Of a stretch of 64,000 bases of DNA, positions 1 to 64,000 are shown in pieces. A program made the position numbers and the translations under genes. The number at the start of each line of letters is the position of its first letter. Positions within the stretch are counted from its first letter, which is position 1. The notes below the pieces were generated by a model. That model saw nothing but the letters and a program-made list of their open reading frames with translations, did not search any database and was not told where the DNA came from. The stretch comes from Ferroacidibacillus organovorans (GTDB lineage: Bacteria > Bacillota > Bacilli > Alicyclobacillales > SLC66), in contig NZ_LSUQ01000010.1 in assembly GCF_001642725.1 (NCBI RefSeq), forward strand, positions 1-64,000. Reading direction: 5' to 3'.

Positions 1-3
1 CAT

Positions 4-87
4 GGAGGGGTACCAAAGTGGCCAACTGGGGCGGACTGTAAATCCGTTGCGCAAGCTTCGTAGGTTCGAATCCTACCCCCTCCACCA
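4..87 (+). tRNA. tRNA-Tyr (GTA)
   Basis: GGAGGGG/CCCCTCC acceptor stem, anticodon arm GCGGA-CTGTAAA-TCCGT, long variable arm, GGTTCGAATCC, encoded CCA. Confidence 0.96.
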
Positions 88-94
88 TACATTT

Positions 95-169
95 TGGGGA
101 GTCGCCAAGTGGTAAGGCAACGGACTTTGACTCCGTCACTCGTAGGTTCGATCCCTACCTCCCCAGCCA
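95..169 (+). tRNA. tRNA-Gln (TTG)
   Basis: TGGGGAG/CTCCCCA acceptor stem, anticodon loop CTTTGAC, GGTTCGATCC, CCA end. Confidence 0.96.
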
Positions 170-176
170 GAAGTTC

Positions 177-252
177 GCTCCCATAGCTCAGTAGGTAGAG
201 CGCATCCATGGTAAGGATGAGGTCACCAGTTCGAATCTGGTTGGGAGCTCCA
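177..252 (+). tRNA. tRNA-Thr (GGT)
   Basis: GCTCCCA/TGGGAGC acceptor stem, CATCC-ATGGTAA-GGATG anticodon arm, CCA end. Confidence 0.96.
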
Positions 253-260
253 TATCCTAT

Positions 261-336
261 CGCGGGGTGGAGCAGTTGGCAGCTCGTCGGGCTCATAACC
301 CGAAGGTCGCAGGTTCGAGTCCTGCCCCCGCAACCA
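261..336 (+). tRNA. initiator tRNA-fMet (CAT)
   Basis: C1:A72 mismatch, three consecutive G-C pairs in anticodon stem (TCGGG-CTCATAA-CCCGA), CCA end. Confidence 0.95.
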
Positions 337-384
337 ACACCTTATAATGCGTGATTCCTTCGTTTGGTTTATAATACGACATAG

Positions 385-460
<76 letters not shown>

Positions 461-464
461 TTGT

Positions 465-539
465 GGCGCCATAGCCAAGTGGTAAGGCCAAGGTCTGCAA
501 AACCTTCACTCCCCGGTTCGAATCCGGGTGGCGCCTCCA
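465..539 (+). tRNA. tRNA-Cys (GCA)
   Basis: GGCGCCA/TGGCGCC acceptor stem, anticodon loop CTGCAAA, U73 discriminator, CCA end. Confidence 0.96.
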
Positions 540-554
540 TTCACAGGTTGTTGT

Positions 555-593
555 AAGAGTGGTCTCTCTACATACTGAGAGACCACTCTTTCT
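555..593. terminator. probable (bidirectional) intrinsic terminator between tRNA cluster and convergent operon
   Basis: 14-bp perfect stem AAGAGTGGTCTCTC / GAGAGACCACTCTT followed by T-rich bases. Confidence 0.8.
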
Positions 594-599
594 ATGAAT

Positions 600-887
600 T
601 CAAGGACGATTTTTTACAGGGTTTTCTTTTTTGGAGAGGGTACCCATTCGATTTAATTTTGGTTGTAAACTTTGATCTGATTTTTTTACGCGATGCCTCC
701 ACATTGATGCAGCGAGTGGACTAGCTGTTGCATACAGTGAAATGGATAATAAGGTTGCGCCAATGAATCCAGTCACCCAACCACCATCAATTACTGAATT
801 ATAAATCAACCCTGTCGCATAAACACCTACAATACAAAATACACCAACTACCCATCTTTTAGGAACCAAAACTTTATGTTGTTTCAT
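600..887 (-). CDS. small two-TM membrane protein (95 aa), last gene of the cytochrome b operon
   Basis: ORF 600..956; start re-placed at ATG 887 (MKQHK, GGAAGG upstream, overlaps stop of upstream gene); two hydrophobic segments. Confidence 0.6.
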   Translation of the reverse strand: MKQHKVLVPKRWVVGVFCIVGVYATGLIYNSVIDGGWVTGFIGATLLSISLYATASPLAASMWRHRVKKSDQSLQPKLNRMGTLSKKENPVKNRP

Positions 888-1863
888 GACTTTTTTCACG
901 CCTTCCATTGCCATATTCACGATAGTACCTTCGCCAAATGAGCTTGTAAATTCCAATCCATCTAGGAATGGAACGCACCACTGGAATAAACGGTGTCAGC
1001 ATTAGTAATACAGTAACAATTCCCACCGTTAATACAACCAACAAATCTGCGGAGGATGATGTTGAAAATGGGGGGATCTGATACAGTAGTGTGTAGTACC
1101 ATAGCCAAACTGCACCTGGATAGTTTCCGGTCTCCTTAATAATTCCCCACTGATTACCCGTCATATCGAGTTGGTTTGCGTATTGTTCATCGGGAGTTGC
1201 TTGAAACAACAACAGGGACTTGGTTCTGTTCATCGCAGGCATGGGTCCCGTAGCGCCGTCGATTGCAGATTCAAGTAATCCTGTTCGTGCTAGCGCAAGG
1301 TACGCATTGATCAGTTGTGGCACCGGTCCGTAATCCGTTGTCATATTTCCTGGCAGGATGAGTTTGCCATTTGTAATTTTCGCCTTGTTTAAAGCGTTGC
1401 TTACTGTGTCTGCCCAGTGGATCTGCGTTGAACGTGTCGCATGGTTCCACGCGGTTAGAGGAGCCTCTAAGGATGGTGCGATTGGAAGAAATCGGGTCAG
1501 TGGACCAATGACATTGTCTTGCGCTGAGTTCACGGGTATTTGTACCCCTGCCCATGACTCTGGTGAGATCGGCCCTAGATGTTGCGCTGCATTAGGCGTA
1601 TGGTTATAGGGTGGGCCATATGTAGAAATTGCATCTTGCAAAGAAAGATCATCGAGAGCGGTTTGTATGAGAAGTTTGGGATCTTGTTGTACCACTTGCT
1701 TTGCAGTTAATGCAGGTACATCTGGTGTAGAAAATATTCCTGCAAGGACAAGTACGATAACACCGATCACACTTAACGCAACGAGCATTTCTTTGATCAG
1801 GTCGTATGGCACTTGGGGATATTGGCTATTGGTGTTTGTCCACGTTCTGCGCAATCGACTCAT
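874..1863 (-). CDS. membrane protein resembling cytochrome b6 subunit IV with a large inserted extracytoplasmic domain
   Basis: N-terminal TM (YDLIKEMLVALSVIGVIVLVLAG), ~200-aa soluble region, C-terminal PGAVWLWYYTLLYQIP and LLMLTPFIP TM region; directly follows cytochrome b gene; start uncertain (ATG 1863 or TTG 1854 after AAGGAG). Confidence 0.65.
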   Translation of the reverse strand: MSRLRRTWTNTNSQYPQVPYDLIKEMLVALSVIGVIVLVLAGIFSTPDVPALTAKQVVQQDPKLLIQTALDDLSLQDAISTYGPPYNHTPNAAQHLGPISPESWAGVQIPVNSAQDNVIGPLTRFLPIAPSLEAPLTAWNHATRSTQIHWADTVSNALNKAKITNGKLILPGNMTTDYGPVPQLINAYLALARTGLLESAIDGATGPMPAMNRTKSLLLFQATPDEQYANQLDMTGNQWGIIKETGNYPGAVWLWYYTLLYQIPPFSTSSSADLLVVLTVGIVTVLLMLTPFIPVVRSIPRWIGIYKLIWRRYYREYGNGRREKSHETT

Positions 1864-2467
1864 CTCCTTCAAGCGGATGTGAAAATGGTTCCACGACACC
1901 GTGCATTCGGACGAGCATTAAATGAACAATTAGCAGAACAATAATCGCCATGGGTAATACAAAAATATGAAGACCATACATTTGACCAAAATTTAGAATG
2001 TTGAAGAATCCGTCAATTCCTGTGGCATTCATCGCGTCTTTTCCTTGTACACCGATCCATTGTGCATCAAAGTTGGTCTGTGATAGATAGCCTGTCAATG
2101 CGGCGACAATGGAAACAAGAAACAATAACCATCCGCCAATCCACGTCCAGTGGCGGCCACCGCGCCATGCCGCCATCAAAAACTGTGCCCATAGGTGTAG
2201 AATCATGAAAAAAAAGAATGCCTGCACGGACCAGAAGTGCATACTGTTAAAGAAGTGACCAACGGTTGAAACATGCCACCAATCAGGTCCGAAGACCGCC
2301 AGTATCGTGCCTGTAACGATAAGCCATACCAATGCAGCAACCGTTAAAATTCCGAATAGATACACATACGAATCAACATATGCAGGCATTGTATCCGGTA
2401 AAAGATTTTCCATAGGTAAAACATCTTGGATCCACAAACGGATCGTTTTTGTCAGATTTGTTTTCAT
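1826..2467 (-). CDS. cytochrome b/b6 N-terminal domain protein
   Basis: four TM helices; heme-ligand His pairs HFWSVQAFFFFMILH and HIFVLPMAIIVLLIVH; TWIGG and TGY motifs; GGGAGG RBS. Confidence 0.88.
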   Translation of the reverse strand: MKTNLTKTIRLWIQDVLPMENLLPDTMPAYVDSYVYLFGILTVAALVWLIVTGTILAVFGPDWWHVSTVGHFFNSMHFWSVQAFFFFMILHLWAQFLMAAWRGGRHWTWIGGWLLFLVSIVAALTGYLSQTNFDAQWIGVQGKDAMNATGIDGFFNILNFGQMYGLHIFVLPMAIIVLLIVHLMLVRMHGVVEPFSHPLEGDESIAQNVDKHQ

Positions 2468-2619
2468 TTATTGTCCTCCCTTGGAAACGGAAGTACCAAT
2501 GCCAATGCAAAAACAATCACCATCAGCGCTACAACAATCATGTCTGCGACAGAGAGATTTAACCACTGATATTGCCATGCCCAGCCAGCATGTATTGGCG
2601 GTTGTAATTGACCGTTCAT
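2464..2619 (-). CDS. unannotated 51-aa single-TM membrane peptide (MNGQLQPPIHAGWAWQYQWLNLSVADMIVVALMVIVFALALVLPFPREDNK)
   Basis: translated by hand; AAGGGG RBS upstream; its TGA overlaps the cytochrome b ATG (ATGA); below the ORF-track cutoff. Confidence 0.75.
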   Translation of the reverse strand: MNGQLQPPIHAGWAWQYQWLNLSVADMIVVALMVIVFALALVLPFPREDNK

Positions 2620-2896
2620 CTGTTAATCCCCTTTTCATTTCTAAATTTAATGTACCTCAGCGATTATTTTTTAAACAGAAACAAATCCTTCAATTGATGA
2701 AGACGAACGATTCGATCGCAATTCGTAGAATCATGCTGATTCGAGATAATCCAATTCGTTGATTTTTGAAAATGTCACCTTTTTCCGAAGATAGACATAG
2801 TATATCAAAAATGCTGAGTCTTGCGGACAAGCGTGATTTTCAATAAATGGCTATGCATTTTGAAGTAGAACGAGCCATAGCGAAAGGGAGTCTACG

Positions 2897-4012
2897 ATGT
2901 CAGTTTATCGCGGCAAACATATGTGGATATGGGAAGTGGCAAGTACGCTCAGCGGAGATGTTCAATCCATCATTTCTTTGGGACAACGTCTCGGCATTGA
3001 TGGTTTTCTCGTGAAGAGCCATGATGGAACCACCGTTTTGTCACAATTTTCGAAGGTTGTTAAACCACTTCAACAGGCAGGATTTATGGTTGGTGCATGG
3101 GGTTTTGTCTACGGCAGTCAACCGACAGCGGAAGCACAAGCCGCACAGCAGGGAATTGATGCGGGGGCAGACTGGTATGTGATTGATGCAGAGACGGCGT
3201 ATGATGGAAAGGCGCCGGAGGCAACAGTATTTGGACATGCGCTACGCACAAAAAACCCTCATCTCGTGATCGGATACGCACCTTTTGCGTTCCCAAGTCT
3301 TCATCCGCAATTCCCATACACAGCGTTTAGCGCATTTTGTGACGTATGTCTCCCGCAAATTTATTGGGCGGAATTTGGTCAGACAGTTACAAGTGCATTC
3401 GATCAATCAATCGCTGAATTAAAGCCGCTGGGTCACCCGATTGCCCCGATTGGTCAGTCTTTCGCAGCGGCAACAGCCGCAGAGATAGAACAGTTTGCCG
3501 TATTAGCCCATCAGGCTTTATGTCCCGGGATCAGTTACTATGACCTGCAATCGGCAAGCAGTGTGCAACTTCAGGCCATCAAAAATGTAACTGTGTATCC
3601 CGCGCCGTCGTATGCACACGCGTCTGCGACCTCAGGATCAACGCCTGCGACCTCAGGATCAACGTCTGCGACCTCAGGATCAACGCCTGCGACCTCAGGA
3701 TCAACGTCTGCGACCTCAGGATCAACGTCGACGCCAACTTCAGCGGCTGGGTCGTCATCCGCATCGACAACGCCAAGCGTTACACCATCACCATCGGCGG
3801 TGACGCGCTCACTGCCTGTCACTCCGTCTGACGTTTCAACGTCAGACTGGTTTTATGCGGCTGTTACAGATCTTCTCAAGCTGGGAATCGTGACTGCGTA
3901 TCAAGATGGGTTGTTTAAGCCAAACGAAACGATCACCCGCGCACAAGCTGCGGATTGGATTAATCGCCTGCGAATCTATCTTGAAAAGGCATCAGGTTTG
4001 CCGATTGCGTAA
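2897..4012 (+). CDS. putative TIM-barrel glycoside hydrolase (GH25/lysozyme-like) with Ser/Thr-rich linker and C-terminal SLH domain
   Basis: LVKSHDG, VIDAE (DxE), PQIYW motifs; SLH-like DVSTSDWFYAAV...GLFKPNETITRAQAA; AAGGGAG RBS. Confidence 0.7.
   Translation: MSVYRGKHMWIWEVASTLSGDVQSIISLGQRLGIDGFLVKSHDGTTVLSQFSKVVKPLQQAGFMVGAWGFVYGSQPTAEAQAAQQGIDAGADWYVIDAETAYDGKAPEATVFGHALRTKNPHLVIGYAPFAFPSLHPQFPYTAFSAFCDVCLPQIYWAEFGQTVTSAFDQSIAELKPLGHPIAPIGQSFAAATAAEIEQFAVLAHQALCPGISYYDLQSASSVQLQAIKNVTVYPAPSYAHASATSGSTPATSGSTSATSGSTPATSGSTSATSGSTSTPTSAAGSSSASTTPSVTPSPSAVTRSLPVTPSDVSTSDWFYAAVTDLLKLGIVTAYQDGLFKPNETITRAQAADWINRLRIYLEKASGLPIA
3621..3729 (+). repeat. intragenic tandem repeat, 5 x 21 bp (CG[T/C]CTGCGACCTCAGGATCAA)
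   Basis: five exact units alternating T/C at one position, encoding (S/P)ATSGST. Confidence 0.95.
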
Positions 4013-5173
4013 ACGATCGATTTTTTTCGCGATTTGTGATGCGATGTCGCTAAGTTCATCCTTTGAAGTCACCATTGCAAAACGTACGTAACCCTCACCA
4101 GAAGGACCAAAACCAACACCTGGGACGCTGACGACACCGGTTTCTTCTAGCAGTCGACGAGCAAATGTTCGTGAATCTTGTCCGAACGTATGCGCGAATA
4201 CGAACATTGTGCCTTCAGGTATACGGATGTCCCATCCAGCAGCATGCAGAGGCGCGAGAAATTGATCGCGCCTCTCTTTATACATGGCGCGTAGCGATCG
4301 ATGATGTCCGCGATCATTATCGAGGGTAGCCATCGCGGCTTTTTGGATAGGCATAAAAATTCCGTAATCCACCTGTGATTTTACAATTCGAAGTGCCTCA
4401 AGCATATCCTGTTGGCCAACGGCGAACGCGACGCGAGCACCTGCAAAATTGAATGTCTTTGAAAGCGAGTGCAGTTCAATTCCTAGTTCCTTAGCACCTG
4501 GAACGGAAAGAAACGATGGGGTTTGGTGTTCATCAAACTGCAACTCGATATACGTTGCGTCATGGATGATTGCGATCTCGTGAAGACGCGCGAAATGGAT
4601 GGCTTCTTCAAAAACGCGTCGTGATCCGACAGCCGTTGTCGGATTTCCCGGGAAGTTTAAAATCATGAGTTTTGCACGTTCAGCGATGGTCGACGGAATC
4701 ATTGACCAATCAGGGAGAAAATCATGCTCCCCCCGCAGCGGATAAAAATAAGGTGTTGCGCCGGCGAGATGCACGGCGACCTCGTAGATTGGATATCCAG
4801 GATCAGGAATCAAAACAATATCGCCGGGATCGACCAGTGCGAGCGTGATGTGGGAGAGACCGTCTTGTGCGCCGATGAGCGGAAGCACTTCACATTCAGG
4901 ATCAACCTGTACGCCGTATTGAGCGGCCATGAAGCGAGAGATGCATGCTCGGAAATCTGTCAATCCTTCTGTTCGTTGGTAAGAAAATGAAGAGGGGTCT
5001 AGTAAGGCTTCTCGCAATACGTCAATGCTGTGCAGTGGCGGTGGAAGATCGGGGGAACCGATGCCTAAGGGAAAAACGGGCAATCCATCCTGTTTTCGCT
5101 TTTCTGTGAGATTGGATAATTCATAGAAAACAGCGGATGAAAATAAGTTGAGCCGTTTCGATCTCAGATTCAC
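3992..5173 (-). CDS. PLP-dependent class I/II aminotransferase (LL-DAP aminotransferase/MtnE-like)
   Basis: LGIGSPD, PDPGYP, NFPGNPT, HDATY, SLSKTF (PLP lysine), GEGYVRF; AGGAGG RBS before GTG. Confidence 0.88.
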   Translation of the reverse strand: MNLRSKRLNLFSSAVFYELSNLTEKRKQDGLPVFPLGIGSPDLPPPLHSIDVLREALLDPSSFSYQRTEGLTDFRACISRFMAAQYGVQVDPECEVLPLIGAQDGLSHITLALVDPGDIVLIPDPGYPIYEVAVHLAGATPYFYPLRGEHDFLPDWSMIPSTIAERAKLMILNFPGNPTTAVGSRRVFEEAIHFARLHEIAIIHDATYIELQFDEHQTPSFLSVPGAKELGIELHSLSKTFNFAGARVAFAVGQQDMLEALRIVKSQVDYGIFMPIQKAAMATLDNDRGHHRSLRAMYKERRDQFLAPLHAAGWDIRIPEGTMFVFAHTFGQDSRTFARRLLEETGVVSVPGVGFGPSGEGYVRFAMVTSKDELSDIASQIAKKIDRLRNRQT

Positions 5174-5340
5174 GAGAAGTGCCTCCTATCCTATTTTTAG
5201 ATCTTAACGCAATGCTCACAACGTTGCAAAATGCGTATGCGGCTGAGAATGCAGGAGGGGTGTGGGGCAATCGATCACTTGCATGGAATTAGGCCATCGT
5301 ATAGGCTTAAGAAAAGGTTGAAACACAGGGGAGTCAAGAA

Positions 5341-6636
5341 TTGATACAAACGGATATCATCGTGATTGGTGGCGGCCCAGCGGGTCTCATGGCGGCCATT
5401 GCCGCCGCCCAATCGGGGGCGAACGTGACGATGCTAGAAAAAGGTGATCGTCTTGGACGCAAATTGCTGATCTCAGGCGGCGGGCGCTGTAACGTGACAA
5501 ACGCTAAAGGGACAGAGCATATTCTTCACAACATACCAGGGAATGGCCGTTTTTTACACAGTGTATTCTCGCAGTGGTCGAGCTATGAGATCATTCATTT
5601 TTTTGAATCGCGGGGCGTCAAACTAAAAGAAGAGGATCGGGGGCGTCTTTTCCCTGTCACCGATCGCGCGCAAACGGTTCTTGACGCGGTATTGCGTGAA
5701 TTGGAGCGTCAGGATGTGAAGATCCGCTATGCGTCTCACGTCAGTCATATCCTCGGTGAGGGTGGCGGTGTCGCGGGTGTTCTTTTACAAACTGGAGAGC
5801 GCGTAAAAGCGCGGGCAATCGTTCTTGCAACAGGTGGCTGTAGCGCTCCGCTCACAGGCTCTACAGGGGATGGGTATGTGATGGCGGAAGAGCATGGTCA
5901 TACGATTGTGGCGCCTTATCCCACATCGGTCGCACTCGTATCACACGATGTGCTCATTCAAGAAAAAAGATTGCAGGGGCTTTCTTTAAAAAGTGTGAAG
6001 GCAACACTTTTTGATGAGCGAGGCAAACGCGTTATTCAAGAAGAAGGAGATTTACTTTTTACGCACTTTGGTTTGTCTGGTCCGCTCGCGCTGAGATTAA
6101 GTCACAGTGTCGTGACGCGACAAATGAAAACAGGTAAACAGCCATTAATGGTACAATTAGATCTGTTGCCAGGATTTACAAAGGAAGCTTTTATGCAAAT
6201 GCTTGATGAGAACCGTGATGCGCATTCAAAAAAATCGGTGCGCAGCATGCTGAGGGAGATTGTGCCTGAACGTTTGGCAGATGTTGTCTTTGAACGCTGT
6301 GGATTCAAAGCTTCGGTCACACTTCGCGAACTTTTGTCAAAGAATGGAGAAGAAATTGTCGATCAGTTGAAGCGATTTGAAGTAGTGGTCCATGATACAC
6401 TTGGGTTGGCAAAATCGACAGTGACAGGCGGTGGAATACGTCTTTCAGAAGTCGATCCGCGCACACTGCAATCTAAACAAATACGCGGACTATTTTTTGC
6501 TGGTGAAATTCTCGATGTGCATGCCCATACAGGAGGGTATAATATTACTGTAGCTTTTACGACGGGACATGTCGCAGGAACGCATGCGGCGAGTTTCGCT
6601 CTTCAGCAAGATGCGGATAGGGGAGTACATTCCTGA
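5341..6636 (+). CDS. NAD(P)/FAD-dependent oxidoreductase, HI0933/YtfP (BaiN-like) family
   Basis: GGGPAG, GRKLLISGGGRCNVTN, GSTGDG, LFTHFGLSGP, TGGYN motifs. Confidence 0.92.
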   Translation: MIQTDIIVIGGGPAGLMAAIAAAQSGANVTMLEKGDRLGRKLLISGGGRCNVTNAKGTEHILHNIPGNGRFLHSVFSQWSSYEIIHFFESRGVKLKEEDRGRLFPVTDRAQTVLDAVLRELERQDVKIRYASHVSHILGEGGGVAGVLLQTGERVKARAIVLATGGCSAPLTGSTGDGYVMAEEHGHTIVAPYPTSVALVSHDVLIQEKRLQGLSLKSVKATLFDERGKRVIQEEGDLLFTHFGLSGPLALRLSHSVVTRQMKTGKQPLMVQLDLLPGFTKEAFMQMLDENRDAHSKKSVRSMLREIVPERLADVVFERCGFKASVTLRELLSKNGEEIVDQLKRFEVVVHDTLGLAKSTVTGGGIRLSEVDPRTLQSKQIRGLFFAGEILDVHAHTGGYNITVAFTTGHVAGTHAASFALQQDADRGVHS

Positions 6637-7004
6637 TGGATTGCATCGTTATGGACGATCTAGCGTTTTATGGTCGTCACGGCGTGTATGGAGAAGAGAC
6701 GACACTTGGTCAACGATTCGTTGTTACTTTGCGTTTATATGGAGATTTTCAAGAGGCTGCCACGTTTGACGACGTGACAGCAACCGTTGACTACGGAAAA
6801 GTATATGAGGTCGTAAAACTCATTGTCGAAGGTTCTCCTGTAAAACTTGTCGAAACCGTTGCGCAACGTATCGCGCAGGCGATCTTAGAATCGTTTTCGC
6901 GAATTCTAACCGTTACCGTTCGAGTCGAAAAACCGGGGGCGCCCATTCAAGGTGTTTTTGGAACCGTCGGAGTTGAGATGACGCGTTCTCAGAATGAATC
7001 ATGA
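6636..7004 (+). CDS. folB: dihydroneopterin aldolase
   Basis: FYGRHGV..EE..LGQRF, TVDY, LVETVA, KPGAP motifs. Confidence 0.9.
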   Translation: MDCIVMDDLAFYGRHGVYGEETTLGQRFVVTLRLYGDFQEAATFDDVTATVDYGKVYEVVKLIVEGSPVKLVETVAQRIAQAILESFSRILTVTVRVEKPGAPIQGVFGTVGVEMTRSQNES

Positions 7005-7018
7005 GGGAGGCATCTATT

Positions 7019-7132
7019 ATGCAGCGCGCAATGTGGATTGTTATGGGCGTTCTCGCCGTCATCGTCGCCTATTTTACCTTTACTTCACCTCAATGGACGA
7101 CCATTTCTTTGGTCCATCCGTTCTTTGTATAA
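7019..7132 (+). CDS. unannotated 37-aa hydrophobic peptide (MQRAMWIVMGVLAVIVAYFTFTSPQWTTISLVHPFFV)
   Basis: strong GGGAGG RBS 8 nt upstream of ATG; fills the folB-thioesterase gap; stop 1 nt before next ATG. Confidence 0.6.
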   Translation: MQRAMWIVMGVLAVIVAYFTFTSPQWTTISLVHPFFV

Positions 7133-7133
7133 G

Positions 7134-7643
7134 ATGAGTATGGAAGCGAAACCTGTCTCTGCTTCACGCACAACGATGTCCGATCTCGTGTTGCCTCCAG
7201 ACACAAATAATCACGGAACGATTTTTGGTGGACGCGTGATGGCGTATGTTGATAAACTTGCGAGTATCACTGCCATGCGTCACGCGCGAATGCCTGTTGT
7301 CACGGCGTCGAGTGACAGTCTCGATTTTCTTGCACCGATTCGTGTGGGAGAAGCGATTATCTTAGAGGCGTTTGTCACATGTACATACAAGACGTCCATG
7401 GAGATTTTCTGTAAGATTGAATCTGAAAATCTACTCACTGGGGAACGCCGCCTTACAGGAGCGTCGTATCTCACGTTTGTTGGTCTGGGCCCAGACGGGA
7501 AACCAGCGACAGTTCCTCCTGTTTATCCGGAAACCGATGAAGAAAAACGGCACTATGAAACAGCTCCAGAGCGTCGCGCACATCGTATCGAGCGCCGTCT
7601 CGCGAAACGCGAAGTTCTTGAAGTGAGTCATCCTGCCCAGTAG
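7134..7643 (+). CDS. acyl-CoA thioesterase (hotdog fold, YciA/YkhA-like)
   Basis: VLPPDTNNHGTIFGG, VVTAS, DFLAPI, TSMEI motifs; start re-placed at ATG 7134 (or 7140). Confidence 0.9.
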   Translation: MSMEAKPVSASRTTMSDLVLPPDTNNHGTIFGGRVMAYVDKLASITAMRHARMPVVTASSDSLDFLAPIRVGEAIILEAFVTCTYKTSMEIFCKIESENLLTGERRLTGASYLTFVGLGPDGKPATVPPVYPETDEEKRHYETAPERRAHRIERRLAKREVLEVSHPAQ

Positions 7644-7657
7644 GAGTTGAGACACAC

Positions 7658-9052
7658 ATGCACTGGACCGAGCGCTACAATGCGTCGTCCCTTGAATTGG
7701 GCGAAGATGGTTGGCGCATGGGTGTCGCGCAAGATGTGCGACTGAATCGCAGTGTTTTTCTGGCAGTTCGCAAGGTTCATCGCGATGAACGTTCAATTAT
7801 CGAACAATGGCTTGCAACCCGCTCAGCCTTTTCTCACGAGTACGTCGCAGACGTATTAGACTGTGTATTTTCAGAAGATGAACTCGCGTGTGTCTTTCTG
7901 ATGCCGTCGACGTTTGCCAAAGCAGAATCGTTTACACCGAAAGAACGCCTTTTGACGCGTTGTCTAAGTGTCATTGAGGGGGCAGAGTCTCTCTGGCGGG
8001 CAGGCTTGCCAGTGACGATTCGCAATGCCCAAGTCCTTTGGGACCAACATGTCGGTCCACAAATGCTTGCGCTGCTACCTACGCATCTTCCAACACTAAA
8101 AGAGCGTGTTCGCTCGGTTCGCGTGTATTTGTCGCATCTGTTGCGACTGCACGGAGCCGCCTGTGGAATGACGGCGGAATCGATCGAAAGGTTTGAACAC
8201 TCTTCGATTCAGGAAGATGAGACGTTAAGCGATTTGAAAACTTCGCTTTTTGACTTGTTCCAGGTTGACCCGCTACAAACTCTACGTAGTGCGTTGAACC
8301 CATCGGAGGATACGCTCTCGCGCAATGCCGATATGCAATTTCAGGATACGATTGAAGTCCCCATCATTGTTCAACGCATGATGGAGGCTGATGCAGAGAA
8401 AAAAGCGCGTGAACATCGGGATCGCGCAATCGCAGCGCAGACGGAGTCAATGAATGAGTCAACGGTTGAGCGAACGCTGCCGTTTGCCGCAAAGAGAAAG
8501 CTATTGCGTGTCGGATTTATCGTCTTCGTTTTGGCAGTTCTTGTTTTGAGTACAGGGATTTGGATCTCGCAAAATCTCGGACAACAATCCGCTGTAAACC
8601 AAACGAGCACAGGGACAATTTCGCATGCTTTGAAACCCCAGTCACCGCATGCGCTTCACATGCCTGATCTTAAAAACGCGACACTGCATCAGGCGATGGC
8701 TCGATTGCAAGCGCTCGGCATCCCTGCATCGCATATCCATGTGCTCTCTCAAGCAGGACCTTCTCAACGCGTGGTGAACACGACTCCACAAGCGGGGCAG
8801 TCGCTCGTCAAAACGACGCCTGTCACACTTTATGTAGGGATCGCGCAAGGACAAATTCTTGTCCCATCGCTCCTTGGAATGAGTTATGCGCAAGCCGTTT
8901 CTGTGCTCTCGGCGCGCCACATTCACTATTCCTATACATTGCAAGGGCAGTCGAAGATCGCGTCGAGTGTCGTTCTCTCCCAGCATCCAATGCCGCACGG
9001 TGCAATGCAGTCGAGTGCGTCGCTCACGTTTACACTCGGCACAAAGCCATAA
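7658..9052 (+). CDS. membrane-anchored PASTA-domain protein with degenerate Ser/Thr kinase-like N-terminus
   Basis: N-terminus follows PrkC pattern (ERY..LGEDG..AQDVRLNRSV; HEYVADVLD) but lacks HRD/DFG; one TM; two PASTA-like repeats (MPDLKNAT.., VPSLLGMS..). Confidence 0.75.
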   Translation: MHWTERYNASSLELGEDGWRMGVAQDVRLNRSVFLAVRKVHRDERSIIEQWLATRSAFSHEYVADVLDCVFSEDELACVFLMPSTFAKAESFTPKERLLTRCLSVIEGAESLWRAGLPVTIRNAQVLWDQHVGPQMLALLPTHLPTLKERVRSVRVYLSHLLRLHGAACGMTAESIERFEHSSIQEDETLSDLKTSLFDLFQVDPLQTLRSALNPSEDTLSRNADMQFQDTIEVPIIVQRMMEADAEKKAREHRDRAIAAQTESMNESTVERTLPFAAKRKLLRVGFIVFVLAVLVLSTGIWISQNLGQQSAVNQTSTGTISHALKPQSPHALHMPDLKNATLHQAMARLQALGIPASHIHVLSQAGPSQRVVNTTPQAGQSLVKTTPVTLYVGIAQGQILVPSLLGMSYAQAVSVLSARHIHYSYTLQGQSKIASSVVLSQHPMPHGAMQSSASLTFTLGTKP

Positions 9053-9110
9053 ATTTGTCGATTGCGTAAAGACAAACCTATCGCGCATGACGTGATTCAG
9101 CAAATGAAAC

Positions 9111-9156
9111 GGCGTCAATCCTTCCGACGTGTTGCGGGATGATTGGCGCCTTTTTC
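9111..9156 (+). terminator. probable intrinsic terminator
   Basis: GGCGTCAATC...GATTGGCGCC stem followed by T-run. Confidence 0.6.
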
Positions 9157-9239
9157 AATTTATCGGGCGTTCACCTTCTGCGCGGAAGGTGATAGAGTAA
9201 GAGGAAGATGGTGCGTTCTATTCACGAGGAGGATATGAG

Positions 9240-10250
9240 TTGAGTCACGGCGTAGAGTTAGTACATGTAACGCGAGGAAAGTCTACGGAGTCAATCCACA
9301 TGGGGCATGTGGCGATTGTTTCAGCGGACGGTCGACTGCTTTGTGGGTGGGGGGATCCGCACGTTAACGTATTTGCGCGATCTTCAATGAAACCGTTTCA
9401 AGCGCTTGGTCTCGTCATGTCAGGCGCGCTTGAAAAGTATGGATTTACGGAGCAAGAGTTAGCGCTCGCTTGCGCGTCACACAGTGGAGAAGAGCGACAT
9501 GTCGCATTGGCGTGGTCGATGCTGCAAAAATCGGGGACGAGTGAAGAAGAACTACAGTGTGGGGCGCATCTCCCTTATGATGAACACGCGTCGCGCGAGC
9601 TGTTGAGATTAGGAATCGCCACGCGTCAGCTTCACAACAATTGCTCGGGCAAGCACGCAGGAATGATTGCGGCAGCCAAAGCACGCGCAGAGTCTACCGA
9701 CGATTATCTGGATAAAAACCATCCATTACAACGCTTTATTTTGAATGCGATTGCTGAAATTGGCGAGGTGGACATTCAGCGGATCGAAGTAGAAACAGAT
9801 GGGTGTGGAGCGCCTGTGTTTGGTGTACCTCTAAAAACGCTTGCGCTGCTCTTCGCGCGCCTTGCCAATCCGGAATTTGCCCCTCAGATTTATCGTGATC
9901 CGCTCGCGAAAATTGCCCAGGCGATGAATCACTACCCAGAAATGGTCGGAGGAACAGCGCGCTTTGATACGGCACTTATGAACGCCTTTAAAGAGCGGAT
10001 TGTCGGCAAAGAAGGTGCTGAAGGGGTGCACGGTTTAGGCGTCATGAAAGAGGGGTTAGGCATTGCAGTAAAGATTGCAGACGGTTCCAAACGGGCGATC
10101 TACCCAACCGTGCTGCGGGCGCTTGAGCTTCAGGGGATTCAGGCGACAGATCGCGATGCATTAGCGTCGTTTGCAAAAGGAACAGTGAAAAATGTCGCAC
10201 AGCGGACAGTCGGTGAAATTTACGCGGTCTACGGGGAGGACTCGAATTGA
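9240..10250 (+). CDS. asparaginase, Rhizobium etli AnsA type (Asparaginase_II family)
   Basis: RSSMKPFQ, CASHSGE, NNCSGKH, DGCG, KEGAEG, KIADG motifs. Confidence 0.9.
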   Translation: MSHGVELVHVTRGKSTESIHMGHVAIVSADGRLLCGWGDPHVNVFARSSMKPFQALGLVMSGALEKYGFTEQELALACASHSGEERHVALAWSMLQKSGTSEEELQCGAHLPYDEHASRELLRLGIATRQLHNNCSGKHAGMIAAAKARAESTDDYLDKNHPLQRFILNAIAEIGEVDIQRIEVETDGCGAPVFGVPLKTLALLFARLANPEFAPQIYRDPLAKIAQAMNHYPEMVGGTARFDTALMNAFKERIVGKEGAEGVHGLGVMKEGLGIAVKIADGSKRAIYPTVLRALELQGIQATDRDALASFAKGTVKNVAQRTVGEIYAVYGEDSN

Positions 10251-11422
10251 AACATGTCTATGTGTTAGGTGGGGCGAGAACGCCTTTTGGCTCGTTTGGT
10301 GGCGCGCTAAAAGATGTTTCTGCAGAAGAGCTCGCGGTAGTCGCTTCCGTTGAGGCGATGAGGCGAAGCGGTATTGAACCGTCTCACATCGACCAAGTTG
10401 TTCTTGGGAACGTCGTTCAATCATCCGCTAATGCAGCGTACATGTCGCGGCATGTTGCGCTTCGCTCAGGGATTCCGCAAACTTCGACTGCGCTCACGCT
10501 CAATCGGCTTTGTGGATCAGGTCTGCAGGCTGTCGTGAGTGCCGTCGAGTCGTTGATGCTTGATCACGGAGAAATGGCGCTCGTCGGGGGAACGGAGAGT
10601 ATGAGTCAGATCCCCTACGCGATGCATGGTGCGCGGTTTGGCGCTGGTATCGGAAAGCCAGAACTGACAGATATGCTGTGGGCTACGCTGAAAGATGAAT
10701 ACGTAGGATGCGGAATGGGAGAGACGGCGGAGAATCTTGCGGTTGACTATGAAATTACGAGAGAAGCGCAGGATGCGTTTGCCCTACGCTCGCACGCGCG
10801 CGCTGCCGCATCTCGTCACATGTTTGCAAAGGAGATTATCCCGGTGAGTGTCAAGGGGCGGAAGGGGATGACGCTCGTCACACAGGATGAGCATATTCGT
10901 GAAGAGACCTCCCTTGAGAGACTTAGTGCATTAAAACCTGCATTTCGCACGAATGGATCGGTGACTGCCGGAAATTCAAGCGGAATAAACGACGGCGCGG
11001 CCATGCTCGTACTCGCAGGAGAAGAGGGGGTTGCGCGGGAAAAAGTGCAACCGCTCGCCCGCATCATCAGTTTTGGCATCGCTGGTGTCGATCCATCGCG
11101 CATGGGAATTGGTCCCGTCCCCGCGTTGACGCAGGCGCTCCATCGGGCGAACCTTGATTTGAGCGAGATGGATTTGATCGAGGTCAATGAGGCGTTTGCA
11201 TCGCAAGTACTCGCGGTGCAAAAGACATTGGGTATTCGCGATGATCAGTTGAATCCGCTAGGCGGTGCAATCGCTCTTGGCCATCCGGTCGGGGCGAGTG
11301 GTGCTCGCCTACTTCTCTCAGCCATCCTTCAGCTTCATGAGAGACAAGGGCGCTTTGCAGCTGTATCTTTATGCATCGGAGGCGGACAGGGAATCGCGAT
11401 GATTGTCGAACGCGTGTCCTGA
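10247..11422 (+). CDS. thiolase (acetyl-CoA C-acyltransferase)
   Basis: NRLCGSG, NEAFA, GHPVGASG, CIGGGQG motifs. Confidence 0.95.
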   Translation: MKHVYVLGGARTPFGSFGGALKDVSAEELAVVASVEAMRRSGIEPSHIDQVVLGNVVQSSANAAYMSRHVALRSGIPQTSTALTLNRLCGSGLQAVVSAVESLMLDHGEMALVGGTESMSQIPYAMHGARFGAGIGKPELTDMLWATLKDEYVGCGMGETAENLAVDYEITREAQDAFALRSHARAAASRHMFAKEIIPVSVKGRKGMTLVTQDEHIREETSLERLSALKPAFRTNGSVTAGNSSGINDGAAMLVLAGEEGVAREKVQPLARIISFGIAGVDPSRMGIGPVPALTQALHRANLDLSEMDLIEVNEAFASQVLAVQKTLGIRDDQLNPLGGAIALGHPVGASGARLLLSAILQLHERQGRFAAVSLCIGGGQGIAMIVERVS

Positions 11423-11486
11423 TCCACAGTTTTCCCAAAAATATGATGGAAATCTCTCTTTTTCTTGCAAAAGATGTCGTTTTTCG

Positions 11487-11516
11487 TTGACAGAGTTTAC
11501 GGCTCCTCTCCATAAT
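11487..11516 (+). promoter_or_regulatory. sigma-A-type promoter for envelope cluster
   Basis: TTGACA-N18-CATAAT. Confidence 0.65.
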
Positions 11517-11537
11517 AACGTTGGAGGGGAGCCTCAT

Positions 11538-13811
11538 TTGTCTCGATATCGTTTGAACGTTCTATTACCTTGGGCTGTAACGATCACGCTCAGCACGTCG
11601 ATGAGTGCACACGCCATGTCGATGGGCACAACGCATTCTTCTGGATCTGAATACGCGCAAACTGCAACGCGCGCTGTACGCACGATGACCCTTCCTGGCC
11701 GATACCGCGTCGTTGTCGACACTGGCCACGGCTTGCGCACGGTTCTCACGACGAATGTGTTGTCGGCAGCCATGAAGCAGGAAATGCATCTTCGCGACAG
11801 CACCGTGTTCGATTTGTCGACAGGTCGTATTGTTCAGTCGAACGTTGTGAATCCATACCGCATTCAATCGTCTGCCACATTCGCTTCGGCAAATTCACTG
11901 CCGTCACCATCGACTTTTAAAACCCTGGATCAAGCGATTGCCGCGGCGACATCACTGCAGGAAGTCTATGTCATCAATCGCGAAACAGGTTCCATCGTCT
12001 ATAGCAAGATGGATAATTACGAGGTGTCCTTAGGGACAGGCCTTGCTCCTTATCAGTCGCTTCAGGATGCGCTTGCAGCCGTACGCCGCGCGCCTCAAGG
12101 TTCGGTCTATTCGACCATCACGCACCAGGCGCTTTTTACCGCGCGCTACGATGTCTATGTCAACAACCAGTTTGTCGACGCGTACCAAACACTGCAACAC
12201 GCGATCCAGTCTACCTCCGCGACGCCAAACAGTGAGATCAAGTCCGTTTCGACGAATCAAGATGTGTGGGATAATATTCTGCGCTATAACGTCTATCAAA
12301 ACGGTGTGCTTGTCAAACAGTTTTCGACAGAACAAGAAGCGCTCGCGTATGTAAAAGGGTTAACGGATGTGAGTGTTTCATCGATCGCGACAGGTACCGT
12401 TGTGTTTTCAAACGTTCCGGCTTATGCGGTTGAGGTGGGTTCGAGCACGGTCGGTTCGTATACCACAGAATCCGCTGCGATCGCAGACGCGAAAACGTTG
12501 CCAAATTCCGTGGTCATTCAACTCTCTACGAATCAAATCGTCTGGTCAAACGCTGGGGCGTTTGGGGTCTACCGCTATCTCCAATTGGTTCGCTCATTCC
12601 AATCCGAACAGACCGCGATCGCCTATGCAAAAACACTCGATCACGTACAGGTTATCGAAACGGCGACGCACCAAGTTGACTATTCAAATTACCCGACCAG
12701 CGTGTCATCACCCTATGGTGATACGTTCACGAATGTGAACGGCATGGTTGTTGATCACTGGGGGCCAGAGATTACGACGCTCGCGCCGGCGCCTGCGTTC
12801 ATGCAGTCAGGTGTCACGTATGTCTCCAATGATTACGATCACTGGTATGCAAAAACGGCAAGCGGTGTGACGTATGTAGGACAGTGGCAAAACCCTTACC
12901 AAACGATGAATTTGGAAACGTCTTCGACCCTCACGGCACAAGAGATTAACGCCTTTTTTGCCGCGCACGCGGCATCGAACAGCGTCTTGCAAAATTCCGG
13001 CGCCTACTTTATTGAGGCGGAACAAGCGTATGGTGTAAACGCGCAATATCTTGTAGCGCATGCTATTATTGAGTCTGCATGGGGTACGTCCTATTTTGCC
13101 CGTGCGCGAAACAATCTGTTTGGCTATGAGGCGTACACCTCCAATCCAAACGCGGCGGCAACGTTCCGCTCTGTGGAGTACGATATCAATTTTCAAGCGT
13201 GGTTTGTTCGCAATCTCTATTTAAATCCTGCCGGTTCGTTTTTTAACGGTCCTAATTTGAATGGGATGAATGTCGATTATGCGACCGATCCATATTGGGC
13301 AAACAGCATCGCGCGCGTGATGTCAATGATTGCTTCGTATTCGCAAACGACTGGATCGCAGCCTCTGATGCCCGTGCAGAGCACGCGCCCGTTTTTTGCC
13401 TATCCGAATGGTGCGCGCGGCTATACAAGTGTCATTATGAACGTTTATCAGGCGCCAAACGACACTGGAATGGTGCAGCCTTTGCTTGGGGTCATACCCA
13501 AAGGTTCTTACTTTAATGTCTATGGCGACTCACCTGGATGGGACAAGGTGGCCTTGCCTAGTGGACAAACAGGGTTTGTCGATTGGAATCAAGTCAGCCT
13601 GCAAAACGTCGTGGAGGTAAATGGTCTCAGTGAAGGTGGAGTTCTCGATGTGCACCAGTCGAACTCACTTTCATCTCCCGTGATTGACACGGTGACAAAT
13701 GGCCAATATCTTGTCTTATTGGCGCCGAGTGCTGGAGGTTTTTCAGAGATTATCGATGGCCAGGAGAAAAAAGGGTATGTCAACTCCCAGTACATCGTTA
13801 CGATTCATTGA
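11538..13811 (+). CDS. secreted glucosaminidase (GH73-like peptidoglycan hydrolase) with ~7 N-terminal ~45-aa repeats and C-terminal SH3-like domains
   Basis: TTG start after GGAGGGG; signal peptide ending AHA; AHAIIESAWG, NNLFG, YATDPYW motifs; GWDKV..GQTGFV SH3b-like tail. Confidence 0.85.
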   Translation: MSRYRLNVLLPWAVTITLSTSMSAHAMSMGTTHSSGSEYAQTATRAVRTMTLPGRYRVVVDTGHGLRTVLTTNVLSAAMKQEMHLRDSTVFDLSTGRIVQSNVVNPYRIQSSATFASANSLPSPSTFKTLDQAIAAATSLQEVYVINRETGSIVYSKMDNYEVSLGTGLAPYQSLQDALAAVRRAPQGSVYSTITHQALFTARYDVYVNNQFVDAYQTLQHAIQSTSATPNSEIKSVSTNQDVWDNILRYNVYQNGVLVKQFSTEQEALAYVKGLTDVSVSSIATGTVVFSNVPAYAVEVGSSTVGSYTTESAAIADAKTLPNSVVIQLSTNQIVWSNAGAFGVYRYLQLVRSFQSEQTAIAYAKTLDHVQVIETATHQVDYSNYPTSVSSPYGDTFTNVNGMVVDHWGPEITTLAPAPAFMQSGVTYVSNDYDHWYAKTASGVTYVGQWQNPYQTMNLETSSTLTAQEINAFFAAHAASNSVLQNSGAYFIEAEQAYGVNAQYLVAHAIIESAWGTSYFARARNNLFGYEAYTSNPNAAATFRSVEYDINFQAWFVRNLYLNPAGSFFNGPNLNGMNVDYATDPYWANSIARVMSMIASYSQTTGSQPLMPVQSTRPFFAYPNGARGYTSVIMNVYQAPNDTGMVQPLLGVIPKGSYFNVYGDSPGWDKVALPSGQTGFVDWNQVSLQNVVEVNGLSEGGVLDVHQSNSLSSPVIDTVTNGQYLVLLAPSAGGFSEIIDGQEKKGYVNSQYIVTIH

Positions 13812-13853
13812 TGGTGCACGGTTTGTTTTGCAGATTTTGTGTGGGGTGAGAAG

Positions 13854-15080
13854 ATGGATTTAAGCGCGCTGCGGGAACCTAGGCGCTGGATGATATATAT
13901 GCTCGGATCTTTCCCGCTTGTCGATTACTTTTTGCATATTTACCCTTGGGGCATTATTGGGGGTAGCTGGGACAAGATTGTGCTTTTGTTTCTCGCGTTT
14001 TACGCATTGCGAAAATACATGGCAGAAGGCAAGCCTTCGCTTTACCCCACGCATCGCTATCTCGTGTTCATGGTTGTACTCGGGCTCGTTTACGTCTTGA
14101 TGGACGTCGACTACATCGTCGTCGCACTCGCGGGATACCGTGTTGACTTCTGGTACATGCTGTACGCTCTTTTACTGCCGTTTGTGGTGGAAAAAGAGGA
14201 TGTGATTCCGCTCTTGCGAACGATCGCTTTCACAGGGTTTCTCATGTCACTGCATGGCGTCTATCAATACATCATCAGGGCGCCGATTCCTCCTCAGTGG
14301 GTGGATATCACACAACATGTGAGAACGCGCGTGTATTCACTTTTTGGCAGCCCCAACATTTTTGGTGACTACGCAGCGTTTGTCACGCCGATCTCAGCCG
14401 CGATTGCGTTGTATGAAAAAGAACGCGCGCAAAGGCTCTTTTATGGATTCGGGGCATTGCTATCGGCTGCTACGCTGGTTTTCACAGACACGCGCGCAGC
14501 TTGGCTATCCTTTTTCATCGGAGCTTTAGTTTTCACGTGGCTACTCGATCGTAGGATGGCGATTATTACCTTCGCGGTCGCAGTTCTCGCGGCACTTTTT
14601 GTCCCACCGATTCACGCGCGACTCGGCGAATTTTTCACACCTGTCTATTGGTCAAAAACGTTTGCCAACGGGCGAATCTCGGAAGCTGAACGAGCGTTTG
14701 ATCAAATGCGCGCCAATCCGCTTTTTGGCGCCGGGTTGGGACGCTACGGAGGCGCGATTGCGTCGCGCTACTTTGGCGTGATTTACGTGGATAATTATTA
14801 CGCGAAAACGCTCGCGGAGATTGGTCTGCTTGGATTATTCACCTTTGTTGCGCTTATTTTTGTGTATCTCCGCGATGTGTTTCGCGTGGTGAAACGCACT
14901 GTCAATCGACGGAAGCGAATTCTGTTTATCGGCGCCTATGTTGGGATTGTGATTGTCGCGATCAACAATCTTTTTGAGAACGTATTTGAGGTCCCCGACA
15001 TGAATGCGCTGTTCTGGTTGACGGGCTCCCTGCTTTTGATCTATGCGGCAAAAGGGGGGCTACAGGATGAAGAATCGTAA
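13854..15080 (+). CDS. O-antigen ligase/Wzy_C family membrane protein
   Basis: polytopic TM; RVYSLFGSPN, TDTRAAW, PLFGAGLG, DNYY..LAEIGLLG motifs. Confidence 0.85.
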   Translation: MDLSALREPRRWMIYMLGSFPLVDYFLHIYPWGIIGGSWDKIVLLFLAFYALRKYMAEGKPSLYPTHRYLVFMVVLGLVYVLMDVDYIVVALAGYRVDFWYMLYALLLPFVVEKEDVIPLLRTIAFTGFLMSLHGVYQYIIRAPIPPQWVDITQHVRTRVYSLFGSPNIFGDYAAFVTPISAAIALYEKERAQRLFYGFGALLSAATLVFTDTRAAWLSFFIGALVFTWLLDRRMAIITFAVAVLAALFVPPIHARLGEFFTPVYWSKTFANGRISEAERAFDQMRANPLFGAGLGRYGGAIASRYFGVIYVDNYYAKTLAEIGLLGLFTFVALIFVYLRDVFRVVKRTVNRRKRILFIGAYVGIVIVAINNLFENVFEVPDMNALFWLTGSLLLIYAAKGGLQDEES

Positions 15081-16710
15081 GATCCGGCGCATCGGCATCG
15101 GCCTTGGGATCGTGCTATACAGCATTTGGGCCACCCTCTTTTATCAATTGACGTTTACAGGATGGACGCTTGAGTATTCATACTATGGCGTTGCAATGGT
15201 GGTCGGACTCTCGCTGCTATTTATGTACGCATTCCCAAAGCGAGATCGCCGCGTCGTGGTTCGCTTCACGCTTTATGCGGTAATCCTTAGCTTGGGTATC
15301 GCAAACTTCGCCCCCGCCGCCGGGATGTGGCGCATTATCGATACGATCGTTTTTATAATCCTGGCGATTGGGTTGGGACGCTGGCTCGTTCCTGTGCGGA
15401 TGGGCTGGCAGTTGTTGACGCTCGTATCGCTGCTTTTGTTTGAGATGTGGATTCCGCTCAGTGACGTCAATCTGCTGACAGCGTTTAACGTGAACTATGT
15501 GGGACATCTATCGAGTCAGGATGCACAGGTACCGAGCATCCCAGTGACCGTGATTCCAAATTCCCGGGGTTTGCAGACCATGATTACGATACGGGGTCAT
15601 CGTCCCGTCCCGCACGAGGCGCAGACGCTGATTGACGCGATGGCGACGAGTGGCAATCCGACACTGACCAAAGACGCGATCATTCAACTGCAACATTCGT
15701 ATGATTTGATCTCCATTAAACCCGGGAAGGTTTTCTTTCACACTAGCCTTGCAACGCCACAACAACTGGCGAGAACCAGTGTCGATTCTTTGGCGATGAT
15801 TGACTTTCCCTTCTCGCAACCACATTTTCTTTCTGTGGAAGGCAATGTTCGAATGTATGTCACGCTTGCAAAGGATCCAGGCTACTATACGTCAATGCTT
15901 TTGAATCCTGGAACGTTGTCGACTGCAGTGGGGCAAATGGCGCTGCAAACAGCGGCCACAACGCAAGAAGAGTGGAAAGCGATAGGTGGCAATACGCAAA
16001 ATAGCGTGCAAGGTTTGTCACTTCAGAATGGCTACCTGAGCGGGTCTTATCAGGGGCATCCGATTCATGTTAAGACGGTTGGCGTTACGATTCTTGGAAT
16101 TAAACCGCTCTTGCCAAGCCATATCTCTACGGAACCGCAAGCGGTGGTAGAGGGTGACAATGTCATTCAAGTGATTTCCCTTGGGGCAAGACCGCACGTG
16201 ATTGCTACGTTAAACGGATCGTATCTGCATCCACTGACGACTGACCTTGTGTTTGCAGACGTCACAGGTAATGGATCAGACGCAATGCTGATCAATACAG
16301 TACCTGCGCAAATTGTTCAATTGACGCCGAGTGGCACTTGGAAAACTCTGTGGGTAAGCGGACGCAGCACATTTCGTTTTGAAGCGGTCTTACCGCGTGC
16401 AGGGGGTGACCTAATCATCGCGAATTCGCCGAGTTTGATCAGTCAAAATCCCATTCGCTATCTCGGCGGCTATGTCTATCAAAATGGAACGCTGAATACG
16501 GTGTTTCGCTCATACCACGGCAATCTTGTCGATCTGCATGTCGTGCATATCTTGAACGGTTCGCCACAGATCTTGACGTCCGTTTATGCGCATCAAGAGA
16601 TCATTTTGTTGTCTCAGTCTAAGATTCCGTGGTACCCGGTCGTACTCGTGGTTTATGGCTTCGTCGTTCTCGCTGGTTTGGTGCGGCGTACGCGGGGGGT
16701 GAAGGCGTGA
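15067..16710 (+). CDS. hypothetical membrane protein: N-terminal multi-TM region, large beta-rich extracellular domain, C-terminal TM
   Basis: long ORF overlapping both neighbours; hydrophobic N-terminal ~140 aa; FG-GAP-like FADVTGNGSD; basic C-terminus after TM. Confidence 0.75.
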   Translation: MKNRKIRRIGIGLGIVLYSIWATLFYQLTFTGWTLEYSYYGVAMVVGLSLLFMYAFPKRDRRVVVRFTLYAVILSLGIANFAPAAGMWRIIDTIVFIILAIGLGRWLVPVRMGWQLLTLVSLLLFEMWIPLSDVNLLTAFNVNYVGHLSSQDAQVPSIPVTVIPNSRGLQTMITIRGHRPVPHEAQTLIDAMATSGNPTLTKDAIIQLQHSYDLISIKPGKVFFHTSLATPQQLARTSVDSLAMIDFPFSQPHFLSVEGNVRMYVTLAKDPGYYTSMLLNPGTLSTAVGQMALQTAATTQEEWKAIGGNTQNSVQGLSLQNGYLSGSYQGHPIHVKTVGVTILGIKPLLPSHISTEPQAVVEGDNVIQVISLGARPHVIATLNGSYLHPLTTDLVFADVTGNGSDAMLINTVPAQIVQLTPSGTWKTLWVSGRSTFRFEAVLPRAGGDLIIANSPSLISQNPIRYLGGYVYQNGTLNTVFRSYHGNLVDLHVVHILNGSPQILTSVYAHQEIILLSQSKIPWYPVVLVVYGFVVLAGLVRRTRGVKA

Positions 16711-17444
16711 AGCGATCCTTATCGATCGGTTTAGTCAGTCTTTTTGCAATGGCGCTTATCAGTGGATGCGGACTGACGTCAACGCCGACGGCACTGACTA
16801 GTCAAATCGTCGCCCGAACGGTTGACCCGAATGGATTATCCCAAGTAGAATCAGCGTTACTCGGTGTTTCAAACGATCACTCATATCAAGTCAAGGCGGG
16901 AATGACAGTCGCGGCAGGTCACTATCTGAGGCGAATCAGCTACTACGGTTATGTCTCCTTGCCTGGATTTGTGAGCATGGATGAGACGATTGGCGGCGTT
17001 GACTATCAGATCTACCAAATGAACAACTTCGCGTATGCGAAGACGGGTGGAAAATGGTCACCAATTCAGCCGATTACCGATTTGACGCCGTGGACTTCTA
17101 TGCTCGCACTGTTGCATTCGCATCCACCACGCGTTGTTTATACATTGCCACAGCAAACGCTCGTCTCGTGGCCGTGTTATGTGTACCAATTCCGGGCGAA
17201 TGATTTAAACACTTCATTGACTAAGCTTGGCGCAAAAGGGAAGCTCATTGCGCACCAGGCGCTGTATACGGTCTATGTCGATGTGAAGGATGGTAAACTT
17301 CGACAAATTCAGGTGCAGTCTACGGTTGGTGTACCTGGATTGGGAACTGCGTCACTCGAAAGCACTGAGCTGCTGTTCAACTACAACAAGATTGTGCCGA
17401 TGTCCGCTCCGAGTGATTTGATGACACAGATCGAGCTACCATAA
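16707..17444 (+). CDS. lipoprotein of unknown function (possibly LolA/LppX-like beta fold)
   Basis: GTG start overlapping upstream TGA; KR + hydrophobic core + ISG|C lipobox; beta-strand-rich, YVDVKDGKLRQI motif. Confidence 0.7.
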   Translation: MKRSLSIGLVSLFAMALISGCGLTSTPTALTSQIVARTVDPNGLSQVESALLGVSNDHSYQVKAGMTVAAGHYLRRISYYGYVSLPGFVSMDETIGGVDYQIYQMNNFAYAKTGGKWSPIQPITDLTPWTSMLALLHSHPPRVVYTLPQQTLVSWPCYVYQFRANDLNTSLTKLGAKGKLIAHQALYTVYVDVKDGKLRQIQVQSTVGVPGLGTASLESTELLFNYNKIVPMSAPSDLMTQIELP

Positions 17445-17525
17445 GAACGATATCGGATACGCGATTCGGTTTTTCAGATTGCTTTTCTTTTATGGACCAT
17501 CTGTGGTATACTACCAGACGGTATC

Positions 17526-17577
17526 AAGGTGGTCCGCTGCTTCGATTTCATGTGAATGTAGAGGCATGAACGCCTGG
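17526..17577 (+). promoter_or_regulatory. probable L19 leader (ribosomal protein autoregulatory RNA)
   Basis: AGGTGGTCCGCTGC...GCATGAACGCCT stem just upstream of rplS RBS, downstream of extended -10 TGGTATACT (17504-17512). Confidence 0.6.
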
Positions 17578-17594
17578 CGGGAGGAGGTTGGTTT

Positions 17595-17939
17595 ATGAAC
17601 CAGTTGTTGCGAGAAATCGTTGCTGAGCAGTTGCGCAGTGACTTTCCAAAGTTTCGCCCTGGGGATACGGTGCGTGTGCATGTTAAAGTGCGCGAGGGCA
17701 CGCGTGAACGAATTCAGGTGTTTGAAGGCGTTGTGATTCGCCGTCGCGGCACATCTGTGAGTGAGACATTCACAGTACGCAAAGTATCGTATGGTGTGGG
17801 TGTTGAGCGAACATTCCCACTGCACACACCAAAGATTGACAAGCTTGAAGTGATGCGCCGTGGTAAAGTTCGCCGCGCAAAACTTTACTATCTCCGTAAT
17901 TTGCGAGGTAAGAAAGCGCGTATTAAAGAACGCATCTAG
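17595..17939 (+). CDS. rplS: 50S ribosomal protein L19
   Basis: [35 protein letters not shown]. Confidence 0.98.
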
Positions 17940-17947
17940 CTTGCGAG

Positions 17948-17986
17948 GAGAAGGAGGCTTGGATTATCCAAGTCTCTTTTCTTTTA
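17948..17986 (+). terminator. probable intrinsic terminator after rplS
   Basis: GAGGCTTGGA / TCCAAGTCTC stem followed by T-rich tract. Confidence 0.65.
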
Positions 17987-18004
17987 TTCCGGATGGGAAA
18001 GAGA

Positions 18005-18901
18005 ATGAATGTGAGCATTCAATGGTTTCCCGGCCATATGGCCAAAGCAAAGCGAGAAATTCAAGCGAATTTATCCCTTGTCGACGTGGTAATCGAACTG
18101 CGTGACGCGCGATTGCCAGAATCGAGCGGCAATCCTCTTCTGTCTGAGTTGCTCCAGCAAAAGATACGCGTTTTAGCGTTGACGAAGGCCGATTTGGCGG
18201 ATCCTTCCGAGACACAACGCTTCTGCTCATACTATAAGTCTGTCGGCATGGGCGTGGATGCAGTGATCCCTGTGAACATACGCAAAAATGTTGGGTTAAA
18301 ATCTTTGAAATTGGCGTGTGAGCAGGCGATGGAGAGTAAGTTTGAACGCATGGCAAAACGAGGGATTCGCAAACGCGCAGTACGCGCGATGGTTGTGGGC
18401 ATTCCCAATGTGGGAAAATCTTCGTTGATCAATGCGATGGCTGGCCGAAGTGTTGCAAAGACTGGAGATCGTCCCGGAGTAACGCAATCCCAACAGTGGA
18501 TTAAACTTGCTGGATCGATTGAGTTGCTTGATACGCCAGGGCTTCTTTGGCCGAAATTTGAGGATCGGGATGCAGCGCTGCGCCTGGCGTGGTCGGGTGC
18601 GATAAAATCCAGTCTGCTTCGACCTGTCGAGCTTGCACTGGCACTTCTCACTTTCATGAATGAACACTACCCAATTGCTCTAGAATCACGCTATGGTGTA
18701 AAACCGTTTGCGTCTGTGAATGATGAACAGGTGCTTGGTGTTTTAGAACAAATTGGCATGCGTCGGGGCGCGCTGCGCAGCGGTGGCCAGGTTGACGATG
18801 AACTTGCGGCACAAATGCTCTTGCGCGATTACCAGACGGGGCTTCTTGGACCGATGACGCTTGAGAAGGCGCCGAGTGTTGAGGGGCAGATGCTTGAGTG
18901 A
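18005..18901 (+). CDS. rbgA: ribosome biogenesis GTPase RbgA/YlqF
   Basis: IQWFPGHMAKA, TKAD, GIPNVGKS, DTPG (circularly permuted GTPase). Confidence 0.96.
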   Translation: MNVSIQWFPGHMAKAKREIQANLSLVDVVIELRDARLPESSGNPLLSELLQQKIRVLALTKADLADPSETQRFCSYYKSVGMGVDAVIPVNIRKNVGLKSLKLACEQAMESKFERMAKRGIRKRAVRAMVVGIPNVGKSSLINAMAGRSVAKTGDRPGVTQSQQWIKLAGSIELLDTPGLLWPKFEDRDAALRLAWSGAIKSSLLRPVELALALLTFMNEHYPIALESRYGVKPFASVNDEQVLGVLEQIGMRRGALRSGGQVDDELAAQMLLRDYQTGLLGPMTLEKAPSVEGQMLE

Positions 18902-19932
18902 AACCCACAAAAAAAGACGCTGCCTATGCAGCGTATCGATTCGACCAAATGCTGCGGTGTGACTACCCGCAATTGGCTGGCATCGATGAGGCTGGACGCG
19001 GTCCGCTTGCGGGGCCAGTTGTGGCGGCAGTCGTCCTTTTGCCTCCGGATCGATCCGACGATTTGTATTATGACTCAAAGGTCCTCACTGAGCGTGAGCG
19101 GGAAGTCGCATTCGCGTCGATTATGACACATGCGCTTGATGTGCAGGTTGGCATAATTGATTCTAACGCGATTGACCATTACAATATCTTACAGGCTACG
19201 TTTCAGGCAGCTCGTGTCGCGGTGAATCAACTGCGGCATGTGCCTGATCTCTACTTAATTGACGGTATGCACGTACCTGAATTGGATGCGCCTCAGCGAA
19301 AGTTGATCAAAGGGGACGCAACGAGCCAATCCATTGCTGCCGCTTCAATTGTTGCAAAGGTGACACGAGATCACCTGATGATTGAACTTGACCAGCAGTA
19401 CCCAGAGTATGGCTTTGCTAAACACAAAGGATATGGTACGGCGCTACACTTAGAGCGACTCTCGATGTACGGACCGTGCGCTGCGCATCGCAAGACGTTT
19501 GCACCCGTTCGTGAACGCTTACAAGTTCGTGAACCCGTAAATGATCGTCGAGTGAGCGTATCAGATGAAGCAAGAGCGATTCAAGGCGCTAGTTCAGAAT
19601 CGTATGCGCGCGAGTATCTTGAACAGCAGGGATGGAAATTACTCGCGCAAAATTGGCGATGTTCACTAGGCGAACTCGATTTGATCTTTGAGTCTTTCAA
19701 TGAGATTATCTGCGTTGAGGTGCGCTCAAAGAAAGCGGCTTCTCTCAACGATGCGCTACGCCTTGCGGGAGAGTCGATTTCGCGAGTGAAGAAGAATAAG
19801 GTTCGCCAATTGGCAGAGATTTTTGCCAGGAGCAATCACGTGGATCCGCGTCGTATGCGGTGTGATGTCGTACTTGTAGGAATTTCTGAGAATGGAGAAT
19901 GGGAAATTTCCCATATTCCGTCTGTGCTGTGA
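18898..19932 (+). CDS. rnhB: ribonuclease HII fused to C-terminal YraN (UPF0102) nuclease domain
   Basis: GIDEAGRGPLAGP, SIAAASIVAKVTRD, HKGYGT then G..SE..A..YLEQQG, NWRC..GELDLI, VEVR, RCDVV in one frame. Confidence 0.9.
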   Translation: MKPTKKDAAYAAYRFDQMLRCDYPQLAGIDEAGRGPLAGPVVAAVVLLPPDRSDDLYYDSKVLTEREREVAFASIMTHALDVQVGIIDSNAIDHYNILQATFQAARVAVNQLRHVPDLYLIDGMHVPELDAPQRKLIKGDATSQSIAAASIVAKVTRDHLMIELDQQYPEYGFAKHKGYGTALHLERLSMYGPCAAHRKTFAPVRERLQVREPVNDRRVSVSDEARAIQGASSESYAREYLEQQGWKLLAQNWRCSLGELDLIFESFNEIICVEVRSKKAASLNDALRLAGESISRVKKNKVRQLAEIFARSNHVDPRRMRCDVVLVGISENGEWEISHIPSVL

Positions 19933-19998
19933 CGAATGAACGTCGCAATCACGTCGTAATTAAAATATAGACAGAATAAGATCAGGGGTGGATAGACT

Positions 19999-20280
19999 GT
20001 GGTTATTACCATTATTGTGGGTATTGTGGCTCTTTTATTGGGCCTTATCGGCGGCTTCTTCTTAGGAGCGTGGGCCTTGAGACGCAGTATGGCAAATGCC
20101 GATTTAGGTGATCAGGAGATCATCGATATGGCTAAAAAAATGGGGAGAAATCTCAACCCGCGTCAAGTTCAAATGATTCGTCAACAGATGAAAAAGGCAG
20201 GCAATAATCCTCCTCCGCTTTTGGGCAAAAGAGCGAGTGACAAAGGCAAGGGGAAGGTTTCTGCAATGAAGAAAAAATGA
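19999..20280 (+). CDS. YneF/UPF0154-like small membrane protein
   Basis: N-terminal TM ending GGFFLG, then I..M.KKMGR..N..QV.M; AGGGG RBS. Confidence 0.7.
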   Translation: MVITIIVGIVALLLGLIGGFFLGAWALRRSMANADLGDQEIIDMAKKMGRNLNPRQVQMIRQQMKKAGNNPPPLLGKRASDKGKGKVSAMKKK

Positions 20281-20388
20281 CACAGGTTCAGTGTTAGGAA
20301 CTTGTGCGATGGTAATGCGTATTGAGCGATCGCGATGAGCAAAACAATTTAAAACAGTGGAACGCCTGTCATCTGCGTAATTTCGATG

Positions 20389-21285
20389 CTAAAGGCGTTC
20401 TTTTCTTTGTTTTTCGTCCAGGATTCGCAAGATGGTATCCATTCGCTCTTTTGTATAGGCGTAACCGGCTTCTGCAACGGCTGTCAGTCGATCAAATTGA
20501 AGTGCCCCGATCGGTCCGACGGGAGGTGTTAAAAAAATGTCTGCTGTTCTTGATGAGAGCGCAGCGTGGCGAGCCAATCCGATATTGACCATCTGTTGGA
20601 ATAGATGGCGAGGGCGAAGTGACAAGCGAGAAGGCAGTCGCAAAAACGGTGTAATCGTGTCGGACGCGATGACAAAGTCTGCACCTAGCGCGCGTGCAGG
20701 TTCTACGGGACAATTGTCAATGAGCCCCCCATCTGCGAGAATGCGTTGGTTGAACATGACAGGTTGAAACACGAGTGGAATACTAATGCTGGCGCGTATT
20801 GCCCGCGCAAGCGTAATGTCCTCTTCGGTGTCCCACAATGCGATCGCTCGCTCATTGAGCGCTTGAATGGAAGGGGACGGACAAGGACGAGAGGAAAAGA
20901 CAATCTCTCGACCATTCTGCATGTCAGTGGCGACAATCGCGAGTGGCTTTTTTACATCACGAAGTGCGATCCCTTTTGTTTTTTCAAAAATGAAATGCTC
21001 TAAGCGATCACCGCGTAATAACCCCCCTTTACGCTCTCGCTTAGTCCAGAATGTCAAAAGACTTGTATCAGGATCAAGGTATCTACGATTAAGTGTCGGC
21101 AGTGTACTTAACATATCTTCAATCGAGTTGTCAGCAGCGTAGAGGCCAGCCACCATTGCGCCACTGCTTGTTCCGCTAACGATTTCCGGGTGGATACCGC
21201 CTTCAGTCAACGCTTGTAAAACGCCGATGTGCGCACCTCCTGACGCGCCTCCACCAGCAAAGGTGAGTCCCACCAGCACATGCAT
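20389..21285 (-). CDS. patatin-like phospholipase
   Basis: GGGASGGAHIG, GTSSG (GxSxG), ASISIP, DGG motifs. Confidence 0.92.
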   Translation of the reverse strand: MHVLVGLTFAGGGASGGAHIGVLQALTEGGIHPEIVSGTSSGAMVAGLYAADNSIEDMLSTLPTLNRRYLDPDTSLLTFWTKRERKGGLLRGDRLEHFIFEKTKGIALRDVKKPLAIVATDMQNGREIVFSSRPCPSPSIQALNERAIALWDTEEDITLARAIRASISIPLVFQPVMFNQRILADGGLIDNCPVEPARALGADFVIASDTITPFLRLPSRLSLRPRHLFQQMVNIGLARHAALSSRTADIFLTPPVGPIGALQFDRLTAVAEAGYAYTKERMDTILRILDEKQRKERL

Positions 21286-21358
21286 TCCATCCTTTCGTTC
21301 ATTTTCTTAAGGAAGTATATCAATGGAGCGTGATTTCTACCGCAAATCGGAAAAGATG

Positions 21359-22918
21359 TCACACCTCAACAGGAGTATTTTCAACCCGATGCAGAGCGCG
21401 CATGAGAACAGCCTCTGCAAGATCCGAAGAAATTATTTCGATGCGGTTGTCGAGATAGGCAATGGTTTGTGCCACACGCAAAATTCGCTTTGCGCTGCGC
21501 ATGTTAAGGTGCAACTGATTGGCTAGGCGAGAGAATAATTCTTGCGTTGCGGGCGCTAGAGATGAGAGAGTGAAGGAATCCGCACGATTTTCGACAAGTT
21601 GTTCGTGATGTGCTTTTAATTTACGCGCGTGAATGACCTGTTCCCGCGCGATTCCAGATGTTAAGATCATATCACATGATGATGGTGATTGATTTTCGGA
21701 GAGACTGACTGTATACTCGCTTTCCATCCAGACGCTCATATCAAATCGATCGAGTAGTGGACCTGAAAGTTTTGCTTGATACCGTCGAATGGAATTCGTG
21801 TCACATCTGCAAGCATGTGCGGTTGAGCCCGCATAGCCGCACGGACATGGATTCATCGCTGCGATTAAAAGAAATTGGCTCGGAAATGTGCAAGAAAGCG
21901 AAGAGCGCGCGATCGTAATGGAACCGGCTTCAAGAGGTTGACGCAAACCCTCTAGGGCTTGACGAGTAAACTCGGGTAACTCGTCCAAGAAGAGGACGCC
22001 GTGGTGCGCCAGGCTCACTTCGCCAGGCCGGGGTTGTGCTCCGCCTCCCAGCAACCCTTGCGTGGATACGGTGTGATGTGGTGAGCGAAATGGTCGCAAA
22101 TCATGGTCTTGCATAGGTATTCCAGCGACGCTGTAGATTTGGCGAAGAGAGCTCAGTTCGAGCTGCGTAAGTGGGGGGAGTAACGTTTTTAGCCGTTCTG
22201 CGAGCATGCTTTTTCCCGATCCGGGAGGCCCGCACAACAAAATAGGGTGATTTCCTGCGGCTGCGATCAAGAGTGCCCGTTTAGCGACGCGCTGTCCAAT
22301 CAGATCTGATAAGTCAAGCGATTGATGTTTGATGTGATGCTTGAGAGAAGTTTGCGCAATAATCGAAGCGGCTGTCCCAGCGTGATGAGTTGTGTGTTTG
22401 CTTATGTCCCCATCGCGGAGCCAACCTATGACATTAGCTAAATTGTTAAAGGTCAACAGCGTTTTTTGCTCTGAACACAAAGGGCGGATTTCATCGGATG
22501 AAGGCGAGATGACCACCGATTGAAGCGATTGATCAAGCGCGAATTCAGCCGCTGTGTACAGCCCGCGAAAACCTCGTAAACTGCCATCGAGCGCCAATTC
22601 GCCCAATGCGATATGGTGGGATGGGAGTGGTGTGATTTGTTGGGTTGCTGAGAGAATGGTCAATGCGATCGCTAAATCAAGCCCAGTCCCATTTTTTCTC
22701 CAATCAGAAGGTGATAAGCTGATCACAATGCGACCTTTAGGCCATTGATATCCCGAATTGATCAGCGCGGATCGGACGCGCTCTTTGGCTTCGCGAATGG
22801 ATGACGCAGGTAGTCCCACAAGTTCAAACGTAGGCAATCCGTTTTGGACATCACCTTCAACACCAACCATAAAGCCATTCAGACCGTTCAAGGCGACGCT
22901 ATACACGACGGTGTACAC
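21359..22918 (-). CDS. comM: YifB/ComM family Mg-chelatase-like AAA+ ATPase
   Basis: LVGLP..IREAKERVRSA, GPPGSGKSMLA, RPFRSPHH, LAHHGVLFLDE, AAMNPCPCG, SGPLLDR. Confidence 0.92.
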   Translation of the reverse strand: MYTVVYSVALNGLNGFMVGVEGDVQNGLPTFELVGLPASSIREAKERVRSALINSGYQWPKGRIVISLSPSDWRKNGTGLDLAIALTILSATQQITPLPSHHIALGELALDGSLRGFRGLYTAAEFALDQSLQSVVISPSSDEIRPLCSEQKTLLTFNNLANVIGWLRDGDISKHTTHHAGTAASIIAQTSLKHHIKHQSLDLSDLIGQRVAKRALLIAAAGNHPILLCGPPGSGKSMLAERLKTLLPPLTQLELSSLRQIYSVAGIPMQDHDLRPFRSPHHTVSTQGLLGGGAQPRPGEVSLAHHGVLFLDELPEFTRQALEGLRQPLEAGSITIARSSLSCTFPSQFLLIAAMNPCPCGYAGSTAHACRCDTNSIRRYQAKLSGPLLDRFDMSVWMESEYTVSLSENQSPSSCDMILTSGIAREQVIHARKLKAHHEQLVENRADSFTLSSLAPATQELFSRLANQLHLNMRSAKRILRVAQTIAYLDNRIEIISSDLAEAVLMRALHRVENTPVEV

Positions 22919-22986
22919 AAAATAAACCCCCGTTTCTCTCTAAGCATATGAGAAGAGAACGAGGTTGACCATGCCGTATAGCAGAA

Positions 22987-23412
22987 TTACTGCTGATTTT
23001 GAAAATCTCTCGTTTGGTTAAGGTGAAGTGCGTGGATATCACAGAGTGTTTTTCGCACCTCGTCGATCCAGGCCACATCACCGAGTTCTTGCGCCACATT
23101 CCACACATCGAGCAAATGATCGATTTGCGCTTCCGTGACATAAGGTTTGGACGATGGATCAGGACCCGGGTACATCGCCAAAATAGCATCAATCTGCCCA
23201 CTCGCGAGAATGTCGAAAAGGCTTGCGCGCTTTAGGCCATCTGTCTCACAGTGATGGGTATAGAGTGTAACTTCCGTAAAAATTTGCGGTGCCACGCGCA
23301 TGGTGTGACAGGTGTGGCAGAAAAGGAATGGAACATCTGTGAGCAGTACACCGCCTTCGGAGTATAAGGGCGCTAAACGAGCAGTCATGGTGGTACCACA
23401 GCAGAAGTCCAT
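22987..23412 (-). CDS. hypothetical protein with Cys-rich zinc-ribbon-like N-terminus
   Basis: start re-placed at ATG 23412 (MDFCCG) after AGGGGG; CC...VP..CHTC pattern; helical C-terminus (IDHLLD). Confidence 0.75.
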   Translation of the reverse strand: MDFCCGTTMTARLAPLYSEGGVLLTDVPFLFCHTCHTMRVAPQIFTEVTLYTHHCETDGLKRASLFDILASGQIDAILAMYPGPDPSSKPYVTEAQIDHLLDVWNVAQELGDVAWIDEVRKTLCDIHALHLNQTRDFQNQQ

Positions 23413-23436
23413 TTCAATTCCCCCTTGTATAATTGT

Positions 23437-23464
23437 ATTATAACAGAGCTGTTGTTTCTTGCAA
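23437..23464 (-). promoter_or_regulatory. sigma-A-type promoter for hypothetical-comM-patatin genes
   Basis: minus strand TTGCAA-N16-TATAAT with extended TG. Confidence 0.6.
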
Positions 23465-23498
23465 TACCGATACAGCATTTTCACACTTCTTCCACCTG

Positions 23499-23527
23499 TT
23501 GTCCATAAGGTTATAAACCAGTAAAAT
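23499..23527 (+). promoter_or_regulatory. sigma-A-type promoter for MFS gene
   Basis: TTGTCC-N17-TAAAAT. Confidence 0.55.
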
Positions 23528-23554
23528 GATACGAAAAAAGGGGATTAATCGTCA

Positions 23555-24775
23555 GTGTTAACGCGTGAATCTTTAAGCCGATTACTCCACTTGCCGAGAG
23601 ATATGAAGATTTTTCTTTGGACAGACGCTTGCTTTGGATTGTCGATAGGAATCTCGAATACGCTATTAAATCTCCATCTCAACGCGCTCGGATACGGCGC
23701 GACCATGCTCTCCCTGGTCAATGATGTGGTGCCTATGGTGGCGCTTATCCTCTCCGTACCGCTTGGACATCTGGCGGATCGCTATGGACGAAGCAAGACG
23801 CTGTGGCTCGGGACTCTGCTCATGGCACTTGGGGCGGTGCTCGTCCCCTTGTTTTTGACGAGACTGGGAATTCTATTTGGAGAGGTCGTATTTGCAGTCG
23901 GCCAGGCGATGATTATGTCTACTGAATTCGCCGTCGTCGCGCAGTACATGCCAGCCAATGACCGCCATTTTAGCATTTCACTCGTTTACGCAAACTTTAC
24001 ATTGATGATCGGAATAGGGGCGCTGCTCGGTGGTTTTTTGCCAGCGCATCTGCCGCTTTTTCACACCCTATACGGCTCAACGCTCTTGCTTGGAGGACTG
24101 ATTTTTCTTATCGCCCCAGTCGGGCGGTTATTTCTTACACCCGTTCCGTCGATGCACAAGCAAGGTGAGAAACCGGCAGCTCTCTTTGAGCGACCGAATC
24201 GTCAGATTCTTACGTTCTCGATTTTTTCCTTTATTTCGGGACTTGCTTATGGTTTTGTCGGGCCGTATTTGAATCTGATCATTAAAAATCAATTTCACAT
24301 GTCGGTGTCGCTGATTGGTCTTTTGCTCGCGCTTAATCAATGCGCGCTTTTCATCGGATCCGTAAGTACCTCGTGGCTCGTCGAGCGATTTGCTTTACAA
24401 CGCACGATTGCCTTTTTGCTGATAATCGTTTCACTATCCTACGCAAGTCTTGGCTTTGGAGCTTCGTTTTTACTATTTATTGTGCTTTTACTTATTCAAT
24501 CAATGAGCAGTATGGCCTTTTTTCCACTGCTCGACAGTACAGCAATCGATGTCGTTCGCGACGCGTTACGCGCAAAAATGCAATCGTATCGAGCGCTTTT
24601 TCGCGGTGTTGGGAATGTGATTTCCGTTTATACCGGAGGGCTATGTTTGGCGCACCATGCATATGGGCTCGCTTTTTTATTGACGGGTTTCATCTATGGG
24701 GGAATGCTCATCTACTATCTTCGCTTCATTCGTTCACAGATTGGAAACACATCCAGTGAAACGCTTGGCGCCTAG
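23555..24775 (+). CDS. MFS transporter
   Basis: ~12 hydrophobic segments; motif A GHLADRYGRSK. Confidence 0.9.
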   Translation: MLTRESLSRLLHLPRDMKIFLWTDACFGLSIGISNTLLNLHLNALGYGATMLSLVNDVVPMVALILSVPLGHLADRYGRSKTLWLGTLLMALGAVLVPLFLTRLGILFGEVVFAVGQAMIMSTEFAVVAQYMPANDRHFSISLVYANFTLMIGIGALLGGFLPAHLPLFHTLYGSTLLLGGLIFLIAPVGRLFLTPVPSMHKQGEKPAALFERPNRQILTFSIFSFISGLAYGFVGPYLNLIIKNQFHMSVSLIGLLLALNQCALFIGSVSTSWLVERFALQRTIAFLLIIVSLSYASLGFGASFLLFIVLLLIQSMSSMAFFPLLDSTAIDVVRDALRAKMQSYRALFRGVGNVISVYTGGLCLAHHAYGLAFLLTGFIYGGMLIYYLRFIRSQIGNTSSETLGA

Positions 24776-24827
24776 TGGGTGTAACGCAGAAAGAAAGGAA
24801 TTTACGTCATCAACGTGTTCCTGATCC

Positions 24828-24856
24828 TTGAAATTTGTACCCTATTCGGTCATACT
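24828..24856 (+). promoter_or_regulatory. sigma-A-type promoter for sucCD
   Basis: TTGAAA-N17-CATACT. Confidence 0.55.
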
Positions 24857-24935
24857 TCGAGAGTCAGGATTGTCTTATTCACAGAGTTTTTTCACTCAGT
24901 TTGGCGCGAGTTCATCGTGCTCGGGAGGAATAGGC

Positions 24936-26093
24936 ATGAATATTCACGAGTATCAAGCAAAATCCGTTTTAAAACAGTACGGTGTTTCGGTACCCGATGG
25001 AACGGTTGCCTTTACAGTAGAAGAAGCTGTAAAAGCTGCAGAAGTTTTCGGTGGCCGGGCGGTTGTGAAAGCGCAGATTCATGCGGGTGGTCGAGGCAAA
25101 GCGGGTGGGGTAAAGCTTGCGCGATCGATGGATGAAGTGCGCGCGCACGCGCAGGAAATTCTCGGAAAAACGCTTGTGACCCATCAAACGGGTCCTGAAG
25201 GTAAAGTGGTCAAACGACTTCTCATCGAAGCGCTTACGGATATTAAAAAAGAGTATTATATTGGCGTCGTAGTCGACCGAGCGACCAGTCGGGTTGTGCT
25301 TATGGGTTCTGAAGAAGGCGGGATGGAGATCGAAGAAGTCGCCGCTCACTCACCCGAAAAGATTTTCCGACAAGTGGTTGATCCGGCTGTTGGACTTCGC
25401 CCTTTTCAGGCTCGCGCCTTGGCCTACGCGATGAATATTCCGACAGATCTCATTTCAAAAGCGGCAGAATTCATGCTTTCACTTTATCAGGCGTTTGTCG
25501 ATAAGGATTGTTCGATCGCCGAAATCAATCCGCTTGTTGTCACAGGAGACGGAAATGTGATGGCACTGGACGCAAAATTGAATTTTGACAGTAATGCTCT
25601 TTATCGACATAAAGATATTCTTCAATTGCGCGATCTTAATGAAGAGGATGACAGAGAGATCGAGGCTTCGAAGTATGATTTGAGTTACATTTCCCTCGCT
25701 GGAAATATTGGTTGCATGGTCAATGGCGCTGGACTCGCAATGGCGACAATGGATACGATTAAGTACTTTGGAGGATCTCCGGCAAACTTTCTTGACGTGG
25801 GCGGTGGCGCAACGGAAGAAAAGGTCACTGCAGCGTTTAAAATCATCCTCTCGGATCCTGGCGTCAAAGGGATTCTCGTGAACATTTTTGGTGGCATTAT
25901 GAAATGTGACGTCATCGCAAATGGCGTGATTGCCGCCGCTCGACAAATCGGTCTTGATCGTCCTTTGGTTGTTCGCTTGGAAGGAACGAATGTAGAACTA
26001 GGAAAAAAATTGCTCGCTGAGTCAGGTCTTGCAATTTCATCAGCCGATTCACTCGCTGAGGCGGCACAAAAGATCATTCAATTGGTTCAATAA
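24936..26093 (+). CDS. sucC: succinyl-CoA synthetase beta subunit
   Basis: [47 protein letters not shown]. Confidence 0.98.
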
Positions 26094-26114
26094 GATAGAA
26101 CAGGAGGGATTTTC

Positions 26115-27020
26115 TTGAGCATTTTGGTCAATCGACAAACGCGTGTCATCACTCAAGGAATCAGTGGTAAAACTGGACTTTTTCATACACAACAAGCGAT
26201 TGCGTATGGTACAAAAATGGTTGGTGGCGTCACTCCTGGAAAGGGTGGTACGAACATAGAAGGTGTCCCTGTATTCAACACAGTTGAACAGGCAGTTCGT
26301 GAAACGGGTGCGAACGCTTCGGTGATCTACGTGCCTCCCGCGTTTGCGGCCGATGCAATCATGGAAGCGGCGGATGCGAATTTACCGCTCGTCATTTGCA
26401 TCACAGAAGGGATTCCGGTGCTCGATATGGTCCGTGTAAAGCGTTACCTTGAGGGCCGTAAAACGCGTCTCATTGGACCCAACTGTCCAGGGGTGATCAC
26501 GCCTGATGAGTGTAAGATTGGCATCATGCCTGGATACATCCACAAGCGTGGTAGAGTCGGTGTCGTAAGCCGCAGCGGAACGCTTACGTATGAAGCTGTT
26601 CATCAATTGTCGACGCTTGGCATTGGTCAATCGACAGCCGTCGGAATTGGCGGAGATCCTGTAAATGGGACGAATTTTGTCGACGTCTTGACGATGTTTA
26701 ATGAAGATCCTGAAACGGAAGCGGTCATCATGATCGGTGAGATCGGCGGTACTGCAGAAGAAGAAGCGGCAAACTATGTAAAAAATCACATGAAAAAGCC
26801 AGTGGCTGGCTTTATCGCGGGACAAAGCGCGCCTGAAGGAAAGCGCATGGGTCACGCCGGCGCGATCATCTCAGGTGGTAAAGGAACTGCCGTGGAAAAG
26901 GTTGCGGCGATGGAAGCTGCAGGAATTCACGTTGCCAAAACGCCTTCTGAGATGGGGAGTACACTTTACAAAATGCTGGAGGAACGCAATCTGCTAGAAG
27001 TTTGTAAGATTGCCCAGTGA
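26115..27020 (+). CDS. sucD: succinyl-CoA synthetase alpha subunit
   Basis: [22 protein letters not shown]. Confidence 0.98.
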
Positions 27021-27080
27021 GATAAGACTTCTGTATTTATCTCTGACACATGTAAATTATTTACAAAATTTGATCGCGGT

Positions 27081-27123
27081 CCCTCTGGTGATATGTGAAA
27101 CTATCGCTAGAGGGGGTTTTTTT
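27081..27123 (+). terminator. intrinsic terminator after sucCD, overlapping the dprA RBS
   Basis: CCCTCTGGTGATA / TATCGCTAGAGGG stem followed by T7. Confidence 0.7.
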
Positions 27124-28233
27124 GTGGCTGATTCGATCGATCGAATGAAGGAGATGCTCTTCTGGTTGAAGCTGCTCTCGGTGCAAGGAATTGGCATTCA
27201 GCGTGCCTTTCAGATCAGGGGTGAACTCGTATCATTCGATGAAGCGGATCGCGCAACCATCGAACAATGGCGACATTTGTGTGGCTCTGAAAAAATTGCG
27301 GAATCGCTATACCAGGCTTTTCGCGTCTCGCATGAATATCTCGAGGAAAAAATAATCACACAAAAAGTCAGTTTTGTCGTATGGTCGGATGGTGACTACC
27401 CACATTTATTGCGTGAGATTGCGGCCCCGCCTCCATTCTATTTTTACAAAGGCAAACGATTGACGGATCATCATCGCATCGCAATCGTAGGGACTCGCAA
27501 CTGTACATCGTATGGTAGACATGTGGCATATGAAACGGCACTCGCATTATCGAATGCGGGCACTGAAGTAGTGTCTGGTCTGGCGCAGGGGATTGACGGA
27601 AATGCACACCGGGGAGCAATCGCAGGTGGAACACCTACCATTGCCGTTCTCGGATCAGGTGTACACACGATTTACCCTCAAGAGCATCGCGCTTTGGCAC
27701 AACAGATTATCGATCAAGGAGGCTCACTTCTTAGTGAACACCTTCCTTGGATAGGTCCACAAAAACACCATTTTCCGAGAAGAAACCGAATGATTAGCGG
27801 ATTGTGTCGCGCCGTGATCGTCGTTGAGGCGCCAGTCAAAAGCGGTGCGCTGATTTCAGCTCGCTATGCGCTTGAAGATAATCGCGAAGTGCTTGCGGTA
27901 CCTGGAAACATCACGTCTGATCGTTCAGCGGGTACAAATTTACTCATTATGGATGGGGCGACGCCACTGCTTTGCTCTTCGTCTGCTCCGCTTCAGGTTG
28001 GTTCTCCGCTCGCGGTTCCTTTCGTGCAGGCCGAAACGGCGATCAGAAATGGAGAGACATCACTTGTAGAAAAGATTATTGCTGAACTTCAGACAGGATC
28101 AAAAAGTGTCGAAACGTTGTGTACTGCACTCTCTCTTTCGAGCGAATCGGCAGCGGTTCATCTTCTCTCACTTGAATTGGATGGGAAGATTCAGAAAAGA
28201 TTGGACGGAAGATATGAATGGCAAGCTCGTTGA
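27124..28233 (+). CDS. dprA: DNA-processing protein DprA
   Basis: YP.LL.EI..PP, IAIVGTR, VSGLAQGID..AH, FPRRNRMISGL, SGALISA; start uncertain. Confidence 0.94.
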   Translation: MADSIDRMKEMLFWLKLLSVQGIGIQRAFQIRGELVSFDEADRATIEQWRHLCGSEKIAESLYQAFRVSHEYLEEKIITQKVSFVVWSDGDYPHLLREIAAPPPFYFYKGKRLTDHHRIAIVGTRNCTSYGRHVAYETALALSNAGTEVVSGLAQGIDGNAHRGAIAGGTPTIAVLGSGVHTIYPQEHRALAQQIIDQGGSLLSEHLPWIGPQKHHFPRRNRMISGLCRAVIVVEAPVKSGALISARYALEDNREVLAVPGNITSDRSAGTNLLIMDGATPLLCSSSAPLQVGSPLAVPFVQAETAIRNGETSLVEKIIAELQTGSKSVETLCTALSLSSESAAVHLLSLELDGKIQKRLDGRYEWQAR

Positions 28234-28300
28234 GGATTTGCATATCCTTTCAATCGAGTGATAAGATGTGTTGAATCTTCAGTATGCGAGGAGGAGACCG

Positions 28301-30406
28301 ATGGCCGACTATCTTGTCATCGTTGAGTCACCCGCAAAAGCCAAAACCATCGGGAAATATTTAGGAAGCAAGTACATCGTGAAAGCTTCCATGGGGCATG
28401 TGAGAGACCTTCCAAAAAGTCAACTAGGTGTCGATATTGATCACGGATTTGAACCGAAATATATTACGATTCGTGGAAAAGGCGACGTCCTGAAAGAGTT
28501 AAAAGACTCCGGTCGAAAAGTAAAATCAATCTTCCTGGCTGCTGACCCTGATCGGGAAGGAGAGGCGATTGCGTGGCATTTAGCGCAGAGTTTGGACGTT
28601 GATCCTTCCCGACCGTGTCGCGTAGTCTTTAACGAGATTACGAAGCAGGCGGTCAAAGATGCGTTTAAACACCCGCGAGCAGTAAACATGGATCTCGTTC
28701 ACGCCCAACAGGCGCGACGTATCCTTGATCGCCTTGTAGGGTATCGCATCAGTCCGCTTTTGTGGAAAAAGGTGAAACGCGGTCTTTCGGCAGGTCGTGT
28801 TCAATCCGTCGCGGTGCGCTTGGTCGTTGATCGAGAGCGCGAGATACGCGCCTTCACACCAGAAGAATACTGGACTGTGCGTGCACAATGCAACGTCTCA
28901 GGGGAGCGTTTTGTGGCTCAGTTTTACGGATATAAAGGAAAAAAACAAGAATTAAAAACACATGAAGATGTGGTATCACTCTTTACGCGTGTCAAAGGGC
29001 AACCATTTGTCGTAGACAAGGTTCGCGCCAGTGAGCGAAAAAGGAATCCATCCCCTCCTTTTACAACGAGTAGTTTACAGCAGGAAGCGGCGAGGCGACT
29101 GGGGTTTCGCGCGCAGCGCACCATGTCTGTCGCCCAACAATTATATGAGGGAATTGATTTGCCCAAAGAGGGCGCTGTAGGGTTGATCACGTACATGCGA
29201 ACGGATTCAACACGCTTGTCAGATACTGCGCTCACAGAAGCGCGCGCGCAAATCGTAGCAGTTTATGGTGATGCCTATGTGCCAGATCAACCGCGCGTCT
29301 ACTCAACGCGCCAAGGCGCACAGGATGCGCACGAGGCGATTCGTCCAACCTCCGCCATGCGTGACCCGGAATCACTCAAATCAATTCTCAGTCGCGATCA
29401 ATATCGATTGTATAAGTTGATCTATGAGCGATTCCTTGCGTGTCAAATGGCGTCCGCTGTGCTTGATACTTTACAGGTAGAAATTCTGGCAGGAGAAGCA
29501 ACGTTTCGCGCGTCAGGTTCAAAAATCAAGTTTCCTGGTTTTATGAAACTCTACATCGAAGGTTCTGATGATCAAGAAGAAGAAGAAGGTTTTCTGCCGC
29601 CTTTGCAAGAGGGACAGACCCTGGAGCCAAGGCCGACATTAAAAGAAGAACAACATTTTACCCAACCGCCACCGCGTTTTTCTGAAGCGCGTCTTGTCAA
29701 AAGCATGGAGGAGTTGGGGATTGGTCGCCCGAGTACGTATGCGCCAACGATTGAAACGATTCAAAAACGCGGGTATGTCTTGCTGCAAGAAAAACGTTTT
29801 GTGCCAACTGAACTCGGTGAACTGGTCATTGACCTCTTGAAGGAATTTTTTCCGACCATTGTCGATGCTGATTTTACAGCACAACTCGAAAAGCAGTTGG
29901 ATGATGTGGAAGATGGCGATGTCGACTACGTCAAGATGCTTGATCTCTTCAATCGAGACTTTGAGCAGTATCTTGAAATCGCAGAAAAGAGTATGGAACA
30001 CGTTACACTTGAAGACGAATTGTCAGACGAAATCTGCGAAAAATGCGGAAGACAGATGGTTTTTAAACACGGCCGATTCGGAAAGTTTTTGGCATGTCCA
30101 GGATTTCCGGAGTGCAGAAATGCCAAACCAATTCTAAAACCGCTTGATGTCGCGTGTCCACGTTGCAGCAAACCGCTCGTTCAACGCAGTGGGAAAAAAA
30201 GAAGAGTCTTTTACGGATGTTCCGGTTATCCAGAGTGTAACTATGTACTGTGGGATGAACCGGCAATGCGTCCTTGCCCGTCTTGTGGTGAACCTCTTAT
30301 AAAGAAGAAAAATAAGCGCGGTGAACAAATCGTCTGTTCGAATGCGGACTGCCAACATGTTGAACAAAGCGATGAGAGCGTTACGGTGGGCTCTGACGGA
30401 AGGTGA
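28301..30406 (+). CDS. topA: DNA topoisomerase I
   Basis: [39 protein letters not shown]-terminal zinc fingers. Confidence 0.98.
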
Positions 30407-31749
30407 GAGACGTGAGTGAATCATCCAATCATGTCACGGTTGTCGGTGCTGGGTTAGCCGGTTCCGAGGCAGCTTGGCAATTGGCAAATCGCGGTGTTGC
30501 CGTGACGCTCGTGGAGATGAGAGGCGTTGTTCAGACACCTGCACATCGTGGGGTTGATTTTGCGGAACTGGTTTGTTCAAACAGTTTGCGATCAAACGCA
30601 CTTACAAACGCAGTGGGCCTGTTAAAAGAGGAAATGAGACGCCTCAATTCGCTGATCATGCTCTGCGCGGATCGACACGCAGTTCCTGCGGGCGGCGCGC
30701 TCGCAGTGGATCGAGAAGCATTCTCGCGCGAAATCACAGATCGGCTGTCGAATCATCCGCAGATCTGCGTGCGCAGAGAAGTTGTAGAAGCGATTCCTGA
30801 AGGTGTGACCATTCTTGCGACAGGTCCGCTTACGAGTGAACGACTGAGCGAATCAATCGCTTCTTTTACCGGTCAGTCTTCTCTGTATTTTTACGATGCG
30901 GCCGCGCCGATTGTAGAGCATGCATCCATTGATATGACGAAAGCGTTTATCGCTTCACGTTATGGAAAAGGTGAAGCTGCGTACATCAACTGCCCGATGG
31001 ATGAAGAGGAGTTTAACCGGTTTTATGACGCACTTGTTGCTGCGCAGACGGCAGAATTGCACTCGTTTGAAAAGGAAATTTATTTTGAAGGGTGCATGCC
31101 GGTCGAAGTAATGGCAAAAAGAGGACGACAGACGCTGCTTTTTGGACCGTTAAAACCGGTTGGTCTCGCTCATCCGGAGACGGGGAAAGAGGCGTTTGCC
31201 GTGGTGCAATTGCGCCAGGATAATGCAGCGGCTACTCTTTACAACATGGTCGGTTTTCAGACGCATCTTAAGTGGGGAGAACAAAAGCGAGTATTTCAAT
31301 TGATTCCAGGGCTTGAGAATGCCGAATTTGTAAGATTCGGTGTAATGCATCGCAATACCTTTTTGCGCTCACCGCTCGTGATTAAAGAGACGTATCAAGC
31401 AAAAGACCGTTCTTCGCTCTTTTTTGCGGGCCAAATTACTGGTGTGGAAGGGTATGTTGAATCGGCTGCATCTGGGCTGGTCGCTGGTATCAATGCGGCT
31501 CGTTACATATCGTCGCAAGAGCTGCTTGTCTTTCCTCGTGAAACTGCGATCGGTAGTCTCGCTTATTACATTACACACGCCGATCCCGAACATTTTCAAC
31601 CGATGAACGCCACGTTCGGATTATTGCCGCCTCTTGAGCAACGAGTGAGGTCAAAAATCGAAAAGAATGAGAAACTTTCGTTACGGTCTCTTGATATTGT
31701 TCAGAATCTTATAGATAAAGATGTCAATTCGCTTGCAAGTCGATTCTGA
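30403..31749 (+). CDS. trmFO: methylenetetrahydrofolate--tRNA-(uracil-5-)-methyltransferase TrmFO
   Basis: [37 protein letters not shown]. Confidence 0.97.
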
Positions 31750-31762
31750 ACTGTGTTACCAT
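31733..31762 (+). promoter_or_regulatory. sigma-A-type promoter for xerC-hslVU-codY
   Basis: TTGCAA-N18-TACCAT with extended TG. Confidence 0.5.
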
Positions 31763-31803
31763 ACATCAGCCGGGTCGAATGGTGTCGAAAGCGGGGAGCG
31801 TTC

Positions 31804-32757
31804 GTGGAACATTCGCTTGACGTAGAGCTGTGGGAGCATGAACTTCTTCACTTTGAGCGTTGGATGGTTGCGCAACGCAATTATTCACCACATACGGTTC
31901 GTGCCTATCGTGCCGATATTCACGCTTTTCTCGAATCCTATCGCGGCGCTCCAGGCTCGATTTCGCCGCAAGTGATTCGTTCCTATCTCGCAACGCTTAT
32001 GGCTAGAGGCGTTGGGAAAAGAACGATCGCTCGCAAGGTCAGCGCGTTGCGCTCATTTCATCGTGCACTCTGCATTCAAGGCTCGGAGGATATGAACGCA
32101 GCGAACCACGTTAACCTGCCAAAGATGGATCGCAAGCTGCCCTCCTTCTTGACGATTGATGAGATGCACGAACTGCTTAAATTGCCGGGTACTTCAACTC
32201 CGCTAGGCATGCGCGATCAAGCAATTTTGGAGTTTCTATACGCGACGGGTACCCGCGTTTCTGAATGTGTTGCACTCAATGTTAACGATCTGGATTTACG
32301 GACGTTTTCAATTCGCATCATGGGAAAAGGGCGAAAAGAACGCGTGGTTTTATTTGGTCGAAGAGCAGCAAATGCCGTTTCAGACTATCTGGAACAGGGC
32401 CGCGCTACACTTGCCGATGTAAACGAAAAAGCGCTCTTTGTGAATCGCAACGGCGGGCGACTGACTGATCGATCTGTTCGTCGAATGCTTGATCGGTATA
32501 TCGATCAACTCGCGATCACCAAGCGAATTTCGCCGCATTCCATTCGACACACATTCGCGACCCATATGCTTGAGGGCGGGGCAGATTTGCGCGTTGTTCA
32601 GGAACTTCTTGGTCACGCGAGTCTCTCTTCTACGCAGATCTACACACACACACTGCGCGAGAACATCTCGTGCGTGTGTACGAGGCGGCTCATCCGCGCG
32701 CGCATTCCAATTCCATGGCAGAGTAAATGCGAGCAAGGAACCGTAAACGGTGATTGA
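31804..32757 (+). CDS. xerC: tyrosine recombinase XerC/CodV; C-terminus apparently frameshifted (corrected stop at 32726)
   Basis: LYATGTRVSE, GKGRKER, HSIRHTFATH, LLGH, TQIYTH; conserved tail VY...HPRA lies in another frame after (AC)6. Confidence 0.93.
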   Translation: MEHSLDVELWEHELLHFERWMVAQRNYSPHTVRAYRADIHAFLESYRGAPGSISPQVIRSYLATLMARGVGKRTIARKVSALRSFHRALCIQGSEDMNAANHVNLPKMDRKLPSFLTIDEMHELLKLPGTSTPLGMRDQAILEFLYATGTRVSECVALNVNDLDLRTFSIRIMGKGRKERVVLFGRRAANAVSDYLEQGRATLADVNEKALFVNRNGGRLTDRSVRRMLDRYIDQLAITKRISPHSIRHTFATHMLEGGADLRVVQELLGHASLSSTQIYTHTLRENISCVCTRRLIRARIPIPWQSKCEQGTVNGD

Positions 32758-32775
32758 GAGTAGGGGGACAAGGCA

Positions 32776-33336
32776 GTGAGCTTTCATGCAACGACGATCC
32801 TGGCGATTCGCACTCCACTCGGTGGCGCGATGGCGGGTGATGGTCAGGTTACCTTCGGTAACGCAATGATTATGAAATCAACGGCGAGAAAAGTGCGGAG
32901 ACTTTATCGGGGTGAGGTCATTGTCGGGTTTGCAGGAAGTGTCGCGGACGCGATGACGCTCTCAGAAAAGTTTGAGCAGAAGCTTGAAGAACATAAGGGA
33001 AATGTGCCGCGCGCAGCAGTTGAATTGGCAAAGATGTGGCGAACGGATCGCATGTTAAGTAAGCTTGAAGCGATGCTTATTGCACTCTCAAAAGACCATC
33101 TCTTGATGATTTCTGGGACGGGTGAAGTGATTGAGCCGGATGACGGCATTTGTGCGATTGGCTCCGGAGGTTCGTACGCACTCGCTGCAGCGCGAGCGCT
33201 TGTGCGCCACACGGAGTTAAGCCCTGAGTCGACTGTTCGTGAAGCGCTGAAAATTGCCAGTGAGCTATGCGTCTACACGAATGAAAACATCATTGTCGAG
33301 CAGATCAATCCCGGACGAGAGGATGGTTCGTTGTGA
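32776..33336 (+). CDS. hslV: ATP-dependent protease subunit HslV/ClpQ
   Basis: [27 protein letters not shown]. Confidence 0.97.
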
Positions 33337-34709
33337 GTGCGTCATTCTCGCCTAAAGAAATTGTCGACGAACTAGACATTCATGTCGTCGGCCAAAAGGC
33401 AGCCAAACGGGCTGTCGCGATAGCGCTTCGCAATCGTTTCCGGCGTGCAAAGCTCGATCCGGAATTGCGCGATGAGGTATCTCCAAAAAATATCTTGATG
33501 ATTGGACCTACAGGAGTTGGAAAAACGGAAATCGCGCGACGAATCGCTAAACTAACCGGCGCCCCGTTTGTCAAGGTAGAAGCCACGAAGTTTACAGAGG
33601 TTGGCTATGTGGGACGCGATGTGGATTCCATGGTTCGGGATCTGGTAGAAACAGGAATCCGCACGTTAAAAGCGGAGCGAATATCGGCTGTTGAGGATCG
33701 GGCAAAGGATGCGGTAAACGAACGAATCCTTGATGCGATGATGCCGGATTCAAACCGTGAGCGAACGTTTCGCAATCCGCTTGAGGCGCTGTTTCAAGCG
33801 AGTGAGCCTACTAAACCTGCGTCGGAGTCTGTCCGTCTGGAGCGCGATCGGCTTCGTCGGGAATTGCTGACGGGTGCGCTTGATGACCGTGTCATTGAGA
33901 TCAATGTCGAGGATACCTCATCTCCGAATCTTGACTTCATGCCTGGCATGGGTGCGGAAAACCTCGGCAACCTCCAGGAAATGCTCGGTAATTTCTTTCC
34001 GAAGCGCAAGCGGCAACGACGTGTGACCGTTCATGAGGCAAAGAAGCTTCTGGTTGCAGAAGAAGCGCAAAAGTTGATCGACATGGATGAATTGACGCGC
34101 GACGCGGTTCGCCGGGCTGAAGAAGCCGGGATTATCTTCATTGATGAGATTGACAAGATCGCGAGTCGCGAAGGACGTGGCGGTGCCGACGTATCGCGTG
34201 AAGGTGTGCAGCGCGACATTCTACCGATTGTTGAAGGTTCGACCGTGATGACAAAACATGGGCCAGTAAAAACGGATCATATCTTGTTCATCGCGGCAGG
34301 CGCATTCCATATGTCCAAGCCGTCAGACTTGATTCCAGAACTTCAGGGACGTTTTCCTATTCGCGTTGAACTGACAAGTCTAAGTGCGAACGATATGGAG
34401 AAAATACTGACAGAGCCGAAGAGTGCGCTTATTACACAATACAAGGCGCTCCTTGCGACAGAAGGGGTTACGCTTGAATTCGCTGAGGGGTCTGTTCGGC
34501 GCATTGCTGAAATCGCAACCGATGTGAATGCAAACACAGAAGACATCGGCGCCCGTCGTTTGCATACGCTGCTCGAAAAGCTGTTGGAAGATGTCATGTT
34601 TGAAGCGCCCAACATTAGTCCGACGAGCATTGTGGTCACACCGGACTATGTGGACGAAAAATTGGCCGGAATCGCGGGAGACAGAGATTTAAGTCACTTT
34701 ATTTTATAG
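33333..34709 (+). CDS. hslU: ATP-dependent protease ATPase subunit HslU/ClpY
   Basis: [34 protein letters not shown]. Confidence 0.97.
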
Positions 34710-34721
34710 GAGGATGTTGAC

Positions 34722-35489
34722 ATGGATTTGTTAAAAAAGGCACGGAGTATCAATCGATTATTGCAGCGAGCAGGGCAGTTTGTGGACTTTCTGGAAATGG
34801 CGGAACTTCTACGTGACGTGATTCAAGCGAATGTGTACGTCGTTTCGAGAACGGGTAAAATTTTGGGCTTAGCCGAGATTCGCGCGGAAGGGACGTACGA
34901 AACGGATTTGCAGCGGCTGTTTCCTTCTGAGTACAACGCAGGTCTTCTTCGTCAGGATACGACACTTGCCAATACGCATAACATGAACCCATTGGCCGAG
35001 TTGAACGAACAACACCACGAGTCGCAGGATTCGGAAGTCACAACGATTGTTCCTGTCATTGGTGGTGGAGATCGTCTTGGAACATTGATACTCGCGCGTC
35101 AGTCACCTGACTTCACAGATGAAGATTTGTTGTTGGCGGAGTTTGGTGCAACGGTTGTAGGAATGGAAATTTTGCGTTCGCGCGCGCACGAAATGGAAGA
35201 AGAATCGCGTTCCCGCGCGATCGTTCAGATGGCAGTCGACTCTCTTTCTTACAGTGAACTGGAAGCTGTGGACCACATCTTTGAAGAATTGGACGGCCGT
35301 GAAGGACTCTTGGTTGCGAGTAAAATCGCGGATCGCGTCGGCATTACCCGCTCGGTGATTGTCAATGCGTTGCGCAAACTTGAGAGTGCGGGTGTTATTG
35401 AGTCGCGTTCGCTCGGAATGAAAGGGACATACATCAAGATTTTGAATGACAAACTGCTTGCGCAATTGCACAAAGTGCGCAACCGCTAA
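34722..35489 (+). CDS. codY: GTP/BCAA-sensing transcriptional regulator CodY
   Basis: [46 protein letters not shown]. Confidence 0.98.
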
Positions 35490-35545
35490 GCGCAGTTCAA
35501 ATTCGAGTTTGTGAAATTCGATTGAAACGGATCGCGGATTTGGGT

Positions 35546-35586
35546 GGGTTGCCACAGGATCGCTGTGGCAACCCTTTGTCGTTTTT
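35546..35586 (+). terminator. intrinsic terminator after codY
   Basis: GGGTTGCCACAG / CTGTGGCAACCC 12-bp stem, T-rich tail. Confidence 0.8.
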
Positions 35587-35683
35587 CGAAGAAATCCCCA
35601 AATTCGCTGTCATAGATGCAGGGAAAACGTCGATTCTTGTTGAATTCTAATTGATGATCGTTCAAGAAGGGGCGTGATAATGT

Positions 35684-36091
35684 TTGTCTGGTTCCTTCAC
35701 CATCGCGGCACTCCAGTCTGCGCTTGACGCAGCTCAGTTAAGACAACAAGTTTATGCGAATAACATTGCAAATGCTAATACGCCGGGGTACCACCGCGAA
35801 ACTGTTCAATTTAACTCGCTCTTGCAACAGGCGATCGCACAGTCAAATGGTTCCGGTACACTTGCGATGCTGCAAAATAGTTCGAGTGACCTGTCAACGG
35901 TGCAGACGTTGCAAAATGTCGCGCCGGTCGTAACGGTTGATCAAAATACAGCCGTTTCGTCCAATGGGAATAATGTCAATTTGGACGCGGAAATGAGCGG
36001 TCTTGCCATGAACCAATTGGACGCGGCGGCGATGGTCACTGAGTTGAATAACCAGTTTACCTTGCTTAGAACTGCAATTCTCGGGAGTTGA
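35684..36091 (+). CDS. flgB: flagellar basal body rod protein FlgB
   Basis: RQQVYANNIANANTPGY, NGNNVNLDAEM; first gene of operon. Confidence 0.93.
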   Translation: MSGSFTIAALQSALDAAQLRQQVYANNIANANTPGYHRETVQFNSLLQQAIAQSNGSGTLAMLQNSSSDLSTVQTLQNVAPVVTVDQNTAVSSNGNNVNLDAEMSGLAMNQLDAAAMVTELNNQFTLLRTAILGS

Positions 36092-36096
36092 TCGAG

Positions 36097-36531
36097 ATGG
36101 GACTATTTGATGGTTTGACGATAAGCGCGACCGGCTTGACCGCGAATCGTCTCTGGCTTGATGTGATTTCGAACAATATCGCTAACGCAAACACGACGCG
36201 GACGCCAACGGGAGGCCCGTATCGAAGAGAAGAGGTTGTCCTCAATTCGGTTCCTACTTCCTTCCAGAGTGTTTTAGGGAACGCCGTAAATTCTTCTTTG
36301 TCGGGCGGGGGAGTTGTGGTTCAGTCCGTTGTCAAAGATCCTTCTCCGTTTCGACTTGTGTACGATCCGACGAACCCGAACGCTGTAAATGGGTATGTTC
36401 AAATGCCGAATGTCGATATCGCGAAAGAGATGGTAGATATGATTACCGCTTCACGCGCGTATGAGGCGAATGTGACTGCGTTCGATGCGGCAAAAGCGAT
36501 CGATGTTCAGACGCTCAATATTGGAAAGTAG
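36097..36531 (+). CDS. flgC: flagellar basal body rod protein FlgC
   Basis: NNIANANTTRT..GGPYRR, GYVQMPNV..EMVDMI.ASRAYEAN. Confidence 0.96.
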   Translation: MGLFDGLTISATGLTANRLWLDVISNNIANANTTRTPTGGPYRREEVVLNSVPTSFQSVLGNAVNSSLSGGGVVVQSVVKDPSPFRLVYDPTNPNAVNGYVQMPNVDIAKEMVDMITASRAYEANVTAFDAAKAIDVQTLNIGK

Positions 36532-36540
36532 GTTTACATC

Positions 36541-36831
36541 TTGATAAACCCGATTTCTAACGTAATGATGGCGACACCCGCACTGGCGACACCAGCTGCT
36601 GCGAATGGGGGCACGTCATTCTCGCAGATGCTGACAAGCGCCCTGCAAGGGGTCAATACTTCTGTCGCACAATCCCAGTCACAAGGGTTGGCCTTGGCGG
36701 CAGGGACTGCGCCAAATCTCAGCAATGTCATGGTTTCAGCGACACAGGCGCAACTCGCACTCGATCTTACCGTACAGGTGCGCAACCGCGCAGTCAGTGC
36801 TTATAACCAATTGATGAGTATGCAAGTATAA
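36541..36831 (+). CDS. fliE: flagellar hook-basal body protein FliE
   Basis: FSQML, QVRNRAVSAYNQLMSMQV. Confidence 0.93.
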   Translation: MINPISNVMMATPALATPAAANGGTSFSQMLTSALQGVNTSVAQSQSQGLALAAGTAPNLSNVMVSATQAQLALDLTVQVRNRAVSAYNQLMSMQV

Positions 36832-36877
36832 TCCGCGAACCGCGTAGAGGGTGAGTTGCACTGGGTGATGGTTCAGG

Positions 36878-38386
36878 ATGAATTATGATTTGCAATCTCT
36901 TATAAAGCGGTTTTCTGAATGGTATGGTTCACTTGAGAGACGTCAGAAACGCAATCTGATCGCAATCGGCATTTTCTTTTTGCTAACGGTGTCTTTGCTA
37001 TCCCTTTTTCTGCTCAATCCGAATTACCAGGTGGTCTTTTCGAATCTCAATTCAAAGTCTGCCGGTGAGATCACCCAAAAACTGGATCAGTTAAAAATTC
37101 CCTATCAATTACAGGGCAATACGATTCTGATTCCATCAGCGCAGGCGGATCAAGCGAGAATCGATATGGCGATGAATGGATTGCCGAGTACGGGGATGGT
37201 GGATTATTCCCAAATTATTCAAAATTCTTCGCCGCTCGGAATGACAGATCAGGCCATGAATCTCGAAGTGCTTTCTGTTTTGCAAACCCGTCTTGCGCAA
37301 TCGATTGAATTGATCAACGGAATTTCTAATGCACAGGTCAATATTGTAATGCCGCAATCATCCAGCTTTTTGGTGAATCCGACACAATCCGGCACGGCGA
37401 AGGCTTCTGTCATTCTTAATGTGGCCCCGGGCAACGTACTCACATCTTCGCAAGTGTTTGGGATTCAGCAATTGGTTGCTCACTCAGTAACGGGGTTGAG
37501 CGCGGCAGACGTTTCTGTCATCGATCAAAATGGCAATGATCTCTCTGCCTCCACCGGGTCAAGTGGTGCCGCAATTTCCGGTCAAGTCGCGCAGGAAATT
37601 GCAATTAAACAGCAGATTGAGACAACGCTTGCGATGCAGCTACAAAATAGCTTGACCCAGTTTGTTGGCGCGGGAAACGTCCAGGTCATCGTTCACGCAA
37701 ACGTGACTTTTAACTCGGAAGTTCAATCAAGCCACGTTGTAACGGCAGGGCCACCACTCTCATCGCAAACGTCGACGAGTTCATCGACAGGTGGCGGGAC
37801 AGGAGGCGGCGTTGCGGGGCAGGCGACGCAAAATCCGAATGTCGTCACCTATGGAAGTACGGGCGGGGGAACCGGATCTACGTCCAATACGCGATCAAGC
37901 ACGACAAATTACGAAAACAGCAATACGAATACGACGACAAAACTCGACCCTATGCAAGTCAATGGCTATAACGTGAGTGTACTGATCAACGCAAAGGCGG
38001 TTGCACTGACGCCGACGCTTAGCGCGAATCTTCAGCAGTTTGTTTTAACGGCCGTAGGTGCGCGCGGGGCTGGTGCGAAAGGATCGGCCGTGAGTGTACT
38101 GACGGTTCCGTTTGTCAATTCTTCTCTAACAGGCACAGTTCCAAGTTCATTTGTCACACCCCTCGCGCTAGGTGCGGTTGGAGCGCTTGTTCTTGGAGGA
38201 ATTCTTATCTTTATCATCAGGCGACGCAAACGGCCAGATCCGGTTACGGCGCAGCGCCAGCTCCTGGGTGATGACAACACCGAGCAATCGCCTGAAGCAA
38301 TGATGACACGCCAATTGCAGGAAATGGCTTTTAAAAAACCAGAAGCAATGGCATCACTCATTCGCACGTGGCTATCCGATGATTGA
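36878..38386 (+). CDS. fliF: flagellar M-ring protein FliF
   Basis: two TMs, AKASV, LIRTWL C-terminus, position between fliE and fliG. Confidence 0.92.
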   Translation: MNYDLQSLIKRFSEWYGSLERRQKRNLIAIGIFFLLTVSLLSLFLLNPNYQVVFSNLNSKSAGEITQKLDQLKIPYQLQGNTILIPSAQADQARIDMAMNGLPSTGMVDYSQIIQNSSPLGMTDQAMNLEVLSVLQTRLAQSIELINGISNAQVNIVMPQSSSFLVNPTQSGTAKASVILNVAPGNVLTSSQVFGIQQLVAHSVTGLSAADVSVIDQNGNDLSASTGSSGAAISGQVAQEIAIKQQIETTLAMQLQNSLTQFVGAGNVQVIVHANVTFNSEVQSSHVVTAGPPLSSQTSTSSSTGGGTGGGVAGQATQNPNVVTYGSTGGGTGSTSNTRSSTTNYENSNTNTTTKLDPMQVNGYNVSVLINAKAVALTPTLSANLQQFVLTAVGARGAGAKGSAVSVLTVPFVNSSLTGTVPSSFVTPLALGAVGALVLGGILIFIIRRRKRPDPVTAQRQLLGDDNTEQSPEAMMTRQLQEMAFKKPEAMASLIRTWLSDD

Positions 38387-38446
38387 ATCATTTTTTCGCG
38401 CTGATGGAGCGAAGAATTTGAAACTGGAAAATCAAGGGGGTGTGGC

Positions 38447-39466
38447 GTGATGAGTGTTCGACGAGGTGGGGAGTTGTCGGGTAAGCAGAAGGCCGCACTC
38501 CTTCTGATTTCTCTCGGTCCAGAGACGGCGGCGAACGTCTACAAACATCTTCGAGAAGAGGAAATCGAAAAACTAACACTTGAAATTGCGTCAGTTCAAC
38601 GGGTGGAGCACGGTGATCGCTCGCGAATCCTCGAAGAATTTCAGCAGCTTGCAATCGCCGAGCAATACATCTCTGAGGGTGGGATTGAATACGCGCGCGA
38701 GATTTTGCAAAAGGCTCTTGGCAAAGAGCGGGCGCTTGAACTGGTCGAACGTCTGACCTCCTCATTGCAGGTGCGACCCTTTGAGTTTGCGCGAAAGGCG
38801 AATCCGCTGCAAATTCTGAACTTTATACAGACCGAACACCCGCAAACGATCGCTCTTGTTCTATCGTACTTGGAACCTAAACAGGCGTCCGGAATTCTTG
38901 CGGAACTTCCGCAAAACGTGCGCTATGAAGTTGCCATGCGGATTGCCACGATGGATTCAACGAGTCCGGAAGTCGTGAGTTCAGTAGAACGTGTTCTTGA
39001 GAGTAAACTCGCCTCGATGACATCGCTTGGAACGATGAACATCGGTGGACTCGACGCGCTTGTTCAAATTTTGAATGGCGTGGATCGCAGTACAGAGCGC
39101 GGGATTCTTGATTACGTCGAAACCACCGATCCAGAACTGGCGGAAGAGATTAAGCGGCGCATGTTTATTTTTGAAGACATCGTCATGCTTGATCCCAAAT
39201 CGGTTCAGCGCGTGATTCGCGATATCGAGCAGTCAGATTTGCAACTCGCATTGCGAACTGCGAGTGAGGAAGTCAAGGAACTCGTATTCTCTAACATGTC
39301 AAAACGGATGGTCGAGACGTTCAAGGAAGATATGGAGTTCGCAGGTCCTGTGCGGTTGCGCGATGTCGAAGAGGCTCAACAGCGCATCGTTGCGCAGATT
39401 CGCAGGTTAGAAGATATGGGAGAAATCGTAATTCGACGAGGTGGCAGCGAAGATGTCCTTGTCTAA
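38447..39466 (+). CDS. fliG: flagellar motor switch protein FliG
   Basis: QKAALLLISLG, EHPQTIALVLS, MFIFEDI, VEEAQQRI. Confidence 0.97.
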   Translation: MMSVRRGGELSGKQKAALLLISLGPETAANVYKHLREEEIEKLTLEIASVQRVEHGDRSRILEEFQQLAIAEQYISEGGIEYAREILQKALGKERALELVERLTSSLQVRPFEFARKANPLQILNFIQTEHPQTIALVLSYLEPKQASGILAELPQNVRYEVAMRIATMDSTSPEVVSSVERVLESKLASMTSLGTMNIGGLDALVQILNGVDRSTERGILDYVETTDPELAEEIKRRMFIFEDIVMLDPKSVQRVIRDIEQSDLQLALRTASEEVKELVFSNMSKRMVETFKEDMEFAGPVRLRDVEEAQQRIVAQIRRLEDMGEIVIRRGGSEDVLV

Positions 39467-40253
39467 AATTTACAGACTTCCGTGTGACGATATTGCGAAT
39501 CGCACCATCACCTCTCCTCTCAGCGAATCCTTTTTACAGCGTTCTAGTCAGCGCAACTTGACGGATGGACATGAAACGGATGCGGTTGAGCAGGATCTCT
39601 CGCAAAATGCACAGAGTGAAATGGAAATTTCGCTGCGAGAGTTGGGAGCGGAACTTTTGCGACTCGAGGGCGAGCGGGAAACTCTGACGCGCGAACTGGT
39701 AAGCATGGAGGAAGAAGCTAAATTACGTGCAGAACATCTCTTTGCACAAGCGCGTGACGAAGGGTTTAGGGATGGTTTTGAAGTCGGCGTCAGGCAAGGT
39801 GAACAATCGGTTTCCGAAAAAATAGACATGGTGGACAAGCTTCTGCGCCTCGCGGGAGAAGAGCGCGCACGCGCGCTGCTTGAACGCGAGAGCGATGTTG
39901 TAAGGCTTGCCATGCAGATCGCGCGAAGGGTTGTCTGCGCGACAATTGCGGATGATGATGAGATGGCGCAAGCGGTGATTCGCCCGCTGCTCGCGAAGGT
40001 GCGAAAAACGAACCGTTTAGAACTCCGCGTGGCGAGCGCAGATTTTGCTTCCGTTCTTTCCGAAAAACCAGATCTTGAGTCACTCCTTTTTTTTGATGCT
40101 CGTCTTGACGTCGTGCCGGATCTGAGTTTGAAGCGTGGGGACGTCGTTTTGATCACGGATTTTGGGACCATGGATGGGCGGGTCGAAACGCGCATGGATC
40201 TCATCTCCCAGGCGCTGCTTAAAGTCGCAAAACGATCGGGTGATCTAGAATGA
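39453..40253 (+). CDS. fliH: flagellar assembly protein FliH
   Basis: AxxxGxxxG repeats (ARDEGFRDGFEVG), C-terminal GD..I.T..G..D; position. Confidence 0.88.
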   Translation: MSLSKIYRLPCDDIANRTITSPLSESFLQRSSQRNLTDGHETDAVEQDLSQNAQSEMEISLRELGAELLRLEGERETLTRELVSMEEEAKLRAEHLFAQARDEGFRDGFEVGVRQGEQSVSEKIDMVDKLLRLAGEERARALLERESDVVRLAMQIARRVVCATIADDDEMAQAVIRPLLAKVRKTNRLELRVASADFASVLSEKPDLESLLFFDARLDVVPDLSLKRGDVVLITDFGTMDGRVETRMDLISQALLKVAKRSGDLE

Positions 40254-41566
40254 GCCAGGGACGCATTGCGCGCTATGAAGCTATTCTTGATCAAACCGAT
40301 CTTTTTCGCGTCCACGGCCATGTACAGAATGTCGTCGGAACGTTGATTGAATCGATTGGGCCGATGACGAAGATCGGAGAAATTTGCCGGATTAGTGGTT
40401 CCGATAACCAGGATATTCTCTGTGAGGTCATCGGGTTTCGCAGTGAGCGCGTGTTACTGGTTCCCCTTTCTACGCTTGAGGGGCTAGCACCCGGCAGCGT
40501 CGTAATGGCGACGGGCAAACCGCTCACGGTGGGTGTTGGGGACGGATTGCTCGGGCGTGTCCTTGATGGTCTCGGCTTACCGATCGATGGACTAGGCGCG
40601 TTGCGTACGTATGAGGAGCGGTCCACACTGCGGGAACCCCCCTTGCCGCTATCGCGACCGCGCATTGACTCGGTGTTGTCGACAGGCGTCCGCGTGATCG
40701 ACGCGTTTTTAACGCTTGGAAAAGGGCAGCGTATCGGTCTTTTTGCAGGTAGTGGCGTAGGGAAAAGCACACTGCTCGGCATGATTGCAAAAGAAAGTCA
40801 AGCGGATGTGAACGTGATTGCGCTCGTCGGGGAGCGTGGTCGTGAGGTCAACGAGTTTATTGAGCGGGATCTTGCAATGGCTCGGGATCGCACGGTAGTG
40901 GTCGTGGCAACATCAGATCAACCGGCGGTCGTGCGCGCAAAGGCGGCCTATGTCGCGACGACGATTGCAGAGTATTTTCGCGATAAAGGGTTGTCGGTGA
41001 ACCTCATGATGGATTCGGTGACTCGCTTTGCGATGGCGCTTCGCGAAATGGGACTGGCAGTAGGAGAGCCGCCTACGGCGCGCGGGTACACGCCATCTGT
41101 CTTTGCGGCACTTCCGCGCCTGCTTGAACGCACTGGGAAGAATGAGCGAGGCACAATCACAGGCATCTACACAGTGCTCGTTGACGGGGACGACATGCAG
41201 GAACCGATCGTCGACGCGGTGCGCGGAATTCTTGACGGACATATCACGCTGAGCCGCGCGCTTGCTGAACGTGGACACTATCCGGCGGTGGATTTACTAC
41301 AAAGTGTGAGTCGCCTCATGACGGATCTTGTAGATCAAGAACATCGCCAGGCCGCACTTGAAGTGAGACGCTGGATTGGAGCGGGGCGAGATGCGGAGGA
41401 TCTGATTCGCATCGGTGCGTATAAACGTGGTACAGATCCGCTGATCGACCAATGGATGGCGATGGAGACTGCGATAAAACAATTCTTGGTACAGGATGTC
41501 GAGGATCACAGCGTGTATGATCAAGCACGCTCACTGCTTTTGGATCTCTTGAAGGGGGGCGTGTAG
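40250..41566 (+). CDS. fliI: flagellar export ATPase FliI
   Basis: FAGSGVGKST, GERGREV, DSVTRFAMA, GEPP..RGY. Confidence 0.97.
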   Translation: MSQGRIARYEAILDQTDLFRVHGHVQNVVGTLIESIGPMTKIGEICRISGSDNQDILCEVIGFRSERVLLVPLSTLEGLAPGSVVMATGKPLTVGVGDGLLGRVLDGLGLPIDGLGALRTYEERSTLREPPLPLSRPRIDSVLSTGVRVIDAFLTLGKGQRIGLFAGSGVGKSTLLGMIAKESQADVNVIALVGERGREVNEFIERDLAMARDRTVVVVATSDQPAVVRAKAAYVATTIAEYFRDKGLSVNLMMDSVTRFAMALREMGLAVGEPPTARGYTPSVFAALPRLLERTGKNERGTITGIYTVLVDGDDMQEPIVDAVRGILDGHITLSRALAERGHYPAVDLLQSVSRLMTDLVDQEHRQAALEVRRWIGAGRDAEDLIRIGAYKRGTDPLIDQWMAMETAIKQFLVQDVEDHSVYDQARSLLLDLLKGGV

Positions 41567-41567
41567 C

Positions 41568-41996
41568 GTGGATTACGCACGCGCGGTCCGCCTGAAAAAA
41601 ATGAAGATCTATGAAGAGAAGCAGCGGCTAGAAGAGCGCATGCACGCTGATCAAAAGGTGGATCACGCACGTCAACACGTCAGCGATTTGCGAGCGGAGC
41701 AAGAAATTGCGTTTGCACAACTTCACCGGGGTGCGCGAACGGCGGCCGATTTTCAACAGTGGGCGCGCTATGATGAAGCTTTGCGCGAAAAGGAAGGACT
41801 AGCGCTTCATCAATTAGAGGAGTGTGTGGATGAGGCCAATCAAGCAAGCGAGGCTGTGTTTCGCGCTTATCAGGATGTGTACCGCTTTCGGCAACTCGCA
41901 GAATTGGAAAGGTCGAGATTGCAAAAAGAGCGCCTGTCTCGCGAGTGGCACGCGCTTGACGAATGGGTTCTCAATCGCAGCGTGACGAACCCATGA
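41568..41996 (+). CDS. fliJ: flagellar export protein FliJ
   Basis: coiled-coil, C-terminal E..ALDE; follows fliI. Confidence 0.8.
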   Translation: MDYARAVRLKKMKIYEEKQRLEERMHADQKVDHARQHVSDLRAEQEIAFAQLHRGARTAADFQQWARYDEALREKEGLALHQLEECVDEANQASEAVFRAYQDVYRFRQLAELERSRLQKERLSREWHALDEWVLNRSVTNP

Positions 41997-42021
41997 CGGG
42001 TCGATTGGAGGGAGAAAGATC

Positions 42022-42594
42022 ATGGAAGAAGCAGTGAAGAGAAAATCGCGCTCCCTTTCCTTTCTCTTTTATATGATTCTGCTTCCACTTCTTGTTTCGG
42101 TTATTTTAGTGATCGGCGCACTACAGATTCTCGGCTATAACGTCGTAGGGAATCTTTCACGCTTTGCGACGCAAAATCCGGTGATTCGACACTCGATCGG
42201 ATTACCTCCGCTTGCACAGCCTATTCCGGTTCAGGTTAAAGCGCTCCGCGGACAACTAACTGCCGCACAGAAAACACTTCAAAATCTTCACGATCAACTG
42301 ACACGCGAAAACCACGCGCTCCTCGCGAGTCAATCGCTTGCGGTTGCGGAAAAGACCAAGATTTCAGCGCTTGAAAAACAGGTGGCGACGTCGCAAAAAA
42401 CGCTCTCAACTGCCAAAGGAGCTGCGGCTGTGTATATGAACATGTCGCCGAGTCAAGCGGCGCAGATTATGCAACTTCAACCTTTTGCGCAACAGGTGGC
42501 CATTTTGCGATCCATGGATCAGGCGACACAGGCATCGATCCTCTCGGGGATGCCGCCCAAGTTGGCGGCGAAATTGATTCAAGCTGGGGCGTAA
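42022..42594 (+). CDS. YlxF/MotE-like flagellar protein (MgtE N-terminal-like repeats)
   Basis: TM + coiled coil + Y.NMSPSQAAQI..IL.SM..ILSGMPPK.AAKL; position between fliJ and fliK. Confidence 0.8.
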   Translation: MEEAVKRKSRSLSFLFYMILLPLLVSVILVIGALQILGYNVVGNLSRFATQNPVIRHSIGLPPLAQPIPVQVKALRGQLTAAQKTLQNLHDQLTRENHALLASQSLAVAEKTKISALEKQVATSQKTLSTAKGAAAVYMNMSPSQAAQIMQLQPFAQQVAILRSMDQATQASILSGMPPKLAAKLIQAGA

Positions 42595-42663
42595 TGAAGT
42601 GCAGACCGATTCACGGTGAAAGGGGTGATGCCAGTATTGCTTTTATGTAACGGTTGAGAGGGG

Positions 42664-44189
42664 GTGAAATTCATGATTCAGGGATCACTTTCCATTTCAT
42701 TACAAGGCGTGAAAGCGGCTGCTTTGCCGATTGATGCGCGAAAATCTACTGTGCTTCGATCCAATGCTTCTGAACACGCCAAAAATGCTCGTGTTTTAAA
42801 GCATTCTGGCAGACTTGGCAAGGTTGCACTGCACAAGAAAGCGGCTGCTGCAAAACCGCCGGTGAGCGGGGCCACCTCTCCATTTCTGGCGGCGCTTTTA
42901 CTGACGAATGCGACGCAGCAAACGCCTGTGCGTACAGCGCAGCGAGTGTGGGAAATGCGCACCGCGTCCTGCGCACGTCGTCAGGAGTTGGCGCAGTCAC
43001 GCTTCAGTCAGAGATCGCGCATACCTCTGAACAGCACGCTAAGCCGGGAACGTCGGCAAGAGTGTCGGCTTATCCGCGTACGCTTTTGACGCAGAGCGCT
43101 GCACGTGAAATGCCGATCGCGCAAGAAAGCAATTCTGTGATTGGAGTGAACGTTCTGCAGAAGTTTGTTGCAAAAACGATGCCACTCGGGCGCGAGCAGC
43201 CTGGTGTTGTCGTGCAGCAAAGCGCGAACGCCTCTTTGCTCACGCATCCGCTAAAGCGTAGTGGACAGCAAGCACACTCCCTTACTGCAGCACTGCAAAG
43301 CGATCAAATTCAAGGAATAGAGAAGCCTTCTGTGTCGTCAGCATTCATCGCGTCGGCGCAAGGGGGTGGAGTGCAGGCTGGAGTGAAGCGAGCGAATCAT
43401 TCGAACGTCTCAACTTCAAGTGCTGAAAGTGGCGGTGCATTGGCGCCAGGTTTAGGGGTTCGGAGAACGTATCCGAGCGCTCTTGGGTTGATTACCTCCG
43501 CGAAAGTGCATGGCTCAAGCACCAATCAAACAGGAGCAGCGATTGCCAGTCAAGGCGTTAGTGCACTTCAAATTGCGCTGCAGCAGGCAAAATCGATGAA
43601 ACGTTTACCGCGGACAGTTCACACAGGTGCTGCGACGATGCAGGCGAACATGATCCGATTGCACGCGATTCTGCCGCTTCGATCACCACAGCGTCACGGA
43701 ATGATCGCAGTGGCGATGGAGCGACCGTCGCTACCCCATCCTGTGACGGTTGGGTTTGTACAAAGTGGAACGGCGATTCAAAATTCGCCTGTCGCATGGT
43801 CGGAGCTAGGTAAGTTTTTACAGTCTAAACTTCAGTCGAGTGACGCACAGACTCAAGTGACGGTGCAACTCACGCTTCATCCTGCGCATCTTGGACAGGT
43901 CAATGTCATCATGGATGTGCGCGCATCACAACATGTGAATGTCCAGCTTGTCGCCGCCAATGCAGATGCAAAACTAATGATTCAAACGCATCGTGCGGAG
44001 CTCATTCAACAGTTGACGCAAGGCGGCTTTGTGAGTGTGCATGTCGATGTGCGTCAAGAACAGGGGAGGGCGTCGGCACACGCGGAGCGACCACTGACCG
44101 TCACAAAAAATCGCTCGCCAATTGTCGCGGCATCCAGGGCTTCATCATATCAGGAACAATTCGCGACAGGATTTTATGCGGAAGGGTAG
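42664..44189 (+). pseudogene. fliK: flagellar hook-length control protein FliK, split across two frames (real or artefactual frameshift)
   Basis: ORF 42664..43089 has strong RBS; ORF 42948..44189 has FliK C-domain (LTLHPAHLGQVNV) but no clear RBS; both frames open over 42774-43089. Confidence 0.7.
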
Positions 44190-44197
44190 GGAATTGA

Positions 44198-44656
44198 ATG
44201 ACGGCAATCGGAGGCATTTTATCTACGTCGGCATCGTCCACGACGACATTGCAAGTGAGTACGAGCGGCACCGTGGCGCCTGGGGGCGCATTGAATCAAA
44301 ATTCATTCTTGCAACTCTTGGCGACCCAATTGCAGTACCAGAATCCATTGCAACCGACAAGCAACACGCAATTCATTGCTCAGTTGGCGCAGTTCTCATC
44401 GCTTGAGCAGATGACCAATGTGGCGACAGGTGAGACGCAATTGCAGAGTGGACTCGCAACGATCAACAGCAACACACAACTTGCGACAGCATTTTCCATC
44501 ATGGGTGACACCGTCTCGGTACAAACGGGGAGTGGGACTACCGTAAGCGGGATTGTCACTTCGGTGAATACGCAGTCAGGCGCGATCATGGTTACGGTCG
44601 GAAGCCAAAGCTATCCGCTTCAAACGATTGTCTCTGTGACAAAGCCGGGTCTTTAA
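44198..44656 (+). CDS. flgD: flagellar hook capping protein FlgD
   Basis: FLQLLATQLQYQNPL.P, FIAQLAQFSSLEQM. Confidence 0.95.
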   Translation: MTAIGGILSTSASSTTTLQVSTSGTVAPGGALNQNSFLQLLATQLQYQNPLQPTSNTQFIAQLAQFSSLEQMTNVATGETQLQSGLATINSNTQLATAFSIMGDTVSVQTGSGTTVSGIVTSVNTQSGAIMVTVGSQSYPLQTIVSVTKPGL

Positions 44657-44658
44657 GA

Positions 44659-45060
44659 ATGAACGATTGGATTGCAAAGCGTCTGCATGAAGCGGTTACG
44701 CCAAACGTTCACCCGGCGGCGACGAAGATTCAACCACCGTCACGCACGACGTCCGCAAACAAAGCACAAGAGCCGCGATTTTCGGATGTGCTTTCGCAAG
44801 CGAGTCAAAAATTGACCTTTTCTCATCACGCGCAAGAAAGATTGAAATCGAGAAACATTATTATGTCGCAGGAACTGCATCAAAAACTTTTACAGGCAAC
44901 GGATGCACTGGCTTGCAAGCGCGCGCAAAACGCGCTCATTGTAGCGATGGGAACACAGTTTCTCATCAATGTTCCGAACCGCACAGTTGTCACTGTGATG
45001 ACAAAAGAAGAGTCGAGCGCTCAAGTCATCACAAATATTGATAGTGCAGTCGTTTTGTAA
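44659..45060 (+). CDS. putative flagellar operon protein (TIGR02530-like)
   Basis: FSHHAQERLKSRNI, NVPNRTVVT, TNIDSAV. Confidence 0.88.
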   Translation: MNDWIAKRLHEAVTPNVHPAATKIQPPSRTTSANKAQEPRFSDVLSQASQKLTFSHHAQERLKSRNIIMSQELHQKLLQATDALACKRAQNALIVAMGTQFLINVPNRTVVTVMTKEESSAQVITNIDSAVVL

Positions 45061-45176
45061 TTGAGGTGGGCCGGACCGCTTGTCGGAAGCCCAAGGCGAA
45101 CGCGGATGGATCGAAGCGACGCCCGTGAGTTGACAGGATATGCGCGATTTGAAACCATCAATCAGGAGGAATGGAC

Positions 45177-46121
45177 ATGCTTCGCTCGCTTTACTCTGCC
45201 GTTTCCGGAATGAATGCCTACCAGACCAGTCTTGATGTTGTAGGAAATAACATTGCAAACGTCGATACGACAGGATTTAAGTCGGGTCGTGTCGAATTTA
45301 GTGATATCCTCAGTCAAACGGTGTCTGGCGCATCGAGCCCGACTGCCAACCTGGGCGGGATCAACGCACAACAGATAGGACTCGGTGTGAACATCTCCGC
45401 CGTGCAAAACTCGTTTACGCAAGGCGCCGATCAGGTGACGGGCGTGCCGACCGACATCGCATTAAATGGGGATGGATTTTTTGTAGTGTCCCCGCAAGGG
45501 CAATTGTCTTCGGCTACTGGGACGCCTCCGGCGAATGCCTCAACCGTTCCACTGTACTATTCGCGCGCGGGTAATTTTTCAGTGGATGGAGCAGGCAATT
45601 TGGTTCTTCCTGACGGTTCGAAATTGATGGGGCAATTTGTTCCTGCAAACGCTGGTACGCCAGGTCCAGCGCCAACAAGCTTCTCATCAACCAATCTTTC
45701 AGCCGTAAACTTGGGAATGCCAGCGTCTGCATCGGGTGGACCAAACGTTACGTTGAACAATTATACGATTGGTCAAAACGGGCAAATCACTCTGACCGAC
45801 CCAACAAACGGCACGATCGTGGGTACGTATTACGTCCCTGTGGCGCGCGTGACAAATCCGGCCGGGATGACCAAAGTGGGTGCCAACCTTTTTACCACAA
45901 GTGTCAATTCGGGAGGTGGCAACATTCCACCGCTTTATACACCAGGGCAGAATGGCGCCGCAAGTTTTCAATCGGGCGCGCTGGAGGCGTCAAATGTCAA
46001 TTTGACTGACCAGTTTACAGCAATGATCATCGCGCAGCAGGCGTTTGACGCCAACTCGAAGGTCATTAACACGGATAATAACATTTTGAGTACTGTGCTA
46101 AATCTTGAGCAGCAAGCGTAA
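45177..46121 (+). CDS. flgE: flagellar hook protein FlgE (Bacillus-type short hook/rod family)
   Basis: MLRSLYSAVSG, GNNIANVDTTGFK, GDGFF, YSRAGNF, LEASNVNL; follows flgD. Confidence 0.9.
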   Translation: MLRSLYSAVSGMNAYQTSLDVVGNNIANVDTTGFKSGRVEFSDILSQTVSGASSPTANLGGINAQQIGLGVNISAVQNSFTQGADQVTGVPTDIALNGDGFFVVSPQGQLSSATGTPPANASTVPLYYSRAGNFSVDGAGNLVLPDGSKLMGQFVPANAGTPGPAPTSFSSTNLSAVNLGMPASASGGPNVTLNNYTIGQNGQITLTDPTNGTIVGTYYVPVARVTNPAGMTKVGANLFTTSVNSGGGNIPPLYTPGQNGAASFQSGALEASNVNLTDQFTAMIIAQQAFDANSKVINTDNNILSTVLNLEQQA

Positions 46122-46187
46122 ACGCGCCTGCCAAGAGATGAATAACCGAGTTTCTTGAAACGATTGTGAAATCCGGAGGTGTGCGGA

Positions 46188-46415
46188 ATGATCGCGTTGA
46201 CACGTATGGATGGTTCGCATTTGATCATTAGCGCTTTAATGATTGAGACGATAGAATCGACGCCAGATACGGTGATTTCGCTCACCTCCGGACGTAAGTA
46301 TGTCGTTAAAGAATTGGCGAGCGATGTCGTTCACCAAGTGACCGTTTATTTACAAGAGATCGGTCTTGTTGGTGCGCACGCTGCAAATCGACATGAGGTG
46401 TCGCATGAACGCTAG
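46188..46415 (+). CDS. flbD: flagellar FlbD/SwrD family protein
   Basis: MIALTRMDG, IETIESTPDTVISL.SG.KYVVKE. Confidence 0.9.
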   Translation: MIALTRMDGSHLIISALMIETIESTPDTVISLTSGRKYVVKELASDVVHQVTVYLQEIGLVGAHAANRHEVSHER

Positions 46416-46824
46416 AAAGGTCTCCTTTATTCTTATTCCCGCGCTTGCCGTAGTGGTTTTGGGCGGAGCGGCCGCCTACAAGTTTCTCTTTTCGTCCAAG
46501 GTTCACGCACCGCCTACGGCTGCACAACTTCAGTCGTGGCAGTACAACGTTGACAAGATCACAACCAATCTGCAGGGCAGCAGCATGATTCAAATTCAGT
46601 TGACGTTACAGGCGCTCAGCACGAAAGTTGATACAGAATTGACAGAGAGAAATGCTCAGTTGGACGATGTCGTCATCGGTGTGTTACACAATCTGAGTGC
46701 GAGCCAAATTGAGGCACCAGGTGGGCGTACGTATATGAAAGACCTGATTTTAAAACGTGTAAACGCCATTTTGACTACAGGAAAGATAACGGCCGTCTAT
46801 ATTCAAAACATGATTGTACAGTAG
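46405..46824 (+). CDS. fliL: flagellar basal body-associated protein FliL
   Basis: N-terminal TM, ITTNL, C-terminal VYIQNMIVQ; position before fliM. Confidence 0.88.
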   Translation: MNARKVSFILIPALAVVVLGGAAAYKFLFSSKVHAPPTAAQLQSWQYNVDKITTNLQGSSMIQIQLTLQALSTKVDTELTERNAQLDDVVIGVLHNLSASQIEAPGGRTYMKDLILKRVNAILTTGKITAVYIQNMIVQ

Positions 46825-46834
46825 GGGGAACACC

Positions 46835-47830
46835 ATGCCGGATGTCTTGTCTCAGGATGAGATTGACGCGCTTTTAACAGCGCTAAACTCAGGTGAACTC
46901 ACTGCTGATGAGATTCGCAATGAATCGGATTCGGGTCGCGTTCGCGTGTATGATTTTAAGCGCGCCATGCGCTTTTCAAAAGAGCATACGCGTACCATCT
47001 CTGGGATTTATGAGAATTTTTCTAGGTTGCTGACCAACTATTTCTCTGCGCAATTGCGCACGGGCGTGCAATTCTCCGTCGCCTCGATTGATCAGTTGCC
47101 TTTTGAAGAATTTATGGGTTCAATCGCGCCGATCACCGTGCTACACGTGATCGACGTAAAACCGCTTAGTGGTAAATTTCTGCTGGAAGTTCCGAACAGT
47201 GCGTCGTACGCCATGTTGGATCGTCTCCTAGGCGGACAAGGGCAATACCAGAATGTGGGCAGGCGCATGACGGAAATCGATGTGATGGTGTTGGAGCGGC
47301 TGTTTTCTCGCACGATGAGTGCGCTCACCGCTTCGTGGGCGGATGTGGCGCAACTGCAATTCACCTATGACACGTTGGAAGTGAATCCGCAGTTTACACA
47401 GATTGCCAATCAGGGCGACATTGTGCTTCTCGTCACGTTTAGCATTGTCATCGGAAAAACGAGTGGCATCATGAATTTATGCATGCCGCATGTCGTACTT
47501 GAGCCACTGATGCAACGTTTGACATCGCGCTTTGCAATCACGCAGAAGCGGAATGACGCAGAGGCAGAAGTATCCAGAGAACATCTGCGAAGGCAATTGC
47601 ACAGCGTTGCGGTTGACCTTCAGGTGCAACTCGGAAAATCCACGCTGCCGACGAGTGATCTGTTGCGTCTGCAAATTGGTGATGTTATTCCGCTCGATTT
47701 ACGCGTAGATGAGAGCCTGTCCGTCGCCGTGGAGGATGTTGTGAAATTAAAAGGCGCTCCGGGACATTTCAGGGGTCATTACGCCGTGCGCATCACAGAA
47801 CAGGTTGAGGAGGTGAAGTTCGATGAGTAG
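46835..47830 (+). CDS. fliM: flagellar motor switch protein FliM
   Basis: LSQDEIDALL, YDFKRAMRFSKE, DRLLGG, EVNPQF. Confidence 0.96.
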   Translation: MPDVLSQDEIDALLTALNSGELTADEIRNESDSGRVRVYDFKRAMRFSKEHTRTISGIYENFSRLLTNYFSAQLRTGVQFSVASIDQLPFEEFMGSIAPITVLHVIDVKPLSGKFLLEVPNSASYAMLDRLLGGQGQYQNVGRRMTEIDVMVLERLFSRTMSALTASWADVAQLQFTYDTLEVNPQFTQIANQGDIVLLVTFSIVIGKTSGIMNLCMPHVVLEPLMQRLTSRFAITQKRNDAEAEVSREHLRRQLHSVAVDLQVQLGKSTLPTSDLLRLQIGDVIPLDLRVDESLSVAVEDVVKLKGAPGHFRGHYAVRITEQVEEVKFDE

Positions 47831-48998
47831 TGATTTTCTTTCACAGGATGAGATCGATGCACTGTTGCGCGGTGAATCTGCAAAAGGCGAAGATACGGAA
47901 CATGTCGAAACGCTATCAGAAATGGAATGTGACGCGATTGGGGAAATCGGAAACATTGCGTTTGGCACGGCGGCAACGACGCTGTCCATGTTGTTGCGCC
48001 ACAAAGTAAACATCACAGCACCGCGCGTAAGCGTGATACAACCCAACGATATTTCTATGGATATGTCCATACCGCACATCGCTGCGCGCGTTGATTATAC
48101 TGAGGGATTAACCGGTTCGAACGTTTTGGCCATCAAACAAACGGATGCACAAATCATTGCTGATTTGATGCTGGGTGGGGATGGCAGTAACCCTTCACCT
48201 GAAGTGAGCGAGATGCATTTGAGCGCGGTTGCGGAAGCGATGAATCAAATGATGGGCTCGGCGGCGACGTCCATGTCCACGATGCTTATGCGAACGGTTA
48301 ACATCTCGACACCGCATGTCAAAACAATCACGTCACTTGATACGGATTCGAATGAGTATCTTCCCCAGGGGAATTTTCTGGTAAGAATCCTCTTTCGATT
48401 GCAGGTTGGTGAATTGATTGACTCAAATATCATTCAGATTCTCTCTATGGAATTTGCTCACGAACTCGTGGCGACGCTTATGGCGCAGAGTTATGGAACC
48501 TATGAACCGCAAGCGCCGATCACGTCTCCTGAGCCGATTTTAGCAACGCCAAGCGCAGCCGCTCGAAGTGCTTACGCACAGACTGCGCAAGCCACGCAAC
48601 CAATTGCGCCTAGCGTGCCGCGGGGGGGCGCACCGATTCCGGAGTTTGACACAGAATCGGCAATTGAGACCGTTCACCCTGATCGCGTGGAGCGCGCGGT
48701 ATTCGCACCGCTTGACGAGCGGCCTTACGGGGAAGGGATCAAAAACCTTGATCTCTTGATGGATGTGCCTCTTGAGGTGACTGTTGAATTGGGGCGGGCG
48801 AAAAAATTGCTGCGCGATGTGCTTGATATGAGCATCGGATCCGTCTTGGAATTGGAGACGCTCGCCGGTGAACCGGTTGACATTCTTGTCAATCGAAAGA
48901 GAATTGCGCGCGGCGAAGTGGTGGTGATAGACGAACACTTTGGCGTGCGTGTCACAGATATTTTAAGCCCTGCTGAGCGGGTCAAACGCTTGCAGTAA
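47823..48998 (+). CDS. fliY: flagellar motor switch phosphatase FliY
   Basis: LSQDEIDALL, DAIGEIGN, EAMNQMMG CheC-like sites, FliN-like C-terminus. Confidence 0.95.
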   Translation: MSSDFLSQDEIDALLRGESAKGEDTEHVETLSEMECDAIGEIGNIAFGTAATTLSMLLRHKVNITAPRVSVIQPNDISMDMSIPHIAARVDYTEGLTGSNVLAIKQTDAQIIADLMLGGDGSNPSPEVSEMHLSAVAEAMNQMMGSAATSMSTMLMRTVNISTPHVKTITSLDTDSNEYLPQGNFLVRILFRLQVGELIDSNIIQILSMEFAHELVATLMAQSYGTYEPQAPITSPEPILATPSAAARSAYAQTAQATQPIAPSVPRGGAPIPEFDTESAIETVHPDRVERAVFAPLDERPYGEGIKNLDLLMDVPLEVTVELGRAKKLLRDVLDMSIGSVLELETLAGEPVDILVNRKRIARGEVVVIDEHFGVRVTDILSPAERVKRLQ

Positions 48999-49073
48999 CG
49001 TGATTTGGTTTGCCTTTGACGTGTAGCGTAGTGAGGATTCAAAAGATGACGATGGCAATGGAGGAATTGGACA

Positions 49074-49436
49074 ATGAATCAAACCGTACTCGTTGTGGAT
49101 GACGCAGCATTTATGCGCATGATGGTCAAAGAAATTCTTACGAAAAATGGATTTCAGGTGATCGGGGAAGCGAACGACGGCGCGCAAGCGGTTGAGCGTT
49201 ATAAAGAATTGCGACCAGATCTTGTGACGATGGATATCACGATGCCGGAGATGGATGGTATTCAGGCTTTACGCGAGATCAAATCGTTTGATCCTGCAGC
49301 AAAAGTGATCATGTGTTCTGCGATGGGACAGCAGGCTATGGTCATCGAAGCCATTCAGGCTGGCGCGCGCGACTTCATTGTAAAACCGTTTCAGGCTGAG
49401 CGGGTCGTTGAAGCTGTAAAGAAAACGTTGGGCTAG
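49074..49436 (+). CDS. cheY: chemotaxis response regulator CheY
   Basis: VVDDAAFMRMM, MDITMPEMDG, CSAMGQ, FIVKPF. Confidence 0.97.
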   Translation: MNQTVLVVDDAAFMRMMVKEILTKNGFQVIGEANDGAQAVERYKELRPDLVTMDITMPEMDGIQALREIKSFDPAAKVIMCSAMGQQAMVIEAIQAGARDFIVKPFQAERVVEAVKKTLG

Positions 49437-49440
49437 TCAA

Positions 49441-49869
49441 ATGAACGCGATGATGACTTTGCGGTACGTTCTCAGCTTTTTCTTTATTCTCGTGCTTGCC
49501 TATTACTCGATACGCCTGTTAGGCAAACGCGTGCCGAGCGCGCAGGGACGATCACGCGTCTTGCGTGTCGTGTCGGCTCACCCGCTAGGCCAAAACAAGA
49601 CGTTACAGGTGGTCGTCTTTGATGAAAAAACTGTTTTGCTCCTAGGGGTCGGCAGCGACGTGTCCTGTGTTGCGCGCTTTGACGATGAAGAACTGGTTGC
49701 TCGTTTGACGCGCACGCAACGCGAGAGTCAGATTGTTGAGCCTGCATTTTCGTGGATGCGCAATCGACTGCAAAAAAATCGCGCACTTTCGGACGAAGCG
49801 GCGTTTTCGGAGCTTCTCTCCAAGCGAATTGACGGTATGATGCAGTATCGCAGTCAGCATTCAGATTGA
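49441..49869 (+). CDS. fliO: flagellar biosynthesis protein FliO/FliZ
   Basis: N-terminal TM, LGQNKTLQVV...LLGV; position before fliP. Confidence 0.85.
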   Translation: MNAMMTLRYVLSFFFILVLAYYSIRLLGKRVPSAQGRSRVLRVVSAHPLGQNKTLQVVVFDEKTVLLLGVGSDVSCVARFDDEELVARLTRTQRESQIVEPAFSWMRNRLQKNRALSDEAAFSELLSKRIDGMMQYRSQHSD

Positions 49870-49888
49870 TGAAGAGGGGAAATGGTTT

Positions 49889-50641
49889 GTGAAGAGACGC
49901 ATGGTGTGGTTTAGCGCGCCAGCTTTGTTTTTGGCGCTACCCGTTGCGCTCGCACACGCTCAAACCTCTTCGTCGGGTCTCGCGATCCATCTCACGGCGC
50001 CCACCACGCCTTCAGGAACCGTTGGCGTTTTACAAATCATCCTGTTGCTCACAGTGCTCAGCGTTGCGCCAGCGATTCTTATCATGATGACTTCGTTTAC
50101 GCGTATCATCATCGTCCTCTCCTTTGTGAGAAGCGCATTATCACTGCAGCAGTCCCCACCCAATCAGGTGCTGATTGGGCTCGCCATTTTTCTCTCGATG
50201 TTCATAATGGCGCCAACGTTTTCTGCCGTAAATCACAATGCACTTCAGCCGTATCTGGCGGGGCACATTTCGCAGTCCACAGCATTGGCAGAAGCTGAGC
50301 AACCATTTAAAGTGTTTATGGCAAGGCAGACGCGCGTGGCGGATGTACAATTGTTGCTAACGTATCGGCACGAAAAGACGCCGTCCAATTTAACCGACTT
50401 GCCGATTACAACGCTCATACCAGCGTTCGCGCTCAGTGAACTGAAAACCGCTTTTCAAATTGGATTCATGATTTATATTCCATTTCTCGTTATTGATTTA
50501 GTCGTTGCTACAACACTTATGTCTATGGGAATGATGATGCTCCCACCTGTATTGATATCACTTCCTTTCAAGTTGTTGCTCTTTGTCATGGTAGACGGAT
50601 GGTATCTTGTCGTGCGCTCTTTACTGTATGGATTCCACTAG
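49889..50641 (+). CDS. fliP: flagellar export protein FliP
   Basis: MMTSFTRI, PPNQVL, SELKTAFQIGF, MGMMMLPP. Confidence 0.97.
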   Translation: MKRRMVWFSAPALFLALPVALAHAQTSSSGLAIHLTAPTTPSGTVGVLQIILLLTVLSVAPAILIMMTSFTRIIIVLSFVRSALSLQQSPPNQVLIGLAIFLSMFIMAPTFSAVNHNALQPYLAGHISQSTALAEAEQPFKVFMARQTRVADVQLLLTYRHEKTPSNLTDLPITTLIPAFALSELKTAFQIGFMIYIPFLVIDLVVATTLMSMGMMMLPPVLISLPFKLLLFVMVDGWYLVVRSLLYGFH

Positions 50642-50699
50642 ATTGAAAGAGGATTTTGTCAAATCTTGTCGAATTGAGTAGGTTAAGCGGAGTGATTGT

Positions 50700-50969
50700 G
50701 TGAATGCGAACTTTGTGGTCGGATTGGGGCAGCAGGTCGTCCTCTTAATTCTCGAACTCGCAGGCCCGCTTTTGTTGGTGGGACTTGTCGTTGGACTTTT
50801 GATCAGTATTTTTCAGGCTACGACACAAATTCAGGAGCAATCGCTGACGTTTATTCCGAAGATTGTCGCGGTGATTGTCGTTTTGTTTCTCGCAGGTCCG
50901 TGGATGCTTTCGCAAATTACGGATTTTACCAGCAACATTCTCGGTAATCTCGGTCAATTTGTAAACTGA
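50700..50969 (+). CDS. fliQ: flagellar export protein FliQ
   Basis: FQATTQIQEQSLTFIPKI, GPWM. Confidence 0.96.
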   Translation: MNANFVVGLGQQVVLLILELAGPLLLVGLVVGLLISIFQATTQIQEQSLTFIPKIVAVIVVLFLAGPWMLSQITDFTSNILGNLGQFVN

Positions 50970-51754
50970 TGTTGACTGCGTTTGTCTTGCAAAACGTCTG
51001 GGTGTTTCTCTTGATCTTTACGCGTGTCGTGAGTTTTGTCGGGATTATGCCGGGGTTTCCTCAAGCACAGATTCCAGGTATGGTAAAGGTGTTGCTCAGT
51101 TTTTTTCTAACGTTTGTACTCTATAATTCTCTGCCTCATCCAGTGCTGTCTGAGACGCTCACGAGCATGATCGTTCCGCTATTTCTTGAAGCGGGCACAG
51201 GATTTGCGATCGGCATTGTGGCGAATGCCATATTTCTTGGCATTCAGTTCGCAGGTGAACTGTTGGATGTTCAAACCGGTTTTTCTATCAGTTCGATTGT
51301 CAGTCCGGGGACGATTGGGCCGACTAGCCTTATAACGAATCTCTATACTGTTCTATTCACGCTATGGTTTTTTTCCGTTGATGGTCACGATGTGTTGTTT
51401 TTGGCTTTATTTCACAGTTTTCGTGTCATTCCGCTTGGGCACGCGCAATTTGGCGGGCAGGGCGTCTCAAGCACCATGCTTGACGCGCTTGCATCGCTTA
51501 CGCTATTGGGCGTTGAGGTAGCTGCACCGATCTTGCTAGCGCTTTTTCTGACGAATGTCTCTCTTGCCGTCGCATCGCGCGCCGTTCCACAAATGAACGT
51601 TTTTTTTGTAGGCTTGCCGATTACTCTCTTCATTGGACTGGCGCTGATCTTGCTGCTGATTCCGGATATGACTGTTGCTTTTCAACAAGTCATGCTCGCG
51701 ATGGATGATGAGACCAACAGGATGATTCAAATGCTTGGGGGCTTTCACGCGTGA
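50969..51754 (+). CDS. fliR: flagellar export protein FliR
   Basis: AGELLDVQTGF, DGH, RAVPQMNVF. Confidence 0.94.
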   Translation: MLTAFVLQNVWVFLLIFTRVVSFVGIMPGFPQAQIPGMVKVLLSFFLTFVLYNSLPHPVLSETLTSMIVPLFLEAGTGFAIGIVANAIFLGIQFAGELLDVQTGFSISSIVSPGTIGPTSLITNLYTVLFTLWFFSVDGHDVLFLALFHSFRVIPLGHAQFGGQGVSSTMLDALASLTLLGVEVAAPILLALFLTNVSLAVASRAVPQMNVFFVGLPITLFIGLALILLLIPDMTVAFQQVMLAMDDETNRMIQMLGGFHA

Positions 51755-52833
51755 TTCGACTTGAGTTGCAGCGTTTTGCTGAAAAAACGGAACAGGCGAC
51801 ACCTAAGCGGAGGCAGGATGCTCGTCAAAAGGGACGCGTAGCAAAAAGTCCCGACCTCACTTCGAGTTTGAGTTTTTTGGCGGCGGTGGTCGGAATGTCT
51901 GTCTTTGGCAGTAATCTGCTCGGCGCAGTGATGCGGCTCTTGCAAAATTGCCTCAGCCTGTTTGTCGTATCGGCGAGTCAAAAAACACCCCACATTAAGC
52001 AACTCATTCTTCCGGGCATTACGCAAGTGGGGCTCGCGCTCATACCGATTGTTCTGACGATCATGCTTATCGGCATGCTTGCCGCTTTTTTTCAGGTGGG
52101 TCCTATGTTCACACTGTCGACGATTATGCCCGACTTTTCGAAAATTAACCCGCTTGAAGGTATTCGTCGTCTGTTCTCTTTGCACGCAATCGTTGAGTCG
52201 ATCAAGTCGATTGTCAAACTGTCGCTGATCGGTGTCGCGCTTTATGCCGCAGTGGTTCACACACAGGTTCAATACGCCTTTTTGATGGAATCGTCGACGC
52301 CAGTCATCATCGATTCTTATCTCACGAACGCAAATACCATCTTGCTGTACTCTGCGGTAATGTTTGCAGCGGTGTCTGTCGCAGACTATTTTTATCAACG
52401 CTATCAGTTTTCCCAGTCGCTACGCATGTCGCGACAAGATGTTCGCGACGAGCAGCGCGACCAAGAGGGAAATCCGCAAATGCGCCGCAGAATACGCGAA
52501 CAGGGCAGAGCAATCGCGCGAAGAAGAATGATGCAAAAGGTACCGAATGCGGATGTGATCATCACCAACCCCACCCACTTTGCCGTCGCTCTACGCTATG
52601 ACGCAAAGACAATGCAAGCGCCTCAGGTGGTGGCAAAAGGCATTGACGAAACGGCGCAACGCATTCGCGAAGTGGCGCGTCAACACGATGTTCCGATTGT
52701 CGAGAACAAGCCATTGGCGCGCGCGCTTTACCAGACGGTCGAACTGGATGAGTTTGTGCCAGGAACGCTGTTTCAAGCGGTGGCGGAAGTTTTGGCGTAT
52801 GTGTACCGCTTGCGCGGACGCGCGCTTTCGTGA
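51751..52833 (+). CDS. flhB: flagellar export protein FlhB
   Basis: EKTEQATPKR, EGNP, TNPTH autocleavage motif. Confidence 0.97.
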   Translation: MIRLELQRFAEKTEQATPKRRQDARQKGRVAKSPDLTSSLSFLAAVVGMSVFGSNLLGAVMRLLQNCLSLFVVSASQKTPHIKQLILPGITQVGLALIPIVLTIMLIGMLAAFFQVGPMFTLSTIMPDFSKINPLEGIRRLFSLHAIVESIKSIVKLSLIGVALYAAVVHTQVQYAFLMESSTPVIIDSYLTNANTILLYSAVMFAAVSVADYFYQRYQFSQSLRMSRQDVRDEQRDQEGNPQMRRRIREQGRAIARRRMMQKVPNADVIITNPTHFAVALRYDAKTMQAPQVVAKGIDETAQRIREVARQHDVPIVENKPLARALYQTVELDEFVPGTLFQAVAEVLAYVYRLRGRALS

Positions 52834-52873
52834 GTGTATTAAATATGGGTTTTACTGAGAGGAGGATTGGTGG

Positions 52874-54907
52874 ATGAGTCGTTTTGTGTGGCTGCCTTTG
52901 CTCGGTATTATCGGGATTATTGCCATGCTCGTCATTCCGATTCCCCCGACACTGTTGGATGTGCTTCTCATCATCAATCTTTCTATTTCACTTACGGTAC
53001 TGCTCGTCGCCATGTCGATCCGGGAAGCGCTCGACTTCTCCGTTTTCCCTTCACTTTTATTGGTGACGACGTTGTTTCGACTCGCGTTAAACGTATCGTC
53101 GACACGTCTGATCCTCACGCAGGGCTATGCGGGTCATGTGATTGAAACGTTTGGCAGCTTTGTCATCGGGAGCAACGCAGTGGTCGGCGTCATTGTTTTT
53201 ATTATTTTAATTATTATTCAGTTTATTGTCATCACACGCGGTGCGGAGCGGGTCGCCGAAGTCGCTGCGCGCTTTACGCTCGATGCGATGCCCGGAAAAC
53301 AGATCAGCATTGACGCCGATTTGAACTCGGGGCTTATTAATGAAACGGATGCCCGGCAAAGGAGGAAGGCGATCGAACAAGAGGCGGACTTTTACGGCGC
53401 GATGGACGGCGCGAGCAAATTTGTCAAAGGGGATGCGATCGCCTCGATGATCATCGTTGCCGTCAACATCATTGGCGGCTTCATTATCGGAATGGCGCAG
53501 CTCAACCTGTCGTTTTCTCAAGCCATCACCCAGTTTACACAATTGTCTGTGGGAGACGGCCTTGTGAGTCAGATTCCAGCGCTTCTTTTGTCCACGGCAA
53601 CCGGCCTCATCGTTACGAGGTCTGCAACGTCTGAGCATCTTGGAAAAGACATCTTGCAACAGATTTTCTCGAATTCTACCATGCTCTCCATTGTGGCGGG
53701 GTTGATCGTGTTACTCGGCATTTTCACGCCAATCAGTATTCTTCCGACGCTCCCCGTGGCGATCATTTTTTTATTCGCCTCGCGGCGATTGGTCAGACGA
53801 AAAAAGGAGGCGGACGCGCGCGCGCTGCAGGAGGCGGAACAAAAGAAAACGGCGACGACCAAAAGCCCAGAGAGCATGTACGGGTTGCTACATATTGAAC
53901 CGATTGAATTTGAATTTGGTTATGCGTTAGTCCCTATGGCTGATCGCAGTCAAGGCGGAGATCTACTGGAACGCGTAGGCTTAATAAGAAAACAATGTGC
54001 GCTTGATCTCGGTATTGTCGTGCCTATGATACGATTTCGTGATAATCTTCAATTAAAACCGAATGAGTATATCATTAAAATTCGAGGTACTGAGGTTGCA
54101 AGGTTTGAACTTGTCCCCAATCACTACTTGGCGATGAGCGGTCCGGTTTCCGATCCGATGATTATGGGTATTCCGACAAAGGAGCCTGCGTTTGGACTGC
54201 CGGCAGAGTGGGTCAACGATACGATGCGCGAGCGCGCTGTGCTTTCTGGCTACACAGTCGTCGATCCACCTTCGCTGATTGCGACGCATCTCACCGAAAT
54301 TTTGAAGACCCATGCAGATGAGCTTTTAGGGCGTCAGGAAGTGCGCACACTCCTTGATGCAGTAAAAGAGAGACACCCTGTCCTGCTTGAAGAATTGGTG
54401 CCGCAACTGCTCGCCGTTGGAGATGTACAGCGCGTCCTGTGCAATCTTTTGCGCGAGCGTGTGAGCATTCGCGATCTTGTAAGCATCCTTGAAGCGCTCG
54501 CCGATCAGGCTCGCTTTACAAGAGACCCGGATGCACTATCTGAGTATGTCAGACAGCGTCTCGCGCGCCAGATTACAGATCAGGTGCGTTCTGGCGCCCC
54601 GTCGATCACGGCGATTACGCTCAGTCAAGCGACAGAGCGTCGGATCCAGGAGCACTTGACGCAAAACGAGCAAGGGTCACAGTTGGCGCTTGATCCACGT
54701 TTTACGGCACAGCTGATCAAAAATTTGGGAGAACACATCAACCGCTTGGCGGCGCTAGGTAAGAATTCGATTCTTTTGGTGTCGCCAGCCATTCGCGCGC
54801 AGTTGCGCAAAGTTATTCAACGAACACTTCCAGATCTTTCGGTTCTTTCGTATGCAGAACTGGATCCGGACGCACCGATTGAGAGTGGGGGGGTTGTCAA
54901 TCTCTGA
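52874..54907 (+). CDS. flhA: flagellar export protein FlhA
   Basis: RVAEVAARFTLDAMPGKQ, FYGAMDGASKFVKGD, GDGLVSQIP. Confidence 0.98.
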   Translation: MSRFVWLPLLGIIGIIAMLVIPIPPTLLDVLLIINLSISLTVLLVAMSIREALDFSVFPSLLLVTTLFRLALNVSSTRLILTQGYAGHVIETFGSFVIGSNAVVGVIVFIILIIIQFIVITRGAERVAEVAARFTLDAMPGKQISIDADLNSGLINETDARQRRKAIEQEADFYGAMDGASKFVKGDAIASMIIVAVNIIGGFIIGMAQLNLSFSQAITQFTQLSVGDGLVSQIPALLLSTATGLIVTRSATSEHLGKDILQQIFSNSTMLSIVAGLIVLLGIFTPISILPTLPVAIIFLFASRRLVRRKKEADARALQEAEQKKTATTKSPESMYGLLHIEPIEFEFGYALVPMADRSQGGDLLERVGLIRKQCALDLGIVVPMIRFRDNLQLKPNEYIIKIRGTEVARFELVPNHYLAMSGPVSDPMIMGIPTKEPAFGLPAEWVNDTMRERAVLSGYTVVDPPSLIATHLTEILKTHADELLGRQEVRTLLDAVKERHPVLLEELVPQLLAVGDVQRVLCNLLRERVSIRDLVSILEALADQARFTRDPDALSEYVRQRLARQITDQVRSGAPSITAITLSQATERRIQEHLTQNEQGSQLALDPRFTAQLIKNLGEHINRLAALGKNSILLVSPAIRAQLRKVIQRTLPDLSVLSYAELDPDAPIESGGVVNL

Positions 54908-56297
54908 TGTTCATCAAGAAGTTTGTCTACAAGACCATGCCACAGGCAATGGACGCAATTAAACAAGAGTTAGGGTCAGATGCCGTGATTCTGTCCAGCA
55001 GACGAATTCGCGCTCCAGGGATACTGGGGTGGTTTGGCGCTCAGTGGTATGAGGTTGTTGCGGCTGTAGATAGCGCAAAGGTACAGGATGAACGCGGCGC
55101 TATAAAACCCGAACGATTGCTATCTCAAGCACAATCACCAGCGCAAGTACCTCACCAGATCGCGGCTGGCGCACTTCGCGACATGTCCACGTTTCAGAGT
55201 GACGGACCTGCACTACCTCCTGTATTGTTGCGAGATAGCGCATTAGACCGCGGCGAAATCATGAAAAAGAGCGCGCCAAACGATCCGAGTACAAAGCGTT
55301 TGGACGTCGCGGCAATGACGCAACCGCGTTCGTCCGCGGGTGAACCACTTGATCGAGCCGTTGTTTCAACTGTGGCATTTTCCGATTCGTTGTCTATGGG
55401 TGATTCTACTGCACAGTTGGCTCGTGACATCAAGGATTTGCGAATGATGATTGCAACGATGGTTGCCAAAGATGCGGATCCAGAAGCGAGTGAACTTGGC
55501 TTACTTCTGACGCACTGGCGCGAAACGGGAATGTCGGCGACGCTTATAAAAAAATTCGAGGACTTGTATGGGTCAGTACCGTCGGCAAACCTTGGTGACT
55601 TGATTGCGCAATTTATTGAGCAGACACTCGTTCTGCCGACGCGCACGATACGCGCGGATGATCGGTGTGTTCTTTTTCTAGGGCCGACGGGTGTCGGGAA
55701 AACGACGACGATTGCCAAATTGGCGGCGCAGGCGAGACTGCGCGATCGTCGTAAAGTGGGACTGCTTACGGTAGATACGTTTCGCATCGCGGCGGTTGAA
55801 CAGTTGGGTGTCTACGCAACGATTCTGAACGTCCCCGTGGTTGTCGCTAAATCGCCTGAAGAGATTCCGGGATGTTTAGAACAATTAGCGTCGTGTGACC
55901 TGATTCTCGTTGATACAACGGGGCGAAGCTACCTTGACCAACAGGCCGTTCTAGAGCACAAAGAGGTGATTGGCGTACTCCCGGTGGATCTCTGTTATGC
56001 AGTGCTGAGTCTCAATGCGCGATACGCTGAGACAAAGCAGATGCTCACTGCGTTGTCAACAATGCATGTCGACGCATTGCTTTTACAAAACACGATGAAT
56101 CGATGCTTCCGTCTCTCGGCCTCTCGATGAGCGCAGAGTTCAATAAACCGTTATCCTATATTACAAACGGTCAGCATGTGCCGAATGATTTGTTTGAGGC
56201 GGATCTCCACACGATGATTTCAATTTTCCAGAGGAGAGACGAACGTGGCGGATCAAGCAGAGCGGTTGCGCGAGTGGACGAAGGCACAGACGACTGA
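54907..56297 (+). pseudogene. flhF: flagellar SRP-type GTPase FlhF with apparent 1-nt frameshift near C-terminus
   Basis: [31 protein letters not shown] in first frame; TKHDE and SYITNGQHVPNDL in second frame after T4 at 56081-56084. Confidence 0.85.
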
Positions 56298-57117
56298 CGC
56301 GTATCTCAGCCACACCCGTATTACAGCGATTGCCTCAGGCAAAGGCGGCGTGGGAAAATCAAACTTTGCATTAAATTATGCGATCGCCTTGGCGCAATTT
56401 GGTCAACAAATTGCAATTCTGGATGGGGATGTAGGATTTGCCAACCTTGATATCTTGAGTGGGGTGCGCGGTACCTATACCTTATCTTCCGTGTTGCGTG
56501 GAGAAGTATCGCTGCGCGGCGCATTCGTTACCTGTTATCCTGGTGTACAGCTGGCATCCGGCGGAGCTTCATCGCTTCTGGATGAATCCTATGCCGCAAT
56601 AAAGCTATCACGTTTGACGCGGGAATTGTTGACGCTACAGCGGGATTACGACCGTATTTTAATCGATTTTGGCGCTGGGTTTGGCCGTTTTTCGTCTGAG
56701 ATGATGGGGCTCAGTGATGATCTCATTTTAATATTGACGCCGGAACCGACGTCGCTTGCAGATTCTTATGCACTCTTAAAATACATTTCGCAACATGGTC
56801 GCACACCGCTTGTTCACGTGGTAGTCAATCGCGTCGTTCATCCGTCAGAAGGGGCGCTCACTGCCCAACGATTTAAATTGGTTGCGGAACGTTTTCTGGA
56901 TGTAAAAATTCAGCACCTCGGTTCAATTCCTGAGGATGAGGCAGTCAAGCGAGCGATCCAAAAACAAACGCCGCATCTTGTGCTCGAACCACAGTCGCGC
57001 GCCTCGCGCAACATCGTGCAGATGGCGCATGTGGCCGTTCACGGAAATGAACTCGCGCAACCGCCGCGCGGTATTCGAGCGTTTGTCGAACGGTTTTATC
57101 GAAAATCCCACGTCTAA
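56245..57117 (+). CDS. flhG: MinD/ParA-like flagellar number regulator FlhG/YlxH
   Basis: DQAERLR, ASGKGGVGKSN, TPEPTS..DSY. Confidence 0.93.
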   Translation: MADQAERLREWTKAQTTDAYLSHTRITAIASGKGGVGKSNFALNYAIALAQFGQQIAILDGDVGFANLDILSGVRGTYTLSSVLRGEVSLRGAFVTCYPGVQLASGGASSLLDESYAAIKLSRLTRELLTLQRDYDRILIDFGAGFGRFSSEMMGLSDDLILILTPEPTSLADSYALLKYISQHGRTPLVHVVVNRVVHPSEGALTAQRFKLVAERFLDVKIQHLGSIPEDEAVKRAIQKQTPHLVLEPQSRASRNIVQMAHVAVHGNELAQPPRGIRAFVERFYRKSHV

Positions 57118-57138
57118 AAACCAAAGGGGAAAATCTGT

Positions 57139-57597
57139 GTGGAGAAGGTTGTCCTATTTCGTGTAGGTTCAGAGCGGTTTGCAGTGCCAGTAGATCGTAT
57201 TCAATCGATTGAAAAGGTTCCAGAACTCACGCTTGTGCCGTATGTTCCAGCGTTTGTAAAAGGAATCACATCCCTGCGCGGTCAAGTCATCCCAGTGATC
57301 GATCTCGCTGAGCGTTTTTCATACGTGTCATCAGCGAGCGATCAAGAGCGCAGGATGCTTGTTGTTTCGACACGCGATGCGTGGGTCGGCCTTCTCGTGG
57401 ATGCGGCGCAGGACGTCATCGATGTTCAGGATGACGCGCGACGGCCTGCGCCGCGCGTCGGATTAGCCTTAAAACGGGAATTCTTGCTCGGCGTCCTTCA
57501 GCAAGAAGAGCAACTCATCATGATTCTTGACCTTGACGCTCTTTTTACAGATGAAGAAAAAAATGCGGTTCTCAGCGGAATGGAACAGAGCAAATGA
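57139..57597 (+). CDS. cheW: chemotaxis coupling protein CheW
   Basis: VPYVPAFVKGITSLRGQVIPVIDL, GLLVD. Confidence 0.94.
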   Translation: MEKVVLFRVGSERFAVPVDRIQSIEKVPELTLVPYVPAFVKGITSLRGQVIPVIDLAERFSYVSSASDQERRMLVVSTRDAWVGLLVDAAQDVIDVQDDARRPAPRVGLALKREFLLGVLQQEEQLIMILDLDALFTDEEKNAVLSGMEQSK

Positions 57598-58211
57598 CGC
57601 GTATCCTTTTACCTAAAGCTGCACAGGATGTCTTGCGCGAAATCGGGAACATCGGATCTGCCCACGCTGCAACTGCGCTTTCGACGATTCTTGACCACCG
57701 TGTCGATATGAATGTGCCGCTGGTCGAATTGGTCGAGTTTGATCATGTTGCAGATCTTGTCGGGGGTCCAGAGGAAGTCGTGGCGTGTGTTTTTTTGCGT
57801 GTCGAAGGAGAACTTTCGGGCAACCTCTTTCTTATCCTTTCGATAAGCGCGGCGAAGCGGTTGATTGCGAATTTGCTGCCCGCGGTTCATGAAGATGTAC
57901 CTTTTACTGCGATGGAAGAATCCGCACTATCCGAAATCGGGAACATTATGGCAGGGAGCTATCTTTCATCCCTTGCGACGCTTACGCGATTAAAGTTGTT
58001 TCCATCCGTTCCATCGATCGCGTTTGACATGGCGCAATCGCTCCTCACGATCGGCTTCTTGACAGGGGCCGCGAGTCGCGGGTATGCCATGATCATTCAC
58101 ACGGAGCTTGCATCCTCCCCGAAAGATGACCACGCCCACATTTTCTTTTTGCCTGATCCGGGGGAAGAGAATGTCTTACTAAAGGCGCTCGGCGTCGAGG
58201 TTGAGCCGTGA
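57594..58211 (+). CDS. cheC: chemotaxis phosphatase CheC
   Basis: DVLREIGNIG.AHAATALS, SALSEIGNI. Confidence 0.95.
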   Translation: MTRILLPKAAQDVLREIGNIGSAHAATALSTILDHRVDMNVPLVELVEFDHVADLVGGPEEVVACVFLRVEGELSGNLFLILSISAAKRLIANLLPAVHEDVPFTAMEESALSEIGNIMAGSYLSSLATLTRLKLFPSVPSIAFDMAQSLLTIGFLTGAASRGYAMIIHTELASSPKDDHAHIFFLPDPGEENVLLKALGVEVEP

Positions 58212-58690
58212 CAGTGATTGTGAAGGTGGGAATGGCAGATGCTGCGGTGGCCCACGCTCCGAATGTTTTGCGGACGCTTGGGCTTGGTTCGTGTATCGGC
58301 ATTGCACTTTATGATCCAGACGTGAAAGTGGCTGGACTGTCCCACATCATGTTACCCTCCAGTGAGGGACATCACGACGAGAATCCGGCGAAGTATGCAA
58401 ACACAGGGGTTCCTCATCTTCTTGAAATGATGGAACGCGAAGGCGCTAAACGATCACGCATCAAAGCGAAAATTGCTGGAGGGGCGCAGATGTTTCACTC
58501 TGCCTCCCTTCCGGAGATTGCGCGCGTTGGACCGCGAAATGTAGAGGCAGTTCGCGCAATTCTCCAATCCGTATCCATTGAGATCATCGCGCAAGAAGTG
58601 GGGGGCTCCATTGGTCGAACGGTTGAACTGGATGCGGAAACCGGACTGTATCACATCAAAACGGCTATGGCGTCTCCCTATGCCGTATAA
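58208..58690 (+). CDS. cheD: chemoreceptor glutamine deamidase CheD
   Basis: TLGLGSC, HIMLP, AKIAGGAQMF, GPRN. Confidence 0.96.
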   Translation: MTVIVKVGMADAAVAHAPNVLRTLGLGSCIGIALYDPDVKVAGLSHIMLPSSEGHHDENPAKYANTGVPHLLEMMEREGAKRSRIKAKIAGGAQMFHSASLPEIARVGPRNVEAVRAILQSVSIEIIAQEVGGSIGRTVELDAETGLYHIKTAMASPYAV

Positions 58691-58734
58691 TGAAATCGTT
58701 CATATGGATGAGTGATCCGCAGGAGGTTTGAAGT

Positions 58735-59244
58735 GTGCAGACCCTAGCATTGCAGGTAGTCTTGCTGTTAGTGACCATTGTTGTTGTTGTTTATCCGTTA
58801 AGACTTCAAAAGGCTAAACCTTCTTCACGCGAATCTTCGTCTTGGATAAAAACAGCGAGTGTGAAACTGCAAGAGATTGAAGATGAGTATCGCGCGCTCT
58901 TGCGCATGACCGAGACGTTAAGCGAAGAGGTTTCGCGCCTTGCAGAGCAGTATCATGCGCTAAGCACGGACCAAATCGCTTTTGCAGATGTGCAGAGTCG
59001 TCTTTTGGAGCTGGAACAAATGCAGGTGATCAGAGAGCCCGCGATTAAAGTCAAAAGCGCTAAGGAACGAACGGGGATTCCGGATTTTTTGCCGACACGC
59101 TATAAAAAGCTCGCTCGTCGACTCGTAGCTGGTGAAGACGTACGCGACCTTGCGAGTGAGTTTCAAATGAGCATCGGTGAAATTGAACTGGTCAGAAGCA
59201 TGGTGCAGATACCGGATTCAGACCAGGTGAAGGCGCCGTTTTAA
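58735..59244 (+). CDS. hypothetical protein, YlxL/SwrB-like (N-terminal TM, coiled coil, C-terminal HTH-like)
   Basis: AGGAGG RBS; C-terminal G.DV.DLA....MSIGEIEL; last gene of fla/che operon. Confidence 0.65.
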   Translation: MQTLALQVVLLLVTIVVVVYPLRLQKAKPSSRESSSWIKTASVKLQEIEDEYRALLRMTETLSEEVSRLAEQYHALSTDQIAFADVQSRLLELEQMQVIREPAIKVKSAKERTGIPDFLPTRYKKLARRLVAGEDVRDLASEFQMSIGEIELVRSMVQIPDSDQVKAPF

Positions 59245-59312
59245 AAAAGTGGTATCCTGTAGGCTTCTCTTGGCGCGGTATCTTGTGCAGAGTGTCTTTG
59301 GCCATCTGTGAC

Positions 59313-59341
59313 TTGTTCTATGCCGCTCCATATGGTATACT
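59313..59341 (+). promoter_or_regulatory. sigma-A-type promoter of rpsB-tsf
   Basis: TTGTTC-N17-TATACT with extended TG. Confidence 0.65.
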
Positions 59342-59354
59342 TTCGCAGGTTGAA

Positions 59355-59425
59355 TTCACACGCAGTCTGAGAGTGGGCAAGTCTGGCGTGCCAGGGCCTC
59401 ACTCGTCGAAGGCGGCGGAGGGAAA
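59355..59425 (+). promoter_or_regulatory. probable rpsB (S2) leader RNA
   Basis: CACACGC...GCGGAG flanking a long stem (GAGTGGGC/GCCTCACTC) between promoter and rpsB RBS. Confidence 0.55.
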
Positions 59426-59443
59426 ACTTGAGGAGGAATACCA

Positions 59444-60142
59444 TTGGCTGTCGTATCCATGAAGCAATTGCTTGAAGCAGGTGTTCATTTTGGCCACCAA
59501 ACCCGTCGTTGGAATCCGAAAATGGATCGTTACATTTTTACGGAGCGCAACGGCATTTATATCATTGATCTGCAAAAAACTGTAAAAAAAGTTGAAGAGG
59601 CTTATCAGTTTGTTCGGCAGATCGCGACAGAAGGCAAAACACTGCTTTTCGTAGGCACGAAAAAACAAGCGCAAGATTCAGTTCGTGATGAAGCGTTGCG
59701 TTGCGGCGGATACTATGTGAATCAACGTTGGTTGGGCGGCACGCTCACAAACTTTTCGACAATCCAAAAAAGAATCGATCGACTGCGCACGCTTGAGTGT
59801 ATGGAGTCGGACGGGACGTTTGATGTTCTCCCCAAAAAAGAAGTGATCATTCTTCGCAAGGAGCAAGAGCGCCTTGAAAAGTTTTTGGGCGGAATCAAAG
59901 ATATGAAGAAGATGCCAGGCGCGCTTTTCATCATCGATCCGCGTAAAGAACGCATTGCGGTCGCTGAGGCAAGAAAATTGGGAATTCCTATCGTTGGGAT
60001 CGTCGATACAAACTGTGATCCGGATGAGATTGACTATGTGATTCCGGGGAATGACGATGCGATTCGCGCTGTGAAACTTTTGTGTGGAAAAATGGCAGAC
60101 GCGATTTTAGAAGGAAGTCAGGACGAAGAGTCTGTGTCTTGA
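59444..60142 (+). CDS. rpsB: 30S ribosomal protein S2
   Basis: [38 protein letters not shown]. Confidence 0.98.
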
Positions 60143-60200
60143 TCTTCTTTGAATACTGCGTTTAAACTTACTTTTTGAACGAAACAGGAGTCGATACAGG

Positions 60201-60854
60201 ATGGCTACAATCACAGCTGCAGCGGTAAAAGAGTTACGGGAGAAAACGGGCGCTGGGATGCTTGATTGCAAAAAGGCGCTGACTGAGACGGACGGAAATT
60301 TAGAGAAGGCGATTGAGTTTTTGCGTGAGCAAGGACTCGCCTCGGCTGCCAAAAAGGCAGGGCGTATCGCGGCAGAAGGTGTTGTTGAGTCTTACATTCA
60401 CGCAGGCGGACGCATTGGCGTGCTCGTCGAAGTAAACTGTGAGACGGATTTTGTCGCAAAGACCGATGAGTTTCGCATGCTGGCGCGCGATATCGCAATG
60501 CATATTGCAGCCTCGCGCCCAGAGTATCTTCGTCGTGAGGACATTCCGCAAGAGGTTGTCGATCACGAAACGGAAGTGTTTCGTCAGCAGACCTTGAATG
60601 AAGGAAAGCCGGAAGCGATTGTCAATAAGATTGTCGCAGGCAAGGTTGACAAGTATTTGCGAGAACTCTGTCTTCTTGATCAGCCGTTTGTCAAAGATCC
60701 TTCCGCGACCGTCGCCAATATTGTCGCCACAAAGATCGGGAAAATTGGTGAAAACATCTCGATTCGGCGGTTTGTGCGCTATGAGATGGGCGAGGGATTG
60801 GAAAAGAAACAGGATGACTTCGTTGCGGAAGTGATGGCACAAGTGAAAAAGTGA
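60201..60854 (+). CDS. tsf: elongation factor Ts (short form)
   Basis: [29 protein letters not shown]. Confidence 0.98.
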
Positions 60855-60859
60855 TCAGT

Positions 60860-60887
60860 GAGGAGCACGGTGACGTGTTCCTCTTTT
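60860..60887 (+). terminator. intrinsic terminator after tsf
   Basis: GAGGAGCACG-GTGA-CGTGTTCCTC followed by TTTT. Confidence 0.75.
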
Positions 60888-60971
60888 CTGCCCCGCAGTG
60901 CGGGAATGAGTGATCAGGCGTTTCGTTGAAACGCGCGACATCCTTTGCCATAAACTGTGAGGGGGTACATA

Positions 60972-61694
60972 ATGGGGATGAAGTATCGCCGTGTCGTCTT
61001 AAAACTGAGTGGAGAAGCGTTGGCTGGTGACGGGGGATTTGGCATTTCGTCAGAGGTTGTAAAGACGGTTGCAGAACAAATCCGCGAAGCGACGGCGCTT
61101 GGTGTCCAAGTGGCGGTAGTCGTCGGCGGTGGCAACATTTGGCGGGGGGCTTCGGCGAGCGGCCAAGGGATGGAGCGCGCGCATGCGGATTACATGGGAA
61201 TGCTTGCAACGGTGCTAAACGCGCTTGCGCTCCAAGATGCGCTTGAAAAGTTTGAAGTGCCATCACGCGTTCAGACTTCCATTGAAATGAGACAGGTGGC
61301 AGAGCCGTACATTCGCCGTCGGGCGATACGTCACTTGGAAAAGGGTCGCGTGGTCATTTTTGCGGGCGGCACGGGTAATCCGTTTTTCACAACAGATACG
61401 ACTGCGGCGCTGCGCGCGGCGGAGATTGACGCAGACGTGATCTTGATGGCGAAAAATGGTGTGGATGGTGTCTATACGGCAGATCCCCAAAAAGTGGCGA
61501 CAGCAACCAAGTACGAAACACTGTCCTTCATGACGGTTCTCAGTCAAGGACTCGGTGTGATGGACGCCACGGCTACTTCGCTTTGTATGGATAACGACAT
61601 TCCCATTTTGGTCTTCTCGATCTCAATTGAAGGGAATATCGTTCGCGCAGTGCGCGGCGACGAGATCGGCACGATCGTACGAAGGGAGTCTTGA
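60972..61694 (+). CDS. pyrH: UMP kinase
   Basis: [25 protein letters not shown]. Confidence 0.98.
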
Positions 61695-61697
61695 ATC

Positions 61698-62255
61698 ATG
61701 ACTGTGGATTACGTTAAACAGGCAGAGGAGCGCATGGAAAAGTCGGTCGCGGCTTTAAAGAGGGATTTTGCAACCGTGCGCGCGGGACGCGCGACACCGT
61801 CGCTGCTCGACAAGGTGATGGTCGAATATTACGGTTCTTTGGTACCTATTTCGCAGATGGCCAACATCAGCGTGCCGGATTCACGAACCTTGTTGATCCA
61901 ACCTTGGGATAAGAGCAGCCTGAGTGACATAGAACGCTCGATCATGAAATCCGATCTTGGCTTGTCACCCTCAAATGACGGTGTCGTCATTCGTTTGATT
62001 TTGCCTCAATTGACAGAACAGCGTCGTGTTGAGTTGACGAAGGTGATTCGCAAACTTGCGGAAGAGGGGCGCGTCGCGGTACGTAATGTTCGCCGCGATG
62101 TGAATGATGATGTGAAAAAGGCGGAGAAACAGTCACTGCTCCCGGAAGATGAGAGCCGTCGCCTGCAAGAGAAAATCCAAGATGTCACAGACAAAACCGT
62201 CGCTGAGATTGATCGTTTGCTGGCGCAAAAAGAACGCGAACTGCTCGAGGTTTAA
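61698..62255 (+). CDS. frr: ribosome recycling factor
   Basis: RAGRA.PSLLD, SDLGLSPSNDG, VRNVRRD. Confidence 0.98.
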   Translation: MTVDYVKQAEERMEKSVAALKRDFATVRAGRATPSLLDKVMVEYYGSLVPISQMANISVPDSRTLLIQPWDKSSLSDIERSIMKSDLGLSPSNDGVVIRLILPQLTEQRRVELTKVIRKLAEEGRVAVRNVRRDVNDDVKKAEKQSLLPEDESRRLQEKIQDVTDKTVAEIDRLLAQKERELLEV

Positions 62256-62289
62256 ACAGGTTAAGGTCTAAACGGGTTGAGGGTAGATC

Positions 62290-63060
62290 ATGGCGCCTAA
62301 CTGGAAATCCATGTTTAAGAGCAAAGCGCGAAGTGTTCGTCTCCAGATCCCGGAAGGGATGCCTGTCCCTCAACATGTCGCGGTCATCATGGATGGCAAC
62401 GGCCGCTGGGCGACGGTGCGGGGACTCCCGCGTATGGCGGGTCATCACGCTGGGATGGGCGCGATGAGAGACGTGATTCGCGCGGCCGACGATGTTGGTG
62501 TGAAGTTTCTCACCATGTACGCGTTCTCCACGGAAAACTGGAAACGCCCCCGCCAAGAAATCCAATATCTCTGGCAACTTCTCGAGGAGTTTTTTTTACG
62601 CGATATCAAGGAACTCATCGAGCGCAATGTTGTAATTCGCTTTATTGGCGACACCACGCATCTCCCGCTTGCCTCGCAGAAAACAATTGAACGCGCAAAA
62701 GAGATGACTTGCTCCAATACAGGAATGGTCGTTCAATTCGCATTGAATTATGGCAGCCGTTTGGAGATTGTCGAAGCGATCAAAGCAATCGCGAAACGCG
62801 TCGAGTCAGGCGAGCTCTCACCCGATGATATTGACGATTCCGTTTTGTCCTCTCATTTGTCAACTGCAGGCATTCCTGACCCGGATCTGCTGATTCGCAC
62901 ATCCGGCGATCAACGCATCAGTAATTTTCTGCTATGGCAGATTGCGTACGCAGAACTCTATTTTTGTGATAAATTATGGCCAGAGTTTCATCGCGAAGAT
63001 TTTCTCGCAGCTCTTGAATCATATGGACGGCGCGAGCGTCGCTTTGGCGGTTTAAAATAG
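62290..63060 (+). CDS. uppS: undecaprenyl diphosphate synthase
   Basis: HVAVIMDGNGRWA, YAFSTENWKRP, RTSGDQRISNFLLWQ, RRFGG. Confidence 0.97.
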   Translation: MAPNWKSMFKSKARSVRLQIPEGMPVPQHVAVIMDGNGRWATVRGLPRMAGHHAGMGAMRDVIRAADDVGVKFLTMYAFSTENWKRPRQEIQYLWQLLEEFFLRDIKELIERNVVIRFIGDTTHLPLASQKTIERAKEMTCSNTGMVVQFALNYGSRLEIVEAIKAIAKRVESGELSPDDIDDSVLSSHLSTAGIPDPDLLIRTSGDQRISNFLLWQIAYAELYFCDKLWPEFHREDFLAALESYGRRERRFGGLK

Positions 63061-63116
63061 GGATAACCTATTTTTGTTTCGCGCGCGTGAAAGTAAAATT
63101 TGAAGTAGGTGTTCTG

Positions 63117-63908
63117 GTGCTCTTTCAACGAGTCATCACGGCCGTGCTTGGCGTGATCCTGGTGCTTTCTGCACTTTGGGTGGGCGGTGTTTTTCTGGGT
63201 TTGCTTTTTGCGGCGATCGCCGTCGTCAGCACGCTCGAGATCGGTACGATGATGAAGATCGCAAAGACAAGCGCGGAGAGTGTCGTGGCGATCGTCTTTG
63301 CGATCTTGATCGTCTTATGGCCAGGCTTTGAACGATTCTGGTTTGCCCTTTTTTATGCTCTGCTCGTGTTGACGATCGTTCGTCGGGAGTCGTTTTCTTT
63401 TTCTGGAGCGGGTGTGCTTTTTGCGGGCGCCCTTTATTCAAGCTATGCGTTTCGAACGCTCCTTGATCTTCGCGAAACCGCACACGGTCTCGCTTTTGTC
63501 ATGATTATCTTGATCGCGATCTGGTCGACGGACACAGGCGCCTTTTTTGTTGGACGAGCGCTTGGCGGGCGTAAATTAATGCCGGAAGTTAGCCCGAAGA
63601 AAACGGTGTCCGGGGCGTTTGGTGGACTCGTGCTCGCTGTGATTTTAACGGTAGTGACAGGCCTTTTCATGCTGCCGCACGCGCTGAATGATTGGGGGAT
63701 GCTCGCGCTGCTTGGTGCGATTATTTCCGTCTCTGGACAAACGGGTGATCTGGTGGAATCCGCGCTAAAGAGGCACTATGCTGTAAAAGACTCCGGGTGG
63801 TTGCTACCAGGTCACGGTGGGCTGCTTGATCGCTTTGACAGTCTCTTACTGGCCGCTCCCATCGCGTATCATTTTATCATTTGGTTCTTTCCAGCATATA
63901 TTCTTTAA
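63117..63908 (+). CDS. cdsA: phosphatidate cytidylyltransferase
   Basis: DTGAFFVG, SPKKT, GDLVESALKR..VKDSG.LLPGHGGLLDRFDS. Confidence 0.96.
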   Translation: MLFQRVITAVLGVILVLSALWVGGVFLGLLFAAIAVVSTLEIGTMMKIAKTSAESVVAIVFAILIVLWPGFERFWFALFYALLVLTIVRRESFSFSGAGVLFAGALYSSYAFRTLLDLRETAHGLAFVMIILIAIWSTDTGAFFVGRALGGRKLMPEVSPKKTVSGAFGGLVLAVILTVVTGLFMLPHALNDWGMLALLGAIISVSGQTGDLVESALKRHYAVKDSGWLLPGHGGLLDRFDSLLLAAPIAYHFIIWFFPAYIL

Positions 63909-63928
63909 GGATGAATCGAGGTGTCCGC

Positions 63929-64000
63929 GTGTCGAAAGCACTGATTCTTCTGGGGTGTACAGGCTCGATCGGTCGCCAGACGCTTGACGTCGTTTGTGCG
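63929..64000 (+). CDS. dxr: 1-deoxy-D-xylulose 5-phosphate reductoisomerase (5' fragment, truncated by window)
   Basis: GTG start after GAGGTG; translates MSKALILLGCTGSIGRQTLDVV; follows cdsA. Confidence 0.85.
   Translation, partial: MSKALILLGCTGSIGRQTLDVVCA

Follow-up and report, generated by a model that had tools for sequence, protein, structure and literature searches.

Results

A four-gene operon on the minus strand

Close to the start of the window, by which we mean the whole 64-kb stretch of DNA that was analysed, four open reading frames follow one another on the minus strand (Table 1). The stop of the 51-aa gene and the start of the cytochrome b gene overlap by 4 nt, the cytochrome b and 326-aa genes by 29 nt, and the 326-aa and 95-aa genes by 14 nt; the four genes are therefore coupled, as the initial annotation had it. 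The maximal ORF of the 326-aa gene covers 874-1899 (341 aa), and the database form, P0121, starts from a TTG at 1854, 9 nt past a GAAGGAG that was spotted by eye. Likewise, the maximal ORF of the 95-aa gene covers 600-956 (118 aa), and the form starting from the ATG at 887 has a letter-for-letter match in the ESM Atlas. Neither CxxCH nor CxH...CxxH occurs in any of the four proteins, which bears out the earlier claim that the operon lacks cytochrome c and Rieske motifs, and the only Cys among them is a single one in the 95-aa protein.

The operon converges with a tRNA cluster, whose tRNA-Cys ends at 539. The hairpin predicted between the two has a folding energy of -25.2 kcal/mol (z-score -5.5), and none of 200 shuffles folds equally well. 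A consensus terminator scan left it unflagged, because no T-run follows it. The earlier proposal of a terminator common to the tRNA cluster and the operon is thus backed by a strong hairpin but not by the scan, and remains plausible. A scan for promoters gave no minus-strand candidate upstream of 2619.

Table 1. Genes and other features of the operon region, in window coordinates
Feature	Position	Strand	Basis
51-aa single-helix peptide gene	2464..2619	-	ORF list
213-aa cytochrome b6/QcrB-like dihaem cytochrome, four helices	1826..2467	-	ORF, Pfam and profiles
326-aa two-helix membrane protein (P0121), most likely a derived subunit IV	874..1854	-	ORF, hhalign
95-aa two-helix protein, lineage-specific accessory or passenger gene	600..887	-	ORF
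14-bp hairpin, possible two-way terminator between the converging tRNA cluster and operon	555..590	.	Folding

A divergent cytochrome b with two haem sites

The 213-aa protein matches the Pfam families Cytochrome_B (29.1 bits, cutoff 27.2) and Cytochrom_B_N_2 (34.1 bits, cutoff 27), so that both domains (PF00033 and PF13631) are found, at scores barely exceeding their gathering cutoffs. A profile of 30 relatives, compared with solved structures, gives cytochrome b6 as the best match (E 3e-17) with the haem ligands aligned. Similarly, hhalign against Brevibacillus QcrB yields a probability of 98.5% (E 1.5e-15, approximately 29% identity) and aligns all four haem His. Judged by its sequence, the protein is a divergent cytochrome b6/QcrB homologue. 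The divergence is considerable, since the NCBIfam model for cytochrome b6 (PRK03735) gives 47.1 bits against a cutoff of 325, and even the best NCBIfam match, ExtP, a cytochrome b of a Geobacter operon for selenite/tellurite, reaches only 51.8 bits against a cutoff of 290.

The ligand pairs are His77/His91 (spacing 14) and His167/His182 (spacing 15), and together with His65 these residues are invariant in 30/30 aligned relatives. The cytochrome keeps the bis-His ligands for both a low-potential and a high-potential haem b. The sequence is free of Cys, and in the hhalign alignment the CFGG of QcrB lies opposite LFGI, with Leu in the position of the Cys; the cytochrome has no Cys to which a third haem (ci/cn) could be covalently bound. 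Four haem-ligand His at these spacings and the absence of Cys had both been noted at the outset, and both hold. The outer-face loops are the most conserved region of the cytochrome, and identity across phyla is roughly 50-65% (best tblastn segment).

In a tree with four canonical sequences only, namely two Bacillales QcrB and two haloarchaeal cytochromes b, the cytochromes of this module form a separate clade (SH-aLRT 99) on a stem of 1.66 changes per site. The canonical qcrABC and haloarchaeal genes for comparison were drawn from a plasmid collection; in a search of a representative library with the cytochrome, the best 150 matches were all family members or fragments, with no canonical outgroups among them. 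An N-only cytochrome from a Streptomyces plasmid, which scores 143 bits with ExtP, belongs to a separate lineage in the tree.

Conservation of the module across genomes

At E<=1e-3, the cytochrome retrieved 1195 proteins and the 341-aa ORF 769, and at least 592 sites in species genomes, of 599 pattern matches listed, encode a relative; the operon genes are therefore not chance ORFs. The 326-aa partner adjoins the cytochrome in the same order and on the same strand in all 80 related genome loci that we compared, where genes in GC-rich DNA were called with a third-codon-position GC score. In 4/80 loci the two form a single fused ORF, a frame-and-stop test having reduced 20 apparent long ORFs to these four. 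With a fused query, 114 of the 120 matches listed are 517-571 aa long. Only seven of the loci belong to Bacillota; the other 73 lie outside that phylum and include many soil MAGs of Actinomycetota, Chloroflexota and Dormibacterota, with Actinomycetota alone accounting for 47/80. Relatives are also present in Alicyclobacillus ferrooxydans, Sulfoacidibacillus ferrooxidans, Sulfobacillus and a mine drainage metagenome, and the relatives of the 326-aa partner include P0211, a protein of a Sulfobacillus MAG. The module is real and widespread.

The small genes that flank this pair differ in their distribution. No Pfam or NCBIfam model matches the 51-aa peptide, and plain tblastn finds it in 45/80 loci. 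An HMM made from 39 locus ORFs and the window copy, with the consensus ...HW.F..IS..NL.VI..M..VF.LA...PFP, has a match on the same strand within 450 nt upstream of the cytochrome in 80/80 loci (worst E 1.7e-16), compared with 0/80 reverse complements and 0/76 far-upstream segments. This pattern suggests that the peptide is a conserved small subunit. The 95-aa gene, by tblastn, has a relative downstream in only 5/80 loci (L001-L005), which are the closest Bacillota relatives, and its protein has no family in Pfam or NCBIfam in either the 95- or the 118-aa form. TraQ-like look-alikes in the ESM Atlas scored below 0.9 and were taken as chance. Three of the four genes are therefore conserved, and the 95-aa gene is an add-on confined to the close relatives of the window.

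The 326-aa partner as a probable derived subunit IV

Read as a subunit IV, the 326-aa protein consists of a helix E, an insert of approximately 190 aa, a WLWY motif, a helix F and a basic amphipathic tail; the positive-inside rule suggests that the insert, its large conserved domain, is extracytoplasmic. None of 30 members of the partner family matches Pfam, Cytochrom_B_C (PF00032) included, even at E<=10, and the window protein has no family in NCBIfam either. In hhalign against QcrC, LWYYTLLYQIPP...TPFI of the partner is aligned with DWYFLFLYQLLKYP...APFL (score 31.7, E 6.4e-4 with two QcrC sequences, E 2.4e-3 with one), and this top match sits exactly at the PDWY/helix F segment of QcrC. 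A second, collinear match spans helix E (E 0.2). The hhalign probabilities are low (12-28%); in 200 column shuffles the mean score was 13.9 (sd 2.4, maximum 22.6), so that none of them reached 31.7, and the reversed sequence scored 12.2. By eye, PALTAKQ..DP of the window partner also resembles PLTAKADP of QcrC.

At the quinol motif itself, the partner has WLWY where QcrC has PDWY, and a Qo motif of the PxWY type is thus absent. W250, L251 and W252 are invariant in 30/30 split partners, and so are the matching W, L and W in 35/35 fused forms. Compared with P[D/E]WY, Trp and Leu have taken the places of Pro and of the acidic residue, and the W and Y of the motif are retained. In the same 30 split and 35 fused sequences, the extracytoplasmic domain contains no invariant His, Cys or Met.

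Comparisons with known structures were less informative. The partner profile gave two chance matches only in the PDB (E 1 and 3.9), and its C-terminal 99 aa alone returned the MS2 coat protein and a consensus olfactory receptor construct, both spurious. An AlphaFold monomer (mean pLDDT 68.3) had no PDB match at E<=0.001 (best E 0.88), and the ESM Atlas returned the partner's own family only. For a natural fusion, the AlphaFold model (mean pLDDT 69.6) aligns with full-length cytochromes b over 460-570 columns at a TM of 0.32-0.45 and an rmsd of about 20 A. Its N-terminal domain alone matches well (TM 0.62 by target, rmsd 5.6 A, 216 columns), and its C-terminal domain poorly.

The cytochrome and the partner are predicted to form a complex, with scores of 0.83, 0.84 and 0.84 in three runs, against 0.00 for the best of three controls; the calibration mark for this score is attained by 116/157 solved complexes and by 2/215 mismatched pairs. 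In these runs the pLDDT of the partner was 83 or higher, and contacts agreed in at least 92%. On the cytochrome the predicted interface takes in residues 130-162, and on the partner residues 208-251. Two partner helices and a conserved ETGNYPG.VWLW segment are predicted to pack onto cytochrome helices A and B, and also onto the highly conserved outer-face cd loop. Likeness to solved b6f and bc1 complexes may contribute part of the score. Although the homology is weak by sequence, the most likely identity of the 326-aa neighbour is a derived subunit IV, an assignment that is new in the present analysis. The module would then be a cytochrome b core that has been remodelled, and not a cytochrome joined by partners unrelated to it.

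No Rieske or cytochrome c genes at the loci

With four Rieske and two QcrC queries, tblastn gave no match in the 80 loci (14 kb each, thus within about 7 kb), and no ORF with a Rieske motif occurs in them; nor was a Rieske protein found within the 64-kb window. A lone CxxCH is present in 7/1303 ORFs of the 80 loci, two of which fall in a cluster with a representative that matches zinc-alcohol-dehydrogenase domains. Across the 80 neighbourhoods, no outer redox protein such as a c-type cytochrome or a copper protein recurs, and neither does any gene for an extracytoplasmic enzyme. The initial annotation had set the operon apart from Bacillales qcrABC as a distinct, non-canonical dihaem module, and four results agree with it: 47 bits against a cutoff of 325 with the cytochrome b6 model, an identity of only about 29% to Brevibacillus QcrB, a clade of its own outside the four canonical sequences of the tree, and Rieske or QcrC-like genes in 0/80 loci.

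Hypoxia-type neighbourhoods

A LuxR-type response regulator is encoded in 29/80 loci, a GAF-GAF-HisKA_3 kinase in 18/80 and a universal stress protein in 16/80, and at least one of the three in 39/80; these are raw counts without a genome-wide background, weighted to related Actinomycetota (47/80). Genes for phosphoketolase, acetate kinase, ADP-forming acetyl-CoA synthetase, WS/DGAT and Pyridox_ox_2 proteins also recur nearby. A palindrome scan was made with GGGACnnnnGTCCC, which we take to be the core of the DevR box. Allowing at most one mismatch, such a box lies upstream in 11/80 loci, and 8 of the 11 are Acidimicrobiia in which it is found at a fixed distance, 282-307 nt before the cytochrome start. 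In two loci (L044 and L012), the same box also precedes genes for stress, Pyridox_ox_2 and regulator proteins.

The module is thus often found amid DosR/DevR-type hypoxia genes in Actinomycetota, Chloroflexota and Dormibacterota, but not in the window, where there are no DosR-type neighbours and no box upstream of the operon, even with two mismatches. Such neighbours occur in 1/7 Bacillota loci, and the 260 nt upstream of the operon share no regulatory motif between the window and its five closest loci. The recurrent genomic context is one of hypoxia/dormancy-type regulation, and not of metal handling.

Discussion

In several respects the module resembles QcrABC and the b6f complex. Its cytochrome b is split, with a four-helix dihaem protein followed by a membrane protein; the His spacings of 14 and 15 are of the b6 type, and the best solved matches are cytochromes b6. 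In the hhalign matches, the partner has segments resembling helix E, ...WY...YQ..P and helix F of QcrC. The b6f complex also has small one-helix subunits. Unlike these complexes, however, the module has no Rieske protein at its loci and no cytochrome c domain, lacks the Cys of haem ci (LFGI for CFGG), carries WLWY instead of P[D/E]WY as its Qo motif with an insert of approximately 190 aa in the ef loop, and has a partner with two transmembrane helices rather than three.

Other systems are known in which b6-like dihaem cytochromes work without a Rieske protein, such as those of the Geobacter ExtP/Cbc type. These pair with multihaem c-type cytochromes, whereas such cytochromes are absent from the 80 module loci. 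With cytochromes b of the NarI type, the likeness lies only in the proposed principle, which is quinol oxidation at the outer face and passage of the electrons through the membrane along two stacked haems b. NarI belongs to an unrelated protein family, and it docks a cytoplasmic enzyme, whereas the module loci encode no such partner.

Members of this family have very probably been encountered before. Rieske-less petB operons in Sulfobacillus were remarked on, without explanation, in the 2014 genome paper of Justice et al. (PMC4378227), and the "di-heme cytochrome b homologous to petB" operons described there are very probably of the same family. In the text available of that paper this is one remark, without analysis of partner genes, distribution or function, and our literature search found no study of the family beyond it. 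A survey of cytochrome b subfamilies described extra b6-like paralogues, such as a cyanobacterial subfamily K and the large proteins of a subfamily H, whose function was called obscure (Dibrova et al. 2017, PMC5600118). Subfamily K has lost one haem ligand, whereas the present family keeps all four, and the latter is not recognisable among the subfamilies in the available portion of that survey. An earlier Qo-motif survey set aside 45 unpaired N-terminal proteins when building its tree, and in the parts of it at hand cytochrome b and the Rieske protein are treated as the inseparable, ancient catalytic core of bc-type complexes (e.g. PMC4122944).

So what could such a module do? We favour, at a probability of about one half, a stand-alone, Rieske-independent cytochrome b complex that would consist of the dihaem b6-type cytochrome, the derived subunit IV and the one-helix peptide, and which, as no iron-sulfur or cytochrome c partner is encoded nearby, probably handles quinone electrons unlike textbook bc complexes. 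An outer-face pocket of the Qo type may have been kept but rebuilt, with WLWY for P[D/E]WY; the insert of approximately 190 aa may fill the space of the Rieske head, and the invariant His65 may act as a polar contact. Menaquinol would be oxidised at this pocket, and both electrons would pass along the pair of haems through the membrane, to be taken up on its cytoplasmic side at a site for a quinone or perhaps another small acceptor. The module would then be a redox-loop element, and not part of a Q cycle. A quinol site without a high-potential acceptor is energetically awkward. The likely use would be to balance the quinone pool and the membrane potential when oxygen is scarce, a role proposed because of the DosR/DevR-like neighbourhoods in many Actinomycetota, Chloroflexota and Dormibacterota. 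More tentatively, the family could constitute an unrecognised class of respiratory enzyme with a capped quinone site, spread over Terrabacteria (Bacillota, Actinomycetota, Chloroflexota, Dormibacterota and others), often within a DosR-type dormancy regulon, that would keep quinones turning over and the membrane energised in oxygen-starved cells.

The cytochrome could instead be an alternative isoform of an ordinary bc complex, for instance a condition-dependent one, that borrows its Rieske protein and cytochrome c from a distant qcrABC. The four haem ligands, the b6-type split and the W and Y kept in the Qo motif would all fit such a role, and in surveys Rieske genes are not always beside their cytochrome b (PMC5600118, in the portion available). 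However, no Rieske or QcrC-like gene was found in any of the 80 loci, the Pro and acidic residue of the motif are replaced by Trp and Leu in every split (30/30) and fused (35/35) sequence, and the insert would lie in the very loop that lines the Rieske docking face of bc complexes. Moreover, Sulfobacillus genomes said, in the available text of PMC4378227, to be without a bc complex retain the petB-like operon, and all of this makes an isoform unlikely. About as unlikely is a haem-binding membrane protein outside respiration, which might sense redox state or oxygen, handle haem, or supply electrons for extracytoplasmic repair or maturation in the manner of MsrQ or DsbB. Such a protein would be in keeping with the associated regulators and stress proteins, with a conserved outer domain of no known fold (best PDB match at E 0.88, none at E<=0.001), and with the fact that no acceptor or donor partner is identifiable. 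Conversely, both haem sites are strictly kept, the roughly 50-65% identity of the cytochrome between phyla suggests a constrained catalytic core, and no gene for an extracytoplasmic enzyme recurs nearby.

The initial annotation had looked outward, to an outside partner, for example in metal redox. As a transmembrane conduit, the module would send quinol electrons out of the membrane, either to an external partner or into Fe(II)/Fe(III) redox. This idea can draw on relatives of the module in iron-oxidising acidophiles and mine drainage, the large conserved domain that the positive-inside rule would place outside, and the strong conservation of the outer-face loops of the cytochrome. The wider family does not bear this out: 73/80 loci come from phyla other than Bacillota, many of them soil MAGs, in a context of the hypoxia/dormancy type; the outer domain offers no invariant His, Cys or Met; and no c-type cytochrome, copper protein or outer redox protein recurs near the loci. 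We therefore regard a conduit to an outside partner or to metals as unsupported and improbable.

A Rieske-independent complex remains our preferred reading, and it concerns a large and tightly conserved family that has kept both haems and lost the canonical quinol motif, with no Rieske gene nearby and no cytochrome c. If the family is catalytically active, it would represent another way of using the cytochrome b scaffold, and an extra component in the energy metabolism of lineages that abound in soil. For the family as a whole, the DosR-like neighbourhoods point to a testable role in low-oxygen survival. Furthermore, the assignment as a derived subunit IV would improve the annotation of a partner now labelled "hypothetical" in hundreds of genomes.

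Operon layout and surroundings

As the initial annotation had described, four overlapping ORFs, all on the minus strand, occupy positions 600-2619, with gene-to-gene overlaps of 4, 29 and 14 nt. The TTG start of the 326-aa partner is found 9 nt 3' of GAAGGAG. The terminator said to be shared with the tRNA cluster is borne out in part: the intervening hairpin is stable (free energy -25.2 kcal/mol, z-score -5.5), but it has no T-run after it and was not flagged by a consensus terminator scan. The remaining genes of the window are housekeeping and flagellar, qcrABC is absent from these 64 kb, and the closest protein matches to the cytochrome and partner come from Alicyclobacillus species (73-86% identity), which points to a genome of Alicyclobacillaceae type.

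Features in and around the operon
Feature	Position	Strand	Remark
Six tRNA genes (Tyr, Gln, Thr, Met, Phe, Cys)	4-539	+	Converge on the operon
14-bp hairpin	555-590		Between tRNA cluster and operon; from folding energy
95-aa protein	ORF 600-956; 95-aa start ATG at 887	-	Identical ESM Atlas entry
326-aa partner	ORF 874-1899; start TTG at 1854	-	Database form (P0121)
213-aa cytochrome	1826-2467	-	ORF
51-aa peptide	2464-2619	-	ORF
371-aa SLH protein	2897-4012	+	Divergent from the operon
344-aa ORF	18898-19932	+	Two domains

The divergent 371-aa protein carries one C-terminal SLH domain (Pfam, E 1.3e-13) and a run of short, Ser/Thr-rich repeats (ATSGSTPATSGSTS...), and its N-terminal 250 residues match no family. 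Elsewhere in the window, a 344-aa ORF joins RNase HII (residues 27-203) to a UPF0102/YraN-type domain (234-327); these are normally two separate genes, and the ORF may be a fusion or a merge from ORF calling.

A conserved three-gene unit

The feature, uncharacterised so far, is genuine and conserved. When genomes were scanned with the cytochrome alignment, at least 592 among the 599 pattern matches listed were confirmed, and 80 loci were kept, which by the phylum in their record titles belong to Actinomycetota (47), Chloroflexota (10), Dormibacterota (9), Bacillota (7), Rokubacteria (1) and Saccharimonadota (1), with 5 unassigned. In 80/80 loci the partner lies downstream of the cytochrome and shares its strand, and an HMM of the 51-aa peptide has a match within the 450 nt upstream in all of them (controls 0/80 and 0/76 segments), while a relative of the 95-aa gene occurs in only five, all close Bacillota relatives. 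The conserved unit therefore comprises three of the four genes in the window operon.

Cytochrome and partner form one stop-free ORF in four loci (L014, L016, L022 and L027), and with the L014 fusion as query, 114 of the 120 matches listed were 517-571 aa long. Because fused forms take two separate places in a quick tree, fusion or fission may, tentatively, have happened more than once.

Two Bacillota loci also carry a second, diverged cytochrome/partner copy on the minus strand (L001, 9750-11364; L005, 10675-12248). It is found 2-3 kb downstream in the opposite orientation, its proteins being 48-50% and 38% identical to those of the window. Alicyclobacillus sp. ALC3 has two cytochrome entries (P0005 and P0007) that are identical across the aligned region.

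The cytochrome and its phylogeny

The 213-aa cytochrome barely exceeds the Pfam gathering cutoffs of the cytochrome b N-terminal models and falls far under all NCBIfam curated cutoffs (ExtP 51.8 vs 290; cytochrome b6 47 vs 325). A profile of 30 relatives places solved cytochromes b6 at the top (E 3e-17), followed by actinobacterial and bc1 cytochromes b. Aligned by hhalign with Brevibacillus QcrB (probability 98.5%, 29% identity), the four haem ligands of the latter fall on His77, His91, His167 and His182, whereas the Cys of its CFGG haem-ci motif is replaced by Leu. These four His and His65 are invariant in 30/30 split forms, in which cytochrome and partner are separate genes, as are the five corresponding His in 35/35 fused relatives; the cytochrome has no Cys at all, and the early description of four retained ligands without Cys is thus upheld. 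Among its most conserved stretches is the cd loop of the outer face (SQ.NFD.QW...GKDA.N...FFN.LNFGQ).

In a tree with four canonical sequences for comparison (two Bacillales QcrB and two haloarchaeal cytochromes b), the family, represented by 37 rows and one long-branch relative, is monophyletic (SH-aLRT 99, stem 1.66 changes per site) and stands apart from all four, in agreement with the claim of a distinct, non-canonical module. In a distant relative, P0445 (982 aa), the cytochrome b N-terminal domain leads into a stretch of about 800 residues that weakly matches beta-propellers (PQQ_2-like); another long form, P0473 (474 aa), groups with it outside the family clade (SH-aLRT 97). Streptomyces mirabilis plasmid pI (L082, 4956-5927) encodes another kind of cytochrome b, 323 aa long and N-terminal-only, which scores 143 bits with the ExtP model and 109 bits with that of cytochrome b6.

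The partner as a probable derived subunit IV

For the 326-aa partner neither a Pfam nor an NCBIfam family was found, and the 769 proteins related to it carry the annotation hypothetical or, mistakenly, 'cytochrome B6'. Its AlphaFold model consists of an N-terminal helix, a helical domain of roughly 200 residues, a C-terminal helix and a basic tail; the positive-inside rule would place the middle domain on the outer side.

We tested the idea of a subunit IV by hhalign against canonical QcrC genes from plasmid-collection records. The top match pairs LWYYTLLYQIPPF...TPFI of the partner with DWYFLFLYQLLKYP...APFL of QcrC, a region spanning the PDWY Qo motif and helix F (E 2.4e-3, then E 6.4e-4, score 31.7), and a second, collinear match pairs LIKEMLVALSVIGVIVLV with LLKEWMVAAVCLLGFLVL in helix E (E 0.2). 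None of 200 column shuffles reached 31.7 (mean 13.9, maximum 22.6), and the reversed sequence scored 12.2. By eye, PALTAKQ..DP of the partner can be likened to PLTAKADP of QcrC. On the hhalign alignment the partner differs in having an invariant WLWY where QcrC has PDWY, an insert of about 190 residues in the ef loop relative to QcrC/subunit IV, and no third helix of subunit IV. Real evidence also speaks against this reading: Pfam Cytochrom_B_C matches 0/30 partner family members, the partner profile found nothing in the PDB, and in a fused model the C-terminal domain fits poorly onto cytochromes b of known structure.

Of the four proteins suggested earlier for complex modelling, the cytochrome and partner are predicted to bind each other, with scores of 0.83, 0.84 and 0.84 against 0.00 for the best of three controls, although these may partly mirror likeness to known complexes, since custom alignments were used and b6f-like complexes have been solved. 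The calibration mark is passed by 116/157 solved complexes and 2/215 mismatched pairs. The partner had a pLDDT of 83 or more, and contacts agreed between runs to at least 92%. The predicted interface sets both partner helices and residues 208-251 against cytochrome helices A and B and the cd loop.

The module, which lies outside QcrABC and b6f, is probably a new form of the cytochrome b/subunit IV core. Structurally, we read it, at a probability of roughly 0.8, as a cytochrome b in split form that is accompanied by a small subunit and a derived subunit IV.

Genomic neighbourhoods

Within about 7 kb, raw counts over the 80 loci gave LuxR-type response regulators in 29, GAF-GAF-HisKA_3 kinases of DevS/DosT architecture in 18 and universal stress proteins in 16, with at least one of the three in 39 (Actinomycetota 24/47, Chloroflexota 5/10, Dormibacterota 5/9, Bacillota 1/7). 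Other neighbours were SQR/NDH-2-like flavoproteins (10), Pyridox_ox_2 proteins (9), ADP-forming acetyl-CoA synthetase (8), phosphoketolase (7), acetate kinase (7) and WS/DGAT (5). The plasmid cytochrome b of L082 likewise adjoins a phosphoketolase gene.

The GGGACnnnnGTCCC palindrome, whose core we take to be that of the mycobacterial DevR box, has a density (at most one mismatch) of 0.244 per kb in the region upstream of the operon vs 0.069 per kb elsewhere in the loci, and lies 282-307 nt before the cytochrome start in eight Acidimicrobiia loci. Boxes of this kind are also found in front of stress-protein, Pyridox_ox_2 and regulator genes in two loci, L044 and L012. In L044 (Acidimicrobiaceae) several such palindromes stand before universal-stress-protein, Pyridox_ox_2 and unknown genes (1600-2200 and 5390-5800), which suggests a dense local regulon. 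In the window, neither hypoxia-type neighbours nor the box were found.

Relation to earlier work

The basic observation is already in print as a passing remark: Justice et al. 2014 describe Sulfobacillus petB-like operons as 'not canonical bc complexes' that 'may perform some other function', and report a bc complex in only one Sulfobacillus genome (PMC4378227). Kao and Hunte 2014 omitted 45 unpaired N-terminal cytochromes from their Qo-motif tree (PMC4122944). Dibrova et al. 2017 list several obscure cytochrome b subfamilies, among which the present family was not recognised in the portions of the main text available (PMC5600118). Literature searches yielded nothing more, and neither they nor the text available brought up a subunit-IV reading of the partner, the fusions, the small subunit, the wide distribution or the hypoxia-type context.

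Possible function

The absence of Rieske and cytochrome c genes noted at the outset extends to the whole survey: tblastn with four Rieske and two QcrC queries (E<=1e-2) gave no match in the 80 loci, and no called ORF in them holds a Rieske motif. A lone CxxCH is present in 7/1303 ORFs, two of which cluster together under a representative with matches to zinc-alcohol-dehydrogenase domains. That the module borrows a Rieske protein from elsewhere we regard as improbable. Passage of electrons outward to metals, the role first imagined for the operon, is more improbable still and finds no support, as the outer domain of the partner has no invariant His, Cys or Met among the 30 split and 35 fused sequences aligned. 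A haem protein with a non-respiratory task is a somewhat less remote prospect than either, and unlikely nonetheless.

The most likely mechanism, which we put forward tentatively and at less than even odds, is that the 51-aa peptide, cytochrome and partner would form a stand-alone complex. In it, the cd loop, WLWY and possibly His65 would line an outer-face pocket that would be a rebuilt quinol site, and the partner insert may cover this pocket at the place otherwise taken by a Rieske head. The two haems would then carry electrons across the membrane to a site on the cytoplasmic face, and the complex would operate as a redox loop and not by a Q cycle. Its role would be the upkeep of redox balance and membrane potential at low oxygen, in lineages with DosR-like neighbourhoods.
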